Part shown: positions 1 to 64,000 of the stretch, in pieces
Position numbering within the stretch: position 1 is the first letter of the stretch
How the letters are laid out: each line of letters begins with the position of its first letter
Assembly (NCBI RefSeq): GCF_988243305.1
Contig: NZ_OZ547137.1
Length of the DNA stretch: 64,000 bases
Source of the DNA: a plasmid
Reading direction: 5' to 3' (one strand)
Notes under the pieces: model-generated
Database searches by the model: none
What the model saw: the letters and a program-made list of their open reading frames with translations, nothing else
What the model was told of the DNA's origin: nothing
Made by a program: the position numbers and the translations under genes

Positions 1-1017
1 CATACAAGCCGCTTCGGTTACCTGACCGCTTTCGTAAAGAGCATTGTAACCCGCATATGCATCGGCCTGCAGGATACCTCTGTAGTCCGCCAGATGTTGC
101 TGCGGGTGGATACCTTTGCGGTCGGGAGAGTATGAGAACCACACCGCTGCCGGCATGGTCGAACCGGCGTTGCGATCGTCACGAACATAGACCCACAGCC
201 GTCCTGTACGGGTTTTACCCTGACCCGGCTCCAGTACATTTACCGGCGTGTCATCGGCATGCACTTTACCCGGCATCAGCACATAGTGCTTCAGTTCATC
301 ATACAGCGGGCGAAGCTGCTCTCCCATGATGTCAACCCAGCGCCCCATCGTATTGCGGTGCAGCTCCACGCCCTGGCGGGCATAGATTTCCGACTGACGG
401 TACAGCGGCAGATGCTCGGCGAACTTCGCCATGATTATGCGGGCCAGCAGAGCCGGACTGGCGTAACTGCACTCGATGGGTTTTGGTGGCTGCGGAGCCT
501 GAACTATACAGTCGCACCGGCTGCAGGCCAGTTTTGGACGAACCGTTTCGATTACCCTGAACGCGGTGTTGATGATATCCAGTTGTTCAGAGATGCTTTC
601 TCCCAGCGATTTCAGTTTGCCGCTGCAGACGGGGCATTCGGTTTCTGCCGGGGAGATAACCTGCCTGCCACGGGGAAGTGTTGCCGGAAGTGCTTTGCGG
701 ACGGGAGAGGCTGATGTTTTCGGCGCTGTCTATCCGGCCATTGAAGTGAGTTGCAACTACGCCTCACCAAGCCTGTTCTGGAGCTCGGTTATACGCGTTT
801 CTGCCCGCGCGATCTTCTTTTCTATCTTCTCGCGACTTTTCTCGCTGCTGCGACCGAACAACATTCTCTGCAGTTTAGCGACCAGCGCTCTGAGTGAGCT
901 GATCTCGCGGGCATAGCCGGTTATTTCACCAGACAGACGGACGATAACAGCCTGCTGTGCGATCAGCAGGGCCTTCAGTTGCTCGATGTCGTCGGGGAGT
1001 GTGTTGTTCATTCCCAT
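1..1017 (-). pseudogene. tnpC: IS66-family transposase TnpC (orf3), 5-prime two-thirds; continues beyond window start; frame change at about 705-760
   Basis: Minus-strand ORF 757..1017 has the leucine-zipper-like N-terminus; a second frame downstream gives ECPVCSGKLKSLGE, LPLYRQSEIYARQGVEL, VHADDTPV and WVYVRDDRNAG motifs typical of IS66 TnpC. An in-frame TAG separates the two parts. Confidence 0.8.
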
Positions 1018-1030
1018 GTTTTATCACGGG

Positions 1031-1378
1031 TTATATCCGGATGCCAGGCAGTTCTGTCCGTTTGGGATGTTGCCACGCGATCCCCTCCAGTAGCATGGAT
1101 AACAGAGCTGGCGTCAGGTGCACTTTCCCTTCCCGGGTTACCGGCCAGACGAAGCGGCCCCGTTCCAGGCGTTTGGCGAACAGGCATAACCCGTCACGAT
1201 CGGCCCACAGTATTTTCACCATTTTGCCATTGCGGCCCCGGAAGACAAAGATATGCCCGGAGAACGGGTCATCTTTCAGCGTGTTCTGCACCTTCGAAGC
1301 CAGGCCGTTGAAGCCACAACGCATATCTGTGATGCCAGCGATGATCCAGATTCTGGTACCGGTCGGCAGCGTTATCAT
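1031..1378 (-). CDS. tnpB: IS66-family TnpB (orf2)
   Basis: 115 aa ORF (MITLPTGTRIWIIAGITDMRCGFNGL...ILWADRDGLCLF) matches the conserved IS66 Orf2; ATGA overlap with upstream tnpA. Confidence 0.9.
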   Translation of the reverse strand: MITLPTGTRIWIIAGITDMRCGFNGLASKVQNTLKDDPFSGHIFVFRGRNGKMVKILWADRDGLCLFAKRLERGRFVWPVTREGKVHLTPALLSMLLEGIAWQHPKRTELPGIRI

Positions 1379-2052
1379 CGGATCCCCCCTTTCATTTCGC
1401 GAATGAGCACCCTAAGAAGTTCCGGAGTGAGGGGGGCAAACAGTTTTACCACACCTGATTTAAGATGCAGCTCACACTGTGGTGAGTCTACGGTAGTGTC
1501 ATTCTGGCTTTCATCAGACTTGTTTCGCCAGAAAGGATTTGTCACCGGTTTGACGGGGTCAGGAGTCTCAGTGATTGCCACCGGAACGGCCTGGCATTCC
1601 TGGAGATCCTCATCATTCAGTAAGCCCTCTTCATACAGTCTTTTCCAGTTAAACAACAGATTGTCATTAATATTGTGCTCTCTGGCGATCCGTGCAACGA
1701 CTGCACCAGGCTGTAATGCCTGTTTTACCAGCCTGATTTTAAATTCACGACTGTAGGAGGTTCGTCGTTCTTTTCGCCATGTGCTTTCGCTGATTTGAGG
1801 ATCATCAGGTAATTCCTTCTTTCTATTGGCATAAAGTATGGCATCGAGTTGGGCGACTGAAAGTGATTCAGGTAATGGCCAGGTAATACCGGAGGCATTA
1901 AATCGTTGAAAGAGATTATGAATGGTGGAATGACTGAGACCTAACTGCAGGGCGATAGCCCGGACAGATAATTGCTCGTCGAATCTTAGACGTAATGCGT
2001 CTGGCAAATAAGAGCGAAAGCCGGTGATATCTTTTGCTGTCTGAGAATTCAT
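1375..2052 (-). CDS. tnpA: IS66-family TnpA (orf1) with an extended, possibly chimeric N-terminus
   Basis: C-terminal half has [38 protein letters not shown] (IS66 Orf1 signature). N-terminal ~90 aa carries an HTH plus GITWPLP motif that recurs at 31961..32368 next to a different IS. Confidence 0.7.
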   Translation of the reverse strand: MNSQTAKDITGFRSYLPDALRLRFDEQLSVRAIALQLGLSHSTIHNLFQRFNASGITWPLPESLSVAQLDAILYANRKKELPDDPQISESTWRKERRTSYSREFKIRLVKQALQPGAVVARIAREHNINDNLLFNWKRLYEEGLLNDEDLQECQAVPVAITETPDPVKPVTNPFWRNKSDESQNDTTVDSPQCELHLKSGVVKLFAPLTPELLRVLIREMKGGIR

Positions 2053-2268
2053 CGTTCGTGTCCATCAATAGATGGACGCGATTGTTGCCAGACAGGACAA
2101 CCATCACAAGACGTCACAGACGGAGCGCTTACAAACCAGACGCAATCTGTCTATGTTAAAAAAATAACAAAGCCGGGTGGAATATATTCTGCCCATTTTA
2201 ATTTAAAACAAAGATTAGCGAGTGCTCTGGTGATTTGCACATGCGCAAATCTTTCAGCTCAAAGGAGG

Positions 2269-3303
2269 CTAGTCATCACGGTGATTACGTTCAAATCCCC
2301 TGCGCCCTCTTGCTGCCCATTCAGCATTGAGTATCACATAACGCTCCCAGCGTTCACGCAACTGTGCGAGCTTTATCGGTAATTCTTTGGTGACAAAGGC
2401 TTCAGGTATTTCAAAGTTGTCATCAAGATGCCCTTCCAGGAATGCATGGACGCCTTCCAATACATCAACCAGAGTGATGTTGTTACTTTGTTGCCCTTCA
2501 AGAAGTGGCCCCTGCCAACTATGCCAGAAGGTCTGATGGCGCAGACAACTTTCGTCATTCGCGAGCCGCCATAAATCCATAAAGATTCCTCGAGCAACTT
2601 TGAACGGCTGTTCATCAAACTGTTCGATGAGAAAGAAATAACACGGAATCTTGAGCGCGTTAATTCGCGCAATTTCAATTTCAGCATCACGGCGCAAGGC
2701 AATCAGATTGCTAAAGCGCGATCGCATACAGGCGATAGGGTTCAACACCCTTACCTTTTCATTCATTTCAGGCATACTGGGGCCGGTTGCTTCTACATAA
2801 AACGGGGCTGTATGCAGGTAAAGCTTTTCCCCCAGAAAATCAGAACGGTCGAAGCCTCCGGGCCGATCGATAATATCCACCACATTTGGCTCGTCAGGCG
2901 CATCCGGTACGGCAAATAAACGTCCATCATCCCGTTTGATATCGTGTGTGTCCTGATCGATAAGCATAAACTGCGCAAGGGATGGGGGCTGACCGTCTTT
3001 GTTTTCCCACGTTTTCACGTTGAGCGTTTTTGCTATAGCCGCAATATCATCTTTCCGGGCACTGTAGTCGCAGTCAACAGAAGTGGTGAGACGCTCATCA
3101 GGCAATCTGTCGCCGTATTGTGCATGATAATAGGATATCCAATATTGCACAGCCTGGCCGCCAACTGTGATAACGGCATGTTTGAGCTGGTCAGCGTTGC
3201 AGATCAACTGCTGATTTAGCAGATACATCTGCTCATAGGGGGGAATAACGTCTTGAACTGGCATAAAAAAACCATCAGCGAATGATGGTTTATTGTGCCT
3301 CAA
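2269..3303 (-). CDS. hypothetical protein (344 aa), function unknown
   Basis: Long uninterrupted ORF; no family recognised with certainty. A VGGQAV...TSVDCDY stretch is loosely reminiscent of nucleotidyltransferase-fold motifs. Confidence 0.5.
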   Translation of the reverse strand: MRHNKPSFADGFFMPVQDVIPPYEQMYLLNQQLICNADQLKHAVITVGGQAVQYWISYYHAQYGDRLPDERLTTSVDCDYSARKDDIAAIAKTLNVKTWENKDGQPPSLAQFMLIDQDTHDIKRDDGRLFAVPDAPDEPNVVDIIDRPGGFDRSDFLGEKLYLHTAPFYVEATGPSMPEMNEKVRVLNPIACMRSRFSNLIALRRDAEIEIARINALKIPCYFFLIEQFDEQPFKVARGIFMDLWRLANDESCLRHQTFWHSWQGPLLEGQQSNNITLVDVLEGVHAFLEGHLDDNFEIPEAFVTKELPIKLAQLRERWERYVILNAEWAARGRRGFERNHRDD

Positions 3304-3312
3304 AGTTCAGGA

Positions 3313-3468
3313 TCAGGCAAAAGCGATAGTATGGGAGAATTTGCTATTGGCTGACTTACTGAAACGGCTTTTCACGGCAGGCTTGTAACCGGCACGACCA
3401 CGCAAAACCTGCACCGCTACGGCTTCGTAGCGTTCATGCTGCTTTTGTTTAGCTTGTGCGGGAGACAT
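3313..3468 (-). CDS. small basic hypothetical protein (~51 aa), 10 bp upstream of the 344-aa ORF
   Basis: ORF 3313..3498; probable start at the Met of MSPAQAKQKQHERYEAV. Co-oriented and tightly spaced with the downstream ORF. Confidence 0.35.
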   Translation of the reverse strand: MSPAQAKQKQHERYEAVAVQVLRGRAGYKPAVKSRFSKSANSKFSHTIAFA

Positions 3469-3879
3469 AATTTTGTACCTGATGGTGGTTATATACAAAT
3501 AAGCTGTAGTAACTATACGTCACGAATCTACGTCACGCAATAGCGTACTATTGTTGCAATTTTGATGTACTTCCAGACTACTGTCTCATCCTGCAGTGCT
3601 TCCCGTTCTGCCTGCATTCCTTATTTACCGTATGTCCGGCTCAGTTAACCGGATTCAAATTCCGGTGTCCCTCCCGTCCTGACCGGTAGCAGACAAGCCC
3701 AAGCCTCCTGTAACAATAAAAGGGGTACCAAGCCGCAACCACCGAAATTTCCGGAATGCACAAATTTTGCGCTCGGCAACCTGTACGTAAGACCGCTGTT
3801 AACCGGACAGCAAAGAAATAGCTGTCTGGCGCGAAAAATCACTGCCCGTAACGTATCCATAGCTGGTACGAATAAATTC

Positions 3880-3917
3880 TGGGGTCTGAAGTCCAATGGA
3901 ACGAAAACGTACGTTAG
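3880..3917 (+). repeat. Tn3-family terminal inverted repeat (Tn1000/gamma-delta-like)
   Basis: ggggtctgaagtccaatggaacgaaaacgtacgttagt resembles the 35-38 bp Tn3/Tn1000 IR (GGGG...AATGGAACGAAAACGTACGTTA). Confidence 0.75.
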
Positions 3918-4603
<686 letters not shown>

Positions 4604-4702
4604 GCCAATATTCACACAATTAACTAATATTTTCTACGCAATACGTGACACCTTTCGAGGAGAGGTGCTCGAAATTTCAGACATAAAAAGCCCCGTAGGG
4701 CC

Positions 4703-5104
4703 TTAGATGATTTCTTCCAATGCTGATTCCAGTTCTTTTACTTGCATTGCTCTAAGACGAGGAGCTAATGTTCGATGGGCGTTTAAGTAATCAATGGCTC
4801 TTGTTACCAGCTTTCCTCCGCCACAGACAACGAAATAACTCTGATGTTGTGTGTGTTGTGCATCAAGAACTGTGTGGCCTAGCTTCTCTATTGCGGTACC
4901 ACTCACTTCCTGCCATTTAGCCGTTATTTGAACGGTACCGGTATTAGTGAACAACAGGAAGTGGGCTATTTCATTCTTTCCCGCGATCAGACCAGGATAA
5001 CTGACATTTTTTTTAAACGTCATCGGAGCTTCTGAGTTACTTAGCTCAAAGCCTGCCCCAGAAATAATTGCTTCAATATCACGCAGTAATTCTGCTCTGG
5101 ACAT
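4703..5104 (-). CDS. hypothetical protein (133 aa), cargo of the Tn3-like cassette
   Basis: Uninterrupted ORF between tnpR and the intron; no family recognised. Confidence 0.45.
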   Translation of the reverse strand: MSRAELLRDIEAIISGAGFELSNSEAPMTFKKNVSYPGLIAGKNEIAHFLLFTNTGTVQITAKWQEVSGTAIEKLGHTVLDAQHTQHQSYFVVCGGGKLVTRAIDYLNAHRTLAPRLRAMQVKELESALEEII

Positions 5105-5214
5105 ACTTTCACCTTATCGTGTTGTATCTTTTTTGATCTTGGGGGGGAGGCAGAATTTTCAAGATGTAGGCGTTTTATTTTATGGTTAATAATCACCGCC
5201 ACTCTTATGGTGAG

Positions 5215-7082
5215 AGATCGGGATAGGGGCTGATCTCACGATTAGCCTCCTCCCACACCACCGTACATACGGGTCCGTATACGGCAGTTCGGTTATGTTT
5301 ATCGTCGCCTGCCTATAACTCCGGTAGGCCCAGTCTGACGAACAGGCGATTGGGAAGTGCTATGCTCAGTGCCGGACTACAGCTTATCCGCCATTGCTTA
5401 TGGCAACTCCCTACCGTTTGCGCTGCAAGGTCTTTGCTTACTCCCCGTCTGCGCAACTCTTTGAAGCGCTTGCTGCCCGTTTTCCACTGTTTCCACAGGA
5501 CACTTCGCAACCTTCGCCTTATCCACCTGTTCAGATCTCTCATCAGCGTTTGCCACTGGTTCAGTCCATAGTAGCTTTTCCATCCCGTCAGATATCGCTT
5601 TAACGGTTCGATAAGCTGCTCTAGGCTTTTGCCCGTGTTACGCCCCGTCAGTTCTCTTATCCGGGTTTTGAACCGCTTCACCGATTCCGGCAACACCACA
5701 CACCACACCTTTCTGCCCCTCCTGAAGCTGTAACCCAGGAACTTACGCGTCTCCGGAAGCGCTACCGCGCTCTTCTTCGCGTTGAGCTTCAGCTTCAGTT
5801 TCCGGTTCAGCCAGTGCGTCAGCCCCGCCATCATACGGTTGCCTGCCCGTTCACTCTTCACATACACATTACAGTCGTCTGCGTAGCGGGCGAACTTCAG
5901 GCCGCGTTTCTCAAGTTCCTTATCGAAGTCATCCAGCAGCAGATTCGATAACAGTGGCGACAGTGGGCCGCCCTGCGGCGTCCCTTCTGTCACCGGCATT
6001 ACCAGACCCGCTTCCATCACACCTGCATTCAGGTACCCGCGGATAAGTGACAGCACCCGTTTATCCGATACTCGTTTCGCTATCCGGCTCATCAGTACAT
6101 CGTGATTCACCCGATCGAAGAACTTTTCCAGATCGAGGTCAACCCCCCAGCTGTAGCCCGACTCGATGTATTTCTGAGCCTGCTTCACTGCCTGATGCGC
6201 CGAGCGTCCGGGCCGGAACCCGTAGCTGCTGTCGCTGAACGTCGCATCCCACTGTGCCTGCAACACCTGCATCATCGCCTGCTGGATAAAGCGATCCACC
6301 ACCGTCGGGATGCCCAACAGACGTTCGCCGCCGCCGGGCTTCGGGATAGTCACTCTTCTTACAGGGGATGGGCGGTAGCTGCCGGACAGCAGTTGCGCTT
6401 TCAGTTCCGGCCAGTGGTGTCTCAGATAGTCCGGCAGTTCGCTTACGCTCATGCCGTCGGCTCCCGCCGCACCTTTATTGGCCTTCACTCTTTTCAGGGC
6501 ATGCCTGAGGTTGACTGGTTCGCAGATGGCTTCCATCAGCCACGCTGTTGACGATGGACTTTCTCTGGTCGTCGGTGCCTGCACGGTTTCAGCCCCCTGA
6601 GAACCGGCGTCAGGGGCTTCACCCCGTCTTCCTGCATCAGGGTCGCGATACGTTTTCTGCTGCATGACCGTTCAGAACCTCCGCTGATACTCGTCACTCA
6701 TTACCGTTCGGGCCTTCAGACGCGCCTGTCCTACTATGCCCTCTGCTGACTCCTGTCCGCCGGTCAGCGCACCTTACGGTACGCTCAGTTCTGAATACAG
6801 AACGCCAGACAGGCCTCCCGGGGTAAGCTCAGCCGCTTTCACCACACACCTGCCCAATCTACCACCCCGGCTCTTGATGGTTATGGCCTTTGCAATCAAT
6901 GGCTTGCTCCGCCAGCCGGGTAGGCCTCATATCGGATTTCTGTTCGTCAGGTCATGGTTTTGCTCCACGCTTCCTTCAGATCCCGCCTCACGACGGCACC
7001 CTTGCGCTTCACGAGTCCTTCGCCACCATCAGGCTGGACAGGGGACTTTCACCCCCGAGCTGCTGAGCATGCCCGGCACACC
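5215..7082 (-). mobile_element. group II intron (bacterial class C-like; boundaries approximate)
   Basis: 5-prime end GTGTGCCGGGCATG... on the minus strand sits right after a terminator hairpin; domain V-like stem-loop (rc of 5255..5292) and domain VI downstream of the IEP ORF. Confidence 0.75.
5313..6665 (-). CDS. group II intron-encoded reverse transcriptase/maturase (no endonuclease domain evident)
   Basis: 450 aa with RT motifs (GIPTVVDRFIQQA, FARYADDCNVYV with YADD) and a C-terminal maturase X domain. Confidence 0.9.
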   Translation of the reverse strand: MQQKTYRDPDAGRRGEAPDAGSQGAETVQAPTTRESPSSTAWLMEAICEPVNLRHALKRVKANKGAAGADGMSVSELPDYLRHHWPELKAQLLSGSYRPSPVRRVTIPKPGGGERLLGIPTVVDRFIQQAMMQVLQAQWDATFSDSSYGFRPGRSAHQAVKQAQKYIESGYSWGVDLDLEKFFDRVNHDVLMSRIAKRVSDKRVLSLIRGYLNAGVMEAGLVMPVTEGTPQGGPLSPLLSNLLLDDFDKELEKRGLKFARYADDCNVYVKSERAGNRMMAGLTHWLNRKLKLKLNAKKSAVALPETRKFLGYSFRRGRKVWCVVLPESVKRFKTRIRELTGRNTGKSLEQLIEPLKRYLTGWKSYYGLNQWQTLMRDLNRWIRRRLRSVLWKQWKTGSKRFKELRRRGVSKDLAAQTVGSCHKQWRISCSPALSIALPNRLFVRLGLPEL

Positions 7083-7083
7083 A

Positions 7084-7107
7084 TAAAAAAGCCCCCACGG
7101 GCTTTAT
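7084..7107 (-). terminator. rho-independent terminator-like hairpin forming the intron 5-prime exon
   Basis: Minus strand aaagccc-gtgg-gggcttt stem-loop followed by a T-run, immediately upstream of the intron 5-prime end. Confidence 0.5.
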
Positions 7108-7140
7108 TACTAAATTCAATACAAACAACAAATTATGCTC

Positions 7141-7178
7141 TTAACGTACGTTTTCGTTCCATTGGCCCTCAGCCCCCT
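7141..7178 (-). repeat. Tn3-family terminal inverted repeat (second copy, inverted relative to 3880..3917)
   Basis: Reverse complement reads agggggctgagggccaatggaacgaaaacgtacgttaa, matching the IR at 3880. Confidence 0.7.
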
Positions 7179-7429
7179 GGTATTGCTTGCGCCAGAGAAA
7201 TAACTGGCTGGCTGCCACACCGTGTTGCCGGGCAACAAGGGAGGCCGTCATTCCCGGTTCAAAGCTCTGCTGAACAATAGCGCTCTTTTCCTGTGTAGTA
7301 CGCCGTCTGCGTTTCTCCGGTCCTAAGACATCAATCATCTGTTCTCCAATGACTAGTCTAAAAACTAGTATTAAGACTATCACTTATTTAAGTGATATTG
7401 GTTGTCTGGAGATTCTGGGGGCTAGTCTA
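7177..7429 (-). mobile_element. insC: IS2 5-prime fragment (IRL and truncated insC)
   Basis: rc of 7381..7429 matches the IS2 left end (tagactagcccccagaatctccagacaaccaatatcacttaaataagtg); ORF 7141..7383 encodes [18 protein letters not shown]...LFLWRKQYQ, then runs into the Tn3-like IR. Confidence 0.85.
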
Positions 7430-7624
7430 TCTTCAGCTTACGGGCTATCTGACGATGTGACCAGCAGTATGGTGGCAAAGCCATATCAGTCCTTTCTCTT
7501 TGAGTTCACCTAGCATTGTTATCTCCTTAAAAAATTGAGGCGACAACTATGCTGACACAGAGGGTTATTGATCTTACCCAGCAATAGTGGACACGCGGCT
7601 AAGTGAGTAAACTCTCAGTCAGAG

Positions 7625-7933
7625 GTGACTCACATGACAAAAACAGTATCAACCAGTAAAAAACCCCGTAAACAGCATTCGCCTGAATTTCGCAGTGAAG
7701 CCCTGAAGCTTGCTGAACGCATCGGTGTTACTGCCGCAGCCCGTGAACTCAGCCTGTATGAATCACAGCTCTACAACTGGCGCAGTAAACAGCAAAATCA
7801 GCAGACGTCTTCTGAACGTGAACTGGAGATGTCTACCGAGATTGCACGTCTCAAACGCCAGCTGGCAGAACGGGATGAAGAGCTGGCTATCCTCCAAAAG
7901 GCCGCGACATACTTCGCGAAGCGCCTGAAATGA
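7625..7933 (+). CDS. insE: IS3 OrfA
   Basis: [50 protein letters not shown]... (ORF track begins three codons earlier at an alternative start). Confidence 0.95.
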
Positions 7934-8796
7934 AGTATGTCTTTATTGAAAAACATCAGGCTGAGTTCAGCATCAAAGCAATGTGCCGCGTGCTCCGGGT
8001 GGCCCGCAGCGGCTGGTATACGTGGTGTCAGCGGCGGACAAGGATAAGCACGCGTCAGCAGTTCCGCCAACACTGCGACAGCGTTGTCCTCGCGGCTTTT
8101 ACCCGGTCAAAACAGCGTTACGGTGCCCCACGCCTGACGGATGAACTGCGTGCTCAGGGTTACCCCTTTAACGTAAAAACCGTGGCGGCAAGCCTGCGCC
8201 GTCAGGGACTGAGGGCAAAGGCCTCCCGGAAGTTCAGCCCGGTCAGCTACCGCGCACACGGCCTGCCTGTGTCAGAAAATCTGTTGGAGCAGGATTTTTA
8301 CGCCAGTGGCCCGAACCAGAAGTGGGCAGGAGACATCACGTACTTACGTACAGATGAAGGCTGGCTGTATCTGGCAGTGGTCATTGACCTGTGGTCACGT
8401 GCCGTTATTGGCTGGTCAATGTCGCCACGCATGACGGCGCAACTGGCCTGCGATGCCCTGCAGATGGCGCTGTGGCGGCGTAAGAGGCCCCGGAACGTTA
8501 TCGTTCACACGGACCGTGGAGGCCAGTACTGTTCAGCAGATTATCAGGCGCAACTGAAGCGGCATAATCTGCGTGGAAGTATGAGCGCAAAAGGTTGCTG
8601 CTACGATAATGCCTGCGTGGAAAGCTTCTTTCATTCGCTGAAAGTGGAATGTATCCATGGAGAACACTTTATCAGCCGGGAAATAATGCGGGCAACGGTG
8701 TTTAATTATATCGAATGTGATTACAATCGGTGGCGGCGGCACAGTTGGTGTGGCGGCCTCAGTCCGGAACAATTTGAAAACAAGAACCTCGCTTAG
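7930..8796 (+). CDS. insF: IS3 OrfB (DDE integrase domain)
   Basis: 288 aa with DDE region (WAGDITYL...HTDRGGQY...[11 protein letters not shown]); ATGA overlap with orfA. Confidence 0.95.
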
Positions 8797-8955
8797 GCCT
8801 GTGTCCATATTACGTGGGTAGGATCATATTACCCGATCTCGATGGACGTTATTGAGTGATCTCCTTCCATGAAGCTCGCCACGGGAATATCTGCGGCAGC
8901 GGGCCAGTAATGGGGTAAGTGATAGAGTTAACTCTGTGTTTTATGTGGGGATGAT

Positions 8956-9200
8956 ATGGAATTAAAACAAGACATCGAAAAAGAGATTATAAAATTAATA
9001 ATATCAGAATACATTAGTACACTTTATTATATACATCTAATTGTACAATTGATGTATAACAAAAGAAGGAAGTAAAATATCATTAGAAATGAACTCATAT
9101 TTCTTGAGAGAGACGTTAATATATCAGTAAAGTGCAAGGATATTCAGGAAGGACGTATATCGCAATCAGATTAAACAGCGCTTGATAACTCGTATCAATA
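8956..9200 (+). pseudogene. aggR-like 5-prime gene fragment (AraC/Rns-family paralog remnant)
   Basis: ~80% nucleotide similarity to the first ~230 bp of aggR at 22100; translation MELKQDIEKEIIKL... stops prematurely. Confidence 0.7.
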
Positions 9201-9493
9201 TCTATATGATAGGGTTTTTCAGCACATTATATTCATCAGGATTTTATTTTAAAAGCTAATAAAAGCTATTTTATATTGCTATGACATAACTTCTATGTAG
9301 CCATACTAATGATAAACTCTCTTTTCAGAGAGTTTTAACCCTTCGTTAATATTGCCAGTCAGCAAATCATATTCACCACGATATTGGCGTTATTGTTCAA
9401 CGCCAATATTTATTTTATTATTTCTAAAAATCTCCCTATACATTAGTTAATATAATAGCACTCCCCATTTTCAACTGAAAATTAGCGCATTAC

Positions 9494-10705
9494 TCATATC
9501 TGTGTAAATAAAAAAGGCTCCGTTTTTGACCTATTAAATAAGTCCATATCAATTTTCCAATTCTTGTCTATAAGAACTGTTCCACCATAATTTTGAATAT
9601 TAATAAGAGGGGTATTCGGCGAAACAGAGAATTTCGATAATATGCTTCCATTAATAAGGGTGTTGTCATATTTGTGATTGTCACTCAACCATGAATAATC
9701 GGATTGAACAATGGAGATATCTTTTCTTCGAGATTCACCCTCAGGAAATAATCCCTCATAACATATATGAATACTCATTTTAATGTTGTTGAAATCCAGG
9801 ATGTCCTGCTCATTATATTTCTTTTTATAATATAGAAAAGGTGATGTCGATGGTTCTGGTGAGTTATAAAAACTTTTCTTCTCAAAAAAAGGTATCAATT
9901 TGCTTTTTTGGTGGAGAAGAAACTCTTCTTTATGCCAGAAAGCAGACACTACGTTATTAATGTCTTGATATCCATAAAGATTCATTAATATCCCATATTT
10001 ATAGTGGAATCGATTATCTTTTAATTGCTTTAAGAGATGTTTAGTTCTTTCCTTTATATAATCATTCTTGTAACCGAAAAAAACATTTTCTGAGAGGATA
10101 ACTAGATCAACCTTCTTATTTCTGACGAATTCATTGAGATCAGTATAAAAATTACCTCTGACACCTACTTTTTTAAAATAAAGGCCAACCTGTACAATCA
10201 CAATGTTCAGAGGGGGATGTGTTATATTAACCGGTGTTTTCCATATTAGCGGAAATAATAATAACATAAGAGAACGGAGAAAAAATGATATTTTTAGACT
10301 AAATGTAACTGCAGGAATAAGATTTAATATTAATAAATTTAAAACAGGAATATCTGTTCTTGGTAAGATGTCAGGAAAATCATAATATAAAACAATCAAT
10401 GGATTTAATGGTATAAACATCCCGAAGGCGGATAATGAGGTTAATGAAAGGGCATGTAGACATGCTCCAAGTACCCCATAAGAACTCAGGAAACCATATA
10501 TGACAAGGGTTACCATATTATAGCAGAGTAATCCAAATGAAAGGTATAAATTAGAACTGCCATAATATTCTAAAAAACCACTAGAAAAATACATCCCAGA
10601 GAAAATGATAGAGTATAAAAGAATAGTAAAAAAAAGACTCACTCGTCTTTTTCTTGCTGCGAGATAATAGGCAAAAAAATACAATAAGACAATAGCGAAC
10701 TTCAT
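9494..10705 (-). CDS. aatD: AatD, membrane-anchored Lnt-like N-acyltransferase (CN-hydrolase fold)
   Basis: N-terminal multi-TM region plus a C-terminal domain with an ICYEGLFPE motif like the Lnt active-site Cys; last gene of the aat cluster. Confidence 0.8.
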   Translation of the reverse strand: MKFAIVLLYFFAYYLAARKRRVSLFFTILLYSIIFSGMYFSSGFLEYYGSSNLYLSFGLLCYNMVTLVIYGFLSSYGVLGACLHALSLTSLSAFGMFIPLNPLIVLYYDFPDILPRTDIPVLNLLILNLIPAVTFSLKISFFLRSLMLLLFPLIWKTPVNITHPPLNIVIVQVGLYFKKVGVRGNFYTDLNEFVRNKKVDLVILSENVFFGYKNDYIKERTKHLLKQLKDNRFHYKYGILMNLYGYQDINNVVSAFWHKEEFLLHQKSKLIPFFEKKSFYNSPEPSTSPFLYYKKKYNEQDILDFNNIKMSIHICYEGLFPEGESRRKDISIVQSDYSWLSDNHKYDNTLINGSILSKFSVSPNTPLINIQNYGGTVLIDKNWKIDMDLFNRSKTEPFLFTQI

Positions 10706-10716
10706 AAACTGTAAGC

Positions 10717-42315: not shown

Positions 42316-42452
42316 TAATCAATAAGTTATTACTTATGAAATCACACTTGTGAATTCATACTGTTTAAGCACCCTTGCATACAAGAGATCACATATTGCA
42401 GTGGTCTCTTTTTTTACAGAATAAATCACAATTCATAATTATGATTTATGAA

Positions 42453-43262
42453 TTATGCGTGTCTGTTTTTCAGCATTGTGACCGCATCGGACTCAGGCAT
42501 CGAAAACTGCACCCGGTGCCGTGCAGCCACATCCAGCGCAAACACCTTCGTGTAGACCTCCGTTGAGCTGATGGACTTATGCCCCATTAGGCTCTGCAGG
42601 ACCTTCAGTGGTATACCGGCATACAGCATGTGCATCGCATAGGAATGGCGGAACGTATGTGGCGTGACCGGGACAGAGAACGTCACACCGTCAGTAGCAG
42701 CGGCGGCAACCGCCTCCCCAATCCAGGTCCTGACCGTTCTGTCCGTCACTTCCCAGATCCGCGCTTTCTCTGTCCTGCCTGTTCGTTTATTACGCCGTTC
42801 CAGAGGAACTTTCAGTGTTGCCACCATCGTCTGCAGCTGACTGACGTACCAGGAGTCGGAGAGCGGAACCAGCCGGTGAGTCTGCTGTCCGGCAGGCGTT
42901 CTTCCTGCCGTCCTGGCGGCTTTTTCGGTCCGCTGCTTCAGAGTGGCCAGCTGCACAAACGGATACGGAGGCGCGAGCGAAAAATCCCCCCGCGTCAGCG
43001 CCAGTGCTTCATTAATGCGCGCACCGGTGTTCCACAGTGTAGCCAGCAGCATCTTGCGGCGCAGATCCGGGACGTAATGGAGCAGGGCACTCACTTCCGG
43101 AGCCAGCAGATATTTCGGCAGTTCATCATGAACCATCGACATCTGGCGAAGTGCCAGAGCTGCCGGATAATCAATGACAACAGGAAGTTGTGGAGACTGT
43201 CCGGCAGAATAAACTGCCGGTACCCTGGCTGCAGACTGGCTGTGTATAACGGAGCCTGACAT
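42453..43262 (-). CDS. resD: tyrosine site-specific recombinase (ResD-like multimer resolvase)
   Basis: C-terminal catalytic motifs (HTFRHSYAMHMLYAG...STEVYTKV); immediately downstream of ccdB as in F-like plasmids. Confidence 0.85.
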   Translation of the reverse strand: MSGSVIHSQSAARVPAVYSAGQSPQLPVVIDYPAALALRQMSMVHDELPKYLLAPEVSALLHYVPDLRRKMLLATLWNTGARINEALALTRGDFSLAPPYPFVQLATLKQRTEKAARTAGRTPAGQQTHRLVPLSDSWYVSQLQTMVATLKVPLERRNKRTGRTEKARIWEVTDRTVRTWIGEAVAAAATDGVTFSVPVTPHTFRHSYAMHMLYAGIPLKVLQSLMGHKSISSTEVYTKVFALDVAARHRVQFSMPESDAVTMLKNRHA

Positions 43263-43788
<526 letters not shown>

Positions 43789-44453
43789 AGCACACCTCTT
43801 TTTGACATACTTCTGGTATGCATATCAGTATATATTCTTATGCCGCAAAAATCAGCGCGTTAATACACATACTGTTATCTGGCTTTTAGTAAGCCTTATT
43901 TATTTTTCCTTGAATTATGTTAACCAATAAAAATTAAAATCAGACTTATAAAAACAAAGCTTAATTATCGAAGGACCATTTCCGGCAGATCCGATTTTTC
44001 TGTTATTGACGGGTTTCCGGAAGTGTACCACACTGAGGAAATCATCATATCGCTGTTTTCCGCCCCTGCGCGACGCATCACAGGTCAGGGAGATGACACA
44101 ATATATAGTGTCATCAGCAGCTGAATCCGGCACCACATGTTGTGCTTACAGGAGATGGCGTTGTGTGGGGGGAGAGGAAGATCCTGAACTTACTTTTTTC
44201 GGATCTCTGGAAAAGAAAGGAGTGAGGGATAAAAACTGACATTATTAAAAATATAAAAGCAATGCTTAAAAAGCATAAAAGCAATTTTTGTAATTACTAC
44301 TAGTACTACAAGAAGAATCTATAGTTTGAGGCGGCGTTCATGGCGGTGATCGAGCCGGACACGATTCCGGCATTAGCTGAGCTACTCACACTGAACGGGG
44401 ATCTCTTACGCGTAGACCGGCTGCCGTTCTTCTCAGAGAAGCGGTAGCCGTGG

Positions 44454-46262
44454 CTAAAGCATTAGATCTTCAAAATTCAGCGTATGGCTGTGCGGCTTTT
44501 TGCGGAAAGACAGCTCGTTTATACGAAGCTTAAGTGGCATAGGGCAGATCACGCCACTGAATATGCAGGTGCCGGTTGCAAGCGTTGGAATAGATTCTTC
44601 AGTCATGCGGTCTATATAGGAAACGGATTTTTCAATAGCATACAGATCGTTCTGATTTATCAACCGGTGAATGAAATAGTTATGTGCCTGAGAAATGATA
44701 GTCGGGGAGATATCGTTTGGTCGCTGACTGGATATCGTCACAAAGACGCCAAATTTTCTGCCCTCCTTAATTATCTCTTCAAACGTTTCGAGCCGATAAT
44801 CCTTCCAGCTTTCTGATTCCCTGAACGAGGTGTTCGAAAGGATATTGTGTGCTTCGTCTATGATGAGATGGAGAGTGGACGGTACCTTATCCATTTTTTT
44901 TGCTGAATAGGCCCATTTGGCCATTAAAAGTGGTAGCGTTTTTTTCATGGTCAGATTGACCATATTAAGGTTCAGGACAACAAAGTTCGTTTCTGCCCAG
45001 ATGGTTCCGCCGGACGCAGTATTGAAAATTTTACGAGTATCTTTTTTCAGTCCGCTCATTCGATTGATGACAGGAGAAAGATGTTCAGGATTTGAGCGAC
45101 TTGAAAGATATTCAATAATTAGCTGAACATACATATAGTCCAGCAACTCTTCCATTATATCGTCGGGAAATTCATAATTCTGAGCCATCTGGTACATATT
45201 GCACTGATGAGTATTTTCTTCATTAGAAAAGTAAACGCCTGTCTTGGTTCGCCATACGCCGCCGTTGTTATAAAAAAATTCAATATCTGCTATCAGATCT
45301 TCGTCCTTCAGTACAGGACGGAATAAATCAATCAGGTCGTCACTTTTTTTCTTTTCGCAACCAAACAGAGTTTCGGTGACCCGCCGTTTCAGAATTTCAC
45401 GAAAATATGACTGAGGGTTCAGCTTCGACTCCACTCGCTTTTTGAATTCAAGCACTCGCTTCAGAAAAGGTTTCTGCGTTTTGTCGGTGGCATCCGTCAG
45501 GACAGAGATAATCTCATGCTCAAGCAGTATCTCAGCAGGCATCGGAATGCGATCACCCTCTTCATCATGCGTGCTAAGATTATAAACAACCTTGTCGCGC
45601 GTAATGCAGCTTCTCCCACCATATTCACCATTGAAATCAAATAAAAGAAACCGTGACCGACTTCTGAATCCTTCGCCTAGTAGGTTTTTCAGGGCCTCAT
45701 AGCCATGCTGATAAAGCGCGGCCAGAGTATTGGACTTGCCGCTGCCAGTATTACCGAAGATGGCGATGTGTGAGTTGAGAAGGCCGCTTATCGGGAGAGT
45801 GATATCAATATCTTCGAGATCGGTGCGCGAAAAATTCAGCCCGGACTCGCCCGCTGGCGCGATCGAGTGGATAAGATGAAGTTGTTCCTCAGACATCAGA
45901 AAAACTTCATTGCCGATAAGGGGCAACTCGCGAGTTCCACCAGTAAAGCGCCCGTTCCGGTCAATATAGCCTGCCAGTGAGGCTGTAAGATAGCGGCGGA
46001 AGCGAAGCGAATCGCTTCCGCTACCAACAGGTGATTTTTCCTCGACAATCTTCTCGGTTTCTACCTTTGCAATCAGACTCATGAATCCTTTTTTGACTTC
46101 GATGAAACTACCTACTGAAACATTTTTGAGCACCTTACCGTGATAAAAAAGATCACTCAGATTTTTATTTTTATCGACAAGCACACTGAGTGTTCTGCCC
46201 GATACTTCACGAACCTCACCGATCCTTAATACTGCTTCTTCGTTAACAAAAGCGGAGGTCAT
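44454..46262 (-). CDS. herA: HerA-like (FtsK/HerA superfamily) ATPase, partner of the SIR2 gene
   Basis: 602 aa; Walker A GNTGSGKSN and Walker B LIIDEAHN; start overlaps the upstream SIR2 stop (ATGA). Confidence 0.75.
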   Translation of the reverse strand: MTSAFVNEEAVLRIGEVREVSGRTLSVLVDKNKNLSDLFYHGKVLKNVSVGSFIEVKKGFMSLIAKVETEKIVEEKSPVGSGSDSLRFRRYLTASLAGYIDRNGRFTGGTRELPLIGNEVFLMSEEQLHLIHSIAPAGESGLNFSRTDLEDIDITLPISGLLNSHIAIFGNTGSGKSNTLAALYQHGYEALKNLLGEGFRSRSRFLLFDFNGEYGGRSCITRDKVVYNLSTHDEEGDRIPMPAEILLEHEIISVLTDATDKTQKPFLKRVLEFKKRVESKLNPQSYFREILKRRVTETLFGCEKKKSDDLIDLFRPVLKDEDLIADIEFFYNNGGVWRTKTGVYFSNEENTHQCNMYQMAQNYEFPDDIMEELLDYMYVQLIIEYLSSRSNPEHLSPVINRMSGLKKDTRKIFNTASGGTIWAETNFVVLNLNMVNLTMKKTLPLLMAKWAYSAKKMDKVPSTLHLIIDEAHNILSNTSFRESESWKDYRLETFEEIIKEGRKFGVFVTISSQRPNDISPTIISQAHNYFIHRLINQNDLYAIEKSVSYIDRMTEESIPTLATGTCIFSGVICPMPLKLRINELSFRKKPHSHTLNFEDLML

Positions 46263-46905
46263 TTCATACCTCCAAGAAAGCTGGTTATAATTTCATTCAT
46301 CTTTTTGAAGTCCAATGGGGCTCCAGGAGTAAAAACCACATCAACATTGGAATAATCACGGAATTTATCAAGGAATAGGTCTTTAGCCGCCTCATTGTAA
46401 GCGAATATAACAATTTTGAGCGTGGCGTTTCGCAGTGCTTTCTTGGTAAGAGTTTCAATATGCTCATCCGCAAAAGAAAATCCGAAAACTATAAGCAAAG
46501 AGCCTTCTTTATCCAGCTCATTTGAATAAGTCCGTAGCAGGTCGTAATACACGTTTTCAAGTAAGGTTTCACGAAATTTATCCTTTCGCGGCAGAACCAG
46601 TTGATGTGACATAACCCAGTCCTGCTTCTCCTTTGGTGTATTGAACGCAACTGGCTTCATATCCTTAATGGAATAATAGATTTCCTTATCATAGCTATGC
46701 CAAGAAAGGGAACCATGCAGCTTGATGAGATTCACCGTAGGTAGTTCCACGCTGTAATTATAAAGGTTCCCGGTTGCGTGTATGGTCTGATAAAAACATT
46801 TGGTATCGAATACTGTCCGGTTGTAAATATCGGCGCGCTGACGGAATCCTGATCTTACCCAGCAATAGTGGACACGCGGCTAAGTGAGTAAACTCTCAGT
46901 CAGAG

Positions 46906-47214
46906 GTGACTCACATGACAAAAACAGTATCAACCAGTAAAAAACCCCGTAAACAGCATTCGCCTGAATTTCGCAGTGAAGCCCTGAAGCTTGCTGAACG
47001 CATCGGTGTTACTGCCGCAGCCCGTGAACTCAGCCTGTATGAATCACAGCTCTACAACTGGCGCAGTAAACAGCAAAATCAGCAGACGTCTTCTGAACGT
47101 GAACTGGAGATGTCTACCGAGATTGCACGTCTCAAACGCCAGCTGGCAGAACGGGATGAAGAGCTGGCTATCCTCCAAAAGGCCGCGACATACTTCGCGA
47201 AGCGCCTGAAATGA
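46906..47214 (+). CDS. insE: IS3 OrfA
   Basis: Identical protein to 7625..7933. Confidence 0.95.
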
Positions 47215-48077
47215 AGTATGTCTTTATTGAAAAACATCAGGCTGAGTTCAGCATCAAAGCAATGTGCCGCGTGCTCCGGGTGGCCCGCAGCGGCTGGTAT
47301 ACGTGGTGTCAGCGGCGGACAAGGATAAGCACGCGTCAGCAGTTCCGCCAACACTGCGACAGCGTTGTCCTCGCGGCTTTTACCCGGTCAAAACAGCGTT
47401 ACGGTGCCCCACGCCTGACGGATGAACTGCGTGCTCAGGGTTACCCCTTTAACGTAAAAACCGTGGCGGCAAGCCTGCGCCGTCAGGGACTGAGGGCAAA
47501 GGCCTCCCGGAAGTTCAGCCCGGTCAGCTACCGCGCACACGGCCTGCCTGTGTCAGAAAATCTGTTGGAGCAGGATTTTTACGCCAGTGGCCCGAACCAG
47601 AAGTGGGCAGGAGACATCACGTACTTACGTACAGATGAAGGCTGGCTGTATCTGGCAGTGGTCATTGACCTGTGGTCACGTGCCGTTATTGGCTGGTCAA
47701 TGTCGCCACGCATGACGGCGCAACTGGCCTGCGATGCCCTGCAGATGGCGCTGTGGCGGCGTAAGAGGCCCCGGAACGTTATCGTTCACACGGACCGTGG
47801 AGGCCAGTACTGTTCAGCAGATTATCAGGCGCAACTGAAGCGGCATAATCTGCGTGGAAGTATGAGCGCAAAAGGTTGCTGCTACGATAATGCCTGCGTG
47901 GAAAGCTTCTTTCATTCGCTGAAAGTGGAATGTATCCATGGAGAACACTTTATCAGCCGGGAAATAATGCGGGCAACGGTGTTTAATTATATCGAATGTG
48001 ATTACAATCGGTGGCGGCGGCACAGTTGGTGTGGCGGCCTCAGTCCGGAACAATTTGAAAACAAGAACCTCGCTTAG
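47211..48077 (+). CDS. insF: IS3 OrfB
   Basis: Identical protein to 7930..8796. Confidence 0.95.
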
Positions 48078-48734
48078 GCCTGTGTCCATATTACGTGGGT
48101 AGGATCATCCATCATTCAGAATGACGTTGTTATTTTTAACCGCTGCATCCTCAATGAACAAATCATAGTTAGTCGTAAAGAGGTTGATACGCCGCGGTAG
48201 CAATCCAGTCCGCCGCCTCGTCAGAAGCATTTCTAATGCACGCATGAGCTTCGCGTAGTTGTTTTGTGTCGATACGACATCATCTATTAAAGTAGGAAGG
48301 ATTACCTCTGCGGGCAAGCTTCGCTTCAGGAGGACGTTGTTTGCCTTCCATACATTGTCCAGAAAAGACTCAGATTTACTGAAGTATTCATCATCCTTTC
48401 CGGCGCGGACCAGAGCCTCAAGCTCGCTTTCAATATCACCTAACACGCTGATTGCAGGCAGCGATGCTCCTGAGCCAATGATGAAATTGATGTTTGCTGA
48501 TTGAAATATGCGCTCAAAATATTCACGATCTCTGTCCTGCCCGTAGTAAGCCCGATAAGTCGCCACGCTGTGCCTTTCCTTAAATATCGTAGATAAGATG
48601 TATCTTACATGTTTCAACAAGTGATGCATCCTGTTTAAATTTCATTCTCTGACTCATATACAAACGCAGCTAAACGAATCAGGTAGGTAGTTTCATTGCT
48701 TCCGGCTTCACCAGAAACCGGATCTGACCTAGAA

Positions 48735-48818
48735 AAGAGAAAGAGTGTATGTAAGTTCTGTACTGTATGTATGGTATGTATGAATTGTATTGTATGTATT
48801 ATTTGTATTGTATGTATT
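48735..48818. repeat. degenerate TGTATG / TTGTATG tandem repeat array in a divergent intergenic region
   Basis: gtgtatgtaagttctgtactgtatgtatggtatgtatgaattgtattgtatgtattatttgtattgtatgtattgtgtat, between the SIR2 start and the KfrA-like gene. Confidence 0.8.
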
Positions 48819-48877
48819 GTGTATTTTTCATACCGGGCGTACGATGGCGCCATTCCCTGAGAAACCGGAGCCAGACC

Positions 48878-49489
48878 ATGACATCCCTCTCCCCGGACAC
48901 CGTCCGCCGCATTGAAGACGCCGCCGCCGCCCTGATCGCCGCCGGCACCCCGAACCCGACCAACGAGCAGGTCCGTCAGCACCTCGGCGGCGGCTCGCTG
49001 TCCCACATCTCCCCGGTGATGCGCGCGTTCCGCGCCCGCCAGCGCGAGCAGGCCACTGAGCAGGCCACGCCCCTGCCGCCGGAGCTGGCGCAGCTGCTGA
49101 CCGGCCAGCTGGGGCTGCTGTGGCAGGCGGCCGTGAAACAGGCTGAAGCCGGGGCCCTGGCGGCGCGCGAGCAGGCCGACGACGACATTGCCCGGGCCGA
49201 CAAGGAGCGGGATGAGGCGCTGGCGAACGTGGCCGCGCTGGAAAGCGAGCTGGCGGTGCTGCGCGAGGTGGTGGCCGAACGTGACCGCCTGCTGCAGGAG
49301 GTACGCGAGCTGCGCGCGGAAGCGCTGCCGCTGCGCGAGCAGGTGGCCCGCCTGACCGCCACCGGCGAACACCTGGCGGCGCAGCTGCAGGACACGAAGG
49401 CGGAGCTGAAGGAAGCCCGGGAGGACGGCCGCCAGCTTCAGACCGAACTGCTGGCTCTGGCCCGCCAGGACGGGAAGGTGAAGAAATGA
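48878..49489 (+). CDS. KfrA-like DNA-binding protein (N-terminal HTH, long Ala/Arg/Glu-rich coiled coil)
   Basis: MTSLSPDTVRRIEDAAAALIAAG...GGGSLSHISPVMRAFRARQ resembles the KfrA N-terminal domain; ~70% GC; start at ATG 48878 with upstream GGAG. Confidence 0.65.
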   Translation: MTSLSPDTVRRIEDAAAALIAAGTPNPTNEQVRQHLGGGSLSHISPVMRAFRARQREQATEQATPLPPELAQLLTGQLGLLWQAAVKQAEAGALAAREQADDDIARADKERDEALANVAALESELAVLREVVAERDRLLQEVRELRAEALPLREQVARLTATGEHLAAQLQDTKAELKEAREDGRQLQTELLALARQDGKVKK

Positions 49490-50106
49490 GACAGGAAAGA
49501 GTATTACGTATAAAGGCATTTCGACGGGCACTGGAGCTTGGTGGCGGTGAACGGGCTGACGGGTGTCGTCATTTTCCCCGCTGGAAAACGGAACTGAGGA
49601 ATTTCCCGCACGGCAGCTGCGATTTAGCCAGCAATACTCTGGCGTACTACCTCAAGGAACGAGAGAGATGCCATCCGTGCATCATTTTTATGGAAGGGAA
49701 CGCTGGCTTTCATGAAGCGGAAAACTCAACAGTTCACGGGCATGTCATCGTATTGCTGGACGGAGAGTACATCGATTTGACGCTGGATCAATTCGACGAA
49801 TATCCGGACTACATTCCTTACGAACCAGTCGAATCTGACGGGCAGATTGGTAAGCTGTTGCGTAATATCATGAAGCATGAGGACCAGGTAAAAACCCGCC
49901 AGATTGATCTCGATGGTGGCGAAGAGCTGTATGCCTGGTTACGCGATACCGCCGACGAAGTGCTGGCAGCAGATCCGGAATGGCAGGCCCGGGAACGGTC
50001 GATAGAAGAAGCAAGGGAAGCCGCTATTACGGTGTTCCCGTTTCTGTCTGACGTGCAAAAAACTGAGTGCGAACAGGGCCCGGACAGTCAGGAGGCTGCC
50101 AGATGA
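49486..50106 (+). CDS. hypothetical protein (206 aa), translationally coupled
   Basis: ATGA overlap with the KfrA-like stop; no family recognised (possible Cys/His catalytic-like core SCDLAS...HGHVIVLLDGEYIDL). Confidence 0.5.
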   Translation: MRQERVLRIKAFRRALELGGGERADGCRHFPRWKTELRNFPHGSCDLASNTLAYYLKERERCHPCIIFMEGNAGFHEAENSTVHGHVIVLLDGEYIDLTLDQFDEYPDYIPYEPVESDGQIGKLLRNIMKHEDQVKTRQIDLDGGEELYAWLRDTADEVLAADPEWQARERSIEEAREAAITVFPFLSDVQKTECEQGPDSQEAAR

Positions 50107-50891
50107 AGATTTATCATTACACTGACCTGAACGGCCTGAAGGGCATCATCGAATCAGGCTCACTGTGGGCGACGCACTTTTCCTTTCTCAATGACAGTAA
50201 TGAGCTGACTCACGGCATGAACTGCCTTGAGAATGCCCTGCAGTACCTGAGGGACGACTTTAACCCGAAAACCCTTAAGTTCATCGAACAGGCACTGACG
50301 CACTTCAGAATGCACCGGGCAGCTCACGTCTATAACCTTTCGTTCTGTCTCGAACCCGACCTGTTAAGCCAGTGGCGGGGTTATGGGAGCTCTCAGGGCG
50401 TGTGCCTGGAATTTGATGATGAAGAGCTGCTTGCCTCGCTGGAATTAACTCATTATCAGGTGTTTAAAAACCGGGTACTCTATACCAAAGAGGATTCCAC
50501 GGTTGAAGCCCGGAACGAAATCCTCGCCTTCTTTCGTCAGCCACATGTTCAGGCGGCAATAAATGCAGATGTAATGCATGAGATGATTCAGGCAACCAGA
50601 CTGGCACACAGCCTGCCGCCTTTTTTCAAGAATGACGGTTTCCAAGAGGAGCAGGAGTTCAGGATGGTAATCCTTCCGGAAAGCCCTTTTGAGGGTGTCA
50701 ATTTTCGTGTCAATGACAGCGGTCTGGTACCATATCTGATCATTAAAGCAAAAGACAAGCTGCCACTGACAAACGTCAGAATTGGTCCCCGCAGTAACAG
50801 AGCAATGATGATGGACGGGATTTCATTCCTGTTGCAGAGCAGGGGGTATACCAGTACACGGATTTCGTTTACTGAGACGCCGTTCCGGTAA
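50103..50891 (+). CDS. DUF2971-like protein (262 aa)
   Basis: N-terminus MKIYHYTDLNGLKGIIESGSLWATHFSFLNDSNE resembles the DUF2971 signature; ATGA overlap with the upstream ORF. Confidence 0.55.
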   Translation: MKIYHYTDLNGLKGIIESGSLWATHFSFLNDSNELTHGMNCLENALQYLRDDFNPKTLKFIEQALTHFRMHRAAHVYNLSFCLEPDLLSQWRGYGSSQGVCLEFDDEELLASLELTHYQVFKNRVLYTKEDSTVEARNEILAFFRQPHVQAAINADVMHEMIQATRLAHSLPPFFKNDGFQEEQEFRMVILPESPFEGVNFRVNDSGLVPYLIIKAKDKLPLTNVRIGPRSNRAMMMDGISFLLQSRGYTSTRISFTETPFR

Positions 50892-50926
50892 ATTCAGTTA
50901 AGAAGCACAAACTTCTAGGGATCAGT

Positions 50927-51667
50927 ATGTTGAATAAAGTTTCACAAATTAATTTGGCCAAAATACTGGCTGAAAAATTTAACGAAGGTGACTGGCAGGA
51001 GCTGTTTGCTGTTACAGATTGTGAAGACGTTCCGGAAGGACTAAATCAATTCTACCGGCATGTTCACTGGGACAACCCTGAGCTGAAAGGGGTGGCCATC
51101 GCTGCCATAGAAAGCACTCTGGCCAGGGACGCTGATAATCTTTCTAAGATCTGGGCGCTGGATAATGTTCAACGCTTTATCAGCATTGCCAATACTGAGT
51201 TATTCAATGAAATAAAGAACATTGTGAATCAGAACGGGCAAAGAAATGTTTCGGCAGCACCAGTGAAAAATGTAAATGAAAACATTTACCAGGCCTTAGA
51301 AGATGCGGAAGTGTTGCTTAAAAATAATGGGCCACACCGGGCATATGATCGTGTTCATACAGCTCTTCATGCTTCATTAAGACAAATGTGTGCCAACCAT
51401 GGAATTGCGACCAATAGTACAAATGATAATGTTCCAGGCTTGCTTTCTCTGATAACTGCACATCTCAAAGACCTGCCTGATGATGGAAGAAATGAAGATG
51501 TGTTTAAAATGTTGAGATCATCTGCCGCAATACTTCATGGGATCAATAACCTGCGTAACAATTACAGCATGGCCCATCCTACTGAAACTTTGCTGAATGA
51601 AGCCGATGCCCGTTTTGCCATAAATCTGGTTCGTTCCATCATGACTTATGTTGATGAGTTGCTTTAG
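50927..51667 (+). CDS. hypothetical protein (246 aa), possible Abi_C-like C-terminal domain
   Basis: C-terminal HGINNLRNNYSMAHP region is loosely reminiscent of abortive-infection C-terminal domains; inference only. Confidence 0.45.
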   Translation: MLNKVSQINLAKILAEKFNEGDWQELFAVTDCEDVPEGLNQFYRHVHWDNPELKGVAIAAIESTLARDADNLSKIWALDNVQRFISIANTELFNEIKNIVNQNGQRNVSAAPVKNVNENIYQALEDAEVLLKNNGPHRAYDRVHTALHASLRQMCANHGIATNSTNDNVPGLLSLITAHLKDLPDDGRNEDVFKMLRSSAAILHGINNLRNNYSMAHPTETLLNEADARFAINLVRSIMTYVDELL

Positions 51668-51955
51668 TTTTAATAAAAATATGAGACTCACAGCGAACAG
51701 ATAGAACTTCAACGAAGAAGTGAAGTACGGCCAGAATTTCGAGCTCTGGCCCTCCGGAAGATGCCGGACAGACGCATCATCCCGTCGCGGCCGCTTCCAT
51801 TTTTGTGTGTACTCAACCTGCCGGATCAGGATGGCGGCAGGATTTGCACCCGATGTTCCAGCCGCCTTGCCTCTTCCTGATCCCGGTATTCCCTCGCCTT
51901 TTTCATCATTTCTGCCGTTGGCTCCTGCAGTTTGTCGAGAAACTCCTTAGATCGT

Positions 51956-52768
51956 TTAGCCACCGACTGAAGGGAGACACTGTCCGTCCTGCCGGTATTG
52001 CGATTGGTGTAAACCAGGCGGGTAAGGGGGTCTGGTTAACTCCTTCCCTTCCATAAAGCGTTTGAAGATCCAGAGATATATATCAACCAGCTCCAGCCCT
52101 GCACTTTTTGTACCCGACTGGAAAACCAGCGGTTCAGCCGGCATGTTCGTCACATCCATGACCGGTAAACCGGGACCGTGTACCCACGGCATCTCACGTA
52201 TCTGGTAATAGAACTCCCTCAGCTCCCGCTGGGTGGTGTTGAACTGTGACTGCTGGTCCACAACGATGTCGGCTTTGCGATTTGGTGCTCCCAGGCGGGA
52301 ACAGATACCGCGCAATACGAACTGAAATCCAACCATATTGGGCATGATCTGCAGCTTTTGTTTACCGGTTTTGCAGTTATATCCCAGTTCGTCAAAGTGG
52401 GTCATCGCCCAGGACAACGCATCGGTAATCAATTCAATGTAACGGCGGTCCCCCAGGGTATGAACGCGCGCAAGCAGCTCACTGCAGACCTCACTGAACA
52501 GAGATGAGGACCTTCCATCATGGGCTTCGAGGCGGGCACGCCACGCTTTTTCAGCCAGTTCATTATCGAACAGGCTTGCCAGATTCAGTAGCAGCGGGTA
52601 ACGAAAGGGGGTCCAGTAGGCAACCCTGGGCACTGCAGGATTCATCCCCTGATCGAAGAACGAAATAATGGCGTGATCCCGTTTAACGACCAGCCAGACA
52701 TCAAACCGTATCCGGTGCTTCTTCTGCAGGACAAGCAGCGTATCAACCACCTCATCAAGGCGGTGCAT
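51956..52768 (-). CDS. hypothetical protein (270 aa), N-terminus uncertain
   Basis: Long ORF with a 66-aa overlapping ORF upstream in another frame (52755..52955); C-terminal LELVDIYLWIFKRF is loosely DUF3800-like. Confidence 0.4.
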   Translation of the reverse strand: MHRLDEVVDTLLVLQKKHRIRFDVWLVVKRDHAIISFFDQGMNPAVPRVAYWTPFRYPLLLNLASLFDNELAEKAWRARLEAHDGRSSSLFSEVCSELLARVHTLGDRRYIELITDALSWAMTHFDELGYNCKTGKQKLQIMPNMVGFQFVLRGICSRLGAPNRKADIVVDQQSQFNTTQRELREFYYQIREMPWVHGPGLPVMDVTNMPAEPLVFQSGTKSAGLELVDIYLWIFKRFMEGKELTRPPYPPGLHQSQYRQDGQCLPSVGG

Positions 52769-53280
52769 GCCAAGCTCTGCGGCGTGCAGACGCTGTACTT
52801 GTCAACGCCACGATCTTTGACCGTCTTATATCGACAGAGTTATCCGGCATGGTGTCAATCCGTTCACAATTTTTCCATCGGAGCAGCCTACCACCGGTGA
52901 TAACCTGACTTTGCCTGTAGTTTGTATACACAACCCCTGGCATTGAAACAAACATATGAAGTGTACTTCGGATATGACTGTACGCTCAGGAAGTACGGCA
53001 GATTCCGTCAAAAATTACCTGTAAAGACAGACATCAGAAAAACAGTGCTCGCCGCAGACCGGTGACCGGGCGAAGCCCGCGAACCGGCGAGGAAGCGCAA
53101 TGGATCTGTAGTTACAGTGAGCAGGTACGCCCTGAAGCCTTCATAATCGGTAGTGTATGCTGTTTTTCTGGAATGATTTATCCACATATCCAGAGGCCCG
53201 ATCCAGTAAACAGATCCATGAATGATCAACAAAGGATCCATTAAAGATCCCCATATCGCTGCAAACCTTGTCATTAATGG

Positions 53281-53420
53281 TCCGGGAGCACGATCACATA
53301 AGCTGTGGCATGTTACTGATAAACTGTAACAGGTTCATGATAAGCTGTATTCAGTAATACATATACTGCCGTAAGTTAATGACATAAACTATGGTCAGTA
53401 TGCCAGACTCAGTTGTTAAA
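53281..53420. promoter_or_regulatory. RepFIB upstream iterons (direct repeats)
   Basis: Repeated cataagctgtgg / gataaactgtaac / gataagctgtattc units. Confidence 0.7.
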
Positions 53421-53553
53421 TACAGGCTGCAGGTTTTTCTTCAGTCAGTTGACGGGGTTCTGACACACGATTTTCTGTTTATTCTTTTACTGTCCACAGG
53501 CAGGAGGCTTTCTGGAAAACGAAAATTCAGACATCAAAAAACTGTTCGGCGAG

Positions 53554-54531
53554 GTGGATAAGTCGTCCGGTGAGCTGGTGACACTGACACCAAACAATAA
53601 CAACACCGTACAACCTGTGGCGCTGATGCGTCTGGGCGTCTTTGTACCGACCCTTAAATCACTGAAGAACAGTAAAAAAAATACACTGTCACGTACTGAT
53701 GCCACGGAAGAGCTGACACGTCTTTCCCTGGCCCGTGCAGAGGGATTCGATAAAGTTGAGATCACCGGCCCCCGCCTGGATATGGATAACGATTTCAAGA
53801 CCTGGGTGGGGATCATTCATTCCTTTGCCCGCCATAACGTAATTGGTGACAAAGTTGAACTGCCTTTTGTCGAGTTTGCAAAACTGTGTGGTATACCTTC
53901 AAGCCAGTCATCCCGCAGGCTGCGTGAGCGCATCAGCCCTTCCCTGAAGCGCATTGCCGGTACCGTGATTTCGTTTTCCCGTACCGATGAGAAGCACACC
54001 CGGGAATATATCACCCATCTGGTACAGTCAGCCTACTACGATACTGAGCGGGATATTGTGCAGTTACAGGCCGATCCCCGCCTGTTTGAACTGTACCAGT
54101 TTGACAGAAAAGTCCTTCTCCAGCTTAAGGCGATTAATGCCCTGAAGCGACGGGAGTCCGCCCAGGCACTCTACACCTTTATAGAGAGCCTGCCCCGGGA
54201 TCCGGCACCGGTATCGCTGGCGCGGCTGCGTGCACGCCTCAATCTGAAGTCTCCTGTATTTTCCCAGAACCAGACGGTCAGACGGGCAATGGAGCAGTTG
54301 CGCGAGATTGGATACCTTGATTACACGGAGATCCAGCGGGGGCGGACAAAATTCTTCTGTATTCACTACCGGCGTCCCCGGTTAAAAGCGCCGAATGATG
54401 AGAGTAAGGAAAATCCGTTGCCACCTTCACCTGCGGAAAAAGTCAGTCCGGAGATGGCGGAGAAACTTGCCCTGCTTGAAAAACTGGGCATCACACTGGA
54501 TGACCTGGAAAAACTCTTCAAATCCCGCTGA
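53554..54531 (+). CDS. repA: RepFIB replication initiator RepA
   Basis: 325 aa [65 protein letters not shown]...; iteron arrays on both sides. Confidence 0.9.
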
Positions 54532-54539
54532 ACATAAAC

Positions 54540-54800
54540 TGTAGTCAGTGAAGAGTGCTCCTTTACTGACTACAGCTTATATTATCAGGTGCAGTGAGTG
54601 GTCCGCTCACTGCAGTTTATATTCAGTTTCCTGCAGTGCTGCCTGTGGCTGAGCTGCCATCTGCCTGTCCCTTACGTGAGTCACCCCGTAACCTGATGCT
54701 GAGGCATTGCTCCCTTCATAAAACATGGTTTACTCACTACAGCTTATCTACCTGCTCCAGCTTATGTTATGTCTGTTCTGCTGACCACTGCTTATATAAG
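54540..54800. promoter_or_regulatory. RepFIB downstream iterons
   Basis: Repeated ctacagcttatat / actgcagtttatat / ccactgcttatataag units. Confidence 0.7.
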
Positions 54801-54809
54801 GAAGTGCCG

Positions 54810-55550
54810 TTACTTCAGGGGAGGCAGTGTACGCAGGATCTCCGCAGCATCCCGACCGTCACCTGTGAAAGGCACTGCCAGCGTGGCAGCCATATCCAGT
54901 GCAAACACTCTGGTATAAACCTCCATCGAACGTGGATCCCTGTGACCAGCCAGTGCCTGGATGACTTTCCGGGGCTGGCGGTGATAGAGCATGTGCATGA
55001 TATAGCTGTGCCGGAAGGTATGCGGCGTCACCGGAATCGAAAAGTGTACCCCGTCAGCTTCGGCCCGTCTGACAGCCTGCTTCAGCCAGTTGCGCATGGT
55101 TTCGTCGGTCACGGCCCATAATGGTTCACGACGACGGGGCCGGGTAGTGATCATCCAGCTTTCCATCTGCCTGACATAGCTTATATCTGTCAGCGGAACC
55201 AGGCGCACTTCATCTTTTGGCGGGCGTCCGCGTCGCGCACGCACTTTTTCGGACAGGATCCGCACAAACGGTCTTGCACCATCCAGGTCAAATGATTCCG
55301 GCGTCAGCATCCGGGCTTCGCCAATACGCATTCCGGTATTCCAGAGGGTGGCGAACAGCATATGGTGACGCTGATCCGGCATATAGAAAAGAAGGGCACT
55401 CACTTCCGGGGCCAGCAGATAGGCCGGTGTGGCCCCCGTGGAAGTGGCCATTCTTCTCAGGGAGAGCGCTGTTGCAAAATCCACCCCCGGCGCAATGGGT
55501 AACAGGGAAACGCGTTCTGGTGAATTCTGCAGGGGAATGACATTGTTCAT
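54810..55550 (-). CDS. int: tyrosine site-specific recombinase (F-plasmid Int/ResD-like)
   Basis: [39 protein letters not shown]... with catalytic [13 protein letters not shown]...MEVYTRV. Confidence 0.85.
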
Positions 55551-55913
55551 GAGTTATTTTTCACGTAGCACACGCACTGTTTATGGATACAGGTATTCTG
55601 ACCTGAACGCCCGGATCCTTCCACGACAATAAATCGCAGCACGCGGATCCTTTTGTTTGCTTATCACGCATTATTGCGGGTAAAACCAAATACGTAAAGG
55701 CGCGTTTTGCAGCAGGGATCCCGTCTTAAGCCAGTCGTGGCGCGGGCTGATGGCTGGTTTGCCGTCTTTGGGAGAAATGGGGTAATGCCAGGACAAACAG
55801 GATCGGACCAAAAGGAAAAGGAGCAGGGAAGAAGGAGGATGCGCTACGTGAATTCTGACCTGGTACACCCCTGTAACCCTGCCAGTTTTCACGTAGCGCA
55901 ATGTGGTTGCTAC

Positions 55914-56210
55914 CTAACACCAGTTGAGATGAGAGCCGGCATCCTGATGCTGGATTAATATACGGATAATAATAATTTCAGTATCAGTCTGCAGAAAATA
56001 AAGCATATGTCGTTCAACGGATAGTGCGAATATGTATTCCCCCAGTTCAGGGCGGGGAGTACCGATATTATGATCACTCATAACCTGAAAAATATCGGAT
56101 ATCTGATTAATATATTTGTCTGCTTGATCCTCACCAAAATGGCGGCACCCGTAATACCAGATATCCTCCAGATCCTGACTGGCTTTCGGTGTGAGTTTAA
56201 CGGTTTTCAC
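55914..56210 (-). CDS. parE: ParE/RelE-family toxin
   Basis: 98 aa, DLEDIWYYGCRHFGEDQADKY...; overlaps the upstream antitoxin gene. Confidence 0.8.
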   Translation of the reverse strand: MKTVKLTPKASQDLEDIWYYGCRHFGEDQADKYINQISDIFQVMSDHNIGTPRPELGEYIFALSVERHMLYFLQTDTEIIIIRILIQHQDAGSHLNWC

Positions 56211-56463
56211 CGGCCCCCCTCGTGCCAGCTTTAACTTTCTTCAGGAACGCATCTTTTTCCCACACCACAGGTTCACCGCTGCTCAGGCCTTCTGCCAGTA
56301 AATCCCGCAGGGCCTGGAGACGTGACTCTGCCTGTTTCTCGCGCAGGAGACGAAGTGACTCGCGGATTACTTCACTCTGTGTACGGTAATCACCTGATTC
56401 TATGAGAGATTCTATGTACTCCCAGAGTTCATCTCCGAGAGCAACTGTCATTGTTCTGGCCAT
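56197..56463 (-). CDS. parD: ParD-like antitoxin
   Basis: 88 aa, N-terminal RHH-like MARTMTVALGDELWEYIESLIESGDYRTQSEVIRESLRLLRE. Confidence 0.8.
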   Translation of the reverse strand: MARTMTVALGDELWEYIESLIESGDYRTQSEVIRESLRLLREKQAESRLQALRDLLAEGLSSGEPVVWEKDAFLKKVKAGTRGAGENR

Positions 56464-56994
56464 ATCAAGCCTCGTGATTGTAAGTTTAAATTTTACATGC
56501 AGTTTATTCGATACTCAAAGGTGCTTCCAGTACAGAACATTTGGGAGAATTGGGGTAATGCCTGGAACAGACAGATACGGAGAAAAACCCTGCAGATAAC
56601 CTTATACGACAACTGAAGGTGTCTGATGCCATATTCTTAGCTACTTCTCTGTCTTCAGGCGGCTTAGTCACAACATAAGACCGATGCATAATAAGCATAT
56701 TTTTTCATGTTATGGTCTTGTTCATGCATGAACTATTATCTATTCAGTCACTTTTAAAGTTTTATATCATACTGCATATGATATATATCATCTCCTATAT
56801 TCAGACTAAAAATATTATGACGATGGTCAAATGAATTTAGTGAAAACGCTACCTAAAACAATATGCTTATGATATAACTTATCAAGAATATGCGACAATC
56901 TTCTTGAAAGGTTACGGAGAAGAGTCAGATAATGAAGTGTTATAACTCATTCAGCTTTTTTATGTTCTCTTTATAGTAAAACTAGGAGATTAAG

Positions 56995-58164
56995 ATGAAT
57001 CAGAAGTGGAAGACGTTAATTATTTCATTATTAACACCATCAAGTATTATATCAGGGATTGCGTTGATAGTTCTCTGGGGATATTTCAGTCGCCTGGGCC
57101 GACTAGATATTTTCTTTGATGTAATGAATATTAAAAGCATCTTGGTATTGGTTTGTTGTGCAACTATACTATCATTGGCTATGATAGTATTTATCTTTTT
57201 TATAACCTCTTTTTTTATACCCGTAGTTATTCCTCAGGATATAAATAATCTTCCTGCTTACAATAAGATTCAGGGTAATTTTTTATCTGTGATGATGTTA
57301 TCTGGCATGTTCCCCATGGCCTTTATATATGTGTTATACTGTGCATTTGATTTTGATCAGAATGTTAAAGATAACTCTGGCTGGTTATCTATTGCAAGTA
57401 TGGGTGTACTGATAGCTGTTATTTTAGCCATAGTAAATAAGAGGTATCTTGAATATGACTTATCGTTTAAAAACAATAGAATGAAACTGTTGAGACGTGT
57501 TCAGATCTATCTTGTCATTCCGTTGTCTATTGCTTTACTGGTGCATCTTCAGTTAATTCCTCTGGAGATAGTTTTTAGGAATATTGCAACTTCAGATAAG
57601 AGTGTTAATTTCAAAGTGATAGCCGAACTGGCTTTCATGTCATATTTTATCTTTCTTCTGACAATGCTTCCTGGAGTCATTTATCTGAAAATGAATCCAC
57701 AGCATAAATTTTCAAAAAGAATTAGCTATTCATTTATCGCATCCTTGATGTTATTATTAATAATATCGACTCAAATAACCGTGTTACCAGTGATTTTTAC
57801 CCATTCCGTTATTAAGCTATCAGGTATAAGTGACTTCAAAATACATAGCTACATTATTAAATCAAGTGAATATCCTGAAGAGTTTTTTTCCAATGCAGCA
57901 TGGGATAAAAAAAATATAAAACCGGGGGATTATTACTCTGTGCAGGCTGTTTCTATGTTTACGACAAACCAGTTTATTCTCCTTTGTCCTAAGGATATTA
58001 TAAAGTTTTATCGGGAAAGCTGGAAGTTCGAGTTGCTTAATGTAGACTTCGATATAAATACCAGGAAGAAACTCCAGGAAGAAGCTGCATATTGCGTACC
58101 AATTTCTGCAATATCTGTAAAACGATGGGATATGCCTCTTCAGGGCTCGAAACCCTCAAGTTAG
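56995..58164 (+). CDS. hypothetical multi-pass membrane protein (389 aa), AT-rich
   Basis: Multiple hydrophobic segments; good RBS (aggag) upstream of the ATG; no family recognised. Confidence 0.55.
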   Translation: MNQKWKTLIISLLTPSSIISGIALIVLWGYFSRLGRLDIFFDVMNIKSILVLVCCATILSLAMIVFIFFITSFFIPVVIPQDINNLPAYNKIQGNFLSVMMLSGMFPMAFIYVLYCAFDFDQNVKDNSGWLSIASMGVLIAVILAIVNKRYLEYDLSFKNNRMKLLRRVQIYLVIPLSIALLVHLQLIPLEIVFRNIATSDKSVNFKVIAELAFMSYFIFLLTMLPGVIYLKMNPQHKFSKRISYSFIASLMLLLIISTQITVLPVIFTHSVIKLSGISDFKIHSYIIKSSEYPEEFFSNAAWDKKNIKPGDYYSVQAVSMFTTNQFILLCPKDIIKFYRESWKFELLNVDFDINTRKKLQEEAAYCVPISAISVKRWDMPLQGSKPSS

Positions 58165-58359
58165 AAGGCAACTAGGGCGACTGTATTCTGTGACGAAATG
58201 AATGGCTGGCTCACTATAATAATGAGCGAACCCATCAGGGAAAAATGTGCAATGGGCGGACGCCAATGGAAACGTTACTCGATGGAAAACGCATCTGGGC
58301 CGAGAAAAATTTAAGCCAGATGTAATCTGACAGATACCTGTATAAATAACCGATAACTG

Positions 58360-58653
58360 TCAGATCAGGTCTGAGCTAATACATTTCAATAAAGGTACTT
58401 GCTCGCGCTCTGTCATTTTCTGAAACTCTTCATGCTGCATTTCGATTTTCCTTCTAAGATCATAACTCGCATACCTGTTCTTTTTATGTATATCTATATC
58501 TATTTTTGTGACGAGTTCAAACCACAATGTTCGCGCTCCCCATGCAGCGTTATGAAACATTTCCGCAACGGCTATAGAGTCTGTATTAACTGCTTCAGTC
58601 ATGTAGTCGCTAATACGTTCAGCGGTAATTTTCGTTATTTCATCGTAATTCAT
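58360..58653 (-). CDS. hypothetical protein (97 aa)
   Basis: ORF only; AT-rich context. Confidence 0.35.
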
Positions 58654-58758
58654 TTTATCTCCTACAAGATTATTTAATGGAATGCAAAATATCTGGTCTG
58701 ATAATAATGTTCCAGAATTAATATCTGCAGGCTATGTTAAGTTGTCCCCACACACAAT

Positions 58759-59034
58759 CTACCTGTTTTCTCGTGTGTGCCACAGACGCAATACATAAAT
58801 AGTCTGGCCATTAATTTCGTAACGGATTTCGTACTCGCCAGCAAAAATCCGTCTGACCTCCCTGGGTTCAAACTGAAACAACAGTTCTCCCATACGTGGA
58901 TGAGTTAACAGAATGACCGGTGCCTGTGTCAGGGACTGTACCGTTCTGGCGGCAACAGGTTTACTGGCCAGCACCAGAAAATCATATAACCGCGACAAAT
59001 CAGAAAGCGCCTTACTGGTCCACTTCAGTTCCAT
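58759..59034 (-). CDS. RelE/ParE-family toxin
   Basis: 91 aa, WTSKALSDLSRLYDFL...IYVLRLWHTRE; start overlaps the upstream antitoxin stop. Confidence 0.8.
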   Translation of the reverse strand: MELKWTSKALSDLSRLYDFLVLASKPVAARTVQSLTQAPVILLTHPRMGELLFQFEPREVRRIFAGEYEIRYEINGQTIYVLRLWHTRENR

Positions 59035-59318
59035 CAGCGTGGCACCGGTAACGGATTGTCAGTACTGAGGCTGTCCGACCAGGCCTGTACAGCCTGATGG
59101 TCGATAACCTGTCCGGATGTCACATCGTCCAGGGCTTCCAGCGTCAGGCGATTACGCTCCTCCTCCTGGGCAAGCCATGCAGAAAGCGCCTGTTTGATAA
59201 CCCAGCCCCGGGAACGTTCCAGTCTGGCGGCCATCTGGTCGACTTTATCAGCCATAGGTAATGGCACATGCGCGGTAATTACTTTTGTTGCTTGTGCGGC
59301 ATTGTTTTTCATTTGCAT
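59034..59318 (-). CDS. RHH-type antitoxin partner of the RelE/ParE-like toxin
   Basis: 94 aa immediately upstream of the toxin; RSRGWVIKQALSAWL region. Confidence 0.7.
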   Translation of the reverse strand: MQMKNNAAQATKVITAHVPLPMADKVDQMAARLERSRGWVIKQALSAWLAQEEERNRLTLEALDDVTSGQVIDHQAVQAWSDSLSTDNPLPVPR

Positions 59319-59916
59319 ATCCGATTAGTTGTTAATCATATTTAATCATAGTGATTACTTTCAGACGGAACAAGGCAAATAATGCGCGTCAGCGCATGTA
59401 AGGCGGCATACGGAGGTTACATGTAGCACAGGTGTAAAACCGCCGAAGCCCGGCGTAAGCCGGTACTGATTGATAGATTTCACCTTACCCTTTTCCATCC
59501 TGCTAAGCCACACCCGCTTTCAGCTATGAGAGAGCCTTTGTGCGCAGTCGGGGCGTATCTCCGCGTTAGCGGGCCGTGAGGGACGCTTACGAGCGTGTAT
59601 GAGAGACGTACAGTGGTTTCTTCTAGCTTTTATTTCCTCTCAGGTCCCGAATTGTCAACTTCTGAATCGTGGGGGCCCCTTTGGGGTGACGATTCAGTGG
59701 TTGACAACTGCACATAAAACACCCTGTGTGTGGGGTGATGGTTCACGTAGTGGTCCATCGCCCTGCCAGGGGTCAGTCGCCACTACACCATCACTTGAGA
59801 AAGAGAAGGGACTTGCTGTTATGTCAGTGAAACTTTGGTAAATTATCGTATCCTGTGGCAGGATGATGGTTTGTTACAGCATTGCAATTCATTAAAAAGG
59901 GGGCTTACGAAGAACA

Positions 59917-60675
59917 GTGGATATGATCGCAACTAAAACGCCTGCCATTGATAAAGCTGCCCGAATATTTCATTTTATTGCCGGGAAAGGCTCTGCCACC
60001 TACAGTGAAATTCACCAGAATGTCGGATTGCCTCAAAGCACCACCTCGGCCCTGCTTGCCAGCCTGACCACGCATGCCTTTCTGAGACAAAAAAATGGCC
60101 GGTATTATCTGGGGCTAATCTTTTACGAGCTTGGTAATAAAGCCATTCAGGATTTTGATTTTCGTGAACTGGCTGAAGAGTCACTCGTTTTTCTCCGTGA
60201 CCGGACCCGTCTTGCCTGCCATCTGGGCGTTCTGGATGGTTCCACCGGCATCTATCTGGCGAAAAAAGAAAGCCAGAATGCGATTATCGTTCGCAGCTGG
60301 ACGGGAAAACGACTTTCCCTGCACAGTTCCTCCCTTGGGAAAGTGTTGTTGGCCTGGCTTCCGGAAGACCACATTGATGCTCTTTTACCCACAGAACACC
60401 TTCCTGCGTTTACTGCCCGGACAATTACAACACGTAAAGCGTTGAAAGCTGAGCTGGAGGTGGTCCGCCTGCAGGGATGGGCGTTTGATAATCAGGAAGA
60501 TGTCGACGATGTCACCTGTATTGCCGCGCCGGTATTTAACAGTGATCAGGCCGTTGTTGCCGCAATAAGTATTTCCGGGGTTCGTTTTCAGATGCCTGAG
60601 GAAAAAATACCTGAGTATGCGAACGCGGTGATGAAAGCCGCTGGCATGATGTCTGAAAAGTTATGCGGTATATGA
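59917..60675 (+). CDS. IclR-family transcriptional regulator
   Basis: N-terminal HTH (ATYSEIHQNVGLPQSTTSALL), C-terminal effector domain; divergent from the transporter gene. Confidence 0.85.
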   Translation: MDMIATKTPAIDKAARIFHFIAGKGSATYSEIHQNVGLPQSTTSALLASLTTHAFLRQKNGRYYLGLIFYELGNKAIQDFDFRELAEESLVFLRDRTRLACHLGVLDGSTGIYLAKKESQNAIIVRSWTGKRLSLHSSSLGKVLLAWLPEDHIDALLPTEHLPAFTARTITTRKALKAELEVVRLQGWAFDNQEDVDDVTCIAAPVFNSDQAVVAAISISGVRFQMPEEKIPEYANAVMKAAGMMSEKLCGI

Positions 60676-60720
60676 CTGGTCCGCTCACAGGTCATGATAA
60701 CCCGTGAGCGGCGTTCGGCC

Positions 60721-61686
60721 TTACGTTGCTCTGACGCGGGAGGCTCCGTGTTTTGCCCACAACGCAGTGATCACCGGCACGACAATGGCGGTGATCACCA
60801 CACAGGATGCCACCAGAGTGGTGGCTGCCGGTGCGGCCTCAGCGAAGTCCGGCGCGATCTCGGCTACCAGCAACGGAGTGGCCACGGCAGCGCCAGCAGT
60901 ACTCGATGCGGCAATTCCAGCCGTGCCACGGCCCTTACCCAGCATGATATCCATGATTATCAGTGGTACGCCTGTGATAACAATGACTGCCAGAGCCATA
61001 AGAATACCCAGCAGTCCGGTGTCGATGATGACGCCAAGATTAATGGTATTCCCCAACGCAAATGCAAAGAATGGGATCAGACTTTTGGTGGCCCTGGAAA
61101 ACAATTCCCGAAGTTCGGGATCAAGATTACCCAGCAAAAAACCCACCAGAAAGGGGATCAGGACGCCGGCGAGGTGTTCAGGTTCGAACGTTGCCTGCCC
61201 GGCGGCCCCCAGAATAATCATCGTCATCAGGGGGCCGGACTCAAGCGAGATAAGTACAGAAGCACCGGCTTCTTCTTTTGTGCCGTACTCCTGCATCAGG
61301 GAAGCATAAAGCCCGGCATTGGTCATATCCATCGCCGCAACAATCGCCAGAACAGATAAACCGGCAAAGAAACCTGTTTTTACCATTCCCCCTTCCGGTA
61401 GGAGCTGGGCAAAAACAAAGGCACAGACCCAGGCAGTGGCGATTTTTGTGGCTACCAGTGTGCCAGACTTTTTGAGAACGGTCCCGGTTGCACTGATTTT
61501 AATGGAGGCGCCCATACAGAACAGCCAGACAGCGAGGATGGGGACCACGCCGGTGATCATGCCATTAGTAAATGAACCAAAGTATTTGCCGGTACCTGGC
61601 CAGAAGGTATGCAGTACCGCCCCCAGAAACAGGGGGACCAGCATCATTCCTCCCGGAATTTTTTCAACTGTTTTTTTGATATTCAT
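60721..61686 (-). CDS. KdgT-family 2-keto-3-deoxygluconate-type permease
   Basis: 321 aa polytopic membrane protein with KdgT-like profile. Confidence 0.75.
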
Positions 61687-61718
61687 TATCGTCCCTTTTT
61701 AATGTCAGATACGGCCAG

Positions 61719-62099
61719 TCAGAGCACCATGATGGCTTCAATTTCAATAACAGCCCCCTGCGGCAGGGCGGCGATACCCAACGTAGCCCTGGCGGGGTAC
61801 GGTGTCGAAAAGTATTCCGACATAATGGCGTTAAATCGCGGGAACATGTTCACGTCGGTCAGATAGGCATTCAGCTTCACAATATCCCTATCACTCCCTC
61901 CTGCGGCCTCTGCCACCGACAGCAAATTTTTAAACGCCTGACGGGCCTGTTCATCGAAATCTGTTGAGACCACTTGCATGGTATGCGGGTCAAAACCGAC
62001 CTGACCGGCGAGATAAATGGTTTCCCCGGCTTTCACCGCCTGAGATAATGCCCCACCGGGGGCAGGAGCCCCGGTGGTATAAATGATGTCTTTTTTCAT
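61719..62099 (-). CDS. RidA/YjgF-family enamine/imine deaminase
   Basis: 126 aa, MKKDIIYTTGAPAPGGALSQAVKAGETIYLAGQ... RidA signature. Confidence 0.85.
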   Translation of the reverse strand: MKKDIIYTTGAPAPGGALSQAVKAGETIYLAGQVGFDPHTMQVVSTDFDEQARQAFKNLLSVAEAAGGSDRDIVKLNAYLTDVNMFPRFNAIMSEYFSTPYPARATLGIAALPQGAVIEIEAIMVL

Positions 62100-62123
62100 G
62101 ATGTGCCTCCTGTCCTTTTGCGG

Positions 62124-63014
62124 TTACAGACCGAACAATTTGTCTAGGCAGTCTGCCTGGTCGGCTGTTAACTGGCCGTTATGATTCCGTGAGACCGGCG
62201 TCATGTAGCCATACTTTCTGGAAATGGCGGTTTTGATCGTACTGACAAAATCATCACCAATGGCATATATCCCGGAAAGTCGCCCAATTTCTTTGTGTAA
62301 TCCGGCGACTTCATTGAGGTCGCCGGCCCGATAGGCCCGCATAATTTGGGCAAAAAGCTCCGGCACCACATTATTCAGTCCGGAAAGAACTCCGGCGCCT
62401 CCGTTCATCAGATTGGGTACAAAGTACTCATCAAAACCGGCGAATACGGCAAAATCTTTTCTCAGCGGTGTGACCGCGTTGACGATGGCCCGGGTGTGAG
62501 ACGCACAGTCCACAGTATCTTTGATGCCAATAAACCGCGGGCAGCTTTCCGCCAGCATTCTGACAAGGTGAGCATCCACATCACATCCGGTTCTGGCCGG
62601 GAAGTTATAGATAAACCAGTCACCGGCAAGTTTACGGTCAAGACTGCGGAAATAGCTAAGTAACTGACGGGATGTCTGGGCGTAGTAATACTGTGGCAGT
62701 ACCATTACTGCGTCATAGCCACTGTCATAGGCGGCATCAGCCAGATAAAGCATGTCCTCTTCAACGGTAGATGAAATATGGGCAATCAAAGGGAGGTCAC
62801 TCATTTTCCGGGCTTCCAGGATGAGCATTGCCCGTTCGCGGACGCTCATTGTGGCAAATTCCCCGATGGTACCTGATAGCAGAATGCCGTTGATGCCGGA
62901 ATCAGAAAGGCGTGCCATATGTTTTTCCAGCCCCGTGAGGTCTATCTGACCGCTGTCATCCAGAGGAATGACGGAAGGGCAGACTGCCCCTGAAAACTTC
63001 ATTGTCTGATTCAT
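62124..63014 (-). CDS. DapA/NanA-family class I aldolase (dihydrodipicolinate synthase-like lyase)
   Basis: 296 aa with family-typical TIM-barrel motifs (GILLSGTIGEF...IGIKD). Confidence 0.8.
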   Translation of the reverse strand: MNQTMKFSGAVCPSVIPLDDSGQIDLTGLEKHMARLSDSGINGILLSGTIGEFATMSVRERAMLILEARKMSDLPLIAHISSTVEEDMLYLADAAYDSGYDAVMVLPQYYYAQTSRQLLSYFRSLDRKLAGDWFIYNFPARTGCDVDAHLVRMLAESCPRFIGIKDTVDCASHTRAIVNAVTPLRKDFAVFAGFDEYFVPNLMNGGAGVLSGLNNVVPELFAQIMRAYRAGDLNEVAGLHKEIGRLSGIYAIGDDFVSTIKTAISRKYGYMTPVSRNHNGQLTADQADCLDKLFGL

Positions 63015-63339
63015 ATTATTTGTTCCTTTTGCGTGGTATCAGCGTCATGCCTGCTGATACCCGCCCCGGCCTTTACGGAAGAAGGATGGATATCAGTAGT
63101 CCAAACACCAATATAGTGATTTAGTAATCACTATATTGGTGTTTGGACTGACTGGGAAATCATCTTTATAAGAACTGTGCGTGAGTTCAAGAATTCATTC
63201 GTGTCGTTCCGGTGAACTCATATTGACAGGTCAATTGGCAACTGCGTCAGGTTACCAAGGGAAGCGGTTGAGCGTCTTTATAGCGACGATCGGCACGCAA
63301 GGTCATCATAAATGCCAGGGCGGATGCTCTGCCGGATGG

Positions 63340-63933
63340 CGTTAGCAGGACATTTTTTTCAGCCAAGCGCGCTGCTGCGGCCATTGCGACGCCTGCATCA
63401 GCGGCAACCAGATCAACTGTCTGGAAGGCTCGGTGCCGACCATTCTCAACCGCGGCGGCTTCGCCAATAAGCTGCGTGCCGACTGGCAGTGGGTGATCGG
63501 CATCGGCGGCCTCGGCCATATCGCCATTAAGCTGCTGCGGGCGATGGGCGCCGATCGCGTAGTCAATAGCCGCGATCCTGAAGCCTTAAAAGTGCTGGCC
63601 GGGCAGTTTGACCTGAGCATCAACACCGTGGCGGTGGATCTTGACTGGCAGCCGTACTTCGAAGCCCTGTCCTAGGGCGGCAACTTCCACACCGTCGACG
63701 CGGTGATGAAGCCGTTCCCGGTACCGGCCTTTACCCTTATCGGCGACGACTGCAGCATCTCCGGCTCGGCGATCGGTAACCCATCCGAACTGCGCACGCT
63801 GAGGAAGTTCGCCGGACGCAGCAAAGTGGCTCCGACCACCGAGCTGTTCCCGATGTCGCAAATTAACGAAGCGTTGAAACACGTTCGCGAAGGCAAAGCC
63901 CGCTACCGCGCGGTGCTGAAAGCCGACTTATGA
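63340..63933 (+). pseudogene. YahK-like zinc-dependent alcohol dehydrogenase, C-terminal fragments only
   Basis: ORFs 63433..63675 and 63703..63933 have [15 protein letters not shown]...[11 protein letters not shown] and ...[31 protein letters not shown] in different frames. Confidence 0.65.

Positions 63934-64000: not shown

Follow-up and report, generated by a model that had tools for sequence, protein, structure and literature searches.

A candidate toxin-antitoxin-like module of a nucleotidyltransferase-fold protein and a 51-residue basic partner on IncF plasmids

Two adjacent genes in the window (the whole 64-kb stretch of plasmid DNA analyzed), annotated everywhere only as "hypothetical protein," have the features of a toxin-antitoxin (TA) module. 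We consider it somewhat probable, at roughly 60%, that the larger gene encodes a nucleotidyltransferase (NTase) toxin neutralized by a mini-antitoxin, the product of the smaller gene, and that a terminator hiding the ribosome-binding site limits toxin synthesis. The enzyme would belong to a lineage of the AbiEii/MenT kind that lies outside the coverage of current HMM libraries. Its toxicity and target, the chemistry of its neutralization, and the biological role of the pair are what we infer from the evidence below; in the literature we found no study of the gene pair and no experiment on toxicity, neutralization, or nucleotidyl transfer in the enzyme family.

Gene pair, promoter, and distribution

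Both open reading frames (ORFs) are real. They lie in the same orientation on the minus strand, a 51-aa ORF (3468..3313) being followed by a long ORF that ends at 2269, and the small Lys/Arg-rich ORF with a long ORF downstream of it described in the initial annotation is present in that arrangement. The length of the second ORF and the distance between the two had to be corrected. A mechanical call had placed the start of the large gene at a TTG at 3303, giving 344 aa and a 10-bp gap; we dropped this start because the homologues and RefSeq all begin at the ATG at 3264 (MPVQDVIPPYEQ...), which gives a protein of 331 aa and hence a true spacer of 48 nt. The RefSeq relatives of the large protein, WP_001145107.1 and WP_001145103.1, are both annotated as "hypothetical." The features of the locus are as follows.

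3313..3468, minus strand: small gene, encoding a 51-aa basic protein (MSPAQAKQKQHERYEAVAVQVLRGRAGYKPAVKSRFSKSANSKFSHTIAFA; RefSeq WP_000074142.1, "hypothetical"), the proposed antitoxin or neutralizer
2269..3264, minus strand: large gene, encoding a 331-aa nucleotidyltransferase-fold protein, the proposed toxin
3151..3162, minus strand: codons G35-G36-Q37-A38, NTase motif I (hG[GS]-like), invariant in alignments A1 and A2
3067..3081, minus strand: codons S62-V-D64-C-D66, catalytic DxD after an invariant Ser, in alignments A1 and A2
2875..2877, minus strand: codon D130, candidate third catalytic carboxylate (motif III), in the VVDIID strand
3259..3299, minus strand: intergenic RNA element, inner hairpin AAACCATCA/TGATGGTTT (3291-3269), with a T-run ending exactly at the ATG (3264)
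3512..3540, minus strand: likely sigma-70 promoter, read from the sequence, with -35 TTGCGT (3540-3535), a 17-nt spacer, and -10 TATAGT (3517-3512)
3516..3537, minus strand: direct repeat, candidate operator, two exact copies of CGTGACGTA at 3529-3537 and 3516-3524

The likely promoter is not listed by a consensus scan because its -35 element agrees with the consensus at only 3 of 6 positions. In related loci, the small ORF is preceded at a distance of about 65 nt by a conserved -10 element (TATAGT, TATATT, or TATAAA). The upstream direct repeat pointed out earlier proved to consist of exact 9-nt copies on the gene strand with a period of 13 nt, and these overlap the -35 element and the start of the -10 element. 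The repeat is non-random: CGTGACGTA occurs three times in the window against an expectation of 0.17, a count that none of 100 shuffles reached. Its conservation is only partial, relatives showing a looser (A/G)CGTA...CGTA pattern. A role as an operator is doubtful, since tight autorepression is hard to square with the very strong expression of the small gene at steady state. Two further candidate signals were rejected: an internal or leaderless promoter for the enzyme gene, because a T-run, not a -10 box, precedes the ATG, and a terminator-like site on the plus strand (2175-2194) as the terminator of the module, because its G-U pairs become mismatches on the gene strand.

Among the 72,556 plasmids of PLSDB, 1,010 records contain the small-gene region and 1,034 match the enzyme. 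Most of the carriers are conjugative IncF plasmids from Klebsiella, E. coli, Enterobacter, and Citrobacter, and on IncF plasmids the module occupies a backbone site between replication and partition genes. It is found on pKpQIL, the main vehicle of the KPC carbapenemase, and on the pAA virulence plasmid of enteroaggregative E. coli 55989. Copies also occur in chromosomal islets, for example between argA and recD in Erwinia and Pantoea, and one lies on a phage-like contig with RecT. In E. coli B/BL21, an intact small ORF and its promoter stand beside an enzyme pseudogene, and in three loci (L028, L029, and L035) a truncated enzyme accompanies an intact small ORF. This pattern of decay and the strict linkage of the two genes point indirectly to growth inhibition by one product and its relief by the other. 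The module shares the general layout of TA systems: it is a compact bicistron with the small gene first, it is patchily present on mobile elements, and its distant homologues have swapped partners. The initial annotation had likened the organization to TA or small defense modules, and sequence comparison supports this: purifying selection has conserved the small ORF, which is never found apart from the enzyme gene in the loci compared.

Fold and active site of the enzyme

No model in Pfam, NCBIfam, or PADLOC matches either protein, in agreement with the earlier statement that no known family is recognized. The only PHROGs match of the enzyme is phrog_19559, of unknown function, and PDB sequence searches with the enzyme, both family profiles, and the small protein returned nothing or chance nanobody matches only. 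Nor did the large protein match any housekeeping plasmid function, the kind of hit that had been named as grounds for abandoning the idea.

Structure prediction, proposed as a check from the outset, puts the enzyme closest to the AbiEii/MenT toxin superfamily. A confident AlphaFold model matches the DUF1814 nucleotidyltransferases Pb27, JHP933, ANT(2''), and MenT1/3/4, with which it has in common a bi-lobed pol-beta-type NTase fold. An extra C-terminal helical lobe is present as in AbiEii, MenT3/4, and JHP933, and the enzyme aligns over its full length with AbiEii/AbiGii toxins. The GGQAV...SVDCDY segment, which had been read as loosely nucleotidyltransferase-like, is indeed present with invariant residues in a protein modeled with an NTase fold. 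All three motifs of the fold can be assigned: hG[GS] as VGGQA (34-38), [DE]h[DE]h as D64-C-D66-Y, and h[DE]h as V-D130-I. D130 lies on beta-strand 128-132 of the model and is invariant in A1 and nearly so in A2, an alignment that includes relatives about 20% identical to the enzyme; R183 and N186 are also invariant, down to relatives of about 20% identity. In MenT3, the toxin-specific C-terminal Lys and Asp are K189 and D211.

In the model, S62 is on the loop before strand 65-68, two residues ahead of D64. The S62-x-D64 spacing equals the active-site serine-x-Asp spacing of MenT3 (S78/D80) and MenT4 (S67/D69), a match of position only (PMC7450476). Type VII MenAT1-like systems carry a Ser/Thr phosphoacceptor on the loop just before the strand with the catalytic Asp, and S62, judged by its position in the alignment and the model, could be its counterpart. 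MenT4 carries the serine yet is not phosphorylated.

Several differences set the pair apart from described systems. MenA1-MenT1 of Mycobacterium tuberculosis (Rv0078B/Rv0078A) has no detectable sequence similarity to either protein; the enzyme described here is larger (331 aa), with a long C-terminal helical lobe like that of MenT3/4 and AbiEii, and a terminator/TIR hairpin separates the two genes. For AbiEi-AbiEii systems (DUF1814/PF08843 with COG5340, including MenAT3 and MenAT4), the PF08843 HMM from Pfam matched neither the enzyme nor 20 distant relatives, one of which had a weak DUF2204 match. AbiEi is a winged helix-turn-helix (wHTH) protein of about 200 to 300 aa, whereas the partner here has 51 aa and no recognized domain and so does not belong with the COG5340/AbiEi antitoxins; AbiEi-type autoregulation via inverted repeats is therefore not expected, and the locus has direct repeats and a terminator gate instead. 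JHP933 (H. pylori plasticity zone) and Pb27 (Paracoccidioides) are orphan DUF1814-type NTases with about 10% identity to the enzyme, and we know of no small neutralizer paired with either.

The intergenic hairpin and the small protein

The 48-nt spacer contains a hairpin that the initial annotation had missed. A scan for terminator-like sites and fold prediction define it as a 9-bp stem followed by T7, with a fold z-score of -3.1, and in an outer helix GGCA is paired with the UGCC of AUGCC. About 18 of 22 loci have a hairpin and T-run abutting the ATG, with differing stem sequences. When the hairpins are aligned, 89.9% of cells pair, compared with 40 to 57% in slid registers; compensatory changes are seen at two pairs, and the covariation score was reached by 1 of 500 shuffles. 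The hairpin is a predicted intrinsic terminator that also buries a G-rich, Shine-Dalgarno (SD)-like 3' arm and the start codon.

In ToxIN, antitoxin transcripts greatly outnumber toxin transcripts because a terminator lies between the two genes. The genes described here are likewise separated by a terminator, and in published RNA-seq data for the pKpQIL-like plasmid pBIC1a the ratio of small-gene to enzyme transcripts across it is about 30:1, with RPKM values of 2,261 for the small gene, which only one other gene of the plasmid exceeds in expression, and 76 for the enzyme gene (PMC6286996, Table 1 and supplementary file 4). We identify the genes in question, pBIC_00015 and pBIC_00016, with our pair from the pKpQIL gene order and from counts/RPKM ratios, which imply lengths of about 155 and 993 nt. 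A GC-containing hairpin followed by a U-tract is the form of a Rho-independent terminator, and the downstream drop in transcript is consistent with termination, to which differing mRNA stability could contribute. Unlike in ToxIN, the proposed antitoxin is a protein and not a repeat RNA, and the partner is an NTase and not an endoribonuclease.

The small protein contains 6 Lys and 4 Arg against 2 Glu, for a net charge of about +8, and matches nothing in Pfam, NCBIfam, PADLOC, PHROG, or PDB. Each of the 22 loci examined has this ORF ahead of the enzyme gene, even where enzyme identity falls to 33%, and an N-terminal K..QH..Y...V..G motif and a hydrophobic C terminus (SFA/AFA) are conserved. In unsaturated pairs, pN/pS is 0.1 to 0.3, indicating purifying selection. 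The idea was to be given up if the small ORF proved unconserved or unexpressed; it is conserved, and on the gene correspondence inferred above it is highly expressed (PMC6286996). Distant relatives of the enzyme are accompanied by unrelated small ORFs of 49 to 67 aa, which either overlap its gene or directly adjoin it. In a single AlphaFold run, judged by pLDDT, in which the peptide was fused to the enzyme by a linker, the peptide was placed with a pLDDT of 72 to 93, its non-helical part included, compared with 33 to 35 for the linker. The model suggests that the small protein binds the enzyme.

Proposed mechanism, rival explanations, and implications

We propose that a strong promoter would drive a short transcript encoding the 51-aa basic protein, which would be largely unstructured save for one helix, and that most transcripts would end at the intrinsic terminator. 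Rare read-through transcripts would carry the NTase ORF, with its SD-like sequence and AUG sequestered in the same hairpin; termination and sequestration would thus make the small protein far more abundant than the enzyme. The small protein would then bind the enzyme and hold it inactive, perhaps through occlusion of the active site, auto-phosphorylation of S62, or both, by analogy with MenA1-MenT1. MenA1 has a mass of just 7.4 kDa, and one helix suffices to induce MenT1 auto-phosphorylation (PMC11375011). If the small protein were not replenished, as after plasmid loss, transcription shut-off, or infection, free enzyme could add nucleotides to essential RNA, and growth would stop. In its complete form, to which we give slightly less than even odds, our reading is that the pair represents an unrecognized AbiEii/MenT-like toxin clade with a 51-residue, mostly disordered basic antitoxin, acting possibly via S62 auto-phosphorylation, and a hairpin that serves as both terminator and translational lock, and that it works as an addiction or abortive-infection system on about 1.4% of sequenced plasmids, including pKpQIL with KPC and the pAA plasmid of enteroaggregative E. 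coli.

The same module might instead serve mainly in phage defense by AbiE-like abortive infection and not in plasmid addiction. The mechanism would be unchanged and only the role would differ, with host transcription shut-off or altered termination upon infection freeing or overproducing the NTase. AbiEii, the family nearest in fold, is an Abi toxin of a very common defense system (bioRxiv 10.64898/2026.01.19.700257), the enzyme family forms a PHROG, and both the chromosomal islets and the RecT contig are in keeping with such a role; a terminator gate could even answer to phage antitermination. We regard this as unlikely, given that PADLOC has no match, that a tblastn search of the INPHARED collection found no match in 50,697 phage records, and that the IncF site between replication and partition genes is where maintenance functions usually sit. 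The missing PADLOC and INPHARED matches, together with the lack of any HMM link from the enzyme to PF08843, also count against our main reading. A different role, which we think improbable, is that the enzyme is non-toxic and modifies a small molecule or other substrate, as in ANT/Lnu-like resistance or anti-defense, with the small ORF as an attenuation leader peptide. The C-terminal helical lobe and the full-length alignment with AbiEii argue against this, as does size, ANT and Lnu having about 160 to 180 aa against the 331 aa found here. A leader peptide also fits poorly with a small protein that is constrained along its whole length and modeled as bound to the enzyme, with a stop codon 21 nt before the hairpin, with the result that no alternative antiterminator pairing was seen, and with distant relatives whose small ORF overlaps the enzyme gene and in which the hairpin is absent. 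The partner that decays is, moreover, the enzyme gene and not the small gene.

That pattern of decay bears equally on a reversal of polarity, in which the small basic protein would be harmful and the NTase would neutralize it by nucleotidylation, as in type VII HepT-MntA. There is precedent, as MntA-type minimal nucleotidyltransferases are antitoxins that AMPylate their toxin, and Tyr and Ser residues are conserved in the small protein. In E. coli B/BL21, however, the small gene and its promoter are intact beside an inactivated enzyme gene, a genotype that suggests no growth effect of the 51-aa protein alone, and several genomes have lost part of the enzyme but retain the small ORF. The hydrophilic peptide shows nothing of the character of a membrane toxin, and the roughly 30-fold excess in the RPKM of its gene over that of the enzyme gene (PMC6286996) also makes this reading very improbable. 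We attach just as little weight to an RNA antitoxin upstream of the enzyme gene, as in type III ToxIN-like systems, with the 51-codon ORF incidental. The order of promoter, short and highly expressed transcript (PMC6286996), terminator, and toxin gene is that of ToxIN, but Tandem Repeats Finder found no tandem repeats, which rules out a ToxI-like array, so that of the type III features the terminator is present and the tandem-repeat RNA is not; Rfam has no family in 2100-4000. The ORF is constrained at the protein level, with many synonymous changes, its termini are conserved across 33 to 95% divergence of the partner, and AlphaFold places the peptide confidently.

If the pair is a working TA or abortive-infection module, then the plasmids that bear it, pKpQIL and pAA among them, carry an unlisted persistence or defense determinant. 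The relic of the small gene that E. coli B/BL21 expresses from its chromosome could mask toxicity of the enzyme in BL21-derived hosts. If our reading is true, the module would provide a case in which a terminator also acts as a translation lock and sets the toxin-to-antitoxin ratio, as well as a compact system for asking whether antitoxin-induced auto-phosphorylation is general, and it would extend the MenT/AbiEii toxin superfamily into the Enterobacterales with a minimal antitoxin.

Gene structure and genomic context

In the initial annotation, a 51-aa ORF lay 10 bp upstream of a 344-aa ORF. The small ORF was found at 3468..3313 on the minus strand. The long ORF does end at 2269, but its 344-aa form, with a TTG start at 3303, arose artefactually from mechanical ORF calling. 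In RefSeq and in all homologs, the enzyme starts at the ATG at 3264 (MPVQDVIPPYEQ), giving a protein of 331 aa, and the real distance between the genes is therefore 48 nt. The enzyme (2269-3264, minus strand) has one residue more at position 283 (DDNFE versus DDFE) than the 330-aa RefSeq proteins, within a low-conservation loop of the C-terminal lobe.

The 1.8-kb region shares 99.7 to 99.8% identity with E. coli plasmids, including 55989p (pAA) from enteroaggregative strain 55989, where both genes are annotated as “hypothetical protein.” We found no function assigned to either gene in papers or database entries. In intact IncF backbones (e.g., pSARB26_03), the pair is flanked by the RepA/oriV region and parMR; in pKpQIL it adjoins Tn4401. 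Unlike the rep-par backbone site in pSARB26_03, the module in the plasmid studied here is hemmed in by mobile-element debris, with these neighbors:

1031-2052, minus strand: IS66-family accessory genes (tnpA-like, 225 aa; tnpB-like, 115 aa), directly downstream of the enzyme gene
3956-4603, plus strand: serine recombinase/resolvase gene, divergent from the module
4703-5104, minus strand: 133-aa ORF beside the resolvase gene; in 55989p, RefSeq names it a PD-(D/E)XK nuclease superfamily protein
5313-6665, minus strand: 450-aa ORF with features of a reverse transcriptase and maturase (YADD motif), as is usual in group II introns, upstream of the module amid IS fragments

Predicted nucleotidyltransferase and its small partner

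The enzyme had no match in Pfam, NCBIfam, or PADLOC or in PDB sequence searches, and its sole match in PHROGs was a family of unknown function. Its homologs form a small family, chiefly from Enterobacterales. Among 1.84 billion representative proteins, a profile search retrieved 40 at E<1e-30 and 416 at E<1e-3, and two database entries carry the automatic name “AbiEii.” Invariant positions include G35-G36-Q37-A38, S62-x-D64-x-D66, D130, R183/N186, and E197/R200, of which the GGQ, SxDxD, and R..N positions are still invariant in relatives that are about 20% identical. The AlphaFold model built from the homolog alignment is confident (pLDDT 88.6, pTM 0.87). Its own family aside, Foldseek matches in AFDB50 were mainly “nucleotidyl transferase AbiEii/AbiGii toxin family” proteins, aligned over the full length (E 5e-11 to 1e-8, TM 0.55 to 0.65). 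From these motifs and modeled structure matches, we therefore identify the enzyme as a bi-lobed AbiEii/MenT-type nucleotidyltransferase by predicted fold and motifs, not by any current HMM. The DUF1814 NTase superfamily, as described by the Blower and Genevaux groups, comprises Pb27, JHP933, ANT(2'')-Ia, and MenT1-4 (bioRxiv 10.64898/2026.01.19.700257).

In the model, invariant S62 lies two residues ahead of the first catalytic Asp, in the loop preceding strand 65-68. Among the comparable toxins, MenT4 is not phosphorylated at S67. S62 shares its sequence position with that residue (next to D69) and with S78 of MenT3 (next to D80) (PMC7450476), and antitoxin binding leads to auto-phosphorylation of MenT3 S78, MenT1 T39, and AbiEii T65 (PMC11375011; bioRxiv 10.64898/2026.01.19.700257).

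The small ORF precedes the enzyme gene in 22 of 22 extracted loci, with enzyme identities ranging between 95% and 33%. Among the sources are a Beggiatoa MAG, Photorhabdus, and Aeromonas, and in Erwinia the pair occupies chromosomal argA-recD islets. Its product conserves a helix motif at the N terminus (K..QH..Y...V..G), followed by a basic middle stretch rich in Ser and Lys and by a hydrophobic C terminus (SFA, AFA, or AFF). In PLSDB, promoter, small ORF, and hairpin occur together in 1,010 records, and the enzyme was matched in 1,034 (991 near full length). An AlphaFold fusion of enzyme, (G4S)6 linker, and peptide, run with 18 paired sequences, gave pLDDT values of 72 to 93 for the peptide blocks, 93 for the nonhelical segment YKPAVKSRFSKS, and 33 to 35 for the linker in a single run without a control; this model points to direct binding of the enzyme by the small protein.

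In more distant enzyme relatives, the small ORFs (49 to 67 aa) are unrelated and either overlap the enzyme gene or directly adjoin it, and such swapping of partners is typical of toxin-antitoxin families. Three metagenomic homologs (about 20 to 30% identity; L013 2847-3879, L009 2805-3807, and L010 2813-3777) are each preceded by an unrelated 49- to 67-aa ORF, and the RecT and exonuclease genes beside the L013 homolog suggest a phage.

Candidate promoter, hairpin, and expression

The direct repeat noted upstream is exact, with two copies of CGTGACGTA 13 nt apart, and exceeds chance (3 copies in 64 kb versus 0.17 expected). The features concerned are as follows:

3540-3512, minus strand: candidate promoter (TTGCGT-17 nt-TATAGT), overlapped by both repeat copies
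37316-37324, minus strand: isolated third copy of CGTGACGTA (context gaaCGTGACGTAttcgtacgg), far from the module

The third copy may be a chance occurrence or a second site for the same putative binding factor.

Within the 48-nt spacer, a 9-bp hairpin spans 3291-3269, and the T-run after it stops precisely at the ATG; about 18 of 22 loci have a hairpin and T-run abutting the ATG. The stems vary among loci (ACCATCA/TGATGGT, GCCCTC/GAGGGT, GCTCATC/GATGGGC, and ACCCCTGTGA/TCATAGGGGT). On the MAFFT alignment, 89.9% of cells pair, versus 40 to 57% in slid registers. Compensatory double changes occur at two positions of the stem (A-U to C-G and A-U to U-A), and only 1 of 500 shuffles reached the covariation score. 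The G-rich, SD-like 3' arm (GATGG, GAGGG, or GGTGG) lies 6 to 8 nt ahead of the AUG, and in an outer helix, upstream bases pair with the AUG region. These features suggest a terminator that doubles as a block on the start of enzyme translation.

Another terminator-like hairpin with a T-run (GTAGCGTTCATGCTGC TTTTGTTTAG) lies at 3427-3442 on the plus strand, antisense to the 5' part of the small ORF. It could be the end of an antisense RNA, or it may be incidental because it falls within the conserved KQKQHERY coding stretch.

In RNA-seq of the pKpQIL-like plasmid pBIC1a in E. coli TOP10, two hypothetical genes after Tn4401 tnpR had RPKM values of 2,261 and 76 (PMC6286996, Table 1); the former is the second most expressed plasmid gene, just under blaKPC-2 (2,706), and the authors comment on neither. 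From normalized counts of 9,013 and 1,942 (PMC6286996, supplementary file 4), the genes would be about 155 and 993 nt long; these lengths, with the gene order of pKpQIL, identify pBIC_00015 and pBIC_00016 as the small and enzyme genes, respectively. Their transcript levels fit a terminator combined with a translation block. An autorepression operator at the promoter repeats is a tentative candidate, because the repeats are kept only in part among relatives and expression of the small gene is very high.

Decay pattern and proposed role

The region was found in 377 of 5,426 complete E. coli genomes, with full-length copies nearly all on plasmids. On E. coli B/BL21 chromosomes, the small ORF is identical and intact (WP_000074142.1) and retains its promoter, and the adjacent enzyme gene is a pseudogene with an internal stop and an IS truncation:

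L038 5078-5737 (BL21-RIPL chromosome NZ_CP083273.1, 825393-826052): module relic

Near this relic are a plasmid-type ssb and an autotransporter gene. The relic could confound toxicity tests performed in BL21. Loci L028, L029, and L035 have intact small ORFs and truncated enzyme genes, and CFT073 and Nissle retain only a 3' remnant. Intact small ORFs beside broken enzyme genes argue that the small protein is harmless alone and that the enzyme is the component costly to keep.

The most parsimonious interpretation is a toxin-antitoxin-like module that pairs an AbiEii/MenT-type nucleotidyltransferase toxin with a mini-protein antitoxin, and MenA1-MenT1 is therefore its closest analog. A resistance-type enzyme with a leader peptide, a module of reversed polarity, and an RNA antitoxin are all disfavored, each being countered by specific results; an RNA antitoxin is at odds with the pN/pS of the small ORF (0.1 to 0.3 in nonsaturated pairs), which shows that the gene encodes a protein and does not act solely as an RNA.

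In the proposed toxin-antitoxin mechanism, the terminator/TIR lock would enforce a large antitoxin excess. By analogy with known systems, free enzyme would elongate tRNAs at their 3'-CCA ends, and the peptide would act either by blocking the enzyme or by inducing phosphorylation of S62. The module may serve plasmid addiction, phage defense, or both. Signs of phage defense were sought without a PADLOC or phage-database match, and the backbone site adjoining replication and partition genes favors maintenance. Systems of this kind have been described before; what this one adds, as variations on them, are its lineage, mini-partner, and terminator lock.

Follow-up and report, generated by a model that had tools for sequence, protein, structure and literature searches.

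A group II intron, very probably of class C, behind a terminator-like hairpin at the end of a Tn3-family transposon carried by an E. coli IncF plasmid

The window analysed here, a stretch of 64,000 nucleotides, belongs to an E. coli virulence-type IncF plasmid and carries a complete group II intron of 1865 nt on the minus strand. The intron's insertion point is a few nucleotides past a hairpin, which in turn lies 34 nt within a Tn3-family transposon end. The features that define the insertion are as follows.

5217..7081, minus strand: complete group II intron, 5' GTGTGCC..., 3' ...CCCGAT (empty site and homology)
7088..7105, minus strand: terminator-like hairpin in the 5' exon, AAAGCCC-GTGG-GGGCTTT (terminator scan; retained in the empty site)
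7082..7084, minus strand: IBS1 (AUG), final 3 nt of the 5' exon (pairs with EBS1 CAU and covaries in relatives)
5216, minus strand: IBS3, nt 1 of the 3' exon (C) (window and empty-site junctions)
7140..7177, minus strand: 38-bp Tn3-family terminal inverted repeat, GGGGGCTGAGGGCCAATGGAACGAAAACGTACGTTAAG (sequence of the window and of pSE11-3)

Both ends of the intron (7081..5217) were set against the empty site in pSE11-3, a plasmid of E. coli SE11 (locus L001), in which the intron-less flanks are joined as aaagctcgtgggggcttttttatg/ctctcaccataagagtgg (a slash marks a junction here and below) and exon 2 starts with ctctcacc. On the minus strand of the window the 5' junction reads ...aataAAGCCCgtggGGGCTTttttatg/GTGTGCCGGGC... 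(7105-7077) and the 3' junction ...CCCCTATCCCGAT/ctctcacc... (5229-5209); the flanks around the intron, ...cttttttatg/GTGTGCC...CCCGAT/ctctcacc, agree with the empty site. Since pSE11-3 carries the same flanks without the insert, the inserted element is exactly 7081..5217, and the ligated-exon junction is predicted to read ...CTTTTTTATG-CTCTCACC... (ttttttatg-ctctcacc). Homology to a Providencia copy extends over intron nt 1-1865, and homology to a Klebsiella copy begins at nt 1. The original prediction, made from the letters of the window, had placed the intron at 5215-7110; an intron is indeed present there, but this range takes in 2 nt of the 3' exon and the upstream hairpin. It had also put the 5' end a few bases past a stem-loop and T-run on the minus strand, and the terminator scan recovers this hairpin at 7105-7088, with a 7-bp stem, a 4-nt loop, the tail TTTATG and a T-run at 7090-7085. 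The intron starts with GTGTG at 7081, 6 nt past the hairpin, which occupies the place where IIA and IIB introns have IBS2. The scan of the region returned 4 sites versus 2.8 expected and is by itself without significance.

The intron contains a single long reading frame.

6665..5313, minus strand: ORF of 450 aa in domain IV, between domains III and V, RT and maturase (X)

The domain content read from the letters, RT and maturase with an intact YADD and no endonuclease domain, was recovered in full. Pfam assigns RVT_1 (3e-41) and GIIM (2e-18) to the 450-aa protein, with no match to an HNH or other endonuclease domain and none after GIIM, and YADD is intact within ...KFARYADDCNVYV. Among solved structures the best match is the GsI-IIC RT (6ar1; 471 bits, residues 43-448 of 450 against 3-408), itself without an endonuclease domain, followed by the E. 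rectale IIC protein (7uim, 350 bits) and two IIC RT-domain crystal structures, 5hhj and 5hhl (280 and 277 bits); the four top distinct PDB sequences (471 to 277 bits) are thus all from class C. LtrA, a IIA protein, reaches 131 bits, and the 562-aa intron maturase/RT chain 6me0, which we take to be the T. elongatus IIB protein, 121 bits. The original prediction had made the lineage of the protein a point on which terminator targeting should stand or fall, and the protein groups with class C (GsI-IIC RT 471 versus LtrA 131 bits). In identical plasmids RefSeq lists it as WP_021562748.1, ltrA, 'group II intron reverse transcriptase/maturase'.

Group II introns are recognised by a six-domain ribozyme that starts with GUGYG at its 5' end, contains a conserved domain V, and carries a bulged A in domain VI near the 3' end. 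The RNA outside the ORF amounts to 512 nt in the window copy, and the following parts of it were located.

6666..7081, minus strand: domains I-III together with the 5' portion of domain IV, 416 nt (Rfam matches, alignment fold)
6970..6980, minus strand: 11-nt bulge UCUGAAGGAAG with AGGAA, the class C epsilon-prime region (aligns with the group-II-D1D4-3 consensus)
5257..5288, minus strand: domain V, with a 10-bp basal stem, 2-nt bulge, 3-bp distal stem and 4-nt loop
5221..5254, minus strand: domain VI; its branch-point A (5224) is bulged and precedes the 3' splice site by 7 nt

The Rfam model group-II-D1D4-3 matches 6997-6827 with 137.3 bits (E 3e-28) and group-II-D1D4-1 matches 6787-6711 with 53.7 bits. 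The domain V/VI model, run with relaxed thresholds, matches 5289-5217 with 38.7 bits (E 1.5e-5), which is 1.3 bits short of its gathering score (40); the deficit comes from a 4-nt gap in distal domain V, a shortening typical of the class. Folding of single sequences gave z-scores of -1.2 for domains I-III and -1.8 for domains V-VI, values at which fold energy alone is uninformative, and the structural argument is carried by the covariance models and by covariation in the alignment. In the alignment fold, built on eight relatives that are 75-96% identical, 113 pairs were predicted in domains I-III, 32 of them with compensatory changes, and 27 pairs in domains V-VI, 10 of them compensatory, including changes in the distal helix of domain VI. 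The canonical domain V/VI fold, which the original prediction had put at stake beforehand, was therefore found, together with the bulged A. The AGGAA bulge is unchanged in the 8 relatives. The domain V triad (5286-5284) is UGC in the window and in all E. coli plasmid copies examined, and CGC in seven relatives, E.c.I6 among them; the C-to-U change keeps the pair, C-G becoming U-G. On these sequences the UGC triad is a single point deviation in the lineage of the window copy, with the architecture unchanged.

Recognition of the exons and choice of the target were followed through relatives of the intron. These were collected as megablast copies, namely Klebsiella (90%) and Providencia (79%) plasmids and one E. 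coli chromosome (87%), and by an exact search for the 5'-end pattern, which added 3 IMG/VR loci and 22 loci from species-representative genomes; pooled, they gave 28 distinct 5' junctions from Enterobacterales, IMG/VR contigs and one MAG. The sites within domain I that would read the exons are the following.

6899..6901, minus strand: EBS1 triplet (CAU); it lies in a domain I hairpin, within the 8-nt terminal loop on the stem 6907-6904 / 6895-6892
6910, minus strand: candidate EBS3 (G) in CUGGC[G]GAGC, which would pair with the IBS3 C at 5216

EBS1 is the variable triplet of the loop GC-NNN-UGA, and it pairs with the last 3 bases of the exon wherever both can be read. Three genome matches (L010, L023 and L026) are 5' fragments only and were left out of this comparison. 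The EBS1-IBS1 pairing is 3 bp long, and four states of EBS1 covary with the IBS1 of their own sites:

EBS1 CAU with IBS1 AUG: window, L007, L031
EBS1 AUG with IBS1 CAU or UAU: L003, L009, L008
EBS1 AAG with IBS1 CUU or UUU: L002 and the copies of the MAG Ch49, JABLXL01
EBS1 AAA with IBS1 UUU: L005 and Serratia nevei

The base at 6910 and the start of the 3' exon form G/C in the window, L007 and L009, A/U in L003 and L030, and a G/U wobble in L002 and L005; from these few states we infer that base 6910 is probably the EBS3 that pairs with IBS3. On the 5' side, 27 of the 28 distinct junctions have a hairpin that is strong and GC-rich, mostly accompanied by a T-run, and ends a few nucleotides before GTGTG. 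Over the 36 nt upstream, fold energy averages -18.9 kcal/mol at the 28 sites and -7.2 at 976 control positions from the same loci (Mann-Whitney p = 2.3e-17), and the observed median is reached by 0.6% of the controls. The preference for insertion downstream of terminator-type hairpins, which one locus had suggested at the outset, thus extends through the lineage (27/28 sites, p = 2e-17). The hairpin likewise holds the IBS2 position at 27/28 sites, and no extra domain I stem-loop was seen in the consensus fold.

Class C (IIC) introns are distinguished by RNA features that include an abbreviated size and an 11-nt bulge with AGGAA that is unique to the class, and their domain V has a distal stem 2 bp shorter than that of IIA and IIB introns and CGC in place of AGC (Toor et al. 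2006, PMC1702495). Their exons are recognised by a 3-4 bp EBS1-IBS1 pairing, by EBS3 as in IIB and by a terminator stem-loop that replaces IBS2, and insertion takes place 3-11 nt past an intrinsic terminator's stem-loop, as in B.h.I1 and others (PMC1702495). The RNA hallmarks given there (PMC1702495) are present in the window intron, EBS3 as a candidate, and the intron deviates from them in having UGC rather than CGC. Taken with the protein matches and the target sites, they make the element very probably a full-length bacterial class C group II intron; the cautious 'class C-like' of the original prediction was borne out, and plain 'class C' fits. That the hairpin stands beside the intron by chance, the element belonging to another class without endonuclease (D, E or F), is hardly credible. 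A preference cannot be read from one site, and the scan shows no enrichment in the region (4 versus 2.8 expected), but 28 independent sites with p = 2e-17 and the covariation of the 3-bp EBS1/IBS1 pairing speak against coincidence; moreover, the form of domain V and the AGGAA bulge are specific to class C, and the top solved-structure matches are all class C proteins. Marginally less improbable is membership of the IIC-attC sub-lineage, which would target integron attC sites instead of terminators. Introns of this kind are also class C, occur on enterobacterial plasmids and recognise a stem-loop (PMC3001079), but the targets in the window and in its 27 relatives are short GC-rich hairpins with a T-run in varied gene contexts, and no integron or cassette annotation appears in the annotated flanks of the sites examined.

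Similarly to the B.h.I1 class (Bacillus halodurans), the window intron combines a small ribozyme with an RT/maturase devoid of an endonuclease domain, and it shares the post-terminator site, the 3-bp EBS1-IBS1 and the probable EBS3-IBS3 pairings, the short domain V stem and AGGAA. It differs from that class in the UGC triad and in its host, an IncF plasmid of E. coli on which it occupies the end of a Tn3-family transposon. The protein matches the GsI-IIC RT (6ar1) and the E. rectale protein (7uim, 5hhl) over their full length, with the same RT-X-D architecture; unlike the GsI-IIC RT, it would have an N-terminal extension of about 40 aa if the first ATG (6665) is used. Within the same species, E.c.I6 (E. 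coli CFT073/ED1a/S88; PMC3522654) belongs to the same class, directly follows a terminator hairpin (...gccagcagtgtctgcctgctggctttttgttat/GTGCGCC) and has the same domain V/VI architecture, but it lies on the chromosome, within a pathogenicity island, and has a disrupted ORF (Leclercq & Cordaux 2012, PMC3522654). Identity of the window intron with E.c.I6 was rejected, the similarity to the CFT073 copy being patchy and about 70% at the nucleotide level, and it is probably not E.c.I11 of pEC958 (PMC4398462) either, a plasmid that is absent from the 13 records with at least 80% of the query. The plasmid 55989p, which carries a fragment of the intron, is absent from the Enterobacteriales intron catalogue, and so no published name was found for the family. 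The relatives in Klebsiella (90%), an IMG/VR contig (96%), Serratia nevei (88%) and Providencia rettgeri (79%) are collinear with the window copy in ribozyme and protein, and each has its own terminator hairpin and matching EBS1 triplet, whereas insertion sites and EBS1 triplets differ. The odd 3' end of the Klebsiella copy was considered as an alternative domain VI and rejected; it results from an IS110-family insertion in domain VI, with the true 3' end 2.5 kb downstream.

A scheme for the life of the intron can be proposed on these grounds. Transcripts that read through the hairpin would fold into domains I-VI, with the 5' exon recognised by the 3-bp EBS1-IBS1 pairing (CAU/AUG) together with the adjacent stem-loop and the 3' exon by the single EBS3-IBS3 pair, and splicing would be aided by the intron's own RT/maturase, as is expected of the class. 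The excised RNA-protein particle, again by analogy with the class, would reverse-splice into DNA where a matching triplet follows a terminator-type hairpin, a few nucleotides past the hairpin. With no endonuclease domain in the protein, priming of cDNA would have to start from DNA ends of the host, such as the nascent strands of a replication fork; priming from host ends is known for B.h.I1 and other endonuclease-less introns. The window copy probably owes its position to a single entry into the hairpin just inside the Tn3-family transposon end, followed by passive travel on IncF plasmids.

The history of this copy can be read in part from its host. The 38-bp repeat falls within the first ~70 nt of the empty-site query, and matches to this part coincide with 'Tn3 family transposase' annotations; the repeat is one that we take to resemble that of gamma-delta/Tn1000. 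It interrupts an IS2-like orfA, and a resolvase gene (3956-4603) and a PD-(D/E)XK gene lie on the opposite side of the intron. A single site is common to all the E. coli plasmid copies, which thus descend from one insertion; six are full-length and 99.5-100% identical, the one in pHH35 with a frameshift in the ORF. Others are truncated at the 5' end, in 55989p and in further plasmids in which the match is confined to the 3' two-thirds of the query, and the truncation adjoins an IS66-family element in 55989p and NCCP 13983; one copy (NZ_OP242283) is truncated at the 3' end. In the plasmid records the target is uninterrupted in 54 and at least 80% of the intron is present in 13, an occupied/empty polymorphism of the kind that a mobile insertion predicts, and among 5426 complete E. 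coli genomes the intron is present over at least 80% of its length in 23. A look-alike target on the same strand 2.4 kb away (4704-4681, AAGGCCCTACGGGGCTTTTTATG/T, a hairpin with UUAUG) is unoccupied. The distribution over plasmids and this empty look-alike indicate, as far as the compared sequences go, one insertion and then passive spread. Elsewhere, the 96%-identical copy on an IMG/VR contig (L007) sits at a different terminator, from which it follows that the intron family has moved recently.

It is possible, although we hold this only tentatively, that an intron of class C by descent has here become an immobile relic, inserted once, slowly decaying and spread by its plasmid and transposon. 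The common site of the E. coli plasmid copies, which gives no hint of recent movement within E. coli, is consistent with this, as are the broken sister copies (5'-truncated in 55989p, frameshifted in pHH35, 3'-truncated in NZ_OP242283), a domain V triad that is UGC versus CGC in 7 relatives, and the empty, near-identical target at 4704-4682. These observations have to be set against an intact ORF of 450 aa with YADD, a triad change that preserves the pair (C-G to U-G), and the recent movement attested by L007; in addition, a position behind a terminator is expected to restrict active class C introns, too, to a low copy number (PMC3522654). A considerably less probable reading takes the same intact RT/maturase ORF, the one site and the empty look-alike 2.4 kb away to mean that the E. 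coli plasmid lineage is a natural variant with a UGC triad, one that splices without moving or is retained for a function to its host or transposon. Such a function might lie in the supply of RT activity or in the modulation of read-through at the transposon end, and the lineage would then offer a small natural experiment on the tolerance of the triad or mark the onset of domestication.

That class C introns exist and prefer terminator hairpins has been on record since the early 2000s. Element type, mechanism and target preference are textbook matter, and the window intron is an ordinary one, with nothing new in kind. Its relevance beyond correct annotation is small, the identical plasmid copies in RefSeq being already labelled. 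What is gained are the exact boundaries and exon-binding sites of an intron family for which no published name was found, and a data set of 28 sites that documents the EBS1/IBS1 covariation and the hairpin rule. Moreover, the state of the insertion (present, absent or truncated) could mark the ancestry of plasmids with the same transposon end, for example 55989p. Outside the Enterobacterales, a MAG labelled Actinomycetota (Ch49) holds at least 15 copies of the intron family, with a 29-nt 5' end identical to that of the enterobacterial copies; this burst could reflect a recent transfer between phyla, unless the MAG is mislabelled or contaminated.

The hairpin occupied by the class C group II intron (7081..5217, minus strand) is carried by a Tn3-family transposon, presumably gamma-delta-like, whose 38-bp terminal repeat (7177-7140, minus strand) breaks an IS2-like reading frame after ...WRKQYQ; this frame lies within window 7140-7383:

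7383..7141, minus strand, IS2-like orfA, 80-aa ORF

An unoccupied look-alike target is found at 4681-4704 (minus strand), where the hairpin AAGGCCC-TACG-GGGCTTT, followed by TTATG|T, stands directly 3' of the stop codon of a 133-aa PD-(D/E)XK ORF. Its IBS1 (AUG) is identical to that of the occupied site and lies about as far from the stem as it does there.

The 5' end of the intron's family was also detected on at least 15 contigs of the metagenome-assembled genome (MAG) JABLXL01, labelled 'Actinomycetota bacterium Ch49' (loci L011-L022, L024 and L025), 11 of these 5' ends lying at a contig end. Each copy is located 3' of its own, different GC-rich hairpin, and the sequences indicate a multi-copy burst of the family in this MAG. 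The MAG copies are identical to the window copy over nt 1-14 and 19-29 of the intron, despite an overall ribozyme identity of about 75%; the proteins are about 55% identical. With regard to the catalytic triad of domain V, the class C consensus is CGC, which is present in seven relatives of the intron, including E.c.I6, a separate class C intron of the E. coli chromosome, whereas the window copy has UGC (5284-5286, minus strand), as do all E. coli plasmid copies checked.

In about 200 complete E. coli genomes only nt 1-65 of the intron are left, 97% identical to the window copy (for example NC_007946.1 4843898-4843962, in the UTI89 chromosome) and adjoining an IS66-family transposase; this piece is a widespread chromosomal remnant of the intron. 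At locus L002 (4847-7309), on the Klebsiella quasipneumoniae plasmid NZ_CP092403.1, domain VI of a related intron is interrupted by an IS110-family element, and about 19 nt of this domain (GGGAGGAGGCTGATCGTGA) are present on either side of the insertion.

An Rfam search also returned a group II intron domain V/VI match (Intron_gpII, 47.2 bits) at window 16232-16303 (minus strand), unrelated to the class C intron. No intron-encoded protein ORF lies beside it, and in thousands of plasmids the sequence that adjoins its 3' end is labelled as IS3-family transposase. The match has the appearance of an intron remnant, truncated at the 5' end, within an IS3-family element. Two other Rfam matches were obtained in the window:

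24893-25017, plus strand, STnc490 Hfq-binding sRNA, 140.5 bits
25916-26014, plus strand, ALIL pseudoknot (frameshift element of the IS3 family), 81.1 bits

Follow-up and report, generated by a model that had tools for sequence, protein, structure and literature searches.

Three canonical IS3 copies on an enteroaggregative Escherichia coli virulence plasmid, one of them within a SIR2 defence gene

A 64,000-nucleotide stretch of plasmid DNA (contig NZ_OZ547137.1 of RefSeq assembly GCF_988243305.1; hereafter the window) carries three copies of IS3 in direct orientation, which raises the question of whether these copies were acquired independently, how recently, and with what consequences for the genes around them. 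The window belongs to a pAA virulence plasmid of AAF/I type, as carried by enteroaggregative E. coli (EAEC). As stated in the original prediction, the aat locus lies between copies 1 and 2, and aap, aggR, the AAF genes, partition genes and toxin-antitoxin (TA) genes lie in the interval of 30,793 bp between copies 2 and 3 (Table 1).

Table 1. Positions of the IS3 copies and of neighbouring features in the window. TSD, target-site duplication.
Feature	Position	Strand	Remarks
IS3 copy 1	7569-8826	+	1258 bp; TSD TAT at 7566-7568 / 8827-8829
orfA (copy 1)	7634-7933	+	99 aa
orfB (copy 1)	7930-8796	+	288 aa; -1 frame relative to orfA
aatD, aatC, aatB, aatA, aatP	9494-14455	-	dispersin exporter operon, intact; between copies 1 and 2
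old IS3-like left-end remnant	14643-14747	+	93% identity with IS3 positions 1-105; found in all relatives
IS3 copy 2	14799-16056	+	1258 bp; TSD AAC at 14796-14798 / 16057-16059
aap	20909-21259	+	copy 2-copy 3 block
aggR	22100-22897	+	copy 2-copy 3 block
aggDCBA (AAF/I type)	32394-36759	-	copy 2-copy 3 block
parM	40202-41173		copy 2-copy 3 block
ParA-like gene	41402-42046		copy 2-copy 3 block
ccdB	43263-43568	-	NCBIfam CcdB NF010262, 214 bits vs cutoff 147
ccdA	43570-43788	-	copy 2-copy 3 block
HerA ATPase gene	44454-46262	-	intact; 602 aa; PADLOC PDLC04097, E = 2e-221
SIR2 gene, split	46259-48629	-	369 codons without the IS and one TSD
SIR2 C-terminal fragment	46259-46849	-	
IS3 copy 3	46850-48107	+	1258 bp; TSD TCC at 46847-46849 / 48108-48110
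SIR2 N-terminal fragment	48108-48629	-	
RepFIB	53554-54531		plasmid backbone; outside the copy 1-copy 3 span

The copies were compared with each other by a repeat search and by direct comparison of the window. All three pairwise comparisons gave 0 mismatches, an identity read from assembled sequence, in which polishing can homogenise repeats. The repeat consisted of the IS alone and of no larger segment, identity reaching at most 1 bp past the element ends. Direct comparison of the flanks showed a separate 3-bp duplication for each copy; a match at all three pairs of 3-bp flanks would be expected by chance with a probability of ~(1/64)^3 = 4e-6. Thus, the three identical direct copies and their individual duplications, both claimed beforehand, were borne out.

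The element matched IS3A of E. coli K-12 MG1655 at 1254 of 1255 positions (1 mismatch, 99.92% nucleotide identity), above the >95% DNA identity by which ISfinder convention defines the same element. Its length lies within the range of the IS3 family (~1.2-1.55 kb), its ends are of the 5'-TG/CA-3' type (TGATC... / ...GATCA), and its inverted repeats are imperfect, with agreement between the two ends at 28 of the first 40 positions. The two open reading frames overlap in the 0/-1 arrangement and encode an IS3-type DDE transposase: OrfB scored 339 bits (cutoff 160) with NF033516 (transpos_IS3), and profile positions 1-87 were covered by OrfA and 90-369 by OrfB. Frameshifting is predicted from an A4G slippery motif (CCAAAAG at 7894 in copy 1, upstream of the orfA stop codon); an Rfam scan of IS3 found neither a frameshift element nor any other Rfam family. 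The 3-bp target duplication of the family was likewise present, with single triplets in the empty sites of related plasmids. Judged by these sequence features, all three copies are ordinary canonical IS3 (IS3 family, IS3 group). They were indistinguishable from the K-12 element (IS3A-E; insE/insF; IS3 family type element), and novelty is limited to the three insertion sites, relative to PLSDB and complete RefSeq E. coli genomes. This is routine mobile-element behaviour and no new kind of system.

Established IS3-family biology points to copy-out/paste-in transposition behind the three insertions. A -1 ribosomal frameshift where orfA and orfB overlap would yield the OrfAB transposase; the donor copy would remain at its site, and integration of a circular copy of the IS would duplicate 3 bp of the target. 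The copy number would rise in this manner, every new copy being identical to its source.

The proposed comparison of IS3 occupancy across related plasmids was carried out, and all three sites proved to be empty in related plasmids. Site 1 was unoccupied, with the triplet present once, in ~30 PLSDB plasmids and 34 RefSeq records. Site 2 was unoccupied in 35 PLSDB plasmids, whose flanks showed as much as 100.0% identity over 2000 bp, and plasmid 55989p presented the exact empty target with a single AAC. Site 3 was empty in every SIR2-HerA-bearing plasmid found, and no record of an occupied site 3 was present in PLSDB or among 5,426 complete RefSeq E. coli genomes. These empty sites, each with a single triplet, together with the individual duplications, sustain the earlier claim of three independent recent insertions. 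We therefore regard it as highly probable that canonical IS3 entered this pAA plasmid in three separate and recent events private to it, that the third event broke the SIR2 gene, and that deletions between the copies are now possible. The word recent rests on private occupancy and not on copy identity. Identity was rejected as a dating tool: IS3 is ~99.9% conserved across E. coli, with 1 mismatch to K-12 IS3A and 0 to the element of 55989p. Because each copy retains its own matched duplication, no recombination has occurred between the copies since insertion. Positions 16056-44207 (28 kb) were colinear with pRHBSTW-00670_2 at 99.83%, and thus no rearrangement between the copies has taken place yet. 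IS3 was found at yet other sites in the pAA plasmids 55989p, pSCU-318-1 and pRHBSTW-00670_2. EAEC plasmids frequently carry IS3 according to the literature (PMC3079680), and a literature search on the present three-copy configuration yielded just general statements to that effect.

Copies 1 and 2 lie in older IS debris flanking aat and leave the operon intact, a circumstance overlooked in the original prediction. Copy 1 lies ~670 bp past the aatD stop codon amid IS2-like and other IS debris, its left flank matching an IS2 remnant, and breaks no gene. Copy 2, which breaks no gene either, is separated by 52 bp from the old IS3 left-end remnant on its left and lies 343-376 bp upstream of where aatP starts. 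Its insertion point is within the left end of a degenerate element, which we take to be IS629-like, 3 bp before the ribosome-binding site and ATG of the orfA of that element. The old remnant shows that the region upstream of aat was struck by IS3-family elements earlier.

Copy 3 is inserted in the SIR2 gene of a SIR2-HerA operon borne by the plasmid, a disruption that had also escaped notice. The gene is broken after codon 174, with IS3 oriented opposite to the operon, and a reverse-strand TGA in the IS3 terminus ends the N-terminal fragment at once. The reconstructed SIR2 reading frame matched the full-length PADLOC SIR2 profile PDLC04080 (E = 7e-163). SIR2-HerA (Nezha) is an NAD+-depleting anti-phage system (PMC11514289, PMC11472057). 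The locus resembles it in its adjoining SIR2-domain and HerA ATPase genes and in their full-length PADLOC matches, but differs in that SIR2 is split by IS3, so that the two genes are not both intact. Thus, the SIR2-HerA system is almost certainly inactivated by copy 3 and is predicted to be non-functional. The HerA gene, with a 4-bp overlap at the SIR2 stop codon, comes after the broken gene in the operon, and a polar effect on it is therefore probable. The shortened SIR2 product of 174 aa had no exact match on record, and intact SIR2-HerA occurs at 97-99.7% identity on many enterobacterial plasmids.

Other explanations for the three copies were weighed against these data. Repeats as long as 1.26 kb notoriously cause misassembly, and the copies are suspiciously perfect, so one IS3, or chromosomal IS3 reads, might have been wrongly placed three times. 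However, each copy separates unique flanks that adjoin one another in the relatives, and has an exact 3-bp target duplication. Such duplications are not made by misassembly, and repeat collapse removes copies rather than adding them; an artefact is therefore very improbable. The empty sites also speak against a composite transposon that brought in the aat operon as a unit. Two direct IS3 copies do surround a discrete functional cargo, and the outer ends (IRL of copy 1 and IRR of copy 2) are a valid transposase substrate. A composite transposon would be recognised by one shared target duplication and by absence of the cargo from the site in relatives; neither was found. The outer flanks differ (TAT left, AAC right), each IS has its own duplication, and dozens of pAA plasmids that have neither IS3 copy carry aat at this very location between these flanks, from which it follows that aat was present first. 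We consider a composite origin extremely unlikely.

A sequence-identical IS3 (0 mismatches) at essentially the place of copy 1 in 55989p could indicate that this copy is an ancestral insertion common to both plasmids, and hence old. The element of 55989p is, however, reversed, is shifted by 1 bp, and is flanked by ATT rather than TAT, and both configurations collapse to one and the same empty sequence, GGGTTATTACCC. The 1-bp offset and the differing duplication led us to reject an in-place inversion linking the two; a flip in place would leave TAT at both sides. Moreover, the site is empty in every other close relative, and common ancestry of copy 1 is hardly credible. Two hits 1 bp apart, reversed, in two plasmids, to which the original prediction makes no reference, suggest that site 1 is a hotspot. 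Alignment of the IS3 ends with ±60 bp around the empty sites gave no inverted-repeat-like target of the IS911 style: local alignment scores were 13-16, within the background (median 15, 95th percentile 20), and such a target sequence was rejected as an explanation for the hotspot at site 1. In a bolder version of the events, the copies would stem from a recent IS3 burst, the SIR2 hit would have been kept as advantageous, and the aatD-distal site would be a true IS3 hotspot with an uncharacterised target determinant. The advantage of a SIR2-HerA knockout might be relief of a cost or of autoimmunity, or the admission of another mobile element. We judge this version unlikely, and return to the reading of three separate recent insertions of canonical IS3.

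The deletions foreseen in the original prediction follow soundly from RecA-dependent recombination between direct repeats, an established process, and the three 1.26-kb repeats would allow deletion of 7.2, 32.1 or 39.3 kb. The predicted deletions would include aat, aggR, aap and AAF/I; the predicted excised circles have no annotated replication gene. The repeats would also offer homology to chromosomal IS3 copies, at which the plasmid could cointegrate. The location of ccdAB inside the 31-kb block has a bearing on block loss that had been overlooked. Because this addiction module is part of the block, its loss may be partly counter-selected. CcdAB of pAA in a related plasmid was reported to stabilise weakly (less than 10-fold) (PMC11950199).

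Several IS3 copies on an IncF-type plasmid, one of which inactivates a plasmid gene, and which provide portable homology for recombination, are also known from the F plasmid, where two IS3 copies are present, one interrupts finO, and the copies mediate Hfr formation. On pAA, in contrast, the inactivated gene is the SIR2 defence gene, the bracketed cargo consists of virulence genes, and integration and deletion are predicted. The Shigella plasmid pINV is known to lose virulence blocks through IS elements and to be protected locally by TA modules (PMC5629016). In S. flexneri pINV (Pilla, McVicker and Tang 2017, PMC5629016), as here, direct IS copies surround a ~30-kb virulence block on an IncF-like plasmid, and a TA module near or inside the block is expected to shape which deletions survive. 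Deletions of the T3SS pathogenicity island of pINV, which involve other IS types, were proven experimentally, whereas those on pAA are predicted.

The practical significance of these findings is modest, and the current understanding of IS3 and of pAA plasmids is unchanged. The double hit at site 1 adds a small datum on IS3 target choice, and copy 3 is one more natural case of an IS silencing plasmid-borne phage defence. A single recombination event would suffice to delete the two standard diagnostic targets of typical EAEC (aatA/CVD432 and aggR) along with the AAF/I adhesin. The backbone with RepFIB would survive such an event, and the resulting derivatives could turn probe-negative and non-adherent.

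A repeat search of the window revealed three 1258-bp IS3 copies, all on the plus strand (see the table; their targets are called sites 1, 2, and 3). Every pairwise base-by-base comparison gave 0 mismatches, and identity did not reach past the ends of the element, apart from 1 bp at most by chance. A different 3-bp direct repeat flanks each copy; the chance probability of three matching triplets is ~4e-6. Coordinates, sizes, and duplications given in the original prediction were thus all correct. Because each copy has kept its matched duplication, no exchange between the copies appears to have occurred so far. Alignment to the IS3A element of E. coli K-12 MG1655 covered 1255 bases and showed a single difference. 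The imperfect terminal repeats (TGATC... / ...GATCA) were identical at 28 of 40 positions, and a CCAAAAG motif was present at 7894 in copy 1. OrfB scored 339 bits on the NCBIfam profile transpos_IS3 (cutoff 160), and between them OrfA (positions 1-87) and OrfB (90-369) tiled this profile, the pattern that a frameshift fusion would give. Judged by its sequence, the element is canonical IS3. Members of the IS3 family make OrfAB through -1 frameshifting and transpose by copy-out/paste-in via a circular intermediate with a 3-bp duplication upon integration. By this biology, OrfAB would be formed here by -1 frameshifting, followed by copy-out/paste-in via a circle and a 3-bp duplication at each target.

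IS3 copies and other features of the plasmid
Feature	Position	Strand	Remarks
Group II intron	5313-6997	minus	left of site 1; 450-aa ORF, ltrA-annotated matches in relatives; Rfam D1-D4 domains at 6711-6997
IS3 copy 1	7569-8826	plus	duplication TAT
orfA (copy 1)	7634-7933	plus	99 aa
orfB (copy 1)	7930-8796	plus	288 aa; overlaps orfA in -1 frame
aat operon	9494-14455	minus	99.9% identical to 55989p and several 73-78 kb plasmids
IS3 left-end remnant	14643-14747		105 bp, 93% identity; common to all relatives
Nested IS graveyard	14643-14798, 16057-16303		upstream of aatP; IS3-like left-end remnant, IS629-like left end with degenerate orfA, group II intron fragment; all conserved in relatives
IS3 copy 2	14799-16056	plus	duplication AAC
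Group II intron fragment	16232-16303	minus	Rfam RF00029
IS3-related remnant, second	21337-21572	minus	just downstream of aap; 87% identical to IS3 positions 1010-1258
STnc490 sRNA (Rfam)	24893-25017	plus	140 bits
ALIL pseudoknot (Rfam)	25916-26014	plus	81 bits
ISL3-family transposase gene	30303-31922	minus	539 aa; NCBIfam transpos_ISL3, 374 bits; immediately downstream of aggA; common to pRHBSTW-00670_2
aggDCBA fimbrial operon	32394-36759		AAF/I type
SIR2-HerA anti-phage operon	44454-48629	minus	HerA intact, SIR2 split by copy 3
IS3 copy 3	46850-48107	plus	duplication TCC
RepB-type (FIB) initiator	53554-54531		outside repeats; colinearity with 55989p
KdgT 2-keto-3-deoxygluconate transporter and DapA/aldolase-family gene	60721-63014	minus	metabolic genes; KdgT 495 bits, above cutoff; region without match in 55989p

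For each site, an empty-site query consisting of left flank, one triplet, and right flank was searched against PLSDB and RefSeq. Site 1 was spanned without interruption in ~30 PLSDB and 34 RefSeq records. At site 2, 35 PLSDB plasmids matched the full 2000 bp without a break, at identities of up to 100.0%; here, the related pAA plasmid 55989p (NC_011752.1) reads ...GAGGTAAACAGGATG... with a single AAC. The region of site 3 was uninterrupted in every plasmid carrying it, and the occupied configuration was found in 0 of 5,426 complete RefSeq E. coli genomes at >=80% coverage. As all three sites are uninterrupted in relatives, the insertions are, within the collections searched, private to this plasmid. 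It is this private occupancy that truly points to their recency. Identity of the copies was rejected as evidence of recency by itself, because the IS3 of 55989p (34120-35377) is 100% and that of K-12 99.9% identical. Together with the separate duplications, the empty sites support the predicted independent recent insertions. An assembly artefact as the source of the three copies is disposed of, since misassembly creates no target duplications at sites contiguous in relatives. Likewise disposed of is a composite transposon, i.e. an IS3-aat-IS3 unit: aat is already in place in relatives without the IS3 copies, and the unit's outer flanks differ, TAT on one side and AAC on the other.

Independent insertion is also the reading reached for the IS3 of 55989p, which lies at site 1 in opposite orientation to copy 1 (7569), shifted by 1 bp, and flanked by ATT instead of TAT; both plasmids collapse to the empty sequence GGGTTATTACCC. 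Orientation, shift, and duplication exclude both a shared event and a flip in place, implying that the site was hit twice independently. When roughly corrected for how many IS3 insertions the compared pAA plasmids carry, the probability of chance coincidence is of the order of 0.01-0.1; an IS3 hotspot at this target is suggested but not proven. IS3-end-like sequence next to the targets was looked for, and scores were at background level, so that IS911-style targeting was rejected as its cause. IS3 occurs at yet other pAA sites, in pSCU-318-1 at the equivalent of window position ~18966 (duplication ATT) and in pRHBSTW-00670_2 (CP056358.1) at 37071-38328, after vapBC. The latter has non-matching flanks (...AAC / CAA...) and may have taken part in recombination or an adjacent deletion. 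These sites agree with a published remark that EAEC plasmids often carry IS3 (PMC3079680).

Copy 1 lies ~670 bp beyond the aatD stop, amid IS2-like remnants and group II intron pieces, and disrupts no gene. Copy 2 resides inside the left end of a degenerate element, which we take to be IS629-like, 3 bp before the ribosome-binding site/ATG of its orfA and 52 bp right of the old IS3 left-end remnant. Because this remnant already cuts aatP off from all sequence farther upstream, the promoter of aat is probably located between 14456 and 14642, untouched by copy 2.

Unlike copies 1 and 2, copy 3 interrupts a gene. Removal of the IS and one TCC restored a 369-codon ORF with a full-length match to PADLOC SIR2 PDLC04080 (E = 7e-163). 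A full-length HerA gene (PADLOC PDLC04097, E = 2e-221) follows with a 4-bp overlap. The insertion divides SIR2 behind codon 174, and the N-terminal fragment ends at once at a TGA that the IS3 terminus supplies on its reverse strand. The SIR2-HerA system has been characterised as an anti-phage defence that depletes NAD+ (PMC11514289, PMC11472057), and that of the present plasmid is predicted to be inactive. Intact SIR2-HerA (97-99.7% identity) was seen beside a KfrA-like gene on many E. coli, Klebsiella, and Enterobacter plasmids.

The plasmid is a pAA virulence plasmid of enteroaggregative E. coli. Its best overall relative is pRHBSTW-00670_2, with which 16056-44207 is colinear (99.83% over 28,153 bp). 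As predicted, copies 1 and 2 bracket aat, and copies 2 and 3 a block of ~31 kb with aap, aggR, AAF, partition, and TA genes. These 30,793 bp comprise aap, aggR, aggDCBA, parM, a ParA-like gene, ccdAB, HerA, the C-terminal part of SIR2, idi together with an isoprenoid biosynthesis gene, an ISL3 element, and a tyrosine recombinase. A small ORF adjoining the ParA-like gene is annotated in a relative as a CopG-family regulator. STnc490 and ALIL are both linked to IS elements and to frameshifting of transposases; their matches probably stem from a further IS remnant, situated between aggR and idi.

RecA-dependent recombination between two of the direct 1258-bp repeats would leave a single IS3 whose two flanks come from different sites, and would remove one of three segments: 7,230 bp with aat (copies 1 and 2), 32,051 bp with aap, aggR, AAF/I, par, ccdAB, and HerA (copies 2 and 3), or 39,281 bp with all of these (copies 1 and 3). 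In the relatives' annotation of the blocks, no replication gene is annotated on the predicted excised circles. The closest documented parallel is Shigella pINV, which loses its T3SS island by recombination of flanking IS copies and in which adjacent DNA is protected by nearby toxin-antitoxin modules (PMC5629016). Because ccdAB sits within the block, large-block deletion should be partly counter-selected; CcdAB of a related pAA plasmid conferred <10-fold stabilisation (PMC11950199). Any two copies present outer ends that are valid substrates for the transposase, so that new composite units would be possible in principle. The IS3 itself is an ordinary element, known before and behaving as expected; what is added here is the disruption of SIR2, the two hits at site 1, and the finding that relatives have all three sites empty. 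On the F plasmid, IS3 serves as homology for cointegration with chromosomal IS3. Similarly, the IS3 copies of this plasmid would offer homology for cointegration with chromosomal IS3.

Follow-up and report, generated by a model that had tools for sequence, protein, structure and literature searches.

The sequence at positions 8939–9276 is very probably a non-functional pseudogene of an activator gene of the aggR family (AraC/XylS family, Rns subfamily). It was found in a stretch of 64,000 nucleotides (the window) from an enteroaggregative E. coli (EAEC) virulence plasmid of the pAA type, which also carries an intact aggR gene. The relic spans the whole gene, from the ribosome-binding region to the 3' UTR, in three collinear blocks. 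It displays the marks by which bacterial pseudogenes are recognized: collinear homology with disabling lesions, relaxed constraint, and no intact orthologue at the locus. An earlier note on this DNA had proposed a relic of an aggR-type regulator gene, and the collinear homology, the frameshifts, the nonsense codons, and three deletions bear out this reading. The features discussed below are collected in Table 1.

Table 1. Coordinates of the relic, its parts, and its neighbors in the window
Feature	Position	Strand	Remarks
IS3 copy 1, later simple insertion	7569–8826	+	3-bp target duplication TAT (7566–7568, 8827–8829)
IS2-family transposase 3'-end scrap, ~50 nt	8871–8919	+	94–98% identity to annotated IS2 transposase genes; right inverted repeat of IS2 absent
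Homologue of the 17 nt before the aggR start codon (ribosome-binding region)	8939–8955	+	relic TTTTATGTGGGGATGAT, aggR TTTCATGTGAGAATGAT
Pseudogene segment A	8956–9180	+	aggR nt 1–~234 (codons 1–78); identity 84–85%
Residual ORF, 39 aa	8956–9075	+	MELKQDIEKEIIKLIISEYISTLYYIHLIVQLMYNKRRK; from the ORF list
Pseudogene segment B	9180–9245	+	aggR nt ~662–737, part of the second helix-turn-helix
Pseudogene segment C	9244–9276	+	aggR nt ~779–798, stop codon, and ~14 nt of 3' UTR
Terminator-like hairpin	9380–9410	+	12-bp stem, T-rich tail; consensus scan
aatPABCD	~9494–14455	-	
aatD	9494–10705	-	final gene of aatPABCD, convergent with the relic
aar	19987–20178		~1.9 kb upstream of the intact aggR
Resident aggR, intact, 265 aa	22100–22897	+	reference for comparisons; HTH_18 at residues 183–259 (Pfam)

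Homology to aggR

A BLASTN search with positions 8821–9500 against the whole window matched 8939–9180 to 22083–22334, with 213 identities out of 253 (84%), 12 gap positions, and an E value of 5e-70. On the aggR side, this match begins 17 nt before the ATG and ends at nt ~235. Two shorter matches are collinear with it: 9180–9245 against 22762–22839 (E = 1e-7), and 9244–9276 against 22879–22912 (E = 8e-4), the latter spanning the stop codon. Local-alignment scores were compared with those of 200 dinucleotide-preserving shuffles, yielding z = 84 for 8939–9180 and z = 14.7 for the two 3' blocks taken jointly. At the protein level, tblastn aligned AggR residues 3–78 with the relic (E = 9e-8), confirming homology to the AraC/XylS family. 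MAFFT misaligned the 3' blocks when applied to the whole gene, so the segments were aligned separately. The window contained no aggR fragments other than the relic.

These results refine the initial description of the region. The similarity of about 230 bp to the 5' end of aggR, including the start codon, was confirmed, and the identity of segment A turned out to be slightly above the ~80% first claimed. The homology within the interval 8956–9200 is real, but its end was set too short, since the matches run to 9276. The term truncated does not hold at the 3' side either: both ends of the gene are present, and its middle is deleted (428 nt, followed by 10 and 41 nt).

Disabling lesions and the residual reading frame

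Relative to the AggR frame, segment A carries 1-nt deletions, small indels, and a TAG nonsense codon at 9015–9017 (Q21*). Segment B starts directly after the junction of the 428-nt internal deletion, which removed aggR nt ~234–661. Within this segment, 10 nt were lost between direct repeats of GATATC, and there are two 1-nt deletions. Segment C follows a 41-nt deletion between GACTT direct repeats, and in it codon 265 has changed from CAA to TAA (Q265*). The location of the small deletion junctions at direct repeats (GATATC...GATATC and GACTT...GACTT) is typical of slippage. Altogether, 479 of the 798 coding nucleotides of aggR are deleted. Frame repair left 97 codons with 76% identity to AggR, at the price of ~8 frame-breaking indels and the two nonsense codons. 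Codons 79–220 are deleted, the remainder is frameshifted, and HTH_18 (AggR residues 183–259) is largely lost.

The reading frame that opens at the ATG at 8956 ends at a stop at 9075 after 39 codons, as the earlier note had stated. Only its first ~12 codons are in the AggR frame, which is then left through a 1-nt deletion in the A-run at 8991–8994. This is the longest ORF of the relic; an intact ORF of ~265 aa with a C-terminal double helix-turn-helix (HTH_18/HTH_AraC) is absent, and no Pfam domain was detected in the residual ORFs. The suggestion of an alternative AraC-family activator is not supported: the ORF lacks a Pfam domain, HTH_18 is for the most part deleted, and frameshifts and nonsense codons interrupt what is left. 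In a Logan-assembled strain (contig 475–693), a T-to-C change at 9069 removes the stop and extends the ORF from 39 to 72 aa. The 72-aa version has been called as a protein in a public collection.

Upstream region and the IS3 insertion

The homology to aggR begins just 17 nt before the ATG, and the relic has neither the promoter nor the long 5' leader of aggR. For aggR of O104:H4, the transcription start was mapped 216 nt upstream of the ATG (gTSS_6649 versus the gene start at 6865; PMC5066232). Moving upstream from the relic, we found 19 nt without assignment, the IS2 scrap, 41 nt, and IS3. The scrap was aligned with two other IS2-end copies of the window (26033–26088 and 28623–28673). Insertion sequence debris, including this scrap, took the place of the upstream region of the relic. 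The copies at 26033–26088 and 28623–28673 (minus strand) are fuller IS2 right ends, and a reversed IS2 left-end remnant stands before IS3 (7141–7420). Amid the debris, ~2 kb upstream of the relic, a 450-aa ORF (5313–6665, minus strand) displays reverse-transcriptase/maturase motifs of a group II intron; a similar group II intron gene is located downstream of aatD in pMRE600-1.

The window contains three IS3 copies. Copy 1 sits 112 bp upstream of the relic, inside the older IS2 debris, and its site reads GAGGGT-TAT-[IS3]-TAT-TACCC. The empty site, GAGGGTTATTACCC, is present in O104:H4 pAA as well as in a Logan contig, both of which have the same relic. In 55989p, an independent IS3 lies 1 bp from this position and is inverted, its target duplication being ATT. 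Other plasmids carry IS1 at 8919 or another element at 9103. IS3 copy 1 is a late insertion, as shown by the empty sites and the independent insertions elsewhere, and its junction is therefore not the original edge of virulence DNA. Hence, the relic does not mark the boundary where IS3 copy 1 meets virulence DNA, as had been assumed: the element entered IS2 debris, and O104:H4 pAA has the relic next to an empty site. The position looks like an insertion hot spot for IS3, being occupied in the window (TAT) and in 55989p (ATT), and empty in O104:H4 pAA and the Logan contig.

Spacer toward aatD

The relic adjoins the aat cluster, and its placement just outside the cluster in the initial description was correct. 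It is convergent with aatD, and 217 nt separate its end from the aatD stop codon. This spacer is conserved at 94% in strain 042. Judged from its sequence and position, the terminator-like hairpin may once have ended transcription of the regulator gene, or it may act in both directions to keep the convergent genes apart. An Rfam search over 8700–9600 (E <= 1) gave no match. The spacer also contains a palindrome at 9315–9336.

Distribution

The 667-nt stretch at 8827–9493 is present at 97.9–99.7% identity in ~30 PLSDB plasmids, among them 55989p and every O104:H4 pAA record. At a query coverage of at least 80%, the matches comprise 32 PLSDB records, of the 55989 and O104:H4 types, and also 35 complete RefSeq E. 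coli genomes. Strain 042 retains only 9227–9493, where an IS66-family element cuts the relic. Six other junction classes (C700-09, p266917_2_01, pO86A1, pMRE600-1, pSCU-318-1, and p542093_2) diverge 15–155 bp after aatD; within 3.5 kb of aatD they contain no aggR-like DNA, and IS elements are found instead. A metagenome scan with the back-translated relic-specific N-terminus MELKQDIEKEIIK returned seven contigs, all with the same relic and the same 39-aa ORF. Since the 55989- and O104:H4-type plasmids share the same deletions and 042 keeps the tail, the decay predates their divergence. The nearly unchanged state of the relic in the 55989- and O104:H4-type plasmids reflects their recent common ancestor and not selection.

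The check proposed in the earlier note, namely whether related plasmids carry an intact gene here, was carried out: these plasmids contain the same relic or IS elements, and no intact gene was present at the locus in the examined PLSDB junction classes, the seven metagenome contigs, and one Logan contig. A tblastn search of PLSDB with AggR revealed no paralogue that was both intact and of intermediate identity. Only one record, CP051693.1, fell in the 80–90% range, and it was dismissed as a two-piece frameshifted aggR match. A protein search with the frame-repaired N-terminus of the relic yielded only six candidates, which were partial AggR-like proteins and one relic ORF, and nothing closer than the CS22-linked regulator described below. 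Between ISEc45 and aatD, the RefSeq/PGAP annotation of NC_018666.1 has no feature, and we found no description of the relic in the literature.

Constraint and transcription

Substitutions between the relic and aggR are distributed over codon positions 1, 2, and 3 as 13:9:15, with no third-position excess. When the window is compared with O104:H4 pAA, 9 of 338 sites (2.66%) are different in the relic versus 28 of 5067 (0.55%) in aatPABCD. The relic thus diverged faster than its neighbors (Fisher p = 3e-4, or p = 0.05 if five clustered changes at 9183–9192 are counted as one event). In the comparison of lineages, 15 private changes fall on the relic branch and 3–5 on the others, which is what a pseudogene should show.

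Neither a promoter nor a transcript of its own was found for the relic: upstream homology is limited to 17 nt, with IS2 and IS3 sequences beyond, and published dRNA-seq data for one strain are equally silent. In these data, obtained for O104:H4 pAA under one set of growth conditions, start sites are absent between 64130 and 65664 (PMC5066232). The relic corresponds to ~64399–64736 of that plasmid and lies inside this interval. The codon positions, the divergence, the ORF length, and the transcription starts all fit neutral decay.

Lineage of the relic

We compared the relic with related regulator genes over 324 ungapped sites, where the classic aggR alleles were those of the window, 042, and pO86A1. 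The relic is 84.3–86.1% identical to these three alleles, which are 96.6–97.8% identical to each other, i.e., they differ by 2.2–3.4%. Identity is 71% to cfaD and 88.9% to an AggR-like regulator linked to CS22. The latter (WP_032297045.1; pAST81_1, NZ_AP043642.1, 39814–40611; also contig ABVPNA010000171.1) is intact, with 265 aa and 91% protein identity to AggR, and is encoded beside an ANR gene and the CS22 (cseA) chaperone-usher cluster. PGAP names it 'helix-turn-helix transcriptional regulator'. At five sites, all classic alleles have a derived state, while the relic, the CS22-linked regulator, and cfaD agree. The aligned sites place the relic outside the group of classic aggR alleles. For classic aggR, the CS22-linked regulator, and the relic, the sequences resolve the branching order only weakly: five informative sites join the classic alleles with the CS22-linked regulator and the relic with cfaD, four join the relic with the CS22-linked regulator and the classic alleles with cfaD, and one joins the classic alleles with the relic and the CS22-linked regulator with cfaD. 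With its source outside the present-day aggR alleles, the relic goes back to a separate and older lineage of aggR-like genes or to a very old duplication.

The relic shares the plasmid with aggR and is collinear with it between the ribosome-binding site and the 3' UTR (84–86% identity over the 324 sites). It differs from aggR in the absence of the aggR promoter and of a linked aar, in the loss of most of HTH_18, and in falling outside the classic allele group. The CS22-linked regulator is the closest intact relative found and shares with the relic the GGGG of the ribosome-binding region and the ...YIAIRLNS motif. In contrast to the relic, it is intact and has the usual place of such a regulator, after a fimbrial cluster and then an ANR gene; aat is not its neighbor. 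Because the two are 11% diverged, it is not the direct source of the relic. Near 8900–9300 we detected no ANR/aar gene or remnant, as tblastn with two ANR proteins matched only aar at 19987–20178.

The nearest precedent comes from ETEC H10407, which has a second, disabled copy of an Rns-family master regulator gene alongside an intact copy on a virulence plasmid. This pseudogene, cfaD-2 (cfaD'), contains a frame-shift and has a functional ANR gene, rnr-2, linked to it (PMC5554520). In contrast to cfaD-2, the EAEC relic is far more decayed, with large deletions, has no ANR gene, and adjoins the aat operon.

Alternative explanations

The region is AT-rich, and the similarity to aggR could have been a matter of chance, of low complexity, which the earlier note had named as the outcome that would overturn it, or of an assembly artefact. 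All of these are refuted. An E value of 5e-70 and z = 84 against dinucleotide shuffles rule out AT-rich low-complexity similarity, the three blocks are collinear, and the sequence recurs in 32 complete plasmids that were assembled independently and in seven metagenome contigs. If the resident aggR had recently been duplicated in situ and the copy had decayed fast, this would account for the presence of both on one plasmid and for aggR being the best match of the relic within the window. However, the relic is 14–16% away from all three classic alleles, against the 2.2–3.4% seen among them, and is nearer to the CS22-linked regulator. It also shares ancestral states with cfaD and/or this regulator at the five sites where the classic alleles are derived. 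Moreover, the deletions common to the 55989- and O104:H4-type plasmids and the tail in 042 make it older than their split. A recent origin is accordingly highly improbable, and the duplicated regulator gene of the initial description, understood as a copy of the resident aggR, is probably not what the relic represents.

Some properties of the relic count against the pseudogene reading: it has kept a start codon and a purine-rich ribosome-binding-like sequence, it contains a short ORF, and it harbors AggR-site-like sequences. Two FIMO-predicted AggR sites on pAA, ranked 8 and 19 out of 57, have no assigned gene (PMC5066232, Table S4). Both are located inside the relic, at 64438–64457 and 64565–64584, corresponding to ~8976–8995 and ~9103–9122 of the window. 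At 8995 the relic perfectly matches WWWWWWWTATC, the consensus of the AggR site (PMC6392122), and has a -10-like TATATA 22 bp downstream (8995–9033). With the homologous arrangement in aggR at 22140 and the terminator-like hairpin on the + strand, these sites could point to a cis-regulatory leftover, acting as an AggR decoy or giving rise to an AggR-dependent + strand transcript that runs toward aatD, stops at 9380–9410, and modulates the 3' end of the aat operon. We consider such a role very unlikely. AggR sites are degenerate, and many arise in AT-rich DNA, to which the site density in aat was attributed (PMC5066232); many predicted sites are non-functional (PMC6392122). The intragenic motif with its TATATA, in aggR as well as in the relic, may well be due to chance in AT-rich DNA. 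In addition, the O104:H4 map has no start in the relic, the relic diverges faster than its neighbors, and many pAA lineages have lost it through IS insertions, yet kept aat. Even less credible is a functional 39-aa protein, e.g., an N-terminal AggR fragment that disturbs AggR dimerization. The retained ATG and the purine-rich sequence upstream of it would suit a translated peptide, as would the presence of the ORF in all seven metagenome copies. On the other hand, just ~12 AggR-like residues precede the frameshift, a Pfam domain is absent, one SNP suffices to change the length to 72 aa, no promoter or transcription start is known, and the O104:H4 copy of the relic differs at nine positions.

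At least the second of the two unassigned sites (64565–64584) is homologous to a predicted site inside aggR, at 7019–7038 in Table S4 of PMC5066232. The aggR-internal counterpart at 22140–22190 matches WWWWWWWTATC with one mismatch and has TATATA 22 bp on, a spacing as reported for AggR-dependent promoters. The GGGG in the ribosome-binding region of the relic is also found in the CS22-linked regulator.

Proposed course of decay

The homology, the lesions, the distribution, the faster divergence, and the late insertion of IS3 were observed directly; the lack of function and the following order of events are what we infer for the pseudogene. An aggR-like gene would once have stood tail-to-tail with aatD and would have lost its promoter region through insertion-sequence activity. 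Its present state would then have come about through point mutations, 1-nt slippage in homopolymers, and the loss of 428, 10, and 41 nt in three deletions between short direct repeats. No regulator would be made from the relic, which most likely has no role at present.

It is conceivable, though rather unlikely, that the aat/dispersin-export module once had an aggR-like regulator of its own, of which the relic would be all that remains, with pAA having been built from a fimbrial and a dispersin-export module, each with its own Rns-family activator. In that case, one regulator would have become redundant and decayed once AggR controlled both modules. In a weaker variant, the AggR-site-like sequences of the relic would still bind AggR. 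Homologues of aatD offered no support for aat modules with a regulator of their own: in three ETEC or other plasmids, with 40–60% AatD identity, no AraC-type gene was found within 4 kb downstream. A degenerate AatD-like fragment 1.1 kb from an AraC-type gene was discarded as not being a convincing parallel for an aat-linked regulator.

Implications

The relic is an ordinary, previously unannotated pseudogene and a marker of plasmid history, of modest practical use. As a lineage marker, it shows deletions common to the 55989- and O104:H4-type plasmids, leaves its tail in 042, and has been erased by IS elements elsewhere. It points to a third aggR-like lineage besides classic aggR and the CS22-linked regulator. 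Its recognition would mend the annotation, and it accounts for the two orphan predicted AggR sites. Detection of aggR is the defining test for typical EAEC. With ~235 nt at 84% identity and long exact runs, the relic could cause cross-hybridization or mis-mapping in aggR PCR or read-based typing.

Follow-up and report, generated by a model that had tools for sequence, protein, structure and literature searches.

Two adjacent genes of the minus strand were found between positions 44,454 and 48,629 of the window, by which the whole 64,000-nucleotide stretch of plasmid DNA under analysis is meant (contig NZ_OZ547137.1 of assembly GCF_988243305.1). The host plasmid is an enteroaggregative E. coli virulence plasmid. 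The gene order is SIR2 and then herA, the same as in uninterrupted relatives, and the SIR2 stop codon and the herA start codon overlap in an ATGA at 46262..46259, the 4-bp overlap which had already been pointed out by a sequence-only reading of this DNA. The herA gene is intact (44454..46262 including the stop codon) and encodes a HerA-type ATPase of 602 aa according to the ORF list, PADLOC, Pfam and PDB chains; a GGAGGT Shine-Dalgarno sequence is located 7 nt upstream of its ATG. The SIR2 gene is found in two pieces on the minus strand. Its 3' fragment (46259..46846) comprises codons F175-K369 in ATG numbering, which are F154-K348 in GTG numbering, and the stop codon, and its 5' fragment extends over 48108..48566 from the probable GTG start, the frame being open up to an ATG at 48629, although this extension is probably untranslated. 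Between the fragments an IS3 element of 1258 bp is inserted on the plus strand (46850..48107). It is bordered by two 3-bp copies of the target duplication TCC, to which no strand is assigned: the left one at 46847..46849 and the right one at 48108..48110, whose three bases form codon G174, the last of the truncated N-terminal fragment.

The element was recognised by its terminal inverted repeats (TGATCTTACCCA... and TGATCCTACCCA...) and by identity to annotated IS3; it is 99.9% identical to an element of NZ_AP043642.1 annotated as 'IS3-like element IS3 family transposase, programmed frameshift'. Its genes orfA (46906..47214) and orfB (47211..48077) overlap at 47211-47214, and the element is antisense to the SIR2-herA operon. 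Size, inverted repeats, orfA/orfB layout and 3-bp duplication are those of E. coli IS3 (IS3 family, IS3 group), with nothing unusual here. The window contains three IS3 copies that are 100% identical, each with its own 3-bp duplication (TCC, TAT and AAC). The right end of the copy in SIR2 reads TGA on the minus strand (48105..48107) and serves as the stop codon which truncates SIR2 directly after G174; the two intact frames of a functional SIR2-HerA system are not both found here, SIR2 being split after G174 with an immediate stop, and the locus is thus a disrupted representative of these systems.

After removal of IS3 and one TCC an uninterrupted frame of 1110 nt is obtained, which amounts to 369 codons when the ATG at 48629 is taken as the start, and its product is 100% identical to RefSeq WP_024232765.1, with no amino-acid change in comparison to the intact allele. 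This bears out what the sequence-only reading had described, namely an IS3 lying inside SIR2 with a TCC duplication and a coding frame continuous once the element is taken away. The empty site is found in NZ_MN218686.1 (pISV_IncFII_NDM-5), where the locus has 99.8% nucleotide identity, one TCC and no insertion sequence (GACGGAATCCATCATTCAG), so the placement of IS3 is not a chance pattern; related plasmids lacking IS3, with which a comparison had been proposed earlier, do exist. The complete identity of the three IS3 copies and the lack of any amino-acid change in the restored SIR2 support a recent insertion, again in agreement with the earlier view. It had also been stated that precise excision would restore SIR2, which is true on paper but is not a normal outcome for IS3. 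IS3-family elements move by a copy-out/paste-in route, and precise excision is not known to be a part of their transposition.

The length of SIR2 given in the sequence-only reading, about 370 aa, has to be corrected, as the likely GTG start gives a shorter protein. The start of SIR2 is most likely the GTG at 48566, from which 348 aa would be translated, the upstream 21 codons being probably non-coding. This start is preferred for several reasons: the RefSeq start in NZ_MN218686.1 and in pNDM4_000533 also gives 348 aa, a Shine-Dalgarno-like AAGGAAAGG is read on the minus strand 6 nt upstream of the GTG (48573..48581), the PADLOC profile begins only at residue 23 (ATG numbering), and the allele of pNDM4_000533, which is 97-98% identical, has a stop codon inside the upstream extension. 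In ATG numbering the motifs of the restored protein are IIGSGAS (with GSGAS at 52-56), FTTNYD (with TTNYD at 152-156) and KLHGS (216-220). N133 and D135 (GTG numbering) align with N163 and D165 of PDB 8w9l, and the histidine of KLHGS stands opposite H212 of the Paenibacillus SIR2, where the catalytic residues are N163/D165/H212 (PMC11472057). The catalytic Asn, Asp and His are all present in the window, but on opposite sides of IS3: the NAD-binding GSGAS (48462..48476) and the TTNYD with the catalytic Asn/Asp (48162..48176) belong to the 5' fragment, whereas KLHGS with the catalytic His (46709..46723) belongs to the 3' fragment.

The restored SIR2 matched the PADLOC SIR2 profile PDLC04080 with E 7.4e-163, residues 23-368 being aligned to profile positions 2-346 of 347, and it was also matched by Pfam SIR2_2 (E 6.3e-12) and, as the best match in NCBIfam, by SIR2_antiphage (E 2e-28). 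Its sequence matches in PDB were confined to chains of SIR2 from SIR2-HerA complexes (8yhx, 8j4u, 8w9l), with phmmer E values to solved SIR2 chains of 1e-15 to 2e-3 and the alignment extending over the C-terminal two thirds. For the ATPase the match to PADLOC HerA PDLC04097 was E 1.8e-221 (residues 9-601 on profile positions 3-611 of 618), followed by Pfam DUF87, the HerA central domain (E 4.3e-15), and HerA_antiphage as the best NCBIfam match (E 2.7e-40); its top PDB matches were HerA chains of SIR2-HerA (8yho 6.8e-29, 8wiv 3.7e-25, 8j4u_M 1.1e-21). Walker A GNTGSGKS is found at residues 170-177 (45732..45755) and Walker B LIIDEAH at 466-472 (44847..44867). A conjugation or secretion ATPase (VirB4, TraJ, TrwB/VirD4) was considered for the 602-aa protein and rejected, as no significant profile match was obtained; the scores with TraJ (E 0.0047, no passing domain), FtsK_SpoIIIE (0.032) and TrwB_AAD_bind (0.1) are weak and concern the P-loop only. 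The cut-offs of the NCBIfam equivalogs were missed by both proteins, by SIR2 for NF042942, SIR2_antiphage (99.2 vs 500 bits), and by HerA for NF042943 and NF042944, HerA_antiphage (138.5 and 114.6 vs 800 and 850 bits), and in sequence terms both are homologous to these narrow models but of a different subfamily. Judged by the full-length profile matches, the family assignment of both proteins is settled. The proposal of a SIR2-HerA anti-phage pair thus holds: both PADLOC matches run end to end, the motifs are present, the reconstructed protein is recognised by all three SIR2 models and the ATPase groups with HerA.

Characterised SIR2-HerA systems of Paenibacillus sp. 453MF (8w9l/8wiv/8wld), Staphylococcus aureus and E. 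coli (8j4u/8su9) have the same two-gene order. In their SIR2 they share with this locus the SIR2_2-type Rossmann domain, in which GxGxS, the catalytic His and a TTNYD bearing the catalytic Asn/Asp are found, and in their HerA the N-terminal region, the DUF87 core and the Walker A/B motifs. In comparison to the solved and tested systems the window locus represents a distant subfamily (E 1e-16 to 1e-11 for SIR2), its restored SIR2 is shorter (348 vs 381-428 aa) and its SIR2 gene is interrupted by IS3. The HerA ATPase or the SIR2 NADase effector is also shared with DUF4297-HerA, ThsA/Thoeris, DSR1/DSR2 and SIR2-pAgo. However, no DUF4297, TIR, SLOG or Argonaute partner was found at the locus in the ORF list or by PADLOC, and the SIR2 and HerA models of SIR2-HerA outscore other PADLOC models by more than 100 orders of magnitude, weak matches being Aga_SIR2 (1e-13) and mad8 (7e-21).

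In PLSDB the intact locus is carried by 109 plasmids, from Klebsiella, Enterobacter and Escherichia, and 102 of them have it near-complete. Comparison of the two intact allele groups gives pN/pS values of 0.07 (SIR2) and 0.05 (HerA), which means strong purifying selection on the intact alleles. On pISV_IncFII_NDM-5 (WP_024232765.1 and WP_024232767.1) the SIR2 protein is identical to that of the window after IS3 removal, while HerA differs at two residues, of which I409T is the sole window-specific substitution. The locus of pNDM4_000533 (NZ_CP028588.1) has 97-98% nucleotide identity to the window locus and no IS3. When the IS3 junction of the window was looked for in PLSDB and in all complete RefSeq E. 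coli genomes, the only record with more than 80% coverage was pAST81_1, but there IS3 is located at another place and SIR2 is hit by copies of IS1A. In the literature nothing specific was found on Nezha/SIR2-HerA on Klebsiella plasmids, and no experiment on the subfamily of this locus.

In homologues, complex formation activates the NADase, and catalytic mutants of either protein lose defence (PMC11472057, PMC11514289); defence in the characterised systems depends on the presence of both proteins, on the catalytic residues of SIR2 and on its self-assembly (PMC11472057). By analogy, SIR2 and herA in the intact form would be co-transcribed and translationally coupled via the ATGA overlap, and a two-layered SIR2 ring together with a HerA hexamer would form a supramolecular complex. 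Its assembly would switch on the SIR2 NADase (nuclease activity has also been reported) and the HerA ATPase/helicase, and upon infection NAD+ would be depleted and phage replication stopped. An anti-phage role of the subfamily is suggested by homology and genomic context. In the window, IS3 landed after codon G174 (G153 in GTG numbering), duplicating TCC. The 5' fragment, ending at the TGA supplied by IS3, keeps the Rossmann GSGAS and the catalytic Asn/Asp, and the 3' fragment keeps the catalytic His and the C-terminal half, with no evident translation start of its own. With the fragments separated in this way no NADase effector would be made and the defence system would be non-functional; as the catalytic His is left on the other side of IS3 from the catalytic Asn/Asp, this copy of the system has almost certainly lost its defence function. 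With 1.26 kb of antisense IS3 now standing between herA and the operon promoter, this gene is probably silent or only weakly expressed. Consensus scans of 44100-48900 gave 5 promoters against 7.0 in shuffled sequence and 3 terminators against 4.9, and the operon promoter was not identified by them. Taken from its sequence, the locus is very probably an anti-phage operon of the abortive-infection type on a plasmid, SIR2-HerA or Nezha, which a simple and recent transposition of IS3 has inactivated.

Other explanations of this arrangement have been weighed against a simple transposition. An assembly artefact could be suspected at 46850, as three 1258-bp repeats with 100% identity are present and the identical junction was found neither in PLSDB nor in complete RefSeq E. 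coli genomes, but it is extremely improbable: both junctions consist of exact IS3 ends and a perfect 3-bp duplication of a sequence which is single-copy at the empty site, which a mis-join would not create, and the other two copies are flanked by their own matching duplications. Partial function might also be imagined, with SIR2 fragments complementing each other or an orphan HerA acting alone or with another effector, given that herA is intact, has its own strong ribosome-binding site and only one window-specific substitution, and that a GTG-initiated ORF of 163 aa spans most of the SIR2 3' fragment. This is regarded as very unlikely, because SIR2 is broken within its Rossmann-fold large domain, with the catalytic Asn/Asp on one side and the His on the other, the GTG of this ORF (46750) is without a Shine-Dalgarno sequence, and neither half of the pair suffices for defence in the characterised systems (PMC11472057). 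Moreover, IS3 and the operon lie on opposite strands, and the consensus scan detected no promoter which points out of the element to herA.

A further possibility is that the insertion was adaptive, the SIR2 NADase or the whole system being costly or self-toxic for this plasmid or host and insertion sequences being repeatedly selected as its silencers. Independent insertions are indeed found in the same locus, two IS1A in SIR2 of pAST81_1, IS903B in the 3' end of SIR2 of NZ_CP137415.1 and ISKpn26 in herA of NZ_CP033776.1, and some plasmids have only remnants of the locus. Nevertheless, only about 4 of the roughly 115 locus-bearing plasmids are disrupted in this way, most PLSDB records are near-complete, the intact alleles are under the purifying selection described above, and both genes have been struck. 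As the window has three identical IS3, its insertion is explained just as readily by a neutral burst. An adaptive insertion is thus unlikely; triggering by a resident prophage or by the entry of conjugative DNA would be examples of such a cost. In its broader form, that recurrent knock-out of this subfamily by IS3, IS1A, IS903B and ISKpn26 on at least four plasmids could reflect selection against a costly or plasmid/prophage-interfering NADase defence in clinical Enterobacteriaceae, the idea is likewise improbable. Besides phage, the targets of the subfamily might include incoming plasmids or further DNA. A preference of insertion sequences for the SIR2 effector gene was considered and dismissed, since three plasmids with SIR2 hit and one with herA hit (targets of 1047 and 1809 bp) are too few and the bias is not significant. 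The simple recent transposition of IS3 is therefore preferred.

The SIR2-HerA system as such is already known and the finding is correct but ordinary; a specialist would find nothing surprising in a disrupted SIR2-HerA locus. Its value is mostly in annotation, as automatic pipelines will report fragments of a 'SIR2 family protein' and an 'ATP-binding protein', and defence-system finders may overlook the locus or score it as present. Attention is also drawn to a SIR2-HerA subfamily which occurs on more than 100 clinical plasmids (carbapenemase and virulence). A further case is added of mobile elements turning over in the variable slot for cargo genes which IncF virulence/resistance plasmids have between ccdAB and RepFIB.

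The neighbours of the locus, a DNA-binding protein, DUF2971, an Abi-family gene and RepFIB, are shared by the IncF relatives. On pISV_IncFII_NDM-5 a SMODS and S-4TM pair is located between ccdA and herA, whereas the window is without this pair. In relatives the CBASS-like module is flanked by the 16-bp repeat TTTTCGGATCTCTGGA; its recurrence at other module borders was considered and rejected, as its single window copy is at chance level. An AbiJ-like gene lies near SIR2-herA in the window. The defence modules of the ccdAB-RepFIB slot are interchangeable: SIR2-HerA and the AbiJ-like gene are found here, and relatives have a CBASS-like pair or vapBC with an AAA ATPase.

The SIR2 gene of the minus strand is found in two pieces, a 174-aa ORF representing its 5' part (48105..48629, -) and a 163-aa ORF representing its 3' part (46259..46750, -), followed by the 602-aa ORF of herA (44454..46262, -), while two overlapping IS3-type transposase ORFs (46906..47214 and 47211..48077, +) are listed between both pieces. 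Reading of the sequence places there a 1258-bp IS3 copy (46850..48107) with the terminal inverted repeats TGATCTTACCCA... and TGATCCTACCCA..., flanked on both sides by TCC (46847-46849 and 48108-48110). After deletion of IS3 and one TCC in silico, the two minus-strand fragments form a single open frame of 369 codons starting from ATG 48629, and its stop codon and the start codon of the 602-aa ORF share the overlap ATGA. The insertion in SIR2, its TCC duplication and the continuous frame, all described in the sequence-only reading, were confirmed in this way, and every motif named there for the two proteins was found where expected.

The restored SIR2 protein is matched end to end by the PADLOC SIR2 profile PDLC04080 (E 7.4e-163) and by Pfam SIR2_2 (E 6.3e-12), and in PDB its sequence matches only SIR2 chains, those of the SIR2-HerA complexes 8yhx, 8j4u and 8w9l. 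In the alignment to 8w9l, from Paenibacillus sp. 453MF, N163 and D165 stand opposite the N and D of TTNYD and H212 opposite the H of KLHGS; these three have been described as the catalytic residues of the Paenibacillus SIR2 (PMC11472057). The 602-aa protein is in turn matched end to end by PADLOC HerA PDLC04097 (E 1.8e-221) and by Pfam DUF87, the HerA central domain (E 4.3e-15), and in PDB it best matches the HerA chains of these complexes. Its grouping with HerA, as had been proposed, holds against conjugation or secretion ATPases, for which only noise at the level of the P-loop was obtained (TraJ 0.0047, TrwB 0.1). On these matches the pair is assigned to the SIR2-HerA systems, in a subfamily already modelled by PADLOC, and its earlier interpretation as a SIR2-HerA defence pair was correct. 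The best NCBIfam models were SIR2_antiphage (99 bits, below the 500-bit cut-off) and, for the 602-aa protein, HerA_antiphage (138 and 115 bits, below the cut-offs of 800 and 850), and the subfamily is distant from the experimentally solved SIR2-HerA representatives. It is a system of known kind with identical intact copies already present in RefSeq; the subfamily is common on clinical plasmids, and it has apparently never been put to an experimental test.

The length of the SIR2 protein is most likely 348 aa, with the gene ending at 48566 and not at 48629, because the intact RefSeq protein has 348 aa and starts at the GTG equivalent to 48566, AAGGAAAGG lies 6 nt before this GTG while ATG 48629 has only a directly abutting AGG, the PADLOC SIR2 profile begins at residue 23 of the long (ATG) version, and the 97-98% identical allele of pNDM4_000533 carries a stop codon inside the 21-codon extension.

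In the characterised homologues SIR2 forms an auto-inhibited double-layered ring and HerA a hexamer, which assemble into a complex of ~1 MDa. Assembly switches on HerA as an ATPase/helicase and SIR2 as an NADase, for which nuclease activity is reported as well; phage protection is lost in catalytic mutants of either protein and in assembly-blocked mutants (PMC11472057, PMC11514289). An intact allele of the present locus would be expected to act by the same mechanism, through complex assembly leading to NADase activity. IS3 is inserted after G174 (G153 in the 348-aa numbering), so that the N-terminal fragment, terminated by a TGA from the IS3 end, retains GSGAS and the catalytic Asn and Asp, while the C-terminal half with the catalytic His is left beyond the element, where the sole in-frame start of the 3' fragment is GTG 46750 without a ribosome-binding site. 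With its catalytic residues split and no usable start for the 3' part, the SIR2 effector should be destroyed and the system inactive. The herA gene is undamaged and keeps a GGAGGT site of its own; since the insertion it sits behind 1.26 kb of IS3 in antisense orientation, and its expression is probably reduced. Consensus scans of 44100-48900 yielded fewer promoters (5 against 7.0) and terminators (3 against 4.9) than shuffled sequence and so were uninformative on promoters. Elements of the IS3 family transpose by copy-out/paste-in, the donor copy staying in place, and their precise excision occurs only by rare host-mediated slippage. It can be said that restoration of SIR2 through the 3-bp duplication is possible on paper but not expected; of the earlier claim that excision would restore a protein of ~370 aa, the open frame stands, but neither the length nor the optimism about excision does.

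The proposed comparison with related plasmids lacking IS3 was answered by pISV_IncFII_NDM-5 (NZ_MN218686.1), whose corresponding DNA is 99.8% identical, lacks IS3 and has one TCC at the empty site (GACGGAATCCATCATTCAG). The restored SIR2 is identical to its WP_024232765.1 in 348/348 residues, and the two HerA proteins differ at 2 positions. The window contains three IS3 copies (7569..8826, 14799..16056 and 46850..48107), 100% identical over 1258 bp, each with its own intact 3-bp duplication (TAT, AAC and TCC respectively). This pattern is the mark of simple transpositions in a recent burst, and it argues against mis-assembly. The intact duplications also indicate no later recombination between the copies. 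The SIR2-IS3 junction is absent from PLSDB and from all complete RefSeq E. coli genomes. IS3-related fragments are additionally found at 14643-14747 (93% identity) and 21337-21569 (87% identity). HerA codon 409 (45036-45038) encodes Thr in the window and Ile in the three other alleles compared; among these alleles it is the sole window-specific amino-acid change in the locus, and it may be neutral or else a first trace of relaxed selection.

In PLSDB, 109 plasmids carry the locus without interruption (62 of Klebsiella, 24 of Enterobacter, 17 of Escherichia, and others); 102 have it near-complete, and its alleles fall mainly into two groups, of ~99.8% and ~98% identity. The pN/pS between these groups (SIR2 0.07, HerA 0.05) shows that selection maintains the intact genes. 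Independent disruptions were noticed in pAST81_1 (NZ_AP043642.1; two IS1A in SIR2), NZ_CP137415.1 (IS903B in the SIR2 3' end) and NZ_CP033776.1 (ISKpn26 in herA), and the preference of these few events for SIR2 or herA is not significant. Recurrent IS inactivation of the locus is mildly interesting; that an IS disrupts an accessory gene is nothing unusual on a plasmid rich in IS elements.

The dispersin export genes aatPABCD (9494-14455, -) share 99.9% identity with those of p55989 (pAA of EAEC 55989) and relatives, which identifies the window as a virulence plasmid of the pAA type, from enteroaggregative E. coli. One of the identical IS3 copies stands on either side of this operon. The stretch that holds the SIR2-HerA locus is flanked by resD-ccdAB (42453..43788) and by the gene of the RepFIB initiator (53554..54531), and the surroundings of the locus are defence-rich and variable. 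An AbiJ-like gene of 246 aa (50927..51667, +; PADLOC AbiJ E 3e-9), named 'abortive infection family protein' in relatives, is separated from SIR2 by a 'DNA-binding protein'/hypothetical gene pair (48767-50106), the first of which gives a weak, coiled-coil-like LmuB match (E 3e-4), and by a DUF2971 gene (50067-50891). A 298-aa ORF (48635-49531, -), G+C-rich, of low complexity and rich in Arg, Gly, Leu and Gln, overlaps the 'DNA-binding protein' gene (48767-49489, +) almost completely and is most likely a shadow ORF and not a gene.

A 3.3-kb segment that the window lacks is found between ccdA and herA in pISV_IncFII_NDM-5 and pAST81_1. It contains a CBASS-like pair, made up of a SMODS nucleotidyltransferase and a pore-forming S-4TM effector, and also a small hypothetical gene. 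In L001 (pISV_IncFII_NDM-5) this segment is flanked by the exact 16-bp direct repeat TTTTCGGATCTCTGGA (4591-4606 and 7897-7912), present as a single copy in the window (44190-44211 region), which fits with loss or gain of the CBASS-like module by recombination at the repeat. In the closely related pAA-type IncFIA/FIB plasmid pE1246_1 (NZ_CP025574.1), the same slot (4289-11443, equivalent to ~43800-53500 of the window, ccdA to RepFIB) is occupied by vapBC together with a transposase and an AAA-family ATPase of 712 aa in place of SIR2-HerA and AbiJ. The ccdA-to-RepFIB slot is an exchangeable region for cargo or defence genes.

Follow-up and report, generated by a model that had tools for sequence, protein, structure and literature searches.

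Why a dense tract of short TGTAT-type repeats fills the region between a gene for a KfrA-like DNA-binding protein and a divergent SIR2 gene is the question raised by this locus of an E. coli IncF (FIA/FIB-type) plasmid, of which a stretch of 64,000 nucleotides (the window) was analysed. A first-pass annotation had proposed that the repeats could be operator sites of the KfrA-like protein, or a slippage-prone tract affecting expression of both divergent units. Searches of the literature on KfrA with IncF or pO157, and on the motif string, returned no account of the IncF repeats.

Repeat array upstream of the kfrA-like gene

A direct-repeat array with a unit of 9 nt, proposed here to be a KfrA-type (O_K-like) operator, was located at 48746..48828 on the plus strand. 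It was composed of a half unit TGTA (48746), eight units U1-U8 (48750-48821) and a trailing partial unit TGTATTTTT starting at 48820. The tract had been recognized in the first-pass annotation at 48735-48818, which is slightly offset, and described as about a dozen repeats of 5-7 bp; the number agreed with the 11 TGTAT pentamers counted, while the unit was in fact 9 nt (TGTAT + TGTA). When read in the register used for plasmid RA3, all eight units opened with TGTA, namely U1 (TGTAAGTTC, 48750), U2 (TGTACTGTA, 48759), U3 (TGTATGGTA, 48768), U4 (TGTATGAAT, 48777), U5 (48786..48794, plus strand), U6 (TGTATTATT, 48795), U7 (48804..48812, plus strand) and U8 (TGTATTGTG, 48813). U5 and U7 were exact copies of the consensus TGTATTGTA, three units carried one mismatch and three were weaker.

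The period was found by several methods. Tandem Repeats Finder gave period 9, 6.9 copies and 76% matches to TGTATTGTA at 48759-48820, with a second call of period 18 at 48746-48820, and a repeat search placed the copies 9, 9, 9 and 18 nt apart. Base autocorrelation had its maxima at lags of 9 (0.63), 18 (0.70) and 27 (0.64), other lags giving about 0.2-0.45. TGTAT occurred 11 times in 91 nt, while 2000 shuffles of the tract with dinucleotides preserved contained 2.8 on average and never more than 8. Allowing up to one mismatch, TGTATTGTA was matched six times within 80 nt, a number that did not exceed 3 in any of 300 shuffles made of the whole 64-kb window. The only two exact copies in the window both lay inside the array. 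As to orientation, 12 TGTA[TC] and no [AG]TACA were present upstream of the kfrA-like gene. The 200-nt windows covering the tract had 36-43% G+C, and single-strand folding of the tract gave no structure (-0.1 kcal/mol, z +1.2), so hairpin and terminator readings were dropped.

TGTAT/ATACA were locally in excess at just one other place in the window (22154-22225, 5 in 150 nt), which was considered as a second KfrA site and rejected. Its copies were spaced by about 22 nt, and since the cluster was inside an AT-rich AraC-family coding region and had no 9-nt register, it was judged to be due to chance. The AraC-family gene at this place is Rns/CfaD-like, which suggests an ETEC plasmid.

KfrA-like protein and its start codon

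The kfrA-like gene (48878..49489, plus strand) encoded a protein of 203 aa with a KfrA_N HTH domain (Pfam PF11740, E 2.1e-21, residues 10-125) and one long helix, as revealed by Pfam, the alignment with IncU KfrA and an AF2 model. Residues 1-160 shared 44.5% identity with KfrA of pFBAOT6, a close IncU relative which was used as the stand-in for RA3 (DQ401103) in sequence comparisons. The AF2 model (pLDDT 91.6) contained helices at residues 6-21, 29-36, 41-62 and 68-202, that is, a three-helix HTH head and then a single helical tail of about 135 residues (68-202), shorter than the tail of about 290 residues in RA3 KfrA. The sole PDB and NCBIfam matches of the tail were weak and were to coiled-coil or SMC-like proteins; the PDB search returned no solved KfrA_N structure and only coiled-coil matches, and no relatives were found when IMG/VR viral contigs were scanned with the KfrA alignment. 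The G+C content of the gene, 73-76% as compared with about 40-55% for the plasmid, is a trait kept across enterobacterial plasmids, which points to a high-G+C donor or to compositional bias from an Ala/Arg/Glu-rich coiled coil.

In RA3 KfrA the HTH contacts are made by R33, S40, S42, S45 and R49, and W51 is essential (PMC7783346). The segment N29-R52 was nearly identical between the window protein and RA3-type KfrA, with R33, S40, S45 and R49 invariant in the HTH alignment. S42 was common to the window protein and the RA3-type KfrA of pFBAOT6, and A42 was found in two enterobacterial homologues. Position 51, which is W in RA3, was F throughout the enterobacterial clade, the window included.

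In the open reading frame track the kfrA-like frame reaches back to ATG 48767, while the real start of the gene was identified as ATG 48878. The frame between them (48767..48877, plus strand; MYGMYELYCMYYLY...) is an in-frame read-through of the repeats. The view of the first-pass annotation that the MYGMYELYC extension is spurious was borne out, as 15 of 29 homologous loci came to a stop with no in-frame upstream ATG before it. Several database records treat the tract as coding for a genuine N-terminal extension, and this finds some backing in an upstream frame that stays open for 37 codons, ATGs included, in array indels whose units are multiples of three, and in the inclusion of the extension in pO157p27 (227 aa) and QMQ44000.1 (231 aa). 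Yet a Shine-Dalgarno sequence GGAG (48867..48870, plus strand), kept in homologues, stands 7 nt before ATG 48878, M1 at this place lines up with M1 of IncU KfrA, the predicted promoter falls within the supposed extension, and one close relative has an indel of -11 nt in the tract. With half of the homologues also lacking the upstream start, a coding role of the tract is hardly credible at all. Start codons have been placed inside the array (227-231 aa) in pO157p27 / NP_052633.1, WP_010891291.1, QMQ44000.1 and QMP61989.1, and WP_000202889.1 is the 203-aa form; the long annotated forms are very likely wrong.

Putative promoter

A putative -35 element TTGTGT (48817..48822, plus strand), embedded in U8, and a putative -10 element TACGAT (48840..48845, plus strand) were recognized from conservation in the enterobacterial loci. 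Of 19 homologous loci from enterobacteria, 17 had TTGTGT-17 nt-TAnnnT and an 18th had TTCTGT-17-TAGAAT; the broader pattern T(T/C)GT(G/T)T-16/17 nt-TAnnnT was observed in 18 of the 19, with a 16-nt spacer in one locus. TACGAT, TACCAT, TAAAAT, TAAGGT, TACAAT, TAAGAT, TAGAAT, TACTAT and TACACT all occurred as the -10 hexamer. Since the hexamer varies while T1, A2 and T6 are fixed, and the 17-nt spacing is kept, it behaves as a -10 element. A consensus promoter and terminator scan of 48500-49000 gave nothing at the threshold of 9 of 12, and in a lower-threshold scan the putative -35/-10 pair scored 7 of 12, which is weak. With the promoter deduced from conservation, transcription is predicted to start near 48852. 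No repeat unit flanks the putative -10, and the gap from the array to the ATG in the window was 53 nt.

Comparison with known KfrA operators and partition sites

The operator O_K of plasmid RA3 consists of five 9-nt TGTATTGTA repeats which overlap kfrAp and were found by EMSA and reporter assays to be bound by KfrA (PMC7783346). Its order is three direct units embedding the -35 TTGTAT, the -10 TAAAAT, and two inverted units (PMC7783346). In EMSA three repeats were bound weakly and four fully, and four in the same orientation almost as well as wild type; in vivo three to four repeats gave full repression, and the stability of RA3 needs the binding of KfrA to O_K (PMC7783346). Polymerisation of RA3 KfrA on O_K DNA gives filaments (PMC7821693). 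O_K was called unique by its authors (PMC7783346).

The window array and the O_K of RA3/pFBAOT6 were alike in that the unit TGTATTGTA is the same, the repeats abut and they embed the -35, a putative one in the window; the sequence upstream of pFBAOT6 kfrA reproduced the published RA3 layout. The proteins were alike as well, each a KfrA_N homologue with a helical tail and with R33, S40, S42, S45 and R49 as contact residues, and the number of units in the window reaches the at least three to four that RA3 KfrA needs for binding and repression. The architecture was different. In RA3 three direct and two inverted units flank the -10 and end about 13 nt before the ATG, whereas the window has eight direct units only, all of them upstream of or on the putative -35 and 53 nt from the ATG, and so lacks the mixed orientation with an inverted arm. 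The window protein has 203 aa with F51, against 345 aa with the essential W51 in RA3 KfrA. The linkage of the IncU/IncP kfr module (kfrC or kfrB-kfrC, korA-incC-korB) was not found either; the operon here continues into orf206, a DUF2971 gene and an AbiJ-like gene, and in pFBAOT6 genes for TrfB/KorA and a ParA-type ATPase come right after kfrA. Judged by its sequence, the IncF array belongs with the RA3-type KfrA/O_K autoregulatory system, of which it is a variant in architecture.

For IncP-1 plasmids, the KfrA site of RK2 is a 24-nt imperfect palindrome, and in R751, where KorA and KorB act as co-repressors and iterated motifs have been reported as the target of KfrA, the site spans the -10 as an extended inverted repeat (PMC7783346, PMC7821693). 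An autoregulatory KfrA on a site overlapping its own promoter would be common to these plasmids and the window, but the sequence motifs differ, going by the published descriptions.

As the period of 9 nt is off the helical repeat, proteins bound to the array would spiral around the DNA. Short direct-repeat arrays overlapping the promoter of the binder's operon are known from ParR-parC (R1), TubR-tubC and the omega heptads, and short-repeat centromere binders of this kind coat the array cooperatively, which doubles as autoregulation. The locus differs from parC/tubC-like centromeres in that the operon is without ParM, TubZ or ParA and the binder carries its own long coiled-coil tail. The analogy to TubR has been drawn for KfrA (PMC7783346).

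Two architectures in homologous loci

A total of 52 loci with KfrA homologues were compared (18 from plasmid records, the other 34 from usable contigs of GTDB genomes), with hosts from Enterobacterales to Halomonas and Oceanospirillum and of very different G+C. At least four TGTAT/ATACA were present within 150 nt upstream of the start codon in 51 of the 52, against a maximum of 3 in 3945 other 150-nt windows taken as background. In the exception (L029, Photorhabdus) the array is in front of a small ORF preceding kfrA, so TGTA-type repeats accompanied kfrA in 52/52. The region in question (1215-1514, Photorhabdus thracensis chromosome) contains a palindromic TGTA-type array and then an ORF of about 73 aa (ATG 1293) which overlaps the kfrA start.

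Two architectures were revealed. The recognition helix ended in REW in 26 loci (RA3/IncU, Vibrio, Halomonas/Vreelandella, Haliea, Oceanospirillum and others), where the array was a compact palindrome TGTATTGTATGTA...TACATACAATACATACA, mostly 33-51 nt long and usually ending 11-18 nt before the ATG. In the other 26, loci of Enterobacterales which include the window and pO157, the helix ended in RAF and only direct repeats were found; the 7-14 pentamers extended over 52-146 nt, and the usual distance from their end to the ATG was about 53 nt. Inverted pentamers numbered 0-3 in the enterobacterial clade versus 2-6 in the RA3-type clade. The pairing of E50-W51 with compact palindromes and of A50-F51 with long direct-only arrays had no exceptions among the 52 loci. 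Since W51 is essential in RA3 and was proposed for dimer contacts, the switch at positions 50-51 may reflect a changed binding geometry.

One of the loci (L021, JAIJJM010000018.1, "MAG: Collinsella sp.") is a 14-kb contig on which the IncF kfrA-like module has 98% identity at the protein level and the array, of 6 units, is the same as in E. coli plasmid pE7476_162. This contig, assigned to Collinsella (Actinomycetota), almost certainly comes from an Enterobacterales plasmid and was binned wrongly.

Variation of array length

In the alignment of close relatives, the flanks and the promoter-proximal units TGTATTGTGTATTTTT were invariant and the distal units differed in number. The indels relative to the window were all within the array, with -9 nt in K. 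pneumoniae pTK421_1, -11 nt in pRHB06-C19_2, -18 nt in two plasmids and -27 nt in pO157; the window has 8 units, pO157 has 5 and relatives have up to about 11. When repeat number was compared across related plasmids, as had been suggested at the outset, lineages were found to differ, while the 46 pO157-type records in a spread sample of the matches listed all had the same 165-nt version. The array indels are upstream of the putative -35, so the -35/-10 spacing is unaltered.

The slippage-prone tract of the first-pass annotation is supported as far as whole-unit differences between lineages are concerned, and not by the identical pO157-type records or by the promoter spacing, which is unaffected. 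In its strong form the idea would be a contingency locus, in which a hypermutable slippage tract switches expression by its length, and the clean whole-unit indels (-9, -18 and -27 nt) that set plasmid lineages apart would suit it. However, the units are 9 nt long and degenerate, the 46 listed pO157-type records lack the length heterogeneity of phase-variable loci, and the indels lie 5' of the -35, with no effect on spacing or on any reading frame in use, so that switching of this kind is very unlikely. A length which differs between lineages and is fixed within pO157 indicates slow repeat turnover instead of phase variation.

Plasmid setting

The same 871 nt were shared by 598 PLSDB plasmids and by 349 complete E. 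coli genomes, where their location was almost always a plasmid. To the right of the array the order is the operon of the kfrA-like gene, orf206, the DUF2971 gene and the AbiJ-like gene, then a DUF3800 gene and RepFIB; to the left are parM/stbB-like genes, a ParA/CopG pair, a resolvase, ccdAB and the SIR2-HerA cassette.

The second gene of the operon, orf206 (49486..50106, plus strand), is translationally coupled to the kfrA-like gene, its start overlapping the kfrA-like stop, and it followed the kfrA-like gene in 18 of 25 other enterobacterial-clade loci with 39-100% identity. It had no match in Pfam, NCBIfam, PADLOC or PHROG, and Foldseek against PDB was not significant (best E 0.46). The top Foldseek matches, below significance, were arylamine N-acetyltransferase, CHAP endolysin and Legionella Ceg10/AnkH, which are enzymes of Cys-His-Asp fold; in orf206 C45, located at the N-terminus of a helix, H86 and D97 were invariant, and D101 was almost invariant. 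The product may be a papain-like enzyme or a partner of KfrA. The third gene (50103..50891, plus strand) was assigned to the DUF2971 family by annotation of related plasmids and by phrog_1762 (E 1e-24), and the fourth (50927..51667, plus strand) to an AbiJ-like "abortive infection family" by PADLOC (AbiJ, E 3e-9) and annotation. These two genes (50103-51667) form the operon end in many plasmids and are truncated or absent in pO157. They may be a candidate defence pair under the control of the KfrA-like protein.

On the left side, an N-terminal fragment of SIR2 from a SIR2-HerA defence cassette was identified at 48105..48566 on the minus strand (PADLOC SIR2 PDLC04080, profile positions 2-152). 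An IS3 element (46751-48104; ORFs 46906-47214 and 47211-48077) splits SIR2, and PADLOC found profile positions 186-346 at 46262-46750 and HerA at 44454-46262 (E 1.8e-221). The cassette is intact in plasmid CP058026. The probable start of SIR2 is GTG 48566, which is the one annotated in CP058026 and coincides with the beginning of the PADLOC profile, and not ATG 48629 of the longest ORF; this start would lengthen the divergent intergenic region from 248 to about 311 nt.

The left limit of the sequence common to other plasmids is at about 48701-48710, close to the left end of the array. An inverted repeat is found at this left edge of the kfrA module (48701..48724); it reads TCCGG...CCGGA here, with the left arm replaced, and in most plasmids GATCCG-N14-CGGATC with two GATC (Dam) sites and a variable loop (for example 3990-4017 in locus L007). 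Plasmid-specific cargo begins exactly at this repeat. An intrinsic terminator was considered and rejected, since the folding of the repeat is weak (-6 kcal/mol) and a T-run is lacking; its role may be that of a protein site, of a hotspot for recombination or insertion, or of a Dam/SeqA site. The left neighbour varies, being ccdAB in pO157, CBASS + IS3 in p504239_155, Ppl in a K. oxytoca plasmid, and others, and the records in which SIR2-HerA adjoins the array are few. Because the shared sequence starts left of the repeats and the left neighbour varies, the repeats go with the kfrA-like gene and not with SIR2, and an effect on both divergent units, as initially proposed, finds weak support. The slot between ccd/resolvase and the array held SIR2-HerA, CBASS (SMODS + S-4TM), Ppl, P-loop NTPases or nothing in the plasmids of loci L001, L002, L005, L007-L011 and L017, and it looks like a defence-island hotspot of IncF plasmids.

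Function of the array

The tract is likely to be the binding site and operator of the adjacent KfrA-like protein. Of the readings in the first-pass annotation this was the best supported one, with a consensus equal to the RA3 repeat, R33, S40, S42, S45 and R49 retained, and co-occurrence in 52/52 loci. The array lies on the promoter of a KfrA homologue and its consensus is a defined KfrA motif, which argues for the operator identity, as do the conserved promoter-like element, the invariant proximal units and a tract that is unstructured and non-coding. The weak 7-of-12 promoter, the architecture unlike RA3 and F51 in place of the essential W51 count against it. Binding and repression are attributed to the window protein by homology, and filament nucleation likewise by inference.

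Dimers of the 203-aa KfrA-like protein would bind adjoining units cooperatively, with the helical tail of about 135 residues driving oligomerisation. Occupancy would cover the putative -35 TTGTGT (48817-48822) in the last unit and the DNA upstream, and this coverage would repress the protein's own operon of kfrA-like, orf206, DUF2971 and AbiJ-like genes. As there is no inverted arm and no unit past the -10, repression would have to come from blocking the -35 and the DNA before it; such simple occlusion of the -35 is probable too, held with somewhat less confidence than the operator identity, and an array upstream of the -35 could in principle activate instead of repress. The long upstream array would give extra cooperative sites, probably nucleating a KfrA filament, and may aid plasmid maintenance as in RA3. 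Units would be gained or lost occasionally through slippage or recombination between repeats, which would explain the array lengths differing among plasmid lineages.

Other explanations were weighed against the operator. The array could be a centromere-like or positioning site where a KfrA filament nucleates and anchors the plasmid, autoregulation being secondary; RA3 stability needs the KfrA-O_K interaction and KfrA forms filaments on O_K (PMC7783346, PMC7821693), the 8 units (up to about 11 in relatives) exceed the three to four which RA3 repression needs, and the module is in the maintenance region between ccd/resolvase and RepFIB. Against this stand the want of an NTPase motor, korB/incC or kfrC in or beside the operon and the 5 units that suffice for pO157, and anchoring as the main role, which is compatible with an operator, is considered possible but on balance improbable. 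Generic AT-rich or curved DNA of H-NS or UP-element type, having no specific binder, would agree with tract windows of 36-43% G+C beside a gene of 73-76% G+C, but the strict 9-nt register, a motif identical to a defined operator, conservation in 52 loci from hosts of very different G+C and the palindromic form in distant relatives make it highly improbable.

A leftward promoter in the array would turn it into a bidirectional gate, with KfrA controlling also the left cargo, here SIR2-HerA. The reverse complement of the unit, TACAATACA, contains a near-consensus -10 TACAAT, so leftward promoters within the array are conceivable; candidates score 8 of 12, for example with the -10 at 48794-48789, and the left neighbours are mostly on the minus strand. 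Matches this weak are expected in AT-rich repeats, however, and the scan found no promoter at its threshold, the left neighbour is unrelated between plasmids, and between the array and the SIR2 start (48566) there are about 180 nt and a conserved inverted repeat, so the gate is regarded as unlikely. A broader joint reading is equally doubtful. By this reading the TGTA 9-nt code and the helix GSLSHISPVMR are common to KfrA of unrelated plasmids (IncF/pO157, IncU, marine Halomonas, Vibrio, Oceanospirillum), so that co-resident plasmids could cross-repress or compete for each other's KfrA, and the enterobacterial direct-only array, with the change from E50W51 to A50F51, would nucleate an accessory-anchor filament and could gate both sides of a defence-cargo hotspot (SIR2-HerA, CBASS and Ppl on one side, DUF2971/AbiJ-like on the other).

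The mechanism of an operator of this kind is not new, and a site of an already known kind would be unsurprising to plasmid biologists. What the analysis offers is a likely function for a conspicuous repeat tract on hundreds of IncF plasmids, including the O157:H7 virulence plasmid pO157, and a corrected start codon for the kfrA-like gene, several records of which carry 24-28 extra residues read through the operator. The RA3 operator, "unique" to its discoverers, becomes a family-wide feature in two architectures, and these make plasmid cross-talk and the role of residue 51 directly testable.

What the first reader, a model, noticed from the sequence alone, without database searches (positions are those of the whole stretch)
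48878..51667. Uncharacterized translationally coupled operon (KfrA-like, unknown, DUF2971-like, Abi_C-like) next to the SIR2-HerA locus
Four co-directional ORFs; the first three are linked by ATGA stop/start overlaps at 49486-49489 and 50103-50106. The first is a ~70% GC KfrA-like HTH plus coiled-coil protein, unlike the flanks. The second has no recognisable family. The third has a DUF2971-like N-terminus and the fourth a possible abortive-infection-type C-terminus. I cannot assign the combination to any described system; its position in a defense-island-like region makes a novel defense or plasmid-maintenance module plausible.
Basis: inference. Interest (0 to 1): 0.8.

Follow-up and report, generated by a model that had tools for sequence, protein, structure and literature searches.

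The report
Plasmid kfrA operon carrying two abortive-infection genes
The four-gene operon is real, but it is a patchwork: a widespread plasmid gene pair (a KfrA-type DNA-binding repressor and an undescribed cysteine enzyme) followed by two genes from families already linked to anti-phage cell suicide. It is probably not one new four-part system.

Summary
Four co-directional genes lie at 48878-51667, with ATGA overlaps at 49486-49489 and 50103-50106. The window is an IncFIA/FIB E. coli plasmid backbone between ccdAB and RepFIB.

- ORF1 is a true KfrA-type HTH protein. It sits behind a conserved array of 9-nt TGTAT repeats, like the RA3 KfrA operator.
- ORF2 has no Pfam family but folds confidently as a transglutaminase/papain-like enzyme with invariant C45, H86 and D97.
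- ORF3 is a DUF2971 ADP-ribosyltransferase-like protein with its H, Y and ExE motifs intact. This is the family of the single-gene Aristaios defence.
- ORF4 is an AbiJ-NTD5 plus HEPN protein with an invariant R210-x6-H217 motif.

Comparative loci show three separable units. kfrA+ORF2 is a coupled pair on more than 1,300 plasmids, mostly without ORF3 or ORF4. DUF2971 and AbiJ-like relatives occur alone elsewhere. ORF3 and ORF4 sit between ORF2 and a convergent DUF3800 gene that directly abuts ORF2 in other plasmids. GC content steps down from 0.73 to 0.42, and dS differs sharply between genes.

A 2025 paper already noted this domain combination, without experiments. The intact operon is rare (80 plasmids) and often decayed. 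Best reading: a plasmid backbone module with two Abi-type genes riding on it. Interest is moderate.

The parts
48746..48820 (.). Array of about 7 imperfect 9-nt direct repeats (consensus TGTATTGTA / TGTATGTAT), 58-132 bp upstream of the ORF1 start codon. Putative KfrA operator overlapping the operon promoter.
   Evidence: Tandem Repeats Finder gives period 9 and 6.9 copies. Start-to-start spacing is 9, 9, 9, 18. TGTAT repeats are present upstream of every kfrA-ORF2 locus examined, with 4-11 copies, and the number varies between plasmids by an 18-bp (2-unit) indel. RA3 KfrA represses its own promoter through five 9-nt repeats (PMC7783346). Binding was not tested here. The consensus scan found no sigma-70 promoter in this stretch.
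48878..49489 (+). ORF1, 203 aa, KfrA-type protein: an N-terminal HTH followed by an alpha-helical coiled-coil tail. 72.5% GC.
   Evidence: Pfam KfrA_N, E 2.1e-21. It is 41% identical over 71 aa to R751 KfrA, E 2e-10. The residues shown to be critical in RA3 KfrA (N29, V32, R33, G39, S40, L41, I44, P46, M48, R52) are identical at the same positions, and W51 is F here. Weak SMC, Rad50 and LmuB coiled-coil hits cover residues ~97-197. dN/dS is 0.10-0.30.
49486..50106 (+). ORF2, 206 aa, an undescribed transglutaminase/papain-like Cys-His-Asp enzyme with a C-terminal three-helix extension. Translationally coupled to ORF1 (ATGA at 49486-49489).
50103..50891 (+). ORF3, 262 aa, DUF2971 ADP-ribosyltransferase-like protein. 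Translationally coupled to ORF2 (ATGA at 50103-50106).
   Evidence: Pfam DUF2971, E 1.8e-10. A weak Tox-ART-HYD1 hit covers the N-terminal YHYT. H5, Y94 (in LSQWRGYG), E183-x-E185 and R187 are invariant in 28 homologues down to 30% identity. These match the H-Y-ExE ART motifs described for DUF2971 (PMC12522546). phrog_1762, E 1e-24. dN/dS is 0.14-0.26.
50927..51667 (+). ORF4, 246 aa, AbiJ-family protein: an AbiJ-NTD5 N-terminal domain plus an Abi_C/HEPN RNase domain. It follows a 35-bp gap and has its own AGGGA ribosome-binding site.
   Evidence: Pfam Abi_C, E 2.1e-12; AbiJ_NTD5, E 2.1e-6; a weak HEPN hit. PADLOC AbiJ, E 3e-9. R210-N211...H217 (Rx6H) and D141-R142-x-H144 are invariant in 16 homologues. 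AbiJ-NTD5 was defined on an E. coli protein, 'w0043' (PMC3710099).
51829..52798 (-). Remnant of a convergent DUF3800 gene. The N-terminal ~50 codons are missing and the C-terminus is frameshifted. The intact 377-aa gene is the usual neighbour of kfrA-ORF2 in other plasmids.
   Evidence: tblastn with the intact L033 protein gives 84% identity over residues 51-311 and 62% over residues 278-377 in a different frame. The intact gene directly abuts ORF2 in L022, L023 and L040, and follows ORF4 in L033 and L035.

Best explanation
The locus is a composite transcription unit on an IncF plasmid.

Part 1, the backbone pair (ORF1 + ORF2). This pair belongs to Enterobacterales plasmids. ORF1 is a KfrA-type HTH and coiled-coil protein. 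It most likely binds the 9-nt TGTAT repeat array in front of its own gene and represses the operon, as RA3 and IncP KfrA proteins do. By analogy it acts as an accessory plasmid-maintenance factor. ORF2 is its obligatorily coupled partner, a transglutaminase/papain-like cysteine enzyme (protease, deamidase or transglutaminase). Its substrate is unknown.

Part 2, the cargo (ORF3 + ORF4). These two genes were inserted between ORF2 and the neighbouring convergent DUF3800 gene, and they are expressed from the same KfrA-controlled promoter. ORF3 is a DUF2971 ADP-ribosyltransferase-like toxin. It belongs to the same family as the single-gene Aristaios abortive-infection system and is related to DarT. 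ORF4 is an AbiJ-type protein whose N-terminal NTD5 domain is proposed to sense a phage component and release its C-terminal HEPN RNase. Each of the two would act on its own as an abortive-infection effector, adding to the defence cluster that also holds SIR2-HerA.

Shown here: gene reality, domain identities, intact catalytic motifs, conserved repeats, independent distribution of the three units, and mosaic history.
Inferred: KfrA binding and repression, enzymatic activities, the anti-phage phenotype, and the independence of ORF3 and ORF4 in function.
For: 1. Separate distribution.
- kfrA+ORF2 with a 4-nt overlap occurs without ORF3 or ORF4 in Serratia, Enterobacter, Klebsiella, Citrobacter, Cedecea and Pluralibacter plasmids (L006-L009, L022, L023, L025, L039, L040).
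- ORF2-like genes are in 1,310 of 72,556 plasmid records. ORF3-like genes are in 546 (191 full length) and ORF4-like genes in 453 (100 full length). The full operon is in only 80.
- DUF2971 homologues at 30-51% identity are solitary (L010-L015, L038).
- AbiJ-like homologues at 45-76% identity have unrelated neighbours (L027-L032).

2. Insertion geometry. ORF2 is followed directly by the convergent DUF3800 gene in L022, L023 and L040. In the window, L033 and L035, ORF3 and ORF4 lie between ORF2 and that gene.

3. Mosaic history.
- GC is 0.725, 0.523, 0.492 and 0.418 for ORF1-4.
- kfrA is 95-98% identical at the DNA level in loci where ORF2 is about 50% identical, and the break falls exactly at the gene border.
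- dS for ORF2 is 1.2-3.8, against 0.1-0.6 for its neighbours. dN/dS is 0.1-0.3 for all four genes.
- L017 carries a kfrA 3' remnant and a second ORF2 allele after ORF3.

4. KfrA identity. KfrA_N, the RA3-critical HTH residues and the conserved 9-nt repeats are all present. In L006 the pair lies next to ParA and a KorB-domain ParB.

5. Experimental precedent. Aristaios (DUF2971) works as a single-gene abortive-infection system (PMC11381338). AbiJ is one of the Lactococcus lactis abortive-infection genes and was reclassified as a HEPN protein (PMC3710099). That AbiJ itself acts as a single gene is my recollection, not taken from a paper read here.

6. Catalytic motifs. All three predicted enzymes keep their catalytic motifs.
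Against: - The ORF2/ORF3 ATGA overlap is kept even where ORF2 is only 59% identical (L033, L034). The block kfrA-ORF2-ORF3-ORF4-(DUF3800) moves as a unit through different contexts. Both facts would also fit a functional link.
- ORF3 and ORF4 were found only next to the 202-206-aa clade of ORF2.
- No promoter or terminator was detected by the simple scans, so co-transcription and KfrA control are inferred.
- No function has been shown for this KfrA-like protein or for ORF2. A plasmid-maintenance role is borrowed from IncP and IncU KfrA, which are longer (308-355 aa) and have different partners.
- I could not compare ORF3 directly with the Aristaios sequence.
- The census rests on about 25 loci and on BLAST counts, not on a complete neighbourhood survey.
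Confidence: 0.55

Rival explanations
1. The four genes form one integrated defence system. KfrA acts as a DNA-binding sensor or regulator. ORF2 is a cysteine protease or deamidase that activates or licenses the effectors. The DUF2971 ART and the AbiJ HEPN RNase are the two effectors.
For: Tight translational coupling of ORF1-ORF2-ORF3 is conserved across divergent alleles. The block is inherited together in different genomic contexts (L016, L018, L033-L035). Neighbours are defence-rich. PMC12522546 treats it as one operon.
Against: Each unit is found far more often without the others. kfrA-ORF2 exists with no co-directional downstream cargo at all (L022, L023, L040). Different GC and dS values per gene show separate histories. 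Members of both effector families are abortive-infection genes in Lactococcus, and Aristaios was shown there to work as a single gene.
Confidence: 0.15
2. The locus is a plasmid-maintenance or addiction module with no anti-phage role. KfrA and ORF2 help segregation. ORF3 and ORF4 are toxins used for post-segregational killing or for competition with other plasmids.
For: The locus lies between ccdAB/resD and RepFIB in the IncF maintenance region. KfrA proteins support plasmid stability in IncP and IncU plasmids. In L006 the pair lies near ParA and a KorB-domain ParB.
Against: No antitoxin-like partner was identified for ORF3 (no macrodomain) or for ORF4. The operon is frequently deleted or truncated on successful plasmids, such as pO157 and about 350 plasmids that keep only an ORF4 3' stub. 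That is not expected of an addiction module. The experimentally tested family members are abortive-infection systems.
Confidence: 0.15
3. ORF2 and ORF3 form a toxin-antitoxin-like pair. The cysteine enzyme reverses or blocks the ART, as DarG does for DarT. KfrA is the transcriptional regulator.
For: The ATGA overlap of ORF2 and ORF3. pO157-type plasmids lost ORF3 but kept an intact ORF2, as happens with orphan antitoxins. DUF2971 is related to DarT.
Against: About 887 plasmids carry divergent ORF2 alleles, and none of the divergent-allele loci examined has a DUF2971 gene. DUF2971 homologues lack ORF2-like neighbours. ORF2 is not a macrodomain and is coupled first of all to kfrA. ORF2 alleles were swapped while ORF3 stayed the same, which argues against tight co-adaptation.
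Confidence: 0.08

Closest known systems
KfrA of IncP (RK2, R751) and IncU (RA3) plasmids
   Same: The N-terminal KfrA_N HTH carries the same DNA-contact residues as RA3 KfrA. The tail is alpha-helical. The gene is preceded by iterated 9-nt repeats like the RA3 operator. It sits in a plasmid maintenance region.
   Different: It is shorter (203 aa against 308-355). It is not part of a kfrA-kfrB-kfrC operon, since ORF2 is unrelated to KfrB and KfrC. It is always coupled to a transglutaminase-like enzyme instead. There are no KorA or KorB genes nearby in the IncF context. Its GC is 72.5% and it is nearly identical across plasmids of several genera.
Aristaios (Lactococcus DUF2971 single-gene antiphage system) and DarT-type DNA ADP-ribosyltransferases
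   Same: ORF3 has the DUF2971 domain and the conserved H, Y and ExE motifs of the HYE ART clade. The family includes a validated abortive-infection gene.
   Different: Here the gene is embedded in an operon and translationally coupled to an upstream gene. There is no DarG-like macrodomain. Sequence similarity to Aristaios itself was not tested. The target (DNA or protein) is unknown.
AbiJ (Lactococcus abortive infection protein; HEPN family with AbiJ-NTD domains)
   Same: The Abi_C/HEPN domain has the invariant Rx6H motif. The AbiJ-NTD5 N-terminal domain is present. The PADLOC AbiJ profile hits at E 3e-9.
   Different: It is only distantly related to lactococcal AbiJ (35 bits). It is plasmid-borne in Enterobacterales and lies downstream of an ART gene. 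No phenotype is known.
Transglutaminase/papain-like cysteine enzymes: SseI and PMT-C3 deamidases, protein-glutaminase, LapG, and the McjB lasso-peptide leader peptidase
   Same: ORF2 shares the core fold and a Cys-His-Asp arrangement.
Repressor-protease regulatory pairs (ImmR/ImmA of ICEBs1; CapH/CapP of CBASS). This comparison rests on my own knowledge and was not tested.
   Same: An HTH repressor gene sits next to a protease-fold gene, close to mobile-element or defence cargo.
   Different: Those proteases are metallopeptidases. No cleavage of KfrA is known. The kfrA-ORF2 pair also occurs with no downstream cargo (L022, L023, L040).

Membership tests
KfrA | N-terminal KfrA_N helix-turn-helix domain with the DNA-contact residues | tested here: met
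   Pfam KfrA_N, E 2.1e-21. BLASTP against R751 KfrA, E 2e-10. N29, V32, R33, G37-39, S40, L41, I44, P46, M48 and R52 are identical to the RA3-critical residues, and W51 is F.
KfrA | Long alpha-helical coiled-coil C-terminal part | tested here: inconclusive
   Only indirect evidence: weak hits of residues ~97-197 to many coiled-coil families (SMC, Rad50, LmuB, YabA). No structure model was made. The tail is about 100 aa, shorter than in RK2, R751 and RA3.
KfrA | Autoregulation through a repeated operator at its own promoter | tested here: inconclusive
   About 7 x 9-nt repeats lie at 48746-48820 and are conserved in all related loci. This parallels the RA3 operator of 5 x 9 nt. Binding and repression cannot be tested with these tools.
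kfrA-kfrB-kfrC operon (IncP) | Downstream genes homologous to KfrB and KfrC | tested here: not met
   hhalign of the ORF2 family profile against R751 KfrC gives probability 0.1%, and against KfrB 0.4%.
DUF2971 / HYE-clade ADP-ribosyltransferase (Aristaios-like) | DUF2971 domain with conserved H (motif I), Y (motif II) and ExE (motif III) | tested here: met
   Pfam E 1.8e-10. H5, Y94 and E183-x-E185 are invariant in 28 homologues. The motifs are as described in PMC12522546.
DUF2971 / Aristaios | Single gene sufficient for abortive-infection phage defence | not testable with these tools
   Homologues at 30-51% identity are solitary genes in mobile-element or defence contexts, which is compatible with this feature. 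The phenotype needs an experiment.
DarTG toxin-antitoxin | Cognate macrodomain antitoxin (DarG) next to the ART | tested here: not met
   No macrodomain hit was found for ORF1, ORF2 or ORF4 in Pfam, NCBIfam or PADLOC. ORF2 has a transglutaminase-like fold.
AbiJ | C-terminal Abi_C/HEPN domain with the Rx4-6H motif | tested here: met
   Abi_C, E 2.1e-12. R210-x6-H217 is invariant.
AbiJ | One of the AbiJ N-terminal domains (NTD1-5) | tested here: met
   AbiJ_NTD5, E 2.1e-6, residues 8-75. NTD5 was defined on an E. coli protein.
AbiJ | Confers abortive infection | not testable with these tools
   PADLOC AbiJ profile E 3e-9 and 35 bits. No phenotype data exist.
Transglutaminase/papain-like cysteine enzymes | Core fold with a Cys-His-Asp triad | tested here: met
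Pfam Transglut_core / YunG | Significant match to the family profile | tested here: not met
   The best hit is YunG at E 0.049 for ORF2. In 22 relatives only 1 reaches E<=0.001.

The most novel reading that the evidence does not exclude
kfrA+ORF2 is a new two-component switch, not a segregation accessory. In this reading an HTH/coiled-coil repressor bound to 9-nt iterons is paired with a transglutaminase-like cysteine protease or deamidase that modifies it (or a host or phage protein) on a signal. The pair would mark a recombination hotspot on Enterobacterales plasmids where defence cargo such as DUF2971 and AbiJ is plugged in and placed under its control. The deep ORF2 allelic lineages next to near-identical kfrA would then reflect selection for different specificities.
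Probability: 0.1. Interest if true: 0.7.

Novelty: new variant of a known kind. Interest (0 to 1): 0.4.

Why it matters
The region lies on IncF virulence and resistance plasmids. Pieces of it are present in 14% of complete E. coli genomes, including pO157, and divergent ORF2 alleles are on about 500 Klebsiella plasmids.

If ORF3 and ORF4 are active, they add two abortive-infection genes to the defence load of these plasmids. They would also be the first Enterobacterales DUF2971 and AbiJ-NTD5 candidates to test.

The more open question is the kfrA-ORF2 pair. It is a conserved, translationally coupled partnership of a KfrA-type DNA binder with an undescribed cysteine enzyme, found on more than 1,300 plasmids, and it has no known function. 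Its pattern of allele replacement is unusual. Solving it would extend KfrA biology beyond the IncP and IncU plasmids.

Tried and rejected
- Single-sequence AF2 model of ORF2: pLDDT 44, unusable. It was replaced by the alignment-based model.
- Profile search of the ORF2 family against PDB sequences: no credible hit.
- NCBIfam, PADLOC and PHROGs for ORF2: nothing.
- Rfam on 48000-53600: no RNA family.
- Promoter and terminator scan: no consensus sigma-70 site upstream of ORF1 and no convincing terminator. There were fewer hits than in shuffles, so promoter placement is inferred.
- RK2 (BN000925) and RA3 (DQ401103) records are not in the collections. R751 was used instead.
- P0155, a protein with KfrA_N fused to a DUF2971 C-terminus, looked like a Rosetta-stone fusion. 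It is a deletion product joining KfrA residue ~106 to ORF3 residue ~127 and lacks ART motifs I and II, on a single 4.5-kb contig. I rejected it as evidence of a functional link.
- Accelerated evolution or positive selection of ORF2: rejected, because dS is raised as much as dN and dN/dS is 0.13-0.27. Replacement by old divergent alleles fits better.
- Context of a distant 149-aa ORF2-like protein: a short contig, uninformative.
- Antisense ORFs in the high-GC kfrA region (48635-49531 and 48976-49395, minus strand): treated as GC artefacts, because the plus-strand frame has the Pfam match and is under purifying selection.
- Literature searches for KfrA with abortive infection or with IncFIB found no functional study of this locus.
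Full report
OBSERVATION. The four ORFs exist as described: ORF1 at 48878-49489, ORF2 at 49486-50106, ORF3 at 50103-50891 and ORF4 at 50927-51667, all on the + strand. The ATGA stop/start overlaps are at 49486-49489 and 50103-50106. ORF4 follows a 35-bp gap and has its own AGGGA ribosome-binding site. GC falls stepwise along the operon: 0.725, 0.523, 0.492 and 0.418, against a window mean of 0.457. Against orthologues, all four genes have dN/dS of 0.10-0.30, so they are genuine coding genes under purifying selection.

WHERE IT IS. Megablast places the region on E. coli IncFIA/FIB(/FII) plasmids. The order is parM/stability genes, a SopA-like ATPase, resD, ccdBA, SIR2-HerA, this operon, and then RepFIB. 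1,010 of 72,556 plasmid records match some part, but only 80 carry at least 80% of it. Among 5,426 complete E. coli genomes, 745 hold a piece and 55 hold the whole operon, almost always on plasmids. Decay is common. pO157 (EDL933, Sakai) keeps ORF1, ORF2 and a 64-codon stub of ORF3 directly before RepFIB, and has no SIR2-HerA. About 350 plasmids keep only the last 82 codons of ORF4.

THE FOUR PROTEINS.

ORF1 matches Pfam KfrA_N (E 2.1e-21) and the N-terminus of R751 KfrA (41% identity over 71 aa, E 2e-10). The residues whose alanine substitution abolishes repression by RA3 KfrA are N29, V32, R33, G39, S40, L41, I44, P46, M48, W51 and R52 (PMC7783346). They are present at the same positions in ORF1, with F in place of W51. 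Residues ~97-197 give many weak coiled-coil hits.

ORF3 matches DUF2971 (E 1.8e-10). It keeps H5 (in YHYT), Y94 (in LSQWRGYG) and E183-x-E185 invariant across 28 homologues. These are the H-Y-ExE motifs that led PMC12522546 to place DUF2971 in the HYE clade of ADP-ribosyltransferases, near DarT, AbiGi and Tox-ART-HYD1.

ORF4 matches Abi_C (E 2.1e-12), AbiJ_NTD5 (E 2.1e-6) and PADLOC AbiJ (E 3e-9). Its HEPN motif R210-x6-H217 is invariant. AbiJ-NTD5 was originally defined on an E. coli protein (PMC3710099).

UPSTREAM REPEATS. An array of about seven 9-nt units (TGTATTGTA / TGTATGTAT) lies at 48746-48820, 58-132 bp before the ORF1 start. TGTAT repeats, 4-11 copies, precede kfrA in every related locus examined, including ones with only 80-84% KfrA identity. 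The copy number differs by two units (18 bp) between otherwise near-identical plasmids. RA3 KfrA represses its own promoter 500-fold through five 9-nt repeats that overlap the -35 and -10 elements. The anatomy here is the same, but binding is inferred. The simple consensus scan found no sigma-70 site in this stretch.

THE OPERON IS A COMPOSITE.

(a) kfrA+ORF2 is the conserved unit. Divergent ORF2 homologues (41-62% identity) from Serratia, Enterobacter, Klebsiella, Citrobacter, Cedecea and Pluralibacter are preceded by a kfrA gene with the same 4-nt overlap, and they have no DUF2971 or Abi_C gene downstream (L006-L009, L022, L023, L025, L039, L040). tblastn finds ORF2-like genes in 1,310 plasmid records, 887 of them below 60% identity.

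(b) DUF2971 homologues at 30-51% identity are solitary genes. They sit next to umuDC and toxin-antitoxin genes, in a P4-like integrase island, or on an IncFII/IncR plasmid (L010-L015, L038).

(c) AbiJ-like homologues at 45-76% identity have neighbours with no similarity to ORF1, ORF2 or ORF3 (L027-L032).

(d) In L022, L023 and L040, ORF2 is followed directly by a convergent 377-aa DUF3800 gene. In the window, L033 and L035, ORF3 and ORF4 lie between ORF2 and that gene. ORF3 and ORF4 therefore look like an insertion into a pre-existing backbone. In the window the DUF3800 copy is truncated and frameshifted (51829-52798).

(e) The genes have different histories. kfrA and about 160 bp upstream of it are 95-98% identical at the DNA level in loci whose ORF2 is about 50% identical, and the drop falls exactly at the ATGA junction. 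Against L033, kfrA, ORF3, ORF4 and DUF3800 are 80-87% identical in protein while ORF2 is 59%, and homology resumes at the ORF3 start codon. dS for ORF2 is 1.2-3.8, against 0.1-0.6 for its neighbours, and dN/dS is similar. This indicates replacement by old alleles and not fast protein evolution. L017 carries kfrA-ORF2-ORF3 followed by a kfrA 3' remnant and a second, 268-aa-type ORF2. That is a direct footprint of recombination within kfrA.

WHAT IS KNOWN.
- Aristaios, a 316-aa DUF2971 protein from a lactococcal plasmid, is an experimentally validated single-gene system with an abortive-infection phenotype (PMC11381338).
- AbiJ is one of the Lactococcus lactis abortive-infection genes and was reinterpreted as a HEPN RNase with a sensor N-terminal domain (PMC3710099).
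- KfrA proteins are autorepressors that assist plasmid maintenance in IncP and IncU plasmids.
- ORF2 is not KfrB or KfrC, so the operon is not kfrABC.

MECHANISM PROPOSED (confidence 0.55). KfrA dimers bind the 9-nt array and keep the operon at a low level. Translational coupling delivers ORF2, and in this lineage ORF3, in proportion. KfrA with ORF2 performs a plasmid-backbone function. That function is probably related to maintenance, given the position next to ccdAB and the Rep genes and, in L006, next to ParA and a KorB-domain ParB. The substrate of the ORF2 cysteine enzyme is unknown. ORF3 and ORF4 are two independent abortive-infection effectors, an ADP-ribosyltransferase and a HEPN RNase, that ride on this transcription unit inside a defence-rich stretch of the plasmid.

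Rivals: an integrated four-gene system (0.15), a maintenance or addiction role only (0.15), and an ORF2-ORF3 toxin-antitoxin-like pair (0.08). What keeps the integrated reading alive is that the ORF2/ORF3 overlap is conserved even across swapped ORF2 alleles, and that the block is inherited as a whole.

UNEXPLAINED. It is not clear why deeply diverged ORF2 alleles persist between near-identical kfrA and conserved downstream genes, with breakpoints exactly at the gene borders. It is also not clear what the constant DUF3800 neighbour does. The most novel reading that remains open is that kfrA+ORF2 is a repressor/protease-type switch marking a cargo hotspot. It is weakened by loci where the pair has no co-directional cargo (L022, L023, L040).

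VERDICT. The locus combines new members of known families (KfrA, DUF2971 ART, AbiJ) with one undescribed cysteine-enzyme family in a fixed partnership with KfrA. The domain combination has been noted in print, and nothing has been tested experimentally. Interest is moderate (0.4).

Noticed in passing
window 46259-48629 (- strand SIR2 fragments at 46259-46750 and 48105-48629; IS ORFs at 46906-47214 and 47211-48077, +): An IS3-family insertion splits the SIR2 gene of the adjacent SIR2-HerA defence system. The upstream fragment matches PADLOC SIR2 profile positions 2-152 and the downstream fragment matches 186-346. The gene is intact (1,047 bp) in related plasmids such as CP058026. The neighbouring defence system is therefore probably inactive in this plasmid.
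   Followed up: partly
window 51829-52798 (-): A DUF3800-family gene is reduced to a remnant here: about 50 N-terminal codons are missing and the C-terminus is frameshifted. The intact 377-aa gene is the constant convergent neighbour of kfrA-ORF2, or of ORF4, in L022, L023, L033, L035 and L040. It has no PADLOC or NCBIfam hit and its function is unknown. It may belong to the backbone module.
   Followed up: partly
window 49483-50102, compared with L007, L022, L006, L025 and L033: ORF2 exists as deeply diverged alleles (44-61% amino-acid identity, dS 1.2-3.8), flanked by kfrA at 80-98% identity and, where present, ORF3 and ORF4 at 83-87%. The identity breaks fall exactly at the two ATGA junctions. 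Allele replacement is the likely cause, but the reason the alleles persist is unknown.
   Followed up: partly
window 48746-48820, compared with L002 and L016: The 9-nt TGTAT repeat array differs by one 18-bp block (two units) between otherwise about 99% identical plasmids. This is copy-number variation in the putative KfrA operator.
   Followed up: partly
L017 2837-5808 (Enterobacter genomosp. O contig): kfrA-ORF2-ORF3 is followed not by ORF4 but by the last codons of kfrA (...DGKVKK) fused in front of a second, 268-aa-type ORF2 paralogue. This is a footprint of recombination inside kfrA. L021 (Escherichia sp. ESNIH1) also carries two kfrA/ORF2-like pairs.
   Followed up: partly
about 350 PLSDB plasmids, e.g. 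NZ_CP083875.1 151139-151522 (matching window 51417-51800): Many IncF plasmids keep only the last 82 codons of ORF4, which include the HEPN Rx6H motif. This stub is annotated as 'abortive infection family protein'. It is a remnant that automated defence-system counts could misread as a gene.
   Followed up: no
L007 7633-9769; also L017 7371-8591, L022 6928-8187 and L023 8439-10041: A recurring gene set lies a few kb downstream of kfrA-ORF2 on related plasmids: an 84-aa ORF, a ~406-aa protein starting MTT.N.RRPSPLQRRVLIVLAALG, and a DUF6884 protein that matches PADLOC DpdC at E 6.5e-43. In L024 a 218-aa relative of the 406-aa protein replaces kfrA as the gene overlapping the ORF2 start.
   Followed up: no
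window 48700-48735, and the corresponding position in L007, L008, L017, L022, L023 and L033: A short conserved element, (A/G)GATCCG...TTTTCGGATCTG, lies just upstream of the TGTAT array in most kfrA loci and can form a hairpin. In the window only the right half (AACCGGATCTGACC) is kept. Its role is unknown.
   Followed up: no
protein P0155 (Logan contig, 4.5 kb): An in-frame deletion joins KfrA residues 1-~106 to ORF3 from residue ~127. It removes ORF2 and ART motifs I and II. This is another example of how the operon decays.
   Followed up: yes

Follow-up and report, generated by a model that had tools for sequence, protein, structure and literature searches.

The minus-strand interval 51826-52798 of the window, by which we mean the entire 64-kb stretch of DNA analysed here, is with little doubt a non-functional pseudogene: truncated at its 5′ end, internally deleted and frameshifted towards its 3′ end, it represents what is left of a gene for a solo 377-aa DUF3800 protein and is situated at a recombination scar. 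The window derives from an IncF-type plasmid of E. coli whose RepFIB initiator gene occupies 53554-54531, and a first-pass annotation of this DNA had described the locus as an unassigned gene that is preceded by a short overlapping reading frame and is either frameshifted or provided with an unusual start. How far homology extends, which lesions are present, that an intact parent exists and that sister copies have decayed polymorphically were all observed directly, while the loss of function and the direction of transfer are inferences.

Identity and provenance of the remnant

Three minus-strand reading frames cover the locus: a 270-aa ATG ORF from the ORF list (51956-52768), which contains LELVDIYLWIFKRF, a 66-aa ATG ORF in a different frame (52755-52955), and, just downstream of the 270-aa ORF, a 45-aa ORF (51826-51963) which carries the natural stop. 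The description of the 270-aa ORF as weakly DUF3800-like at its C-terminus was borne out: Pfam PF12686 matched it at 14.6 bits (E 0.055), below the cut-off of 21 bits and at profile positions 62-148 only, and the homology is real, the tblastn comparison with an intact DUF3800 protein having an E value of 8e-161, well past anything expected by chance. The intact proteins WP_000545983 and WP_000545985, as well as P0122, served as tblastn queries against the window. With the first two, reference residues 51-311 matched 52798-52029 at 82% identity in the same reading frame as the 270-aa ORF, and a second HSP placed residues 311-372 in the frame of the 45-aa ORF at 74% identity, the latter ORF being the out-of-frame C-terminus of the same DUF3800 gene and a third piece that the first-pass annotation had overlooked. 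DUF3800 homology begins abruptly at codon 51, corresponding to 52798, and residues 1-50 were found nowhere in the 64-kb window by tblastn in all frames at E values up to 100, the best hit having an E value of 0.18 over 14 aa. By tblastn and the PGAP coordinates, the remnant corresponds to codons 51-377 of the 377-aa parent.

A search with the frame-corrected translation retrieved 520 relatives and established a family match, though the PF12686 score of that translation was 14.2 bits (positions 62-148) and below the 21-bit gathering cut-off, as compared to 28 bits over the full profile (positions 1-148) for an intact homologue. By these scores the remnant is a fragment of PF12686 by descent, at 82-99% identity to members, and not a full member. 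Full-length relatives are nearly all 377 aa in length and were found in Escherichia, Salmonella, Serratia, Pantoea, Enterobacter, Cronobacter, Yersinia and other Enterobacterales, and more distant E. coli plasmids bear intact 377-aa DUF3800 genes.

The relic is already known, being annotated in RefSeq and very common in E. coli IncF plasmids, and the term unassigned does not hold for it. PGAP labels an interval equivalent to 51826-52798 as 'DUF3800 domain-containing protein; frameshifted; incomplete; missing N-terminus', and its pseudogene coordinates in NZ_CP128580, NZ_CP083881 and pANT_60 map exactly to 51826-52798. The RefSeq pseudogenes QUS00_RS01095 (NZ_CP128580.1), LCE26_RS23100 and ACQVMN_RS26175 share this interval and its lesions at 99-100% identity and differ from the window copy in nothing substantive. 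DNA corresponding to 51700-53300 is present at an identity of at least 99% in hundreds of plasmids; at least 80% of this segment is covered by 425 plasmid records in PLSDB, and by 425 records in 421 of the 5426 complete E. coli genomes (approximately 8%). The first-pass annotation had named the lack of a family match and the absence of the ORF from related plasmids as what would refute it; a match was obtained and the ORF was found in hundreds of related plasmids.

The intact parent was identified as WP_044722458.1 (P0122; 377 aa; 'MULTISPECIES: DUF3800 domain-containing protein [Enterobacteriaceae]'), which was found in the 90%-identity cluster of the 270-aa product and is nearly identical to the remnant over the shared part. 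At the DNA level the remnant and the parent gene differ by 10 substitutions and 2 indels, which amounts to approximately 99% identity, and owing to this young age of the remnant the division of the substitutions into 6 synonymous and 4 non-synonymous changes cannot alone prove relaxed selection. WP_044722458.1 is encoded on IncI-gamma/K1 plasmids of E. coli and Salmonella, a complete example being located on an IncI-gamma/K1 conjugative plasmid, and the contigs that carry P0122 present the gene order KfrA_N, a 206-aa ORF, DUF2971, Abi_C (AbiJ-like) and a convergent intact DUF3800 gene, which is identical to the gene order of the window. The window copy shares with this gene approximately 99% DNA identity over codons 51-377 and the same flanking block, but is without codons 1-50, the upstream region and 12 nt encoding FDQV, and has one additional C at codon ~311.

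In a blastn comparison with two of the loci collected (L022, the parent locus, and L026), the 4.1-kb block comprising KfrA_N, the 206-aa ORF, DUF2971, the AbiJ-like gene and the DUF3800 remnant (48719-52799) was found to be 93% identical over 4093 nt to IncI-gamma/K1 plasmid backbone, with the match ending exactly at 52799. At the sequence level this points to recombination between incompatibility groups, by which the block may have entered the RepFIB region of an IncF plasmid. In the course of events that we propose, the block from an IncI-complex plasmid would have been fused, with the breakpoint at codon 50/51 of the DUF3800 gene, to the mosaic lying near RepFIB in an IncF plasmid, and the gene would thereby have lost its promoter, its start codon and its first 50 residues, including the DE motif and the strands β1 and β2. 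A two-gene system composed of the DUF3800 and AbiJ-like genes was considered and rejected, as the genes neighbouring intact DUF3800 homologues vary and those at loci L003, L004 and L011-L014 are different ones.

Lesions, decay and coding capacity

The actual frameshift is an additional C in a homopolymer of the minus-strand gene, which reads C5 at 52026-52030 and C4 in the intact parent (L022) and in one sister copy (L016, CP057674.1); unshifted forms of 313 aa (P0125 and P0133) also occur. Its position is at the 3′ end of the gene, at codon ~311, and it splits the relic into the 270-aa and the 45-aa ORFs. The 270-aa ORF starts at the first in-frame ATG, which is parent codon 61, and ends at a premature stop resulting from the frameshift, its final ~25 residues (PPYPPGLHQSQYRQDGQCLPSVGG) being an out-of-frame translation. 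The second indel, a 12-nt in-frame deletion at 52655-52662 (near 52658, minus strand), removed one copy of a TTCGATCAGG-type tandem repeat of the form FDQ(V/G); the parent repeat reads TTCGATCAGGTG-TTCGATCAGGGG, a single copy is left in the window, and four conserved columns were lost with the deleted FDQV.

Nine sister loci were aligned to the window. The indel pattern of the window was present in five of them, two of which are 100% identical over the interval, while each of the remaining four carries a differing lesion: a 2-nt deletion at 52785-6, C4 and consequently no frameshift, a 1-nt deletion at 52132, and a 277-nt deletion at 52023-52299. Variants were likewise encountered among the protein clusters, and comprise, besides the 313-aa unshifted form, a 307-aa form with a compensating deletion (P0006), forms of 243 and 202 aa that carry a different frameshift, one of 221 aa with an internal deletion, and one of 214 aa (P0113) in which the frame of the 66-aa ORF has become fused to the DUF3800 body by a deletion. 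The truncation and the 12-nt deletion came first and the varied secondary lesions later; the 12-nt deletion would have arisen by slippage in the already truncated relic, and the +1 C frameshift would subsequently have generated the 270-aa and 45-aa ORFs in the lineage of the window. That sister copies carry differing additional indels is indicative of neutral decay. An intact full-length homologue, disabling lesions and independent further lesions in sister copies, the features by which a pseudogene is recognized, were all found, and the PGAP annotation concurs.

Nucleases with an RNase H-like fold possess a central mixed β sheet, of which β1 bears the first catalytic carboxylate, and structurally resemble RNase H, RuvC or Piwi. 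Of the 143 columns that are at least 90% conserved among 34 aligned relatives, 27 are missing from the remnant, among them those of the invariant residues D6, E7, G9, T11, G12, D17 and G26. The 50 missing codons encode D6-E7 together with the strands β1 and β2 of the predicted RNase H-like core, and neither the remnant nor the window as a whole contains this DE motif, which is invariant in the 34 relatives. At the C-terminal end a QxxD-type motif was found to be kept in the form GLELVDIYLW, its E290 and D293 being invariant in relatives, with E replacing Q.

The coding capacity that is left raises the question of whether a truncated 270-aa protein, or a 313-aa one where the frame is unshifted, is expressed via read-through or a cryptic promoter and has kept some function or gained another, such as that of a catalytically dead decoy or a dominant-negative partner of intact DUF3800 nucleases on competing IncI plasmids. 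We consider this improbable, even though the ORF is unbroken from the ATG at 52768, the C-terminal helix bearing the ELVD motif is retained, some GenBank submitters annotate the ORF as a protein, and its exact product is called on at least 1000 contigs, in line with the occurrence of the locus in some 8% of complete E. coli genomes. Such abundance is explained by hitch-hiking beside the RepFIB replicon, and a protein of this kind would lack the DE motif, which is invariant, as well as two strands of the core, and would be encoded by DNA that has acquired independent frameshifts or deletions at four of the nine sister loci and in several protein clusters. Moreover, no clear Shine-Dalgarno sequence precedes any of the three candidate ATGs, and a promoter and terminator scan of 51600-53600, a crude consensus match, disclosed no promoter-like site upstream of the relic on the minus strand. 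It is a shade less probable again that the relic is kept next to RepFIB as a decoy in conflict between plasmids, its catalytically dead product or its transcript hampering the intact DUF3800 nuclease that competing IncI-complex plasmids encode; a retained role of this type is unlikely because sister copies carry independent disabling indels.

Even less credence can be given to the view that the lesions are sequencing or assembly errors and that the gene is intact in the real plasmid. A C5 homopolymer is a classic site of error, but hundreds of complete, independent assemblies have the same C5, 12-nt deletion and junction, the sampled loci with the indel pattern of the window include two without a single difference, and a 5′ truncation is impossible as a base-calling error. 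Resequencing, as had been suggested earlier, is unnecessary because identical lesions recur across these assemblies.

The pseudogene reading concerns the copy in the window, while the intact protein is in our inference a nuclease, acting in defence or in conflict between plasmids. DUF3800 proteins are described as predicted nucleases of RNase H-like fold, marked by a DE motif at the N-terminal and a QxxD motif at the C-terminal end, and as the effector of type VII retrons (PMC7736814), and DUF3800 has been described as an accessory nuclease at Cas12a2/V-A2 and VI-F loci, as TPR-DUF3800 (PMC10910872, PMC12669027), while eleven RNA motifs, Rfam DUF3800-I to XI, are associated with it (PMC5737381). 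In contrast to the retron and CRISPR representatives, the enterobacterial plasmid form is a solo protein of 377 aa with large helical insertions and with no reverse transcriptase, TPR or Cas partner, and the window copy is entirely without the DE motif. None of the Rfam DUF3800 RNA motifs was detected in the window, at L003 and L004 or at the parent locus L022 using covariance models at E values up to 5. The intact protein had only a spurious BrxL match in PADLOC-DB v2 (E 0.015 over 40 residues), an intact homologue matched no meaningful family in NCBIfam, and a sequence search of the PDB with the 34-sequence profile gave no match.

The truncation junction and the 66-aa ORF

The truncation junction is located at 52798-52800, where DUF3800 homology stops and an unrelated mosaic starts (plus strand TGTCAACGCCACGATC...); rightwards from 52799 the sequence of that strand is TGTCAACGCCACGATCTTTGACCGTC.... 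The boundary segment 52799-52845 (plus strand TGTCAACGCCACGATCTTTGACCGTCTTATATC...) is common to at least five plasmids with unrelated DNA on the left-hand side. Apart from the DUF3800 relic, four alternative left-hand contexts were seen (L005, L006, L008 and L009), namely a colicin Ia fragment (on pSTEC719_4), a hypothetical gene, IS1 and further mosaic. As one sharp boundary is joined to unrelated left-hand sequences, it marks the edge of a recombining module adjoining RepFIB, and 52799-52845 has the look of a mobile-element end or of a hot spot for recombination close to RepFIB. The sequence TGTCAACGCC... (52800) is single in the window, in which no inverted-repeat partner was found; a chromosomal match and L009 put it in the vicinity of PapB/FocB fimbrial regulators and a truncated tyrosine recombinase. 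A 32-nt piece of the boundary sequence is also present on an E. coli chromosome near a PapB/FocB regulator. Beyond the boundary, 52 nt at 52864-52915 share 84-90% identity with an interior portion of IS3-family transposase genes and are apparently a piece of an IS lodged in the scar, upstream of the relic, and widely conserved RepFIB-proximal DNA begins at 52914.

The 66-aa ORF extends over all of these elements: the final 15 codons read DUF3800 sequence out of frame, the middle lies over the IS3-like fragment and the 5′ end falls in RepFIB-proximal DNA. On this composition it is a chance reading frame across the recombination scar, accidentally made up of three unrelated fragments. The ORF has no Pfam match, its exact sequence is absent from a collection of 15 billion proteins, it is left unannotated in every RefSeq copy inspected, and unannotated ORFs of 60-109 aa are numerous in the same 4-kb stretch. 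Its internal ATG at 52850 is the counterpart of the annotated start of the chimeric CDS containing the colicin Ia fragment on pSTEC719_4, and the use of this ATG in such a chimera shows only that the frame is opportunistic. The chimera is a PGAP-called protein of 388 aa (L005, 1897-3060; NZ_CP041415.1), in which the first 20 codons are homologous to the ATG-52850 frame of the window and are followed by the central receptor-binding and the pore-forming C-terminal domains of colicin Ia.

The 66-aa ORF does precede the 270-aa ORF in another frame, as first described and as seen for both in the ORF list, and the two overlap by 14 nt on the same strand, but the notion that they form one gene by way of a frameshift, whether an error or programmed, or of an unusual start has next to nothing in its favour, and the limits of homology already refute it: no tblastn similarity links the 66-aa ORF to the N-terminal 50 residues of DUF3800, intact relatives encode their N-terminus in the frame of the body, the overlap coincides with a recombination boundary found in unrelated contexts, and P0113, a single metagenomic or assembly variant with the 66-aa frame fused in-frame to the DUF3800 body, arose by a secondary deletion in which parent residues ~51-170 were lost. 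The earlier description was correct in so far as the gene is damaged, yet the overlap is neither the site of a frameshift nor an unusual start but the truncation junction at 52798/52799, the true frameshift, which the earlier description had missed, being that in the C5 tract.

Neighbourhood and significance of the relic

The location of the relic had been taken to suggest another defence-associated cargo gene. Its neighbours are indeed of the defence type, comprising the AbiJ-like Abi_C/HEPN gene, which matches PADLOC AbiJ at 3e-09, DUF2971 and SIR2-HerA, whereas the locus itself is a relic and not a working cargo gene. Within 44454-48077 a 163-aa ORF with a SIR2_2 domain (46259-46750, minus strand) lies directly upstream of a 602-aa HerA/DUF87 ATPase (44454-46262, minus strand), and an ORF for an IS3-type rve transposase is located at 47211-48077 (plus strand); this segment looks like a SIR2-HerA defence pair with a SIR2 gene interrupted by an IS. 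At 55914-56463 (minus strand), downstream of the RepFIB integrase, the window has ORFs of 98 aa and 88 aa where near-identical plasmids have a ParD/RelE-ParE toxin-antitoxin pair that is annotated as frameshifted pseudogenes. Elsewhere in the window, Rfam matches with gathering scores were obtained at 6711-6997, 16232-16303, 24893-25017 and 25916-26014, and represent group II intron domains (in two places), the Hfq-binding sRNA STnc490 and the ALIL pseudoknot, a frameshift element of IS3 type.

The recognition of the relic removes a false unknown gene with an unusual start from the locus and relocates the frameshift from the 5′ overlap to the C-run at the 3′ end. The relic records a recombination event, which can be dated, between an IncI-complex backbone block and the RepFIB region and, given its occurrence in approximately 8% of complete E. 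coli genomes, provides a lineage marker for IncF mosaics. The intact solo 377-aa protein, a predicted nuclease that is encoded elsewhere and not in the window, is not listed in catalogues of defence systems, although its family supplies both a retron effector and a CRISPR accessory nuclease.

Follow-up and report, generated by a model that had tools for sequence, protein, structure and literature searches.

The closest described system is ResD with its site rfsF in the F plasmid, whose recombinase is homologous (47%) to the one considered here and which has relatives in RsdB/crs of Salmonella virulence plasmids and in ResD/rfsF of IncI1 R64 and IncR plasmids. ResD has reportedly been described, in the title of Lane et al. 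1986 (cited in PMC5587640), as both a repressor and a resolvase. The rfsF architecture consists of imperfect inverted repeats of 10-14 bp with a 6-8-bp spacer (PMC5587640), and homology between plasmids stops at rfsF (PMC9412624, PMC8004404). Toxin-antitoxin pairs have also been found embedded next to res sites and resolvase genes (PMC7157771).

The window, that is, the whole 64,000-nucleotide stretch of contig NZ_OZ547137.1 that was analysed, is part of a multireplicon F-type plasmid. It carries repB of the RepFIB replicon (53554-54531, + strand) and int (54810-55550, - strand), which is linked to that replicon and encodes a 246-aa tyrosine recombinase, paralogous to ResD and with the catalytic domain only. 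On the other side of a 363-bp gap lie parE (55914-56210; Pfam ParE_toxin, 7e-12) and parD (56197-56463; Pfam ParD_antitoxin, 9e-17), both on the - strand and with a promoter of their own at 56518-56490 (- strand) according to a promoter scan, followed by the gene of a 389-aa membrane protein without family match (56995-58164, + strand). The cluster of short repeats under study, flagged in an initial annotation as possible sites of the adjacent recombinase or as a regulatory region, spans int codons 1-11 and nearly the whole int-parE gap. An int next to RepFIB is carried by many thousands of sequenced virulence and resistance plasmids, and the int-type locus stood beside a replication gene in every case. 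The gene is annotated as 'site-specific integrase' only. A literature search returned nothing on the function of RepFIB int, on its site or on these sequence strings, and no published description of this locus was found.

That the adjacent gene encodes a tyrosine recombinase was borne out, and the protein is a true paralogue of F-type ResD. Int aligned with ResD of the same window at 46.9% identity over residues 5-240 (E 9e-61), and with a second ResD-like protein at 49% identity. The match to Pfam PF00589 covered Int residues 51-216, just ~40 residues preceding the catalytic domain, and only the C-terminal halves of Xer profiles matched Int (for example, positions 92-254 of 263 in the XerA profile). 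The catalytic R, H-x-x-R, H and Y were kept in an alignment with IntI4. The integron integrase model TIGR02249 covered no more than residues 155-219 and, at 51 bits, stayed below its cut-off of 265, and no match of Int to the FimB/FimE families was reported at E <= 0.01. int itself was found in at least 5000 plasmid records.

The paralogous system within the window allowed a direct comparison with rfsF. The product of 42453-43262 (- strand) was taken as ResD because its gene follows ccdA (43570-43788, - strand) and ccdB (43263-43568, - strand). Upstream of ccdA, a candidate rfsF core, GAGATGACAC-AATATATA-GTGTCATCAG (44090-44117), has perfect 8-bp palindrome arms and an 8-bp AT spacer. Around it, a 260-bp island (43963-44222) shares 83% identity with R64, but the genes between this island and resD differ. 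The corresponding region of R64 is where rfsF is placed (PMC8004404), and the palindrome at 44090-44117 fits the published rfsF architecture. In comparison, the flagged region had no sequence similarity to rfsF or oriV1 (local alignment scores of 27 and 21, against 23.7 ± 2.4 and a maximum of 34 for shuffles), and the arms of the flagged motif lie ~35 bp apart. The proposal of an rfsF-like site was thus not upheld.

The repeat cluster, on the other hand, is real, and all strings quoted for it were present. GCTACGTGAA had three matches in the 64-kb window, at 55843-55852 (+), 55560-55569 (-) and 55888-55897 (-), all of them inside 340 bp; 0.07 matches were expected, and none of 100 shuffles reached three. 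Two of the copies, at 55843 and 55888, form the outer arms of PE-2, a palindrome described below, and the third belongs to the start-proximal box, at the right end of a degenerate copy, PE-1; the element has more structure than was first described. The strings had been placed correctly in the initial annotation except for two positions that were off by one base: TTTTCACGTAGC starts at 55558 and 55886, not 55557 and 55887. ATTCTGACCTG was found at 55595 and 55852. The 10-mer GTGAATTCTG, found at 55520 (within int codons 8-11) and 55848, would be weak evidence if taken alone; however, the 15-mer TTTTCACGTAGCRCA recurs at 55558 and 55886 with the identical offset of 328 bp, and the segments 55511-55572 and 55839-55900 are therefore collinear. 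They share 33 of 62 positions without gaps, compared to 15.3 ± 3.4 in shuffles, with a maximum of 27 in 2000 (z ~5). GAATTCTGACCTG, allowing up to two mismatches, had six matches window-wide against 1.3 expected, a number reached in one of 100 shuffles; this enrichment is not clear, and the GAATTCTGACCTG-like copy at 55593-55605 showed no conservation in Klebsiella. It is scarcely credible that the repeats are functionless products of chance. The shorter matches, GAATTCTGACCTG-like or GTGAATTCTG within the int codons, are individually weak and would fit such an origin, but the absence of a three-copy motif from all shuffles, the collinear similarity, and the conservation across genera and in thousands of plasmids refute it.

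The suggestion that the repeats mark a regulatory region was confirmed, in that they occupy the conserved upstream control region of int. This was observed in an alignment of the control region from 13 lineages, ranging from E. coli to Erwinia and Pantoea, whose Int proteins are 66-100% identical. Its conserved blocks were the start-proximal TTTTCACGTAGC, CAATAAATCGC, two or three GGATCC boxes, the int promoter and the terminal D1 box, and these motif blocks are conserved across genera while the flanking bases drift. D1, the GGATCC boxes and a dyad at the promoter, which are the more informative elements, were absent from the initial annotation.

PE-1 (55511-55572) overlaps the start of int, taking in the start codon and codons 1-14. 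It is a poor palindrome, and its 328-bp offset from PE-2 was maintained in four other lineages. Almost no synonymous change was seen between genera in int codons 1-14, while codons 15-20 do change; this constraint is not decisive, because the start of a gene is frequently conserved on other grounds. The start-proximal box TTTTTCACGTAGCACA (55557-55572), located 7 nt from the int ATG, contains the first of the copies originally noted. Its core TTTTCAC.(T/C)AGC was nearly invariant in the 13 lineages, including Erwinia and Pantoea, where Int is 66-80% identical. No conserved RNA fold was found in the int leader or the start-proximal box. Further upstream, TACAGGTATTCTGACCTG (55588-55605, + strand) repeats the inner portion of the left PE arm as an orphan copy, contains ATTCTGACCTG and matches 55845-55862 at 15 of 18 positions. 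It is specific to the E. coli lineage, not being conserved in Klebsiella, and forms the centre of the best-scoring dyad in the E. coli sequence.

The GGATCC boxes, each with a Dam GATC, are located at 55613-18, 55645-50 and 55716-21 and are conserved; one of them was invariant in the 13 lineages, as was the CAATAAATCGC box (55627-37). The most consistently repeated 9-mer of the region was GGATCCTT, repeated in 11 of 11 lineages. A promoter scan assigned the int promoter (- strand) to TTTACG at 55698-55693 and AATAAT at 55675-55670 with a 17-nt spacer, and both hexamers and their spacing were conserved in 13 lineages. The -10 hexamer lies in the middle of an imperfect dyad (55655-55691; GTTTGCTTATCACGC, ATTATT and GCGGGTAAAACCAAAT), of which it forms the 6-bp spacer. 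The dyad, which has GGATCC boxes on either side and keeps its position among lineages, is weak in E. coli and clearer in Pantoea, where it reads ATTTGGTTTTACCCGC, AGATTA and GCGGGTTATCCAAAT. It ranked best or second in 4 of the 13 lineages (z of 3.2-4.1 among ~1000 positions), which is suggestive only. Dyad scans of the region for a canonical core returned weak candidates only. It counts against a recombinase locus that the promoter dyad is statistically weak and that the flagged motifs, as judged from their sequence, appear to be without a canonical core of 10-14-bp arms and a 6-8-bp spacer.

PE-2 (55840-55900) is a 61-bp imperfect, hairpin-forming palindrome that starts 13 bp past the parE stop codon. 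As single-stranded DNA it folds at -19 kcal/mol, compared to -6.2 ± 2.1 for shuffles (z = -6.0). The stem of a PE has 19 bp (12 bp, a TT/TT mismatch and 5 bp) and carries at its tip a terminal structure of 21-25 nt that varies, and compensatory changes in the PE-2 arms were present in L008, L006 and L007. After the stem of PE-2 comes AUCCUCCUUCUU on the - strand or AAUGUGGUUGCU on the + strand. PE-2 is retained next to int, on its own, in those Klebsiella plasmids of the IncFIB(K) type from which parDE is absent at this place. An intact PE-2 is missing from the majority E. coli type, which counts against a recombinase locus, and all Erwinia and Pantoea loci lack PE-2 yet retain the start-proximal box, as do most E. 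coli plasmids.

To survey PE elements elsewhere, metagenomes were scanned with a pattern that was the PE left arm itself, so that left-arm invariance among the matches is true by construction. Of 83 matches, 43 had an inverted partner 44-48 nt away, mostly at 45 nt. Taking metagenome and plasmid loci together, 31 distinct PE sequences were collected, 30 of which fold at z of -4.2 to -11.1, with one weak case at -1.7. The arms and their geometry were kept around at least eight unrelated centres. PE elements were observed in three contexts. The first is upstream of Int-FIB. The second, seen at six loci, is 37-60 bp before the start codon of a gene for a 343-aa tyrosine recombinase; these six recombinases are 61-100% identical to one another, and no similarity between them and Int was detectable. 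The third is directly 3' of operons reading towards int, which encode ParE homologues (39-100% identity), hyp-resD and others; in other plasmids, PE is placed 64 bp past a resD-like stop codon. In the 343-aa recombinase loci, PE is followed on the + strand by GGAUUUUUAA. Between close relatives among these loci, whose flanks are collinear, the 21-bp PE centre was found flipped, matching the reverse complement at 20 of 21 positions and the direct sequence at 2 of 21. A search of 72,556 plasmids for a flipped IncFIB-type PE-2 centre found none (best match 93.8%).

The location and folding of PE could be explained by a role in RNA or transcription, in which PE-2 would act as a terminator, insulator or 3'-end stabiliser for the operon reading towards int, the - strand pyrimidine tract and D1 would load Rho, and int would have its promoter or a translation signal in the start-proximal box. 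On this view, an old duplication would account for the likeness of the copies, and rearrangements would arise from slippage or homologous exchange between short repeats. We consider this doubtful, though with an appreciable chance of being right. The distances from the stop codons of parE and the resD-like gene (13 and 64 bp) are in agreement with it, as are the strong hairpin with its compensatory changes, the C/U-rich, G-poor tract 3' of PE on the - strand in all lineages, and GGAUUUUUAA after PE on the + strand of the 343-aa loci. Palindrome loops can flip through template switching, which would account for the flipped PE centre. However, a scan of 55400-57000 for intrinsic terminators gave zero sites on both strands, and in most contexts there is no U-run after the stem. 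A terminator within the gap of only ~34 nt between PE and the ATG of the 343-aa recombinase gene would block that gene. The int leader has no conserved fold, and an Rfam scan of 53000-58000 returned a chance match to a miRNA model outside the region (E 0.097) as its sole match. Finally, the arms are conserved in sequence, beyond what pairing demands, across unrelated centres and flanks. Since arms are kept around unrelated centres, sequence-specific recognition is indicated, not structure alone.

The same fold may instead be used as single-stranded DNA during replication or conjugative transfer, either as an attC-like substrate or as a primosome initiation signal, which we regard as unlikely. 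When folded, attC consists of two boxes with an unpaired spacer in the centre, and of a loop that varies. PE resembles it in having a 19-bp stem with a variable cap, and it is found at the 3' end of cassette-like operons beside a tyrosine recombinase gene; the occurrence of the 21-bp centre in both orientations in close relatives and the constant adjoining of a replication gene also speak for such a role. Against this, Int has neither the integron-integrase signature (51 bits versus 265) nor an N-terminal DNA-binding domain, no GTTRRRY core was seen at cassette borders by inspection, rows of more than two units never occur, and none of the 72,556 plasmids had the IncFIB-type PE-2 flipped.

The conserved int module has its outer limit at D1a (55767-55793, + strand), a 27-bp box of sequence TTTGGGAGAAATGGGGTAATGCCAGGA. 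A second copy, D1b (56540-56566, + strand), is 93% identical, so that D1 occurs twice in the window against 0.00 expected. At least 5000 plasmids contain D1, which was invariant from E. coli to Klebsiella and Phytobacter; its Erwinia version, TGGTATAAT, resembles an extended -10 element on the + strand. Between D1 and PE-2 lies a linker (55794-55839, + strand) that is purine-rich, or pyrimidine-rich on the - strand, and whose sequence diverges fast among lineages while its A+G composition and position are kept. Downstream of D1b, a degenerate linker and a hairpin remnant extend to ~56660. Two candidates involving D1 were rejected. A small annotated ORF across D1 (62-76 aa) was not conserved, has a stop codon in Klebsiella and had no family match. 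In annotations this ORF is variously called 'kinase', 'transcriptional regulator' or 'hypothetical'. The second candidate, base pairing of D1 with the distant PE loop, was dropped because D1 is invariant while the loop varies.

The two D1 copies coincide with the borders of a natural indel. Plasmid L002 has a single D1, and what is absent from it is exactly the 773 bp between the D1 copies, comprising the linker, PE-2, parE, parD and the parDE promoter. In a rank-spread sample from 4507 matching plasmids, 13 of 30 alignments ended within 3 bp of the D1 end. This sharp drop in similarity may partly reflect fast drift of the linker sequence instead of exchange, and several lineages regain similarity at PE-2 beyond the linker. 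Approximately 395 extra D1 places were counted in 5000 records, and the two that were examined had the same parDE arrangement. Other parDE variants had no second D1, leaving one type of D1-flanked cassette, and more than two D1 or PE units per locus were never seen. Contigs L118 and L097 have a fuller second D1-linker-PE unit after parD. In an Enterobacter plasmid family, a deletion joins the left arm of PE-1 to D1, with the junction TGGTGAA followed by ATGGGGTAATGCCAGG, and leaves int as a pseudogene. The end points of rearrangements thus coincide with D1 and the PE arms, although a RecA-dependent or slippage deletion between 27-bp repeats, without Int, could also have produced such a loss. 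The inverted copies at 55560-72 and 55840-52 were also considered as the ends of an invertible switch, but this candidate was discarded, the artificial inverted junction being found in 0 of the 5000 best-scoring plasmid records.

D1 could also be read as an outward promoter of an RNA of ~120 nt, with a purine-rich 5' part and the PE-2 hairpin at its end, which would control int translation through its 3' arm, UUUUCACGUAGCGCA, antisense to the int leader just 5' of the AUG. The + strand of D1 does have an extended -10-like form, TGGTATAAT in Erwinia and TGGGAGAAT in E. coli; D1, linker and PE keep their order and a similar length; and the PE-2 right arm is complementary to the int leader at 14 of 15 positions. 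We nonetheless think such an RNA very unlikely, given that the last -10 position is A and not T in half of the lineages, that the stem would enclose the antisense stretch, that the start-proximal box is kept without PE-2 in most E. coli plasmids and in all Erwinia and Pantoea loci, and that there is no Rfam match.

Considering arm conservation, the fixed position of PE at two recombinase families and the end points of rearrangements together, the latter including the flipped PE centre and the different operons that begin right after PE, protein recognition and site-specific exchange are best supported. We tentatively propose, rating the chance as a little short of even, that the repeats are a binding, regulation and recombination locus of Int, which would extend from the int start codon to ~55900; this reading is drawn from comparison of sequences. 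The recombinase-site reading of the initial annotation stands insofar as tyrosine-recombinase genes are accompanied by the motif in several contexts that are unrelated and rearrangements end at the motifs or at D1, but the site does not appear to be rfsF-like. On this comparative evidence, the original interpretation is partly supported, apparently right in kind, as to ResD-like recombinase sites and a control region, and wrong in detail.

If Int acts at this locus, it would bind the shared PE-arm motif (GCGCTACGTGAA...), D1 and the boxes of the dyad. By occupying the promoter dyad and the start-proximal box it would repress its own gene, following the precedent of ResD. Multimers would be resolved when two plasmid copies pair at like sites, and if the partners were instead different replicons or circles, this reaction would exchange the DNA outside the site. 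Such exchange between replicons would explain the position of parDE between two D1 boxes and the variety of operons abutting PE, with toxin-antitoxin modules lodged at the site as in the res regions of the Tn3 family. It is hard to see how two unrelated PE-linked recombinase families would read the same arms; a hairpin common to both was unexpected and would need an explanation of its own. Were the locus the site of Int, this would explain the sharp mosaic boundary of IncFIB plasmids and the toxin-antitoxin and other modules beside the replicon, and it would provide a concrete set of sites (PE arms, D1 and promoter dyad) for a widespread recombinase without the usual DNA-binding domain.

A further-reaching idea is an integron-like platform on IncFIB plasmids (F, pO157, ColV and Klebsiella IncFIB(K)), on which the ResD-related Int would capture, excise and swap self-promoted modules at a composite D1 and PE site, maybe folded as single strands, with the 343-aa family in Pantoea-type plasmids sharing the hairpin; we hold this to be quite unlikely. 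The modules in question are parDE variants and a resD operon. Similar to an integron, the locus combines a tyrosine recombinase gene with an adjacent conserved site, and it has a ~60-bp imperfect palindrome with conserved ends and a variable centre located 3' of a self-promoted toxin-antitoxin module that is cleanly present or absent. In contrast to integrons, Int is not of the IntI type (246 aa; 51 bits versus 265), the cassettes point towards int and not away from it and have no GTTRRRY core, and arrays stop at two units, with few types of cassette found.

The FimB/FimE switches also employ a small recombinase of ~200-250 aa without the usual N-terminal domain, and at our locus inverted motif copies 267 bp apart likewise enclose the int promoter. 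Unlike those switches, it showed no inverted configuration in the 5000 best-scoring plasmid records, and the second inverted copy is missing from most plasmids. Another parallel in layout is found in Tn3-family res regions with embedded toxin-antitoxin genes (PMC7157771), which share with this locus a multi-part site, putative here, of inverted and direct repeats over the recombinase promoter and a toxin-antitoxin pair lodged between the site and the resolvase gene. They differ in belonging to transposon systems and in using mostly serine resolvases. TnpI/IRS of Tn4430 is a comparable multi-part site.

Compared to ResD/rfsF, the island at this locus has no sequence similarity to that of rfsF, the compact rfsF with its 8-bp arms and 8-bp spacer contrasts with PE arms of 19 bp set ~21-25 bp apart, a separate 27-bp direct-repeat box, D1, marks the putative exchange points, and int is transcribed from a predicted promoter of its own, whereas resD comes last in a toxin-antitoxin operon. 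In both systems, however, a short tyrosine recombinase gene adjoins the replicon, a toxin-antitoxin operon of the same orientation lies directly upstream (ccdAB-resD and parDE-int), a conserved non-coding island is found upstream with variable genes between it and the recombinase gene, and plasmid homology ends at the site (PMC9412624, PMC8004404).

The int gene, encoding a 246-aa ResD-like tyrosine recombinase (54810-55550, - strand), is preceded by a mini-ORF of 4-5 codons (GTG AAA A.. ... TGA), present at 55551-55567 in the window and at the loci of alignment A4, which starts inside a conserved box. In every lineage examined in that alignment, the mini-ORF stop overlapped the int ATG (ATGA), a sequence arrangement that may point either to translational coupling or to a leaderless start. 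At six loci (L043, L080, L102, L103, L109 and L125) of a 343-aa tyrosine recombinase family found in Pantoea-type plasmids, PE, the ~61-bp palindromic element with conserved arms and a variable centre, was a near-perfect palindrome with arms up to 22 bp, always 37-60 bp upstream of the recombinase start. An additional CAGTTTTCAC half-copy was found 10 nt from the ATG of these recombinases, and both orientations of the PE centre were present at their loci.

The 27-bp box D1, whose two copies (55767-55793 and 56540-56566) flank the parDE toxin-antitoxin module, looks as if it is composed of two degenerate 9-mers, GGGAGAATT and GGGGTAATG; about 12 tandem copies of the former, a D1-internal unit, were observed upstream of int in Escherichia albertii (L011). 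A small ORF spans D1 (55671-55901, - strand, in the window; 3272-3460, - strand, in L002), and public records name it hypothetical protein, transcriptional regulator or serine/threonine kinase. This ORF is probably spurious because it had no conserved start, matched no family and contained an internal stop in its Klebsiella version. Several plasmids had insertion sequences exactly at the int-D1-PE locus (L003 at about 2140, L014 upstream of int, and L005 at about 3541); one insertion was IS2, 36 bp past D1, another, within the PE right arm, was an IS whose end (GGCTTTGTTGAATAAATCG) resembles that of IS903, and a further one was an IS3-family element just past PE.

Beyond parD, the window encodes a 389-aa protein of the multi-pass membrane type (ORF389, 56995-58164, + strand), for which no Pfam or NCBIfam match was found. 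In plasmids without the parDE module, the ORF389 gene comes next after D1. Records L004, L037 and L038 list no parD or parE coding sequence, and their int-to-ORF389 spacing was 1.45 kb as in the window, with DNA 92-95% identical. Their parDE genes may be pseudogenes, or may merely have been omitted from the plasmid gene table.

The stretch 42453-44222 holds an F-type ccdA-ccdB-resD operon together with a candidate core of rfsF, the ResD resolution site of F-type plasmids, GAGATGACAC-AATATATA-GTGTCATCAG (44090-44117). The 260-bp island surrounding this core showed 83% identity with the IncI1 plasmid R64, and resD showed 95%, whereas the interval between them holds ccdAB in the window and a 137-aa ORF in R64. 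Where repB and int converge, the intergenic DNA also holds two neat palindromes (54543-54615), AGTCAGTGAA-N9-TTTACTGACT and GTGCAGTGAG-TGGTCCG-CTCACTGCAG. The latter, with 9-bp arms and a 7-bp spacer, has the same format as a recombinase core. It is just as possible that the two palindromes serve as terminators or are repeats of RepFIB. Upstream of ORF389, an AT-rich palindrome, TTTATATCAT-ACTGCAT-ATGATATATA (9/10; 56761-56787), overlaps a predicted + strand promoter, and its reverse complement has the same beginning, GGAGATGA, as the rfsF arm.

Follow-up and report, generated by a model that had tools for sequence, protein, structure and literature searches.

A conserved core upstream of int marks the outer edge of the RepFIB-int module of IncFIB plasmids and brackets a variably present parDE unit

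Many plasmids that carry virulence or resistance genes in E. coli, Klebsiella, and Salmonella have IncFIB replicons. Several described systems join toxin-antitoxin (TA) pairs to recombination functions. In the par locus of plasmid RK2 the parCBA resolvase, together with its res site, stands next to parDE in one stability block, TA cassettes are common in large integrons, and pdif sites are 28-bp dif-like palindromic sequences that occur in alternating orientation and are used by the host Xer recombinases. In Acinetobacter plasmids the pdif (XerC/XerD-site) modules are small, site-bounded, often of the TA type and present in varied contexts (PMC5790767), and in IncI1 and IncR plasmids homology ends and gene sets switch at rfsF, the site of the ResD recombinase (PMC8004404, PMC9412624). 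The neighborhood of RepFIB and intM has been described as a hot spot for cargo, with no site defined (bioRxiv 10.1101/2021.07.20.453171), and in the literature we found no paper that defines a site for the RepFIB recombinase Int. The repeat described below is a concrete candidate site for this long-noted cargo hot spot of F-like plasmids.

The locus lies in a 64-kb stretch of plasmid DNA (hereafter the window) and is part of the replicon (RepFIB) of a large F-type plasmid (IncFIB) from E. coli. Its features are collected in Table 1. A gap of 363 nt separates int from parE, and the gene order parD-parE-int mirrors that of ccdA-ccdB-resD. The first-pass annotation of this DNA had reported direct repeats on either side of the TA pair, and this was borne out: gapped local alignment of the two copies gave 40 identical positions in 49 columns (~82%) with three 1-nt gaps, and an intact parD-parE pair lies between them. 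The repeat sequences that it quoted were also correct, but its coordinates lay too far to the right, by 4 nt for the left copy and by 1 nt for the right copy. A repeat search gave the best-matching segment as 55767-55793 versus 56540-56566, 27 nt of which 25 are identical, with the two starts 773 nt apart; the longest exact runs common to the two copies are 10 and 12 nt. The full repeat unit is ~50 nt long and has a strongly conserved left half, here called the core, and a fast-diverging right half, the tail. Within the core are two half repeats, TTGGGAGAA and TTGGGGTAA, 11 nt apart, and the two cores of the window show natural A/T differences at core positions 11 and 24. When the 23-nt core pattern was searched with up to three mismatches, exactly two sites were found in the 64-kb window; the number expected, on the basis of 100 shuffles, was 0.00. 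When folded as RNA, the repeat copies showed no structure beyond that of shuffled sequences (z-scores of -1.3 to +0.7), and an Rfam scan of 54400-57100 with E values up to 1 gave two chance matches only, which places the core and the adjacent hairpin in no described RNA family. A minus-strand open reading frame (ORF) that runs over the left repeat (55671-55901) was rejected as spurious, for it has no family match, a variable N-terminus and in-frame stop codons in several lineages. The annotations given to this ORF in relatives are 'serine/threonine protein kinase', 'transcriptional regulator' and 'hypothetical'.

Table 1 Features of the RepFIB-int-parDE region, in window coordinates. Promoters are predictions.
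Feature	Position	Strand	Basis
repB, RepFIB initiator gene; forms a backbone module with int	53554..54531	+	ORF and family match
int ('intM'), tyrosine recombinase, 246 aa	54810..55550	-	ORF and family searches
Hairpin-arm motif, third copy: TTTTCACGTAGCACA, ~10 nt before the start codon of int	55558..55572		
Predicted int promoter, TTTACG-17-AATAAT	55670..55698	-	
Left repeat copy: core TTTGGGAGAAATGGGGTAATGCCAGG (55767-55792) plus purine-rich tail, type 'B'	55767..55815	+	Repeat search, alignment
773-bp unit, present or absent between relatives: tail B, hairpin, parE, parD, parDE promoter and one core (register arbitrary within the repeat)	55793..56565		
61-nt imperfect palindrome; its outer arms, TGCGCTACGTGAA / TTCACGTAGCGCA, pair perfectly over 13 bp	55840..55900		
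parE, toxin gene, 98 aa, intact	55914..56210	-	ORF, Pfam, structure match
parD, antitoxin gene, 88 aa, intact, ribbon-helix-helix N-terminus	56197..56463	-	ORF, family, structure match
Predicted parDE promoter, TTGAGT-17-TAAAAT (56518-56490), plus overlapping palindrome	56480..56518	-	
Right repeat copy: second core TTTGGGAGAATTGGGGTAATGCCTGG plus tail, type 'A'	56540..56589	+	Repeat search, alignment

The two genes between the repeats encode a ParDE pair. The toxin gave a match to Pfam PF05016 with an E value of 7e-12 (46 bits versus a cut-off of 23) and matches to ParE chains of the PDB at E values of 4e-11 to 1e-5, and on the basis of both searches is a member of the ParE/RelE fold family. 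The antitoxin matched PF03693 (E 9e-17), PF01402 (E 1e-4) and TIGR02606 (E 2e-22, 79 bits versus a cut-off of 46), together with ParD chains of the PDB (E 4e-24). As in other ParDE modules parD lies upstream of parE and overlaps it, here by 14 nt, and the ParD N-terminus is of the DNA-binding ribbon-helix-helix type. The pair is preceded by a promoter-like sequence of the sigma-70 kind, and by inspection GTAAGTTTAAATTTTAC (56480-56496), which is an imperfect palindrome and a candidate ParD operator, lies across the -10 hexamer of this predicted promoter. The intact parDE allele of the window is rare, identical copies being found in NZ_CP139842 and in one metagenome locus (L039). In the commonest allele of occupied E. 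coli plasmids, which is ~91% identical, parE has an internal stop codon and parD a frameshift according to PGAP, and thus both are pseudogenes.

Int has a tyrosine recombinase domain (PF00589, E 8e-15), and its motifs RIGEA, HTFRH, GHRD and EVYT provide the Arg...His-x-x-Arg...Tyr set of catalytic residues. Over 254 aa it is 47% identical to the recombinase encoded at 42453-43262 of the same window. The latter gene follows ccdA and ccdB (both of which gave equivalog matches), and from this position we take it to be F ResD. Int showed generic Xer/IntI similarity only and stayed far below the thresholds of the integron integrase models (51 bits versus 265 for TIGR02249 and 36 versus 435 for NF011946); only its C-terminal catalytic segment matched. 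Core sites of the ResD/rfsF type have two inverted binding arms and, between them, an overlap region of 6-8 bp. A scan of 55540-55930 for a classical tyrosine recombinase core (10-bp inverted arms with at least 8 of 10 positions complementary and a spacer of 5-9 bp) found none, and the same scan upstream of ccdA gave a perfect candidate, GAGATGACAC-aatatata-GTGTCATCAG. The regions upstream of int and resD showed no sequence similarity above that of shuffled sequences. The mcr-10 gene has been reported on IncF plasmids beside an 'XerC-type recombinase' (PMC7067168, PMC9603504); we considered int as this recombinase and dropped the idea. The RepFIB int of pOZ172 has the usual core-tail-hairpin arrangement, and mcr-10 is not listed beside int in the portion of pOZ172 that precedes its last 27 kb.

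The core is held at a fixed position relative to int. Where the distance could be measured, the start of the 26-nt core, TTTGGGAGAAWTGGGGTAATGCCAGG, was almost always 217 nt from the int start codon, on its upstream side. Homology alone was the criterion for a set of 13 loci, which came from E. coli, Shigella, E. fergusonii, Klebsiella, Enterobacter, and Citrobacter, and all 13 had kept the core, with no more than one mismatch in the 23-nt pattern, between flanks that were as little as ~82% identical. Moreover, the core was aligned in at least 4,868 of the best 5,000 PLSDB matches to 55250-55800. A further 120 metagenome loci were chosen by an exact match to the core pattern, cannot show core conservation and were used for their flanks only; a scan of species-representative genomes added just five loci. 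The region upstream of int contains several conserved blocks. The core is the one furthest out, and the predicted int promoter is among the most conserved.

Directly after the end of the core (...GTAATGCCAGG) the loci split into many sequence classes. Among the 1,654 locus pairs having left flanks at least 90% identical, 1,017 diverge 26-27 nt after the start of the core, the right-hand 300 nt fall into at least 11 clusters that cannot be aligned with one another, and in evenly spaced samples of the PLSDB matches many alignments end at the last base of the core. Most tails share a fuzzy consensus, AGGACAAACAGGATCGGA, and hence the apparent break is in part the product of a homologous right half that diverges fast, not of unrelated DNA. 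Some nine tail classes lose all similarity to one another within 0-3 nt of the core end, with near-identical sequence on the int side. As the int sides are 98-99% identical in plasmids in which the right halves are either ~65% identical or unrelated, there must have been repeated exchange at or very near the right edge of the core. We conclude that the RepFIB-int backbone module of IncFIB plasmids has a fixed outer boundary at the core, where the backbone meets variable cargo. With its conservation, its fixed spacing of 217 nt from int and the pile-up of breakpoints at its edge, the core is a candidate for a cis-acting exchange site of Int. The repeat is not a property of the TA cassette: its left copy forms the conserved outer block upstream of int and also occurs where parDE has never been present.

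Other plasmids carry this site both with and without the TA pair. A megablast search of PLSDB with 55500-56900 matched 4,563 plasmids. In NZ_CP135205 and many others both sides of the locus align, in two pieces that span 629 bp versus 1,401 bp. These empty plasmids lack the 773-bp unit and retain a single repeat copy, which is followed directly by the tail of the right copy (type A). In PLSDB 806 records match at least 80% of a 301-nt query made from the empty junction, and the occupied form is present in 340 to 601 records, the lower count being for a match to at least 80% of the 1.4-kb query and the higher for one to at least 80% of the interior. The first-pass annotation took the TA pair to be a cassette that could be excised or acquired, and thus expected the site to vary among related plasmids. 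The 773-bp unit is indeed variably present, and its presence or absence is exact with one repeat copy left behind. The repeat is not specific to the cassette, ongoing mobility was not supported, and the mechanism may be either site-specific or short-homology recombination.

The parDE unit precedes six different right-hand contexts, that of the window and five others, in each of which unrelated DNA starts directly after the second core. In the window and eight other loci the unit is followed by tail A and an ORF of 389 aa. Elsewhere it is followed by a second tail-hairpin and then a gene encoding a NACHT-domain protein (L076 type), by another tail-hairpin (L034), by one of two Klebsiella/Citrobacter-type sequences (L004 and L013 types) or, in Citrobacter braakii, by a second parDE copy that is a tandem remnant. 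The parDE unit was the only gene set found between two cores among ~135 loci. Empty forms were found for one downstream context only, that with the 389-aa ORF, and synthetic empty-junction queries made for the L076 and L013 contexts found none. In all of the occupied loci of this context the 389-aa ORF is 99-100% identical to that of the window, and in all of the empty loci it is an allele of 89-91% identity. As occupancy is fully linked to a flank allele that is ~10% diverged, the data suggest one old gain or loss of parDE rather than frequent or ongoing excision and integration. The window allele differs from the common allele by ~9% between ~55790 and ~56390 and is identical to it further right, from ~56398 onward; divergence that ends at an identical right flank indicates that ordinary homologous exchange also operates here. 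The second core has 0-5 mismatches across the loci, and its decay in the Klebsiella plasmids (5 mismatches of 23) indicates that it is not under the constraint that acts on the first core.

A hairpin accompanies the site. The 61-nt palindrome lies just 3' of the parE stop codon, folds with a perfect stem of 13 bp and is also present in ~2000 Klebsiella IncFIB(K) plasmids that lack parDE. Its pairing has been preserved by compensatory changes: 7 of 16 pairs have changed on both sides versus 1.6 in shuffled sequences, and none of 500 shuffles reached this value. One and the same Int protein (WP_001515717.1) is found alongside two different arm sequences, and hence base pairing is more likely to be the conserved property than is recognition of the arm sequence by Int. 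The arm motif recurs ~10 nt before the int start codon, as the int-proximal motif TGTGCTACGTGAA. The hairpin may be a terminator or insulator between parDE and int, may pair as RNA with the int leader in an alternative fold, or may form a DNA structure at the recombination site.

Our preferred reading, to which we give a probability of about 0.5 on the strength of these sequence comparisons, is that the adjacent ResD-like Int uses the core as its crossover or boundary site and that parDE was caught between two copies. Int would normally resolve plasmid multimers at the core and, when acting between different plasmids, would swap everything on the cargo side of the core and thereby re-assort backbone and cargo, in the way already proposed for the rfsF/ResD sites of IncI1 and IncR plasmids. 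Recombination of the site on a parDE-bearing molecule with the backbone site would leave parDE between two direct sites, and recombination between these, either by Int or by slippage at short homologies, would give a 773-bp circle plus the empty form. With a putatively autoregulated promoter of its own and transcription directed towards int, parD-parE would be an addiction module beside a resolvase, as is ccdAB-resD in F. We observed directly how the locus is built, how far it is conserved, that breakpoints pile up at the core and that an empty form exists in nature, and it is the participation of Int that we infer. Several points count against its participation. A classical core site is not seen near int and the upstream regions of int and resD are dissimilar. 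The second core decays in Klebsiella plasmids, and the fuzzy consensus of most tails makes part of the break one of divergence. A pair of active direct sites would be expected to be unstable, but a functioning TA pair would select against loss, and the empty plasmids come from one recipient context only, fully linked to the diverged flank allele.

The same boundary can be read in other ways. The core could be an attI-like capture site of Int, in which case exchange at one nucleotide position would have joined the RepFIB backbone to the cargo of thousands of F-like plasmids, and parDE would be the one small module still lying between two sites; this is only a tentative possibility. The cargo regions named under such a reading are ColV virulence genes, P-like fimbriae, hemolysin, and others. 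The site would be an unusual one, being asymmetric, without a palindromic core and with an associated conserved hairpin. An actively hopping parDE cassette is argued against by both the linked occupancy and the absence of a classical core site. The main rival to the use of the core by Int dispenses with a dedicated enzyme: the repeat would be an old duplication, the empty form would have arisen once by RecA-independent slipped-strand (short-homology) deletion or by a rare RecA recombination, and the boundary would reflect nothing more than selection for an intact int control region. It is well established that E. coli can lose DNA between short direct repeats that are less than 1 kb apart. The tie of occupancy to one flank allele fits a single event and empties were not found in other contexts, and further points on this side are the decay of the second core in some lineages, the failure to find a classical recombinase site near int and the evident homologous exchange that joined a cassette ~9% diverged to an identical right flank. 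However, exact matches of 10 and 12 nt make a poor RecA substrate, and slippage accounts for loss but not for one unit standing before six right-hand contexts that begin exactly at the end of the second core. Slippage also leaves unexplained the approximately nine tail classes that become unrelated within 0-3 nt of the first core, and random breakpoints under selection should have left shared tails of varying length. Thus, we regard an enzyme-free origin as possible but rather doubtful.

Two further explanations fare less well. The repeat might be a regulatory element, such as one bound by a factor of the host or the plasmid, that was duplicated for its function upstream of both minus-strand promoters and that served as deletion homology only incidentally. 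Both copies do lie upstream of the predicted minus-strand promoters of int and parDE, the 11-nt spacing of the two half repeats within the core is a layout typical of regulators that bind in tandem, and the core is not alone in being conserved, there being several such blocks upstream of int. Yet the distance to the -35 hexamer is ~68 nt for int and ~20 nt for parDE, the second copy decays in Klebsiella while parD remains 84-91% identical, and a regulatory role does not account for the pile-up of breakpoints at the core edge; hence, we think this explanation improbable. That the repeats are chance similarity, or the target-site duplication of a transposable element that carried parDE, is very improbable indeed. 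A unit flanked by direct repeats has the outward look of such an insertion, but chance is excluded by the 0.00 matches expected in shuffled sequences and by recurrence of the arrangement across genera, and the unit contains no transposase ORF and no terminal inverted repeat. Moreover, a 49-nt repeat of ~82% identity is not a target duplication, and the left copy exists in plasmids without the insert. Upon these grounds (the repeat, the missing transposase and the left copy without an insert) we ruled out a transposable element with target-site duplication as a counterpart among known systems.

If the core is used by Int, this would explain how backbones and cargo re-assort, would supply a landmark of one-nucleotide precision for comparing and typing IncFIB plasmids and would predict that the parDE module can be looped out. 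Should the attI-like interpretation be the correct one, a loosely described hot spot would become a defined and testable site-specific system. If Int does not use the core, then the locus would be an ordinary, old, repeat-bounded deletion of a TA pair.

Among the described systems, integrons and pdif modules each resemble the locus in part. Like an integron, the locus has a recombinase gene that faces away from a fixed site with variable DNA at the far edge of that site, and the inserted parDE unit carries a hairpin-forming element 3' of its genes, as attC-bearing cassettes do. In contrast to an integron, its Int falls outside the integron integrases and is only 246 aa long, one type of cassette was found between two sites and this has its own predicted promoter, and the hairpin lies 47 nt from the junction rather than containing it and also occurs where there is no cassette. 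Hence the locus is not an array of promoterless, attC-ended cassettes. With pdif modules it shares a discrete small TA module that lies between copies of a recombination site and is found in different plasmid contexts, but the copies here are direct and sit beside a plasmid-encoded recombinase. By-eye comparison of the repeat copies with the dif/cer consensus found no dif-like arm-spacer-arm layout (XerC arm, 6-nt spacer, XerD arm).

The plasmid resolvase systems provide further parallels. ResD and rfsF of F have relatives in IncI1, IncR, and pSLT-type plasmids, and the locus is like them in that its recombinase is 47% identical to the one that follows ccdAB in the window, the candidate site lies upstream of the recombinase gene, the TA pair is transcribed towards that gene, and homology breaks at the site as it does at the core. 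It is unlike them in that the core region has no similarity to the region upstream of resD and lacks a short palindromic core such as that found upstream of ccdA, and in that two direct copies persist, which an efficient resolvase would be expected to collapse. Both ccdAB-resD of F and the present locus have a type II TA pair directly beside, upstream of and in the same orientation as a multimer-resolution recombinase gene (here putatively so), but F has a single operon with no intervening repeat or hairpin. The RK2 par locus differs in that its resolvase is a serine recombinase and its operons are divergent, and in neither F nor RK2 is the TA pair bracketed by two copies of the site. With these differences, the parDE locus would belong to a known kind of arrangement, that of a plasmid resolvase-type site with mosaic junctions and a TA pair beside the resolvase.

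The 61-nt palindrome beside the toxin gene parE is kept as a hairpin across plasmid lineages, its arms changing in compensatory fashion, and it is also carried by some 2000 Klebsiella IncFIB(K) plasmids lacking parDE. A 13-nt motif, TG(C/T)GCTACGTGAA, has three copies in the window, two of which (55840-55852 and 55888-55900) are the hairpin arms. The third (55558-55572) lies about 10 nt upstream of the start codon of int, the gene of the RepFIB-linked tyrosine recombinase, at the position expected for a ribosome-binding site. In the minus-strand transcript this leader motif is complementary to the 3' arm of the hairpin, and thus the sequence suggests a possible alternative RNA pairing between arm and leader. 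The motif copies could instead be a common protein-binding site.

Features of the window discussed in the text
Feature	Position	Strand	Remarks
ccdA-ccdB-resD block, F type	42453-43788	minus	
Near-perfect palindrome, GAGATGACAC-aatatata-GTGTCATCAG	44090-44117		upstream of ccdA
Three GGATCC motifs	55613-55618, 55645-55650, 55717-55722		int upstream region; conserved across lineages
Small ORF	55671-55901	minus	spans left repeat
GGATC (Dam GATC)	55799-55803		8 nt past CCAGG (Dcm site) of core
61-nt palindrome	55840-55900		immediately 3' of parE; arms perfect over 13 bp

The Salmonella IncFIB plasmid NZ_CP119981 carries (at 2700-2960) the purine-rich tail together with the hairpin and a 3' remnant of parE, and has neither an int gene nor the core, the 26-nt left half of the repeat flanking parDE. 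Hence, tail and hairpin can persist without the recombinase module. In two metagenome contigs (L087, about 2310-3080, and L041, about 520-1230, in oriented coordinates) a second, ResD-like recombinase gene, its product 48-59% identical to Int, lies immediately past core, tail and hairpin, the slot that parDE holds in the window. The resident int of L087 is cut off after codon 75.

The intact parDE allele of the window is rare. In the commonest version of the E. coli occupied site (NZ_AP041118, 1718-2263; L003 class) parE is interrupted by an internal stop codon and parD by a frameshift, although the two flanking cores are intact. Citrobacter braakii NZ_NAEW01000020 has (at 4400-5430) a tandem remnant in the order parE'-parD-promoter-core-tail-hairpin-parE'-parD', which adjoins a truncated transposase-like ORF; this remnant and a RepFIB-int copy are on one 71-kb contig, but were fetched separately as non-overlapping loci.

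In metagenome contig PPYF01544937 the predicted int promoter region is lost by a 143-bp deletion (-206 to -63 relative to the core); the core and the occupied parDE unit are retained. The GGATC of the tail is found in many tail types and, together with the GGATCC motifs, may form a methylation-sensitive or protein-binding array. The small ORF is labelled 'serine/threonine protein kinase', 'transcriptional regulator' or 'hypothetical protein' in relatives, gave no family match, has in-frame stops in several lineages and varies at its N-terminus; its annotation is probably an artefact propagated from record to record.

The recombinase of the F-type ccdA-ccdB-resD block is a paralogue of the RepFIB Int (47% identical), and the palindrome associated with that block, with a purine-rich stretch after it, is a candidate site of the rfsF type.
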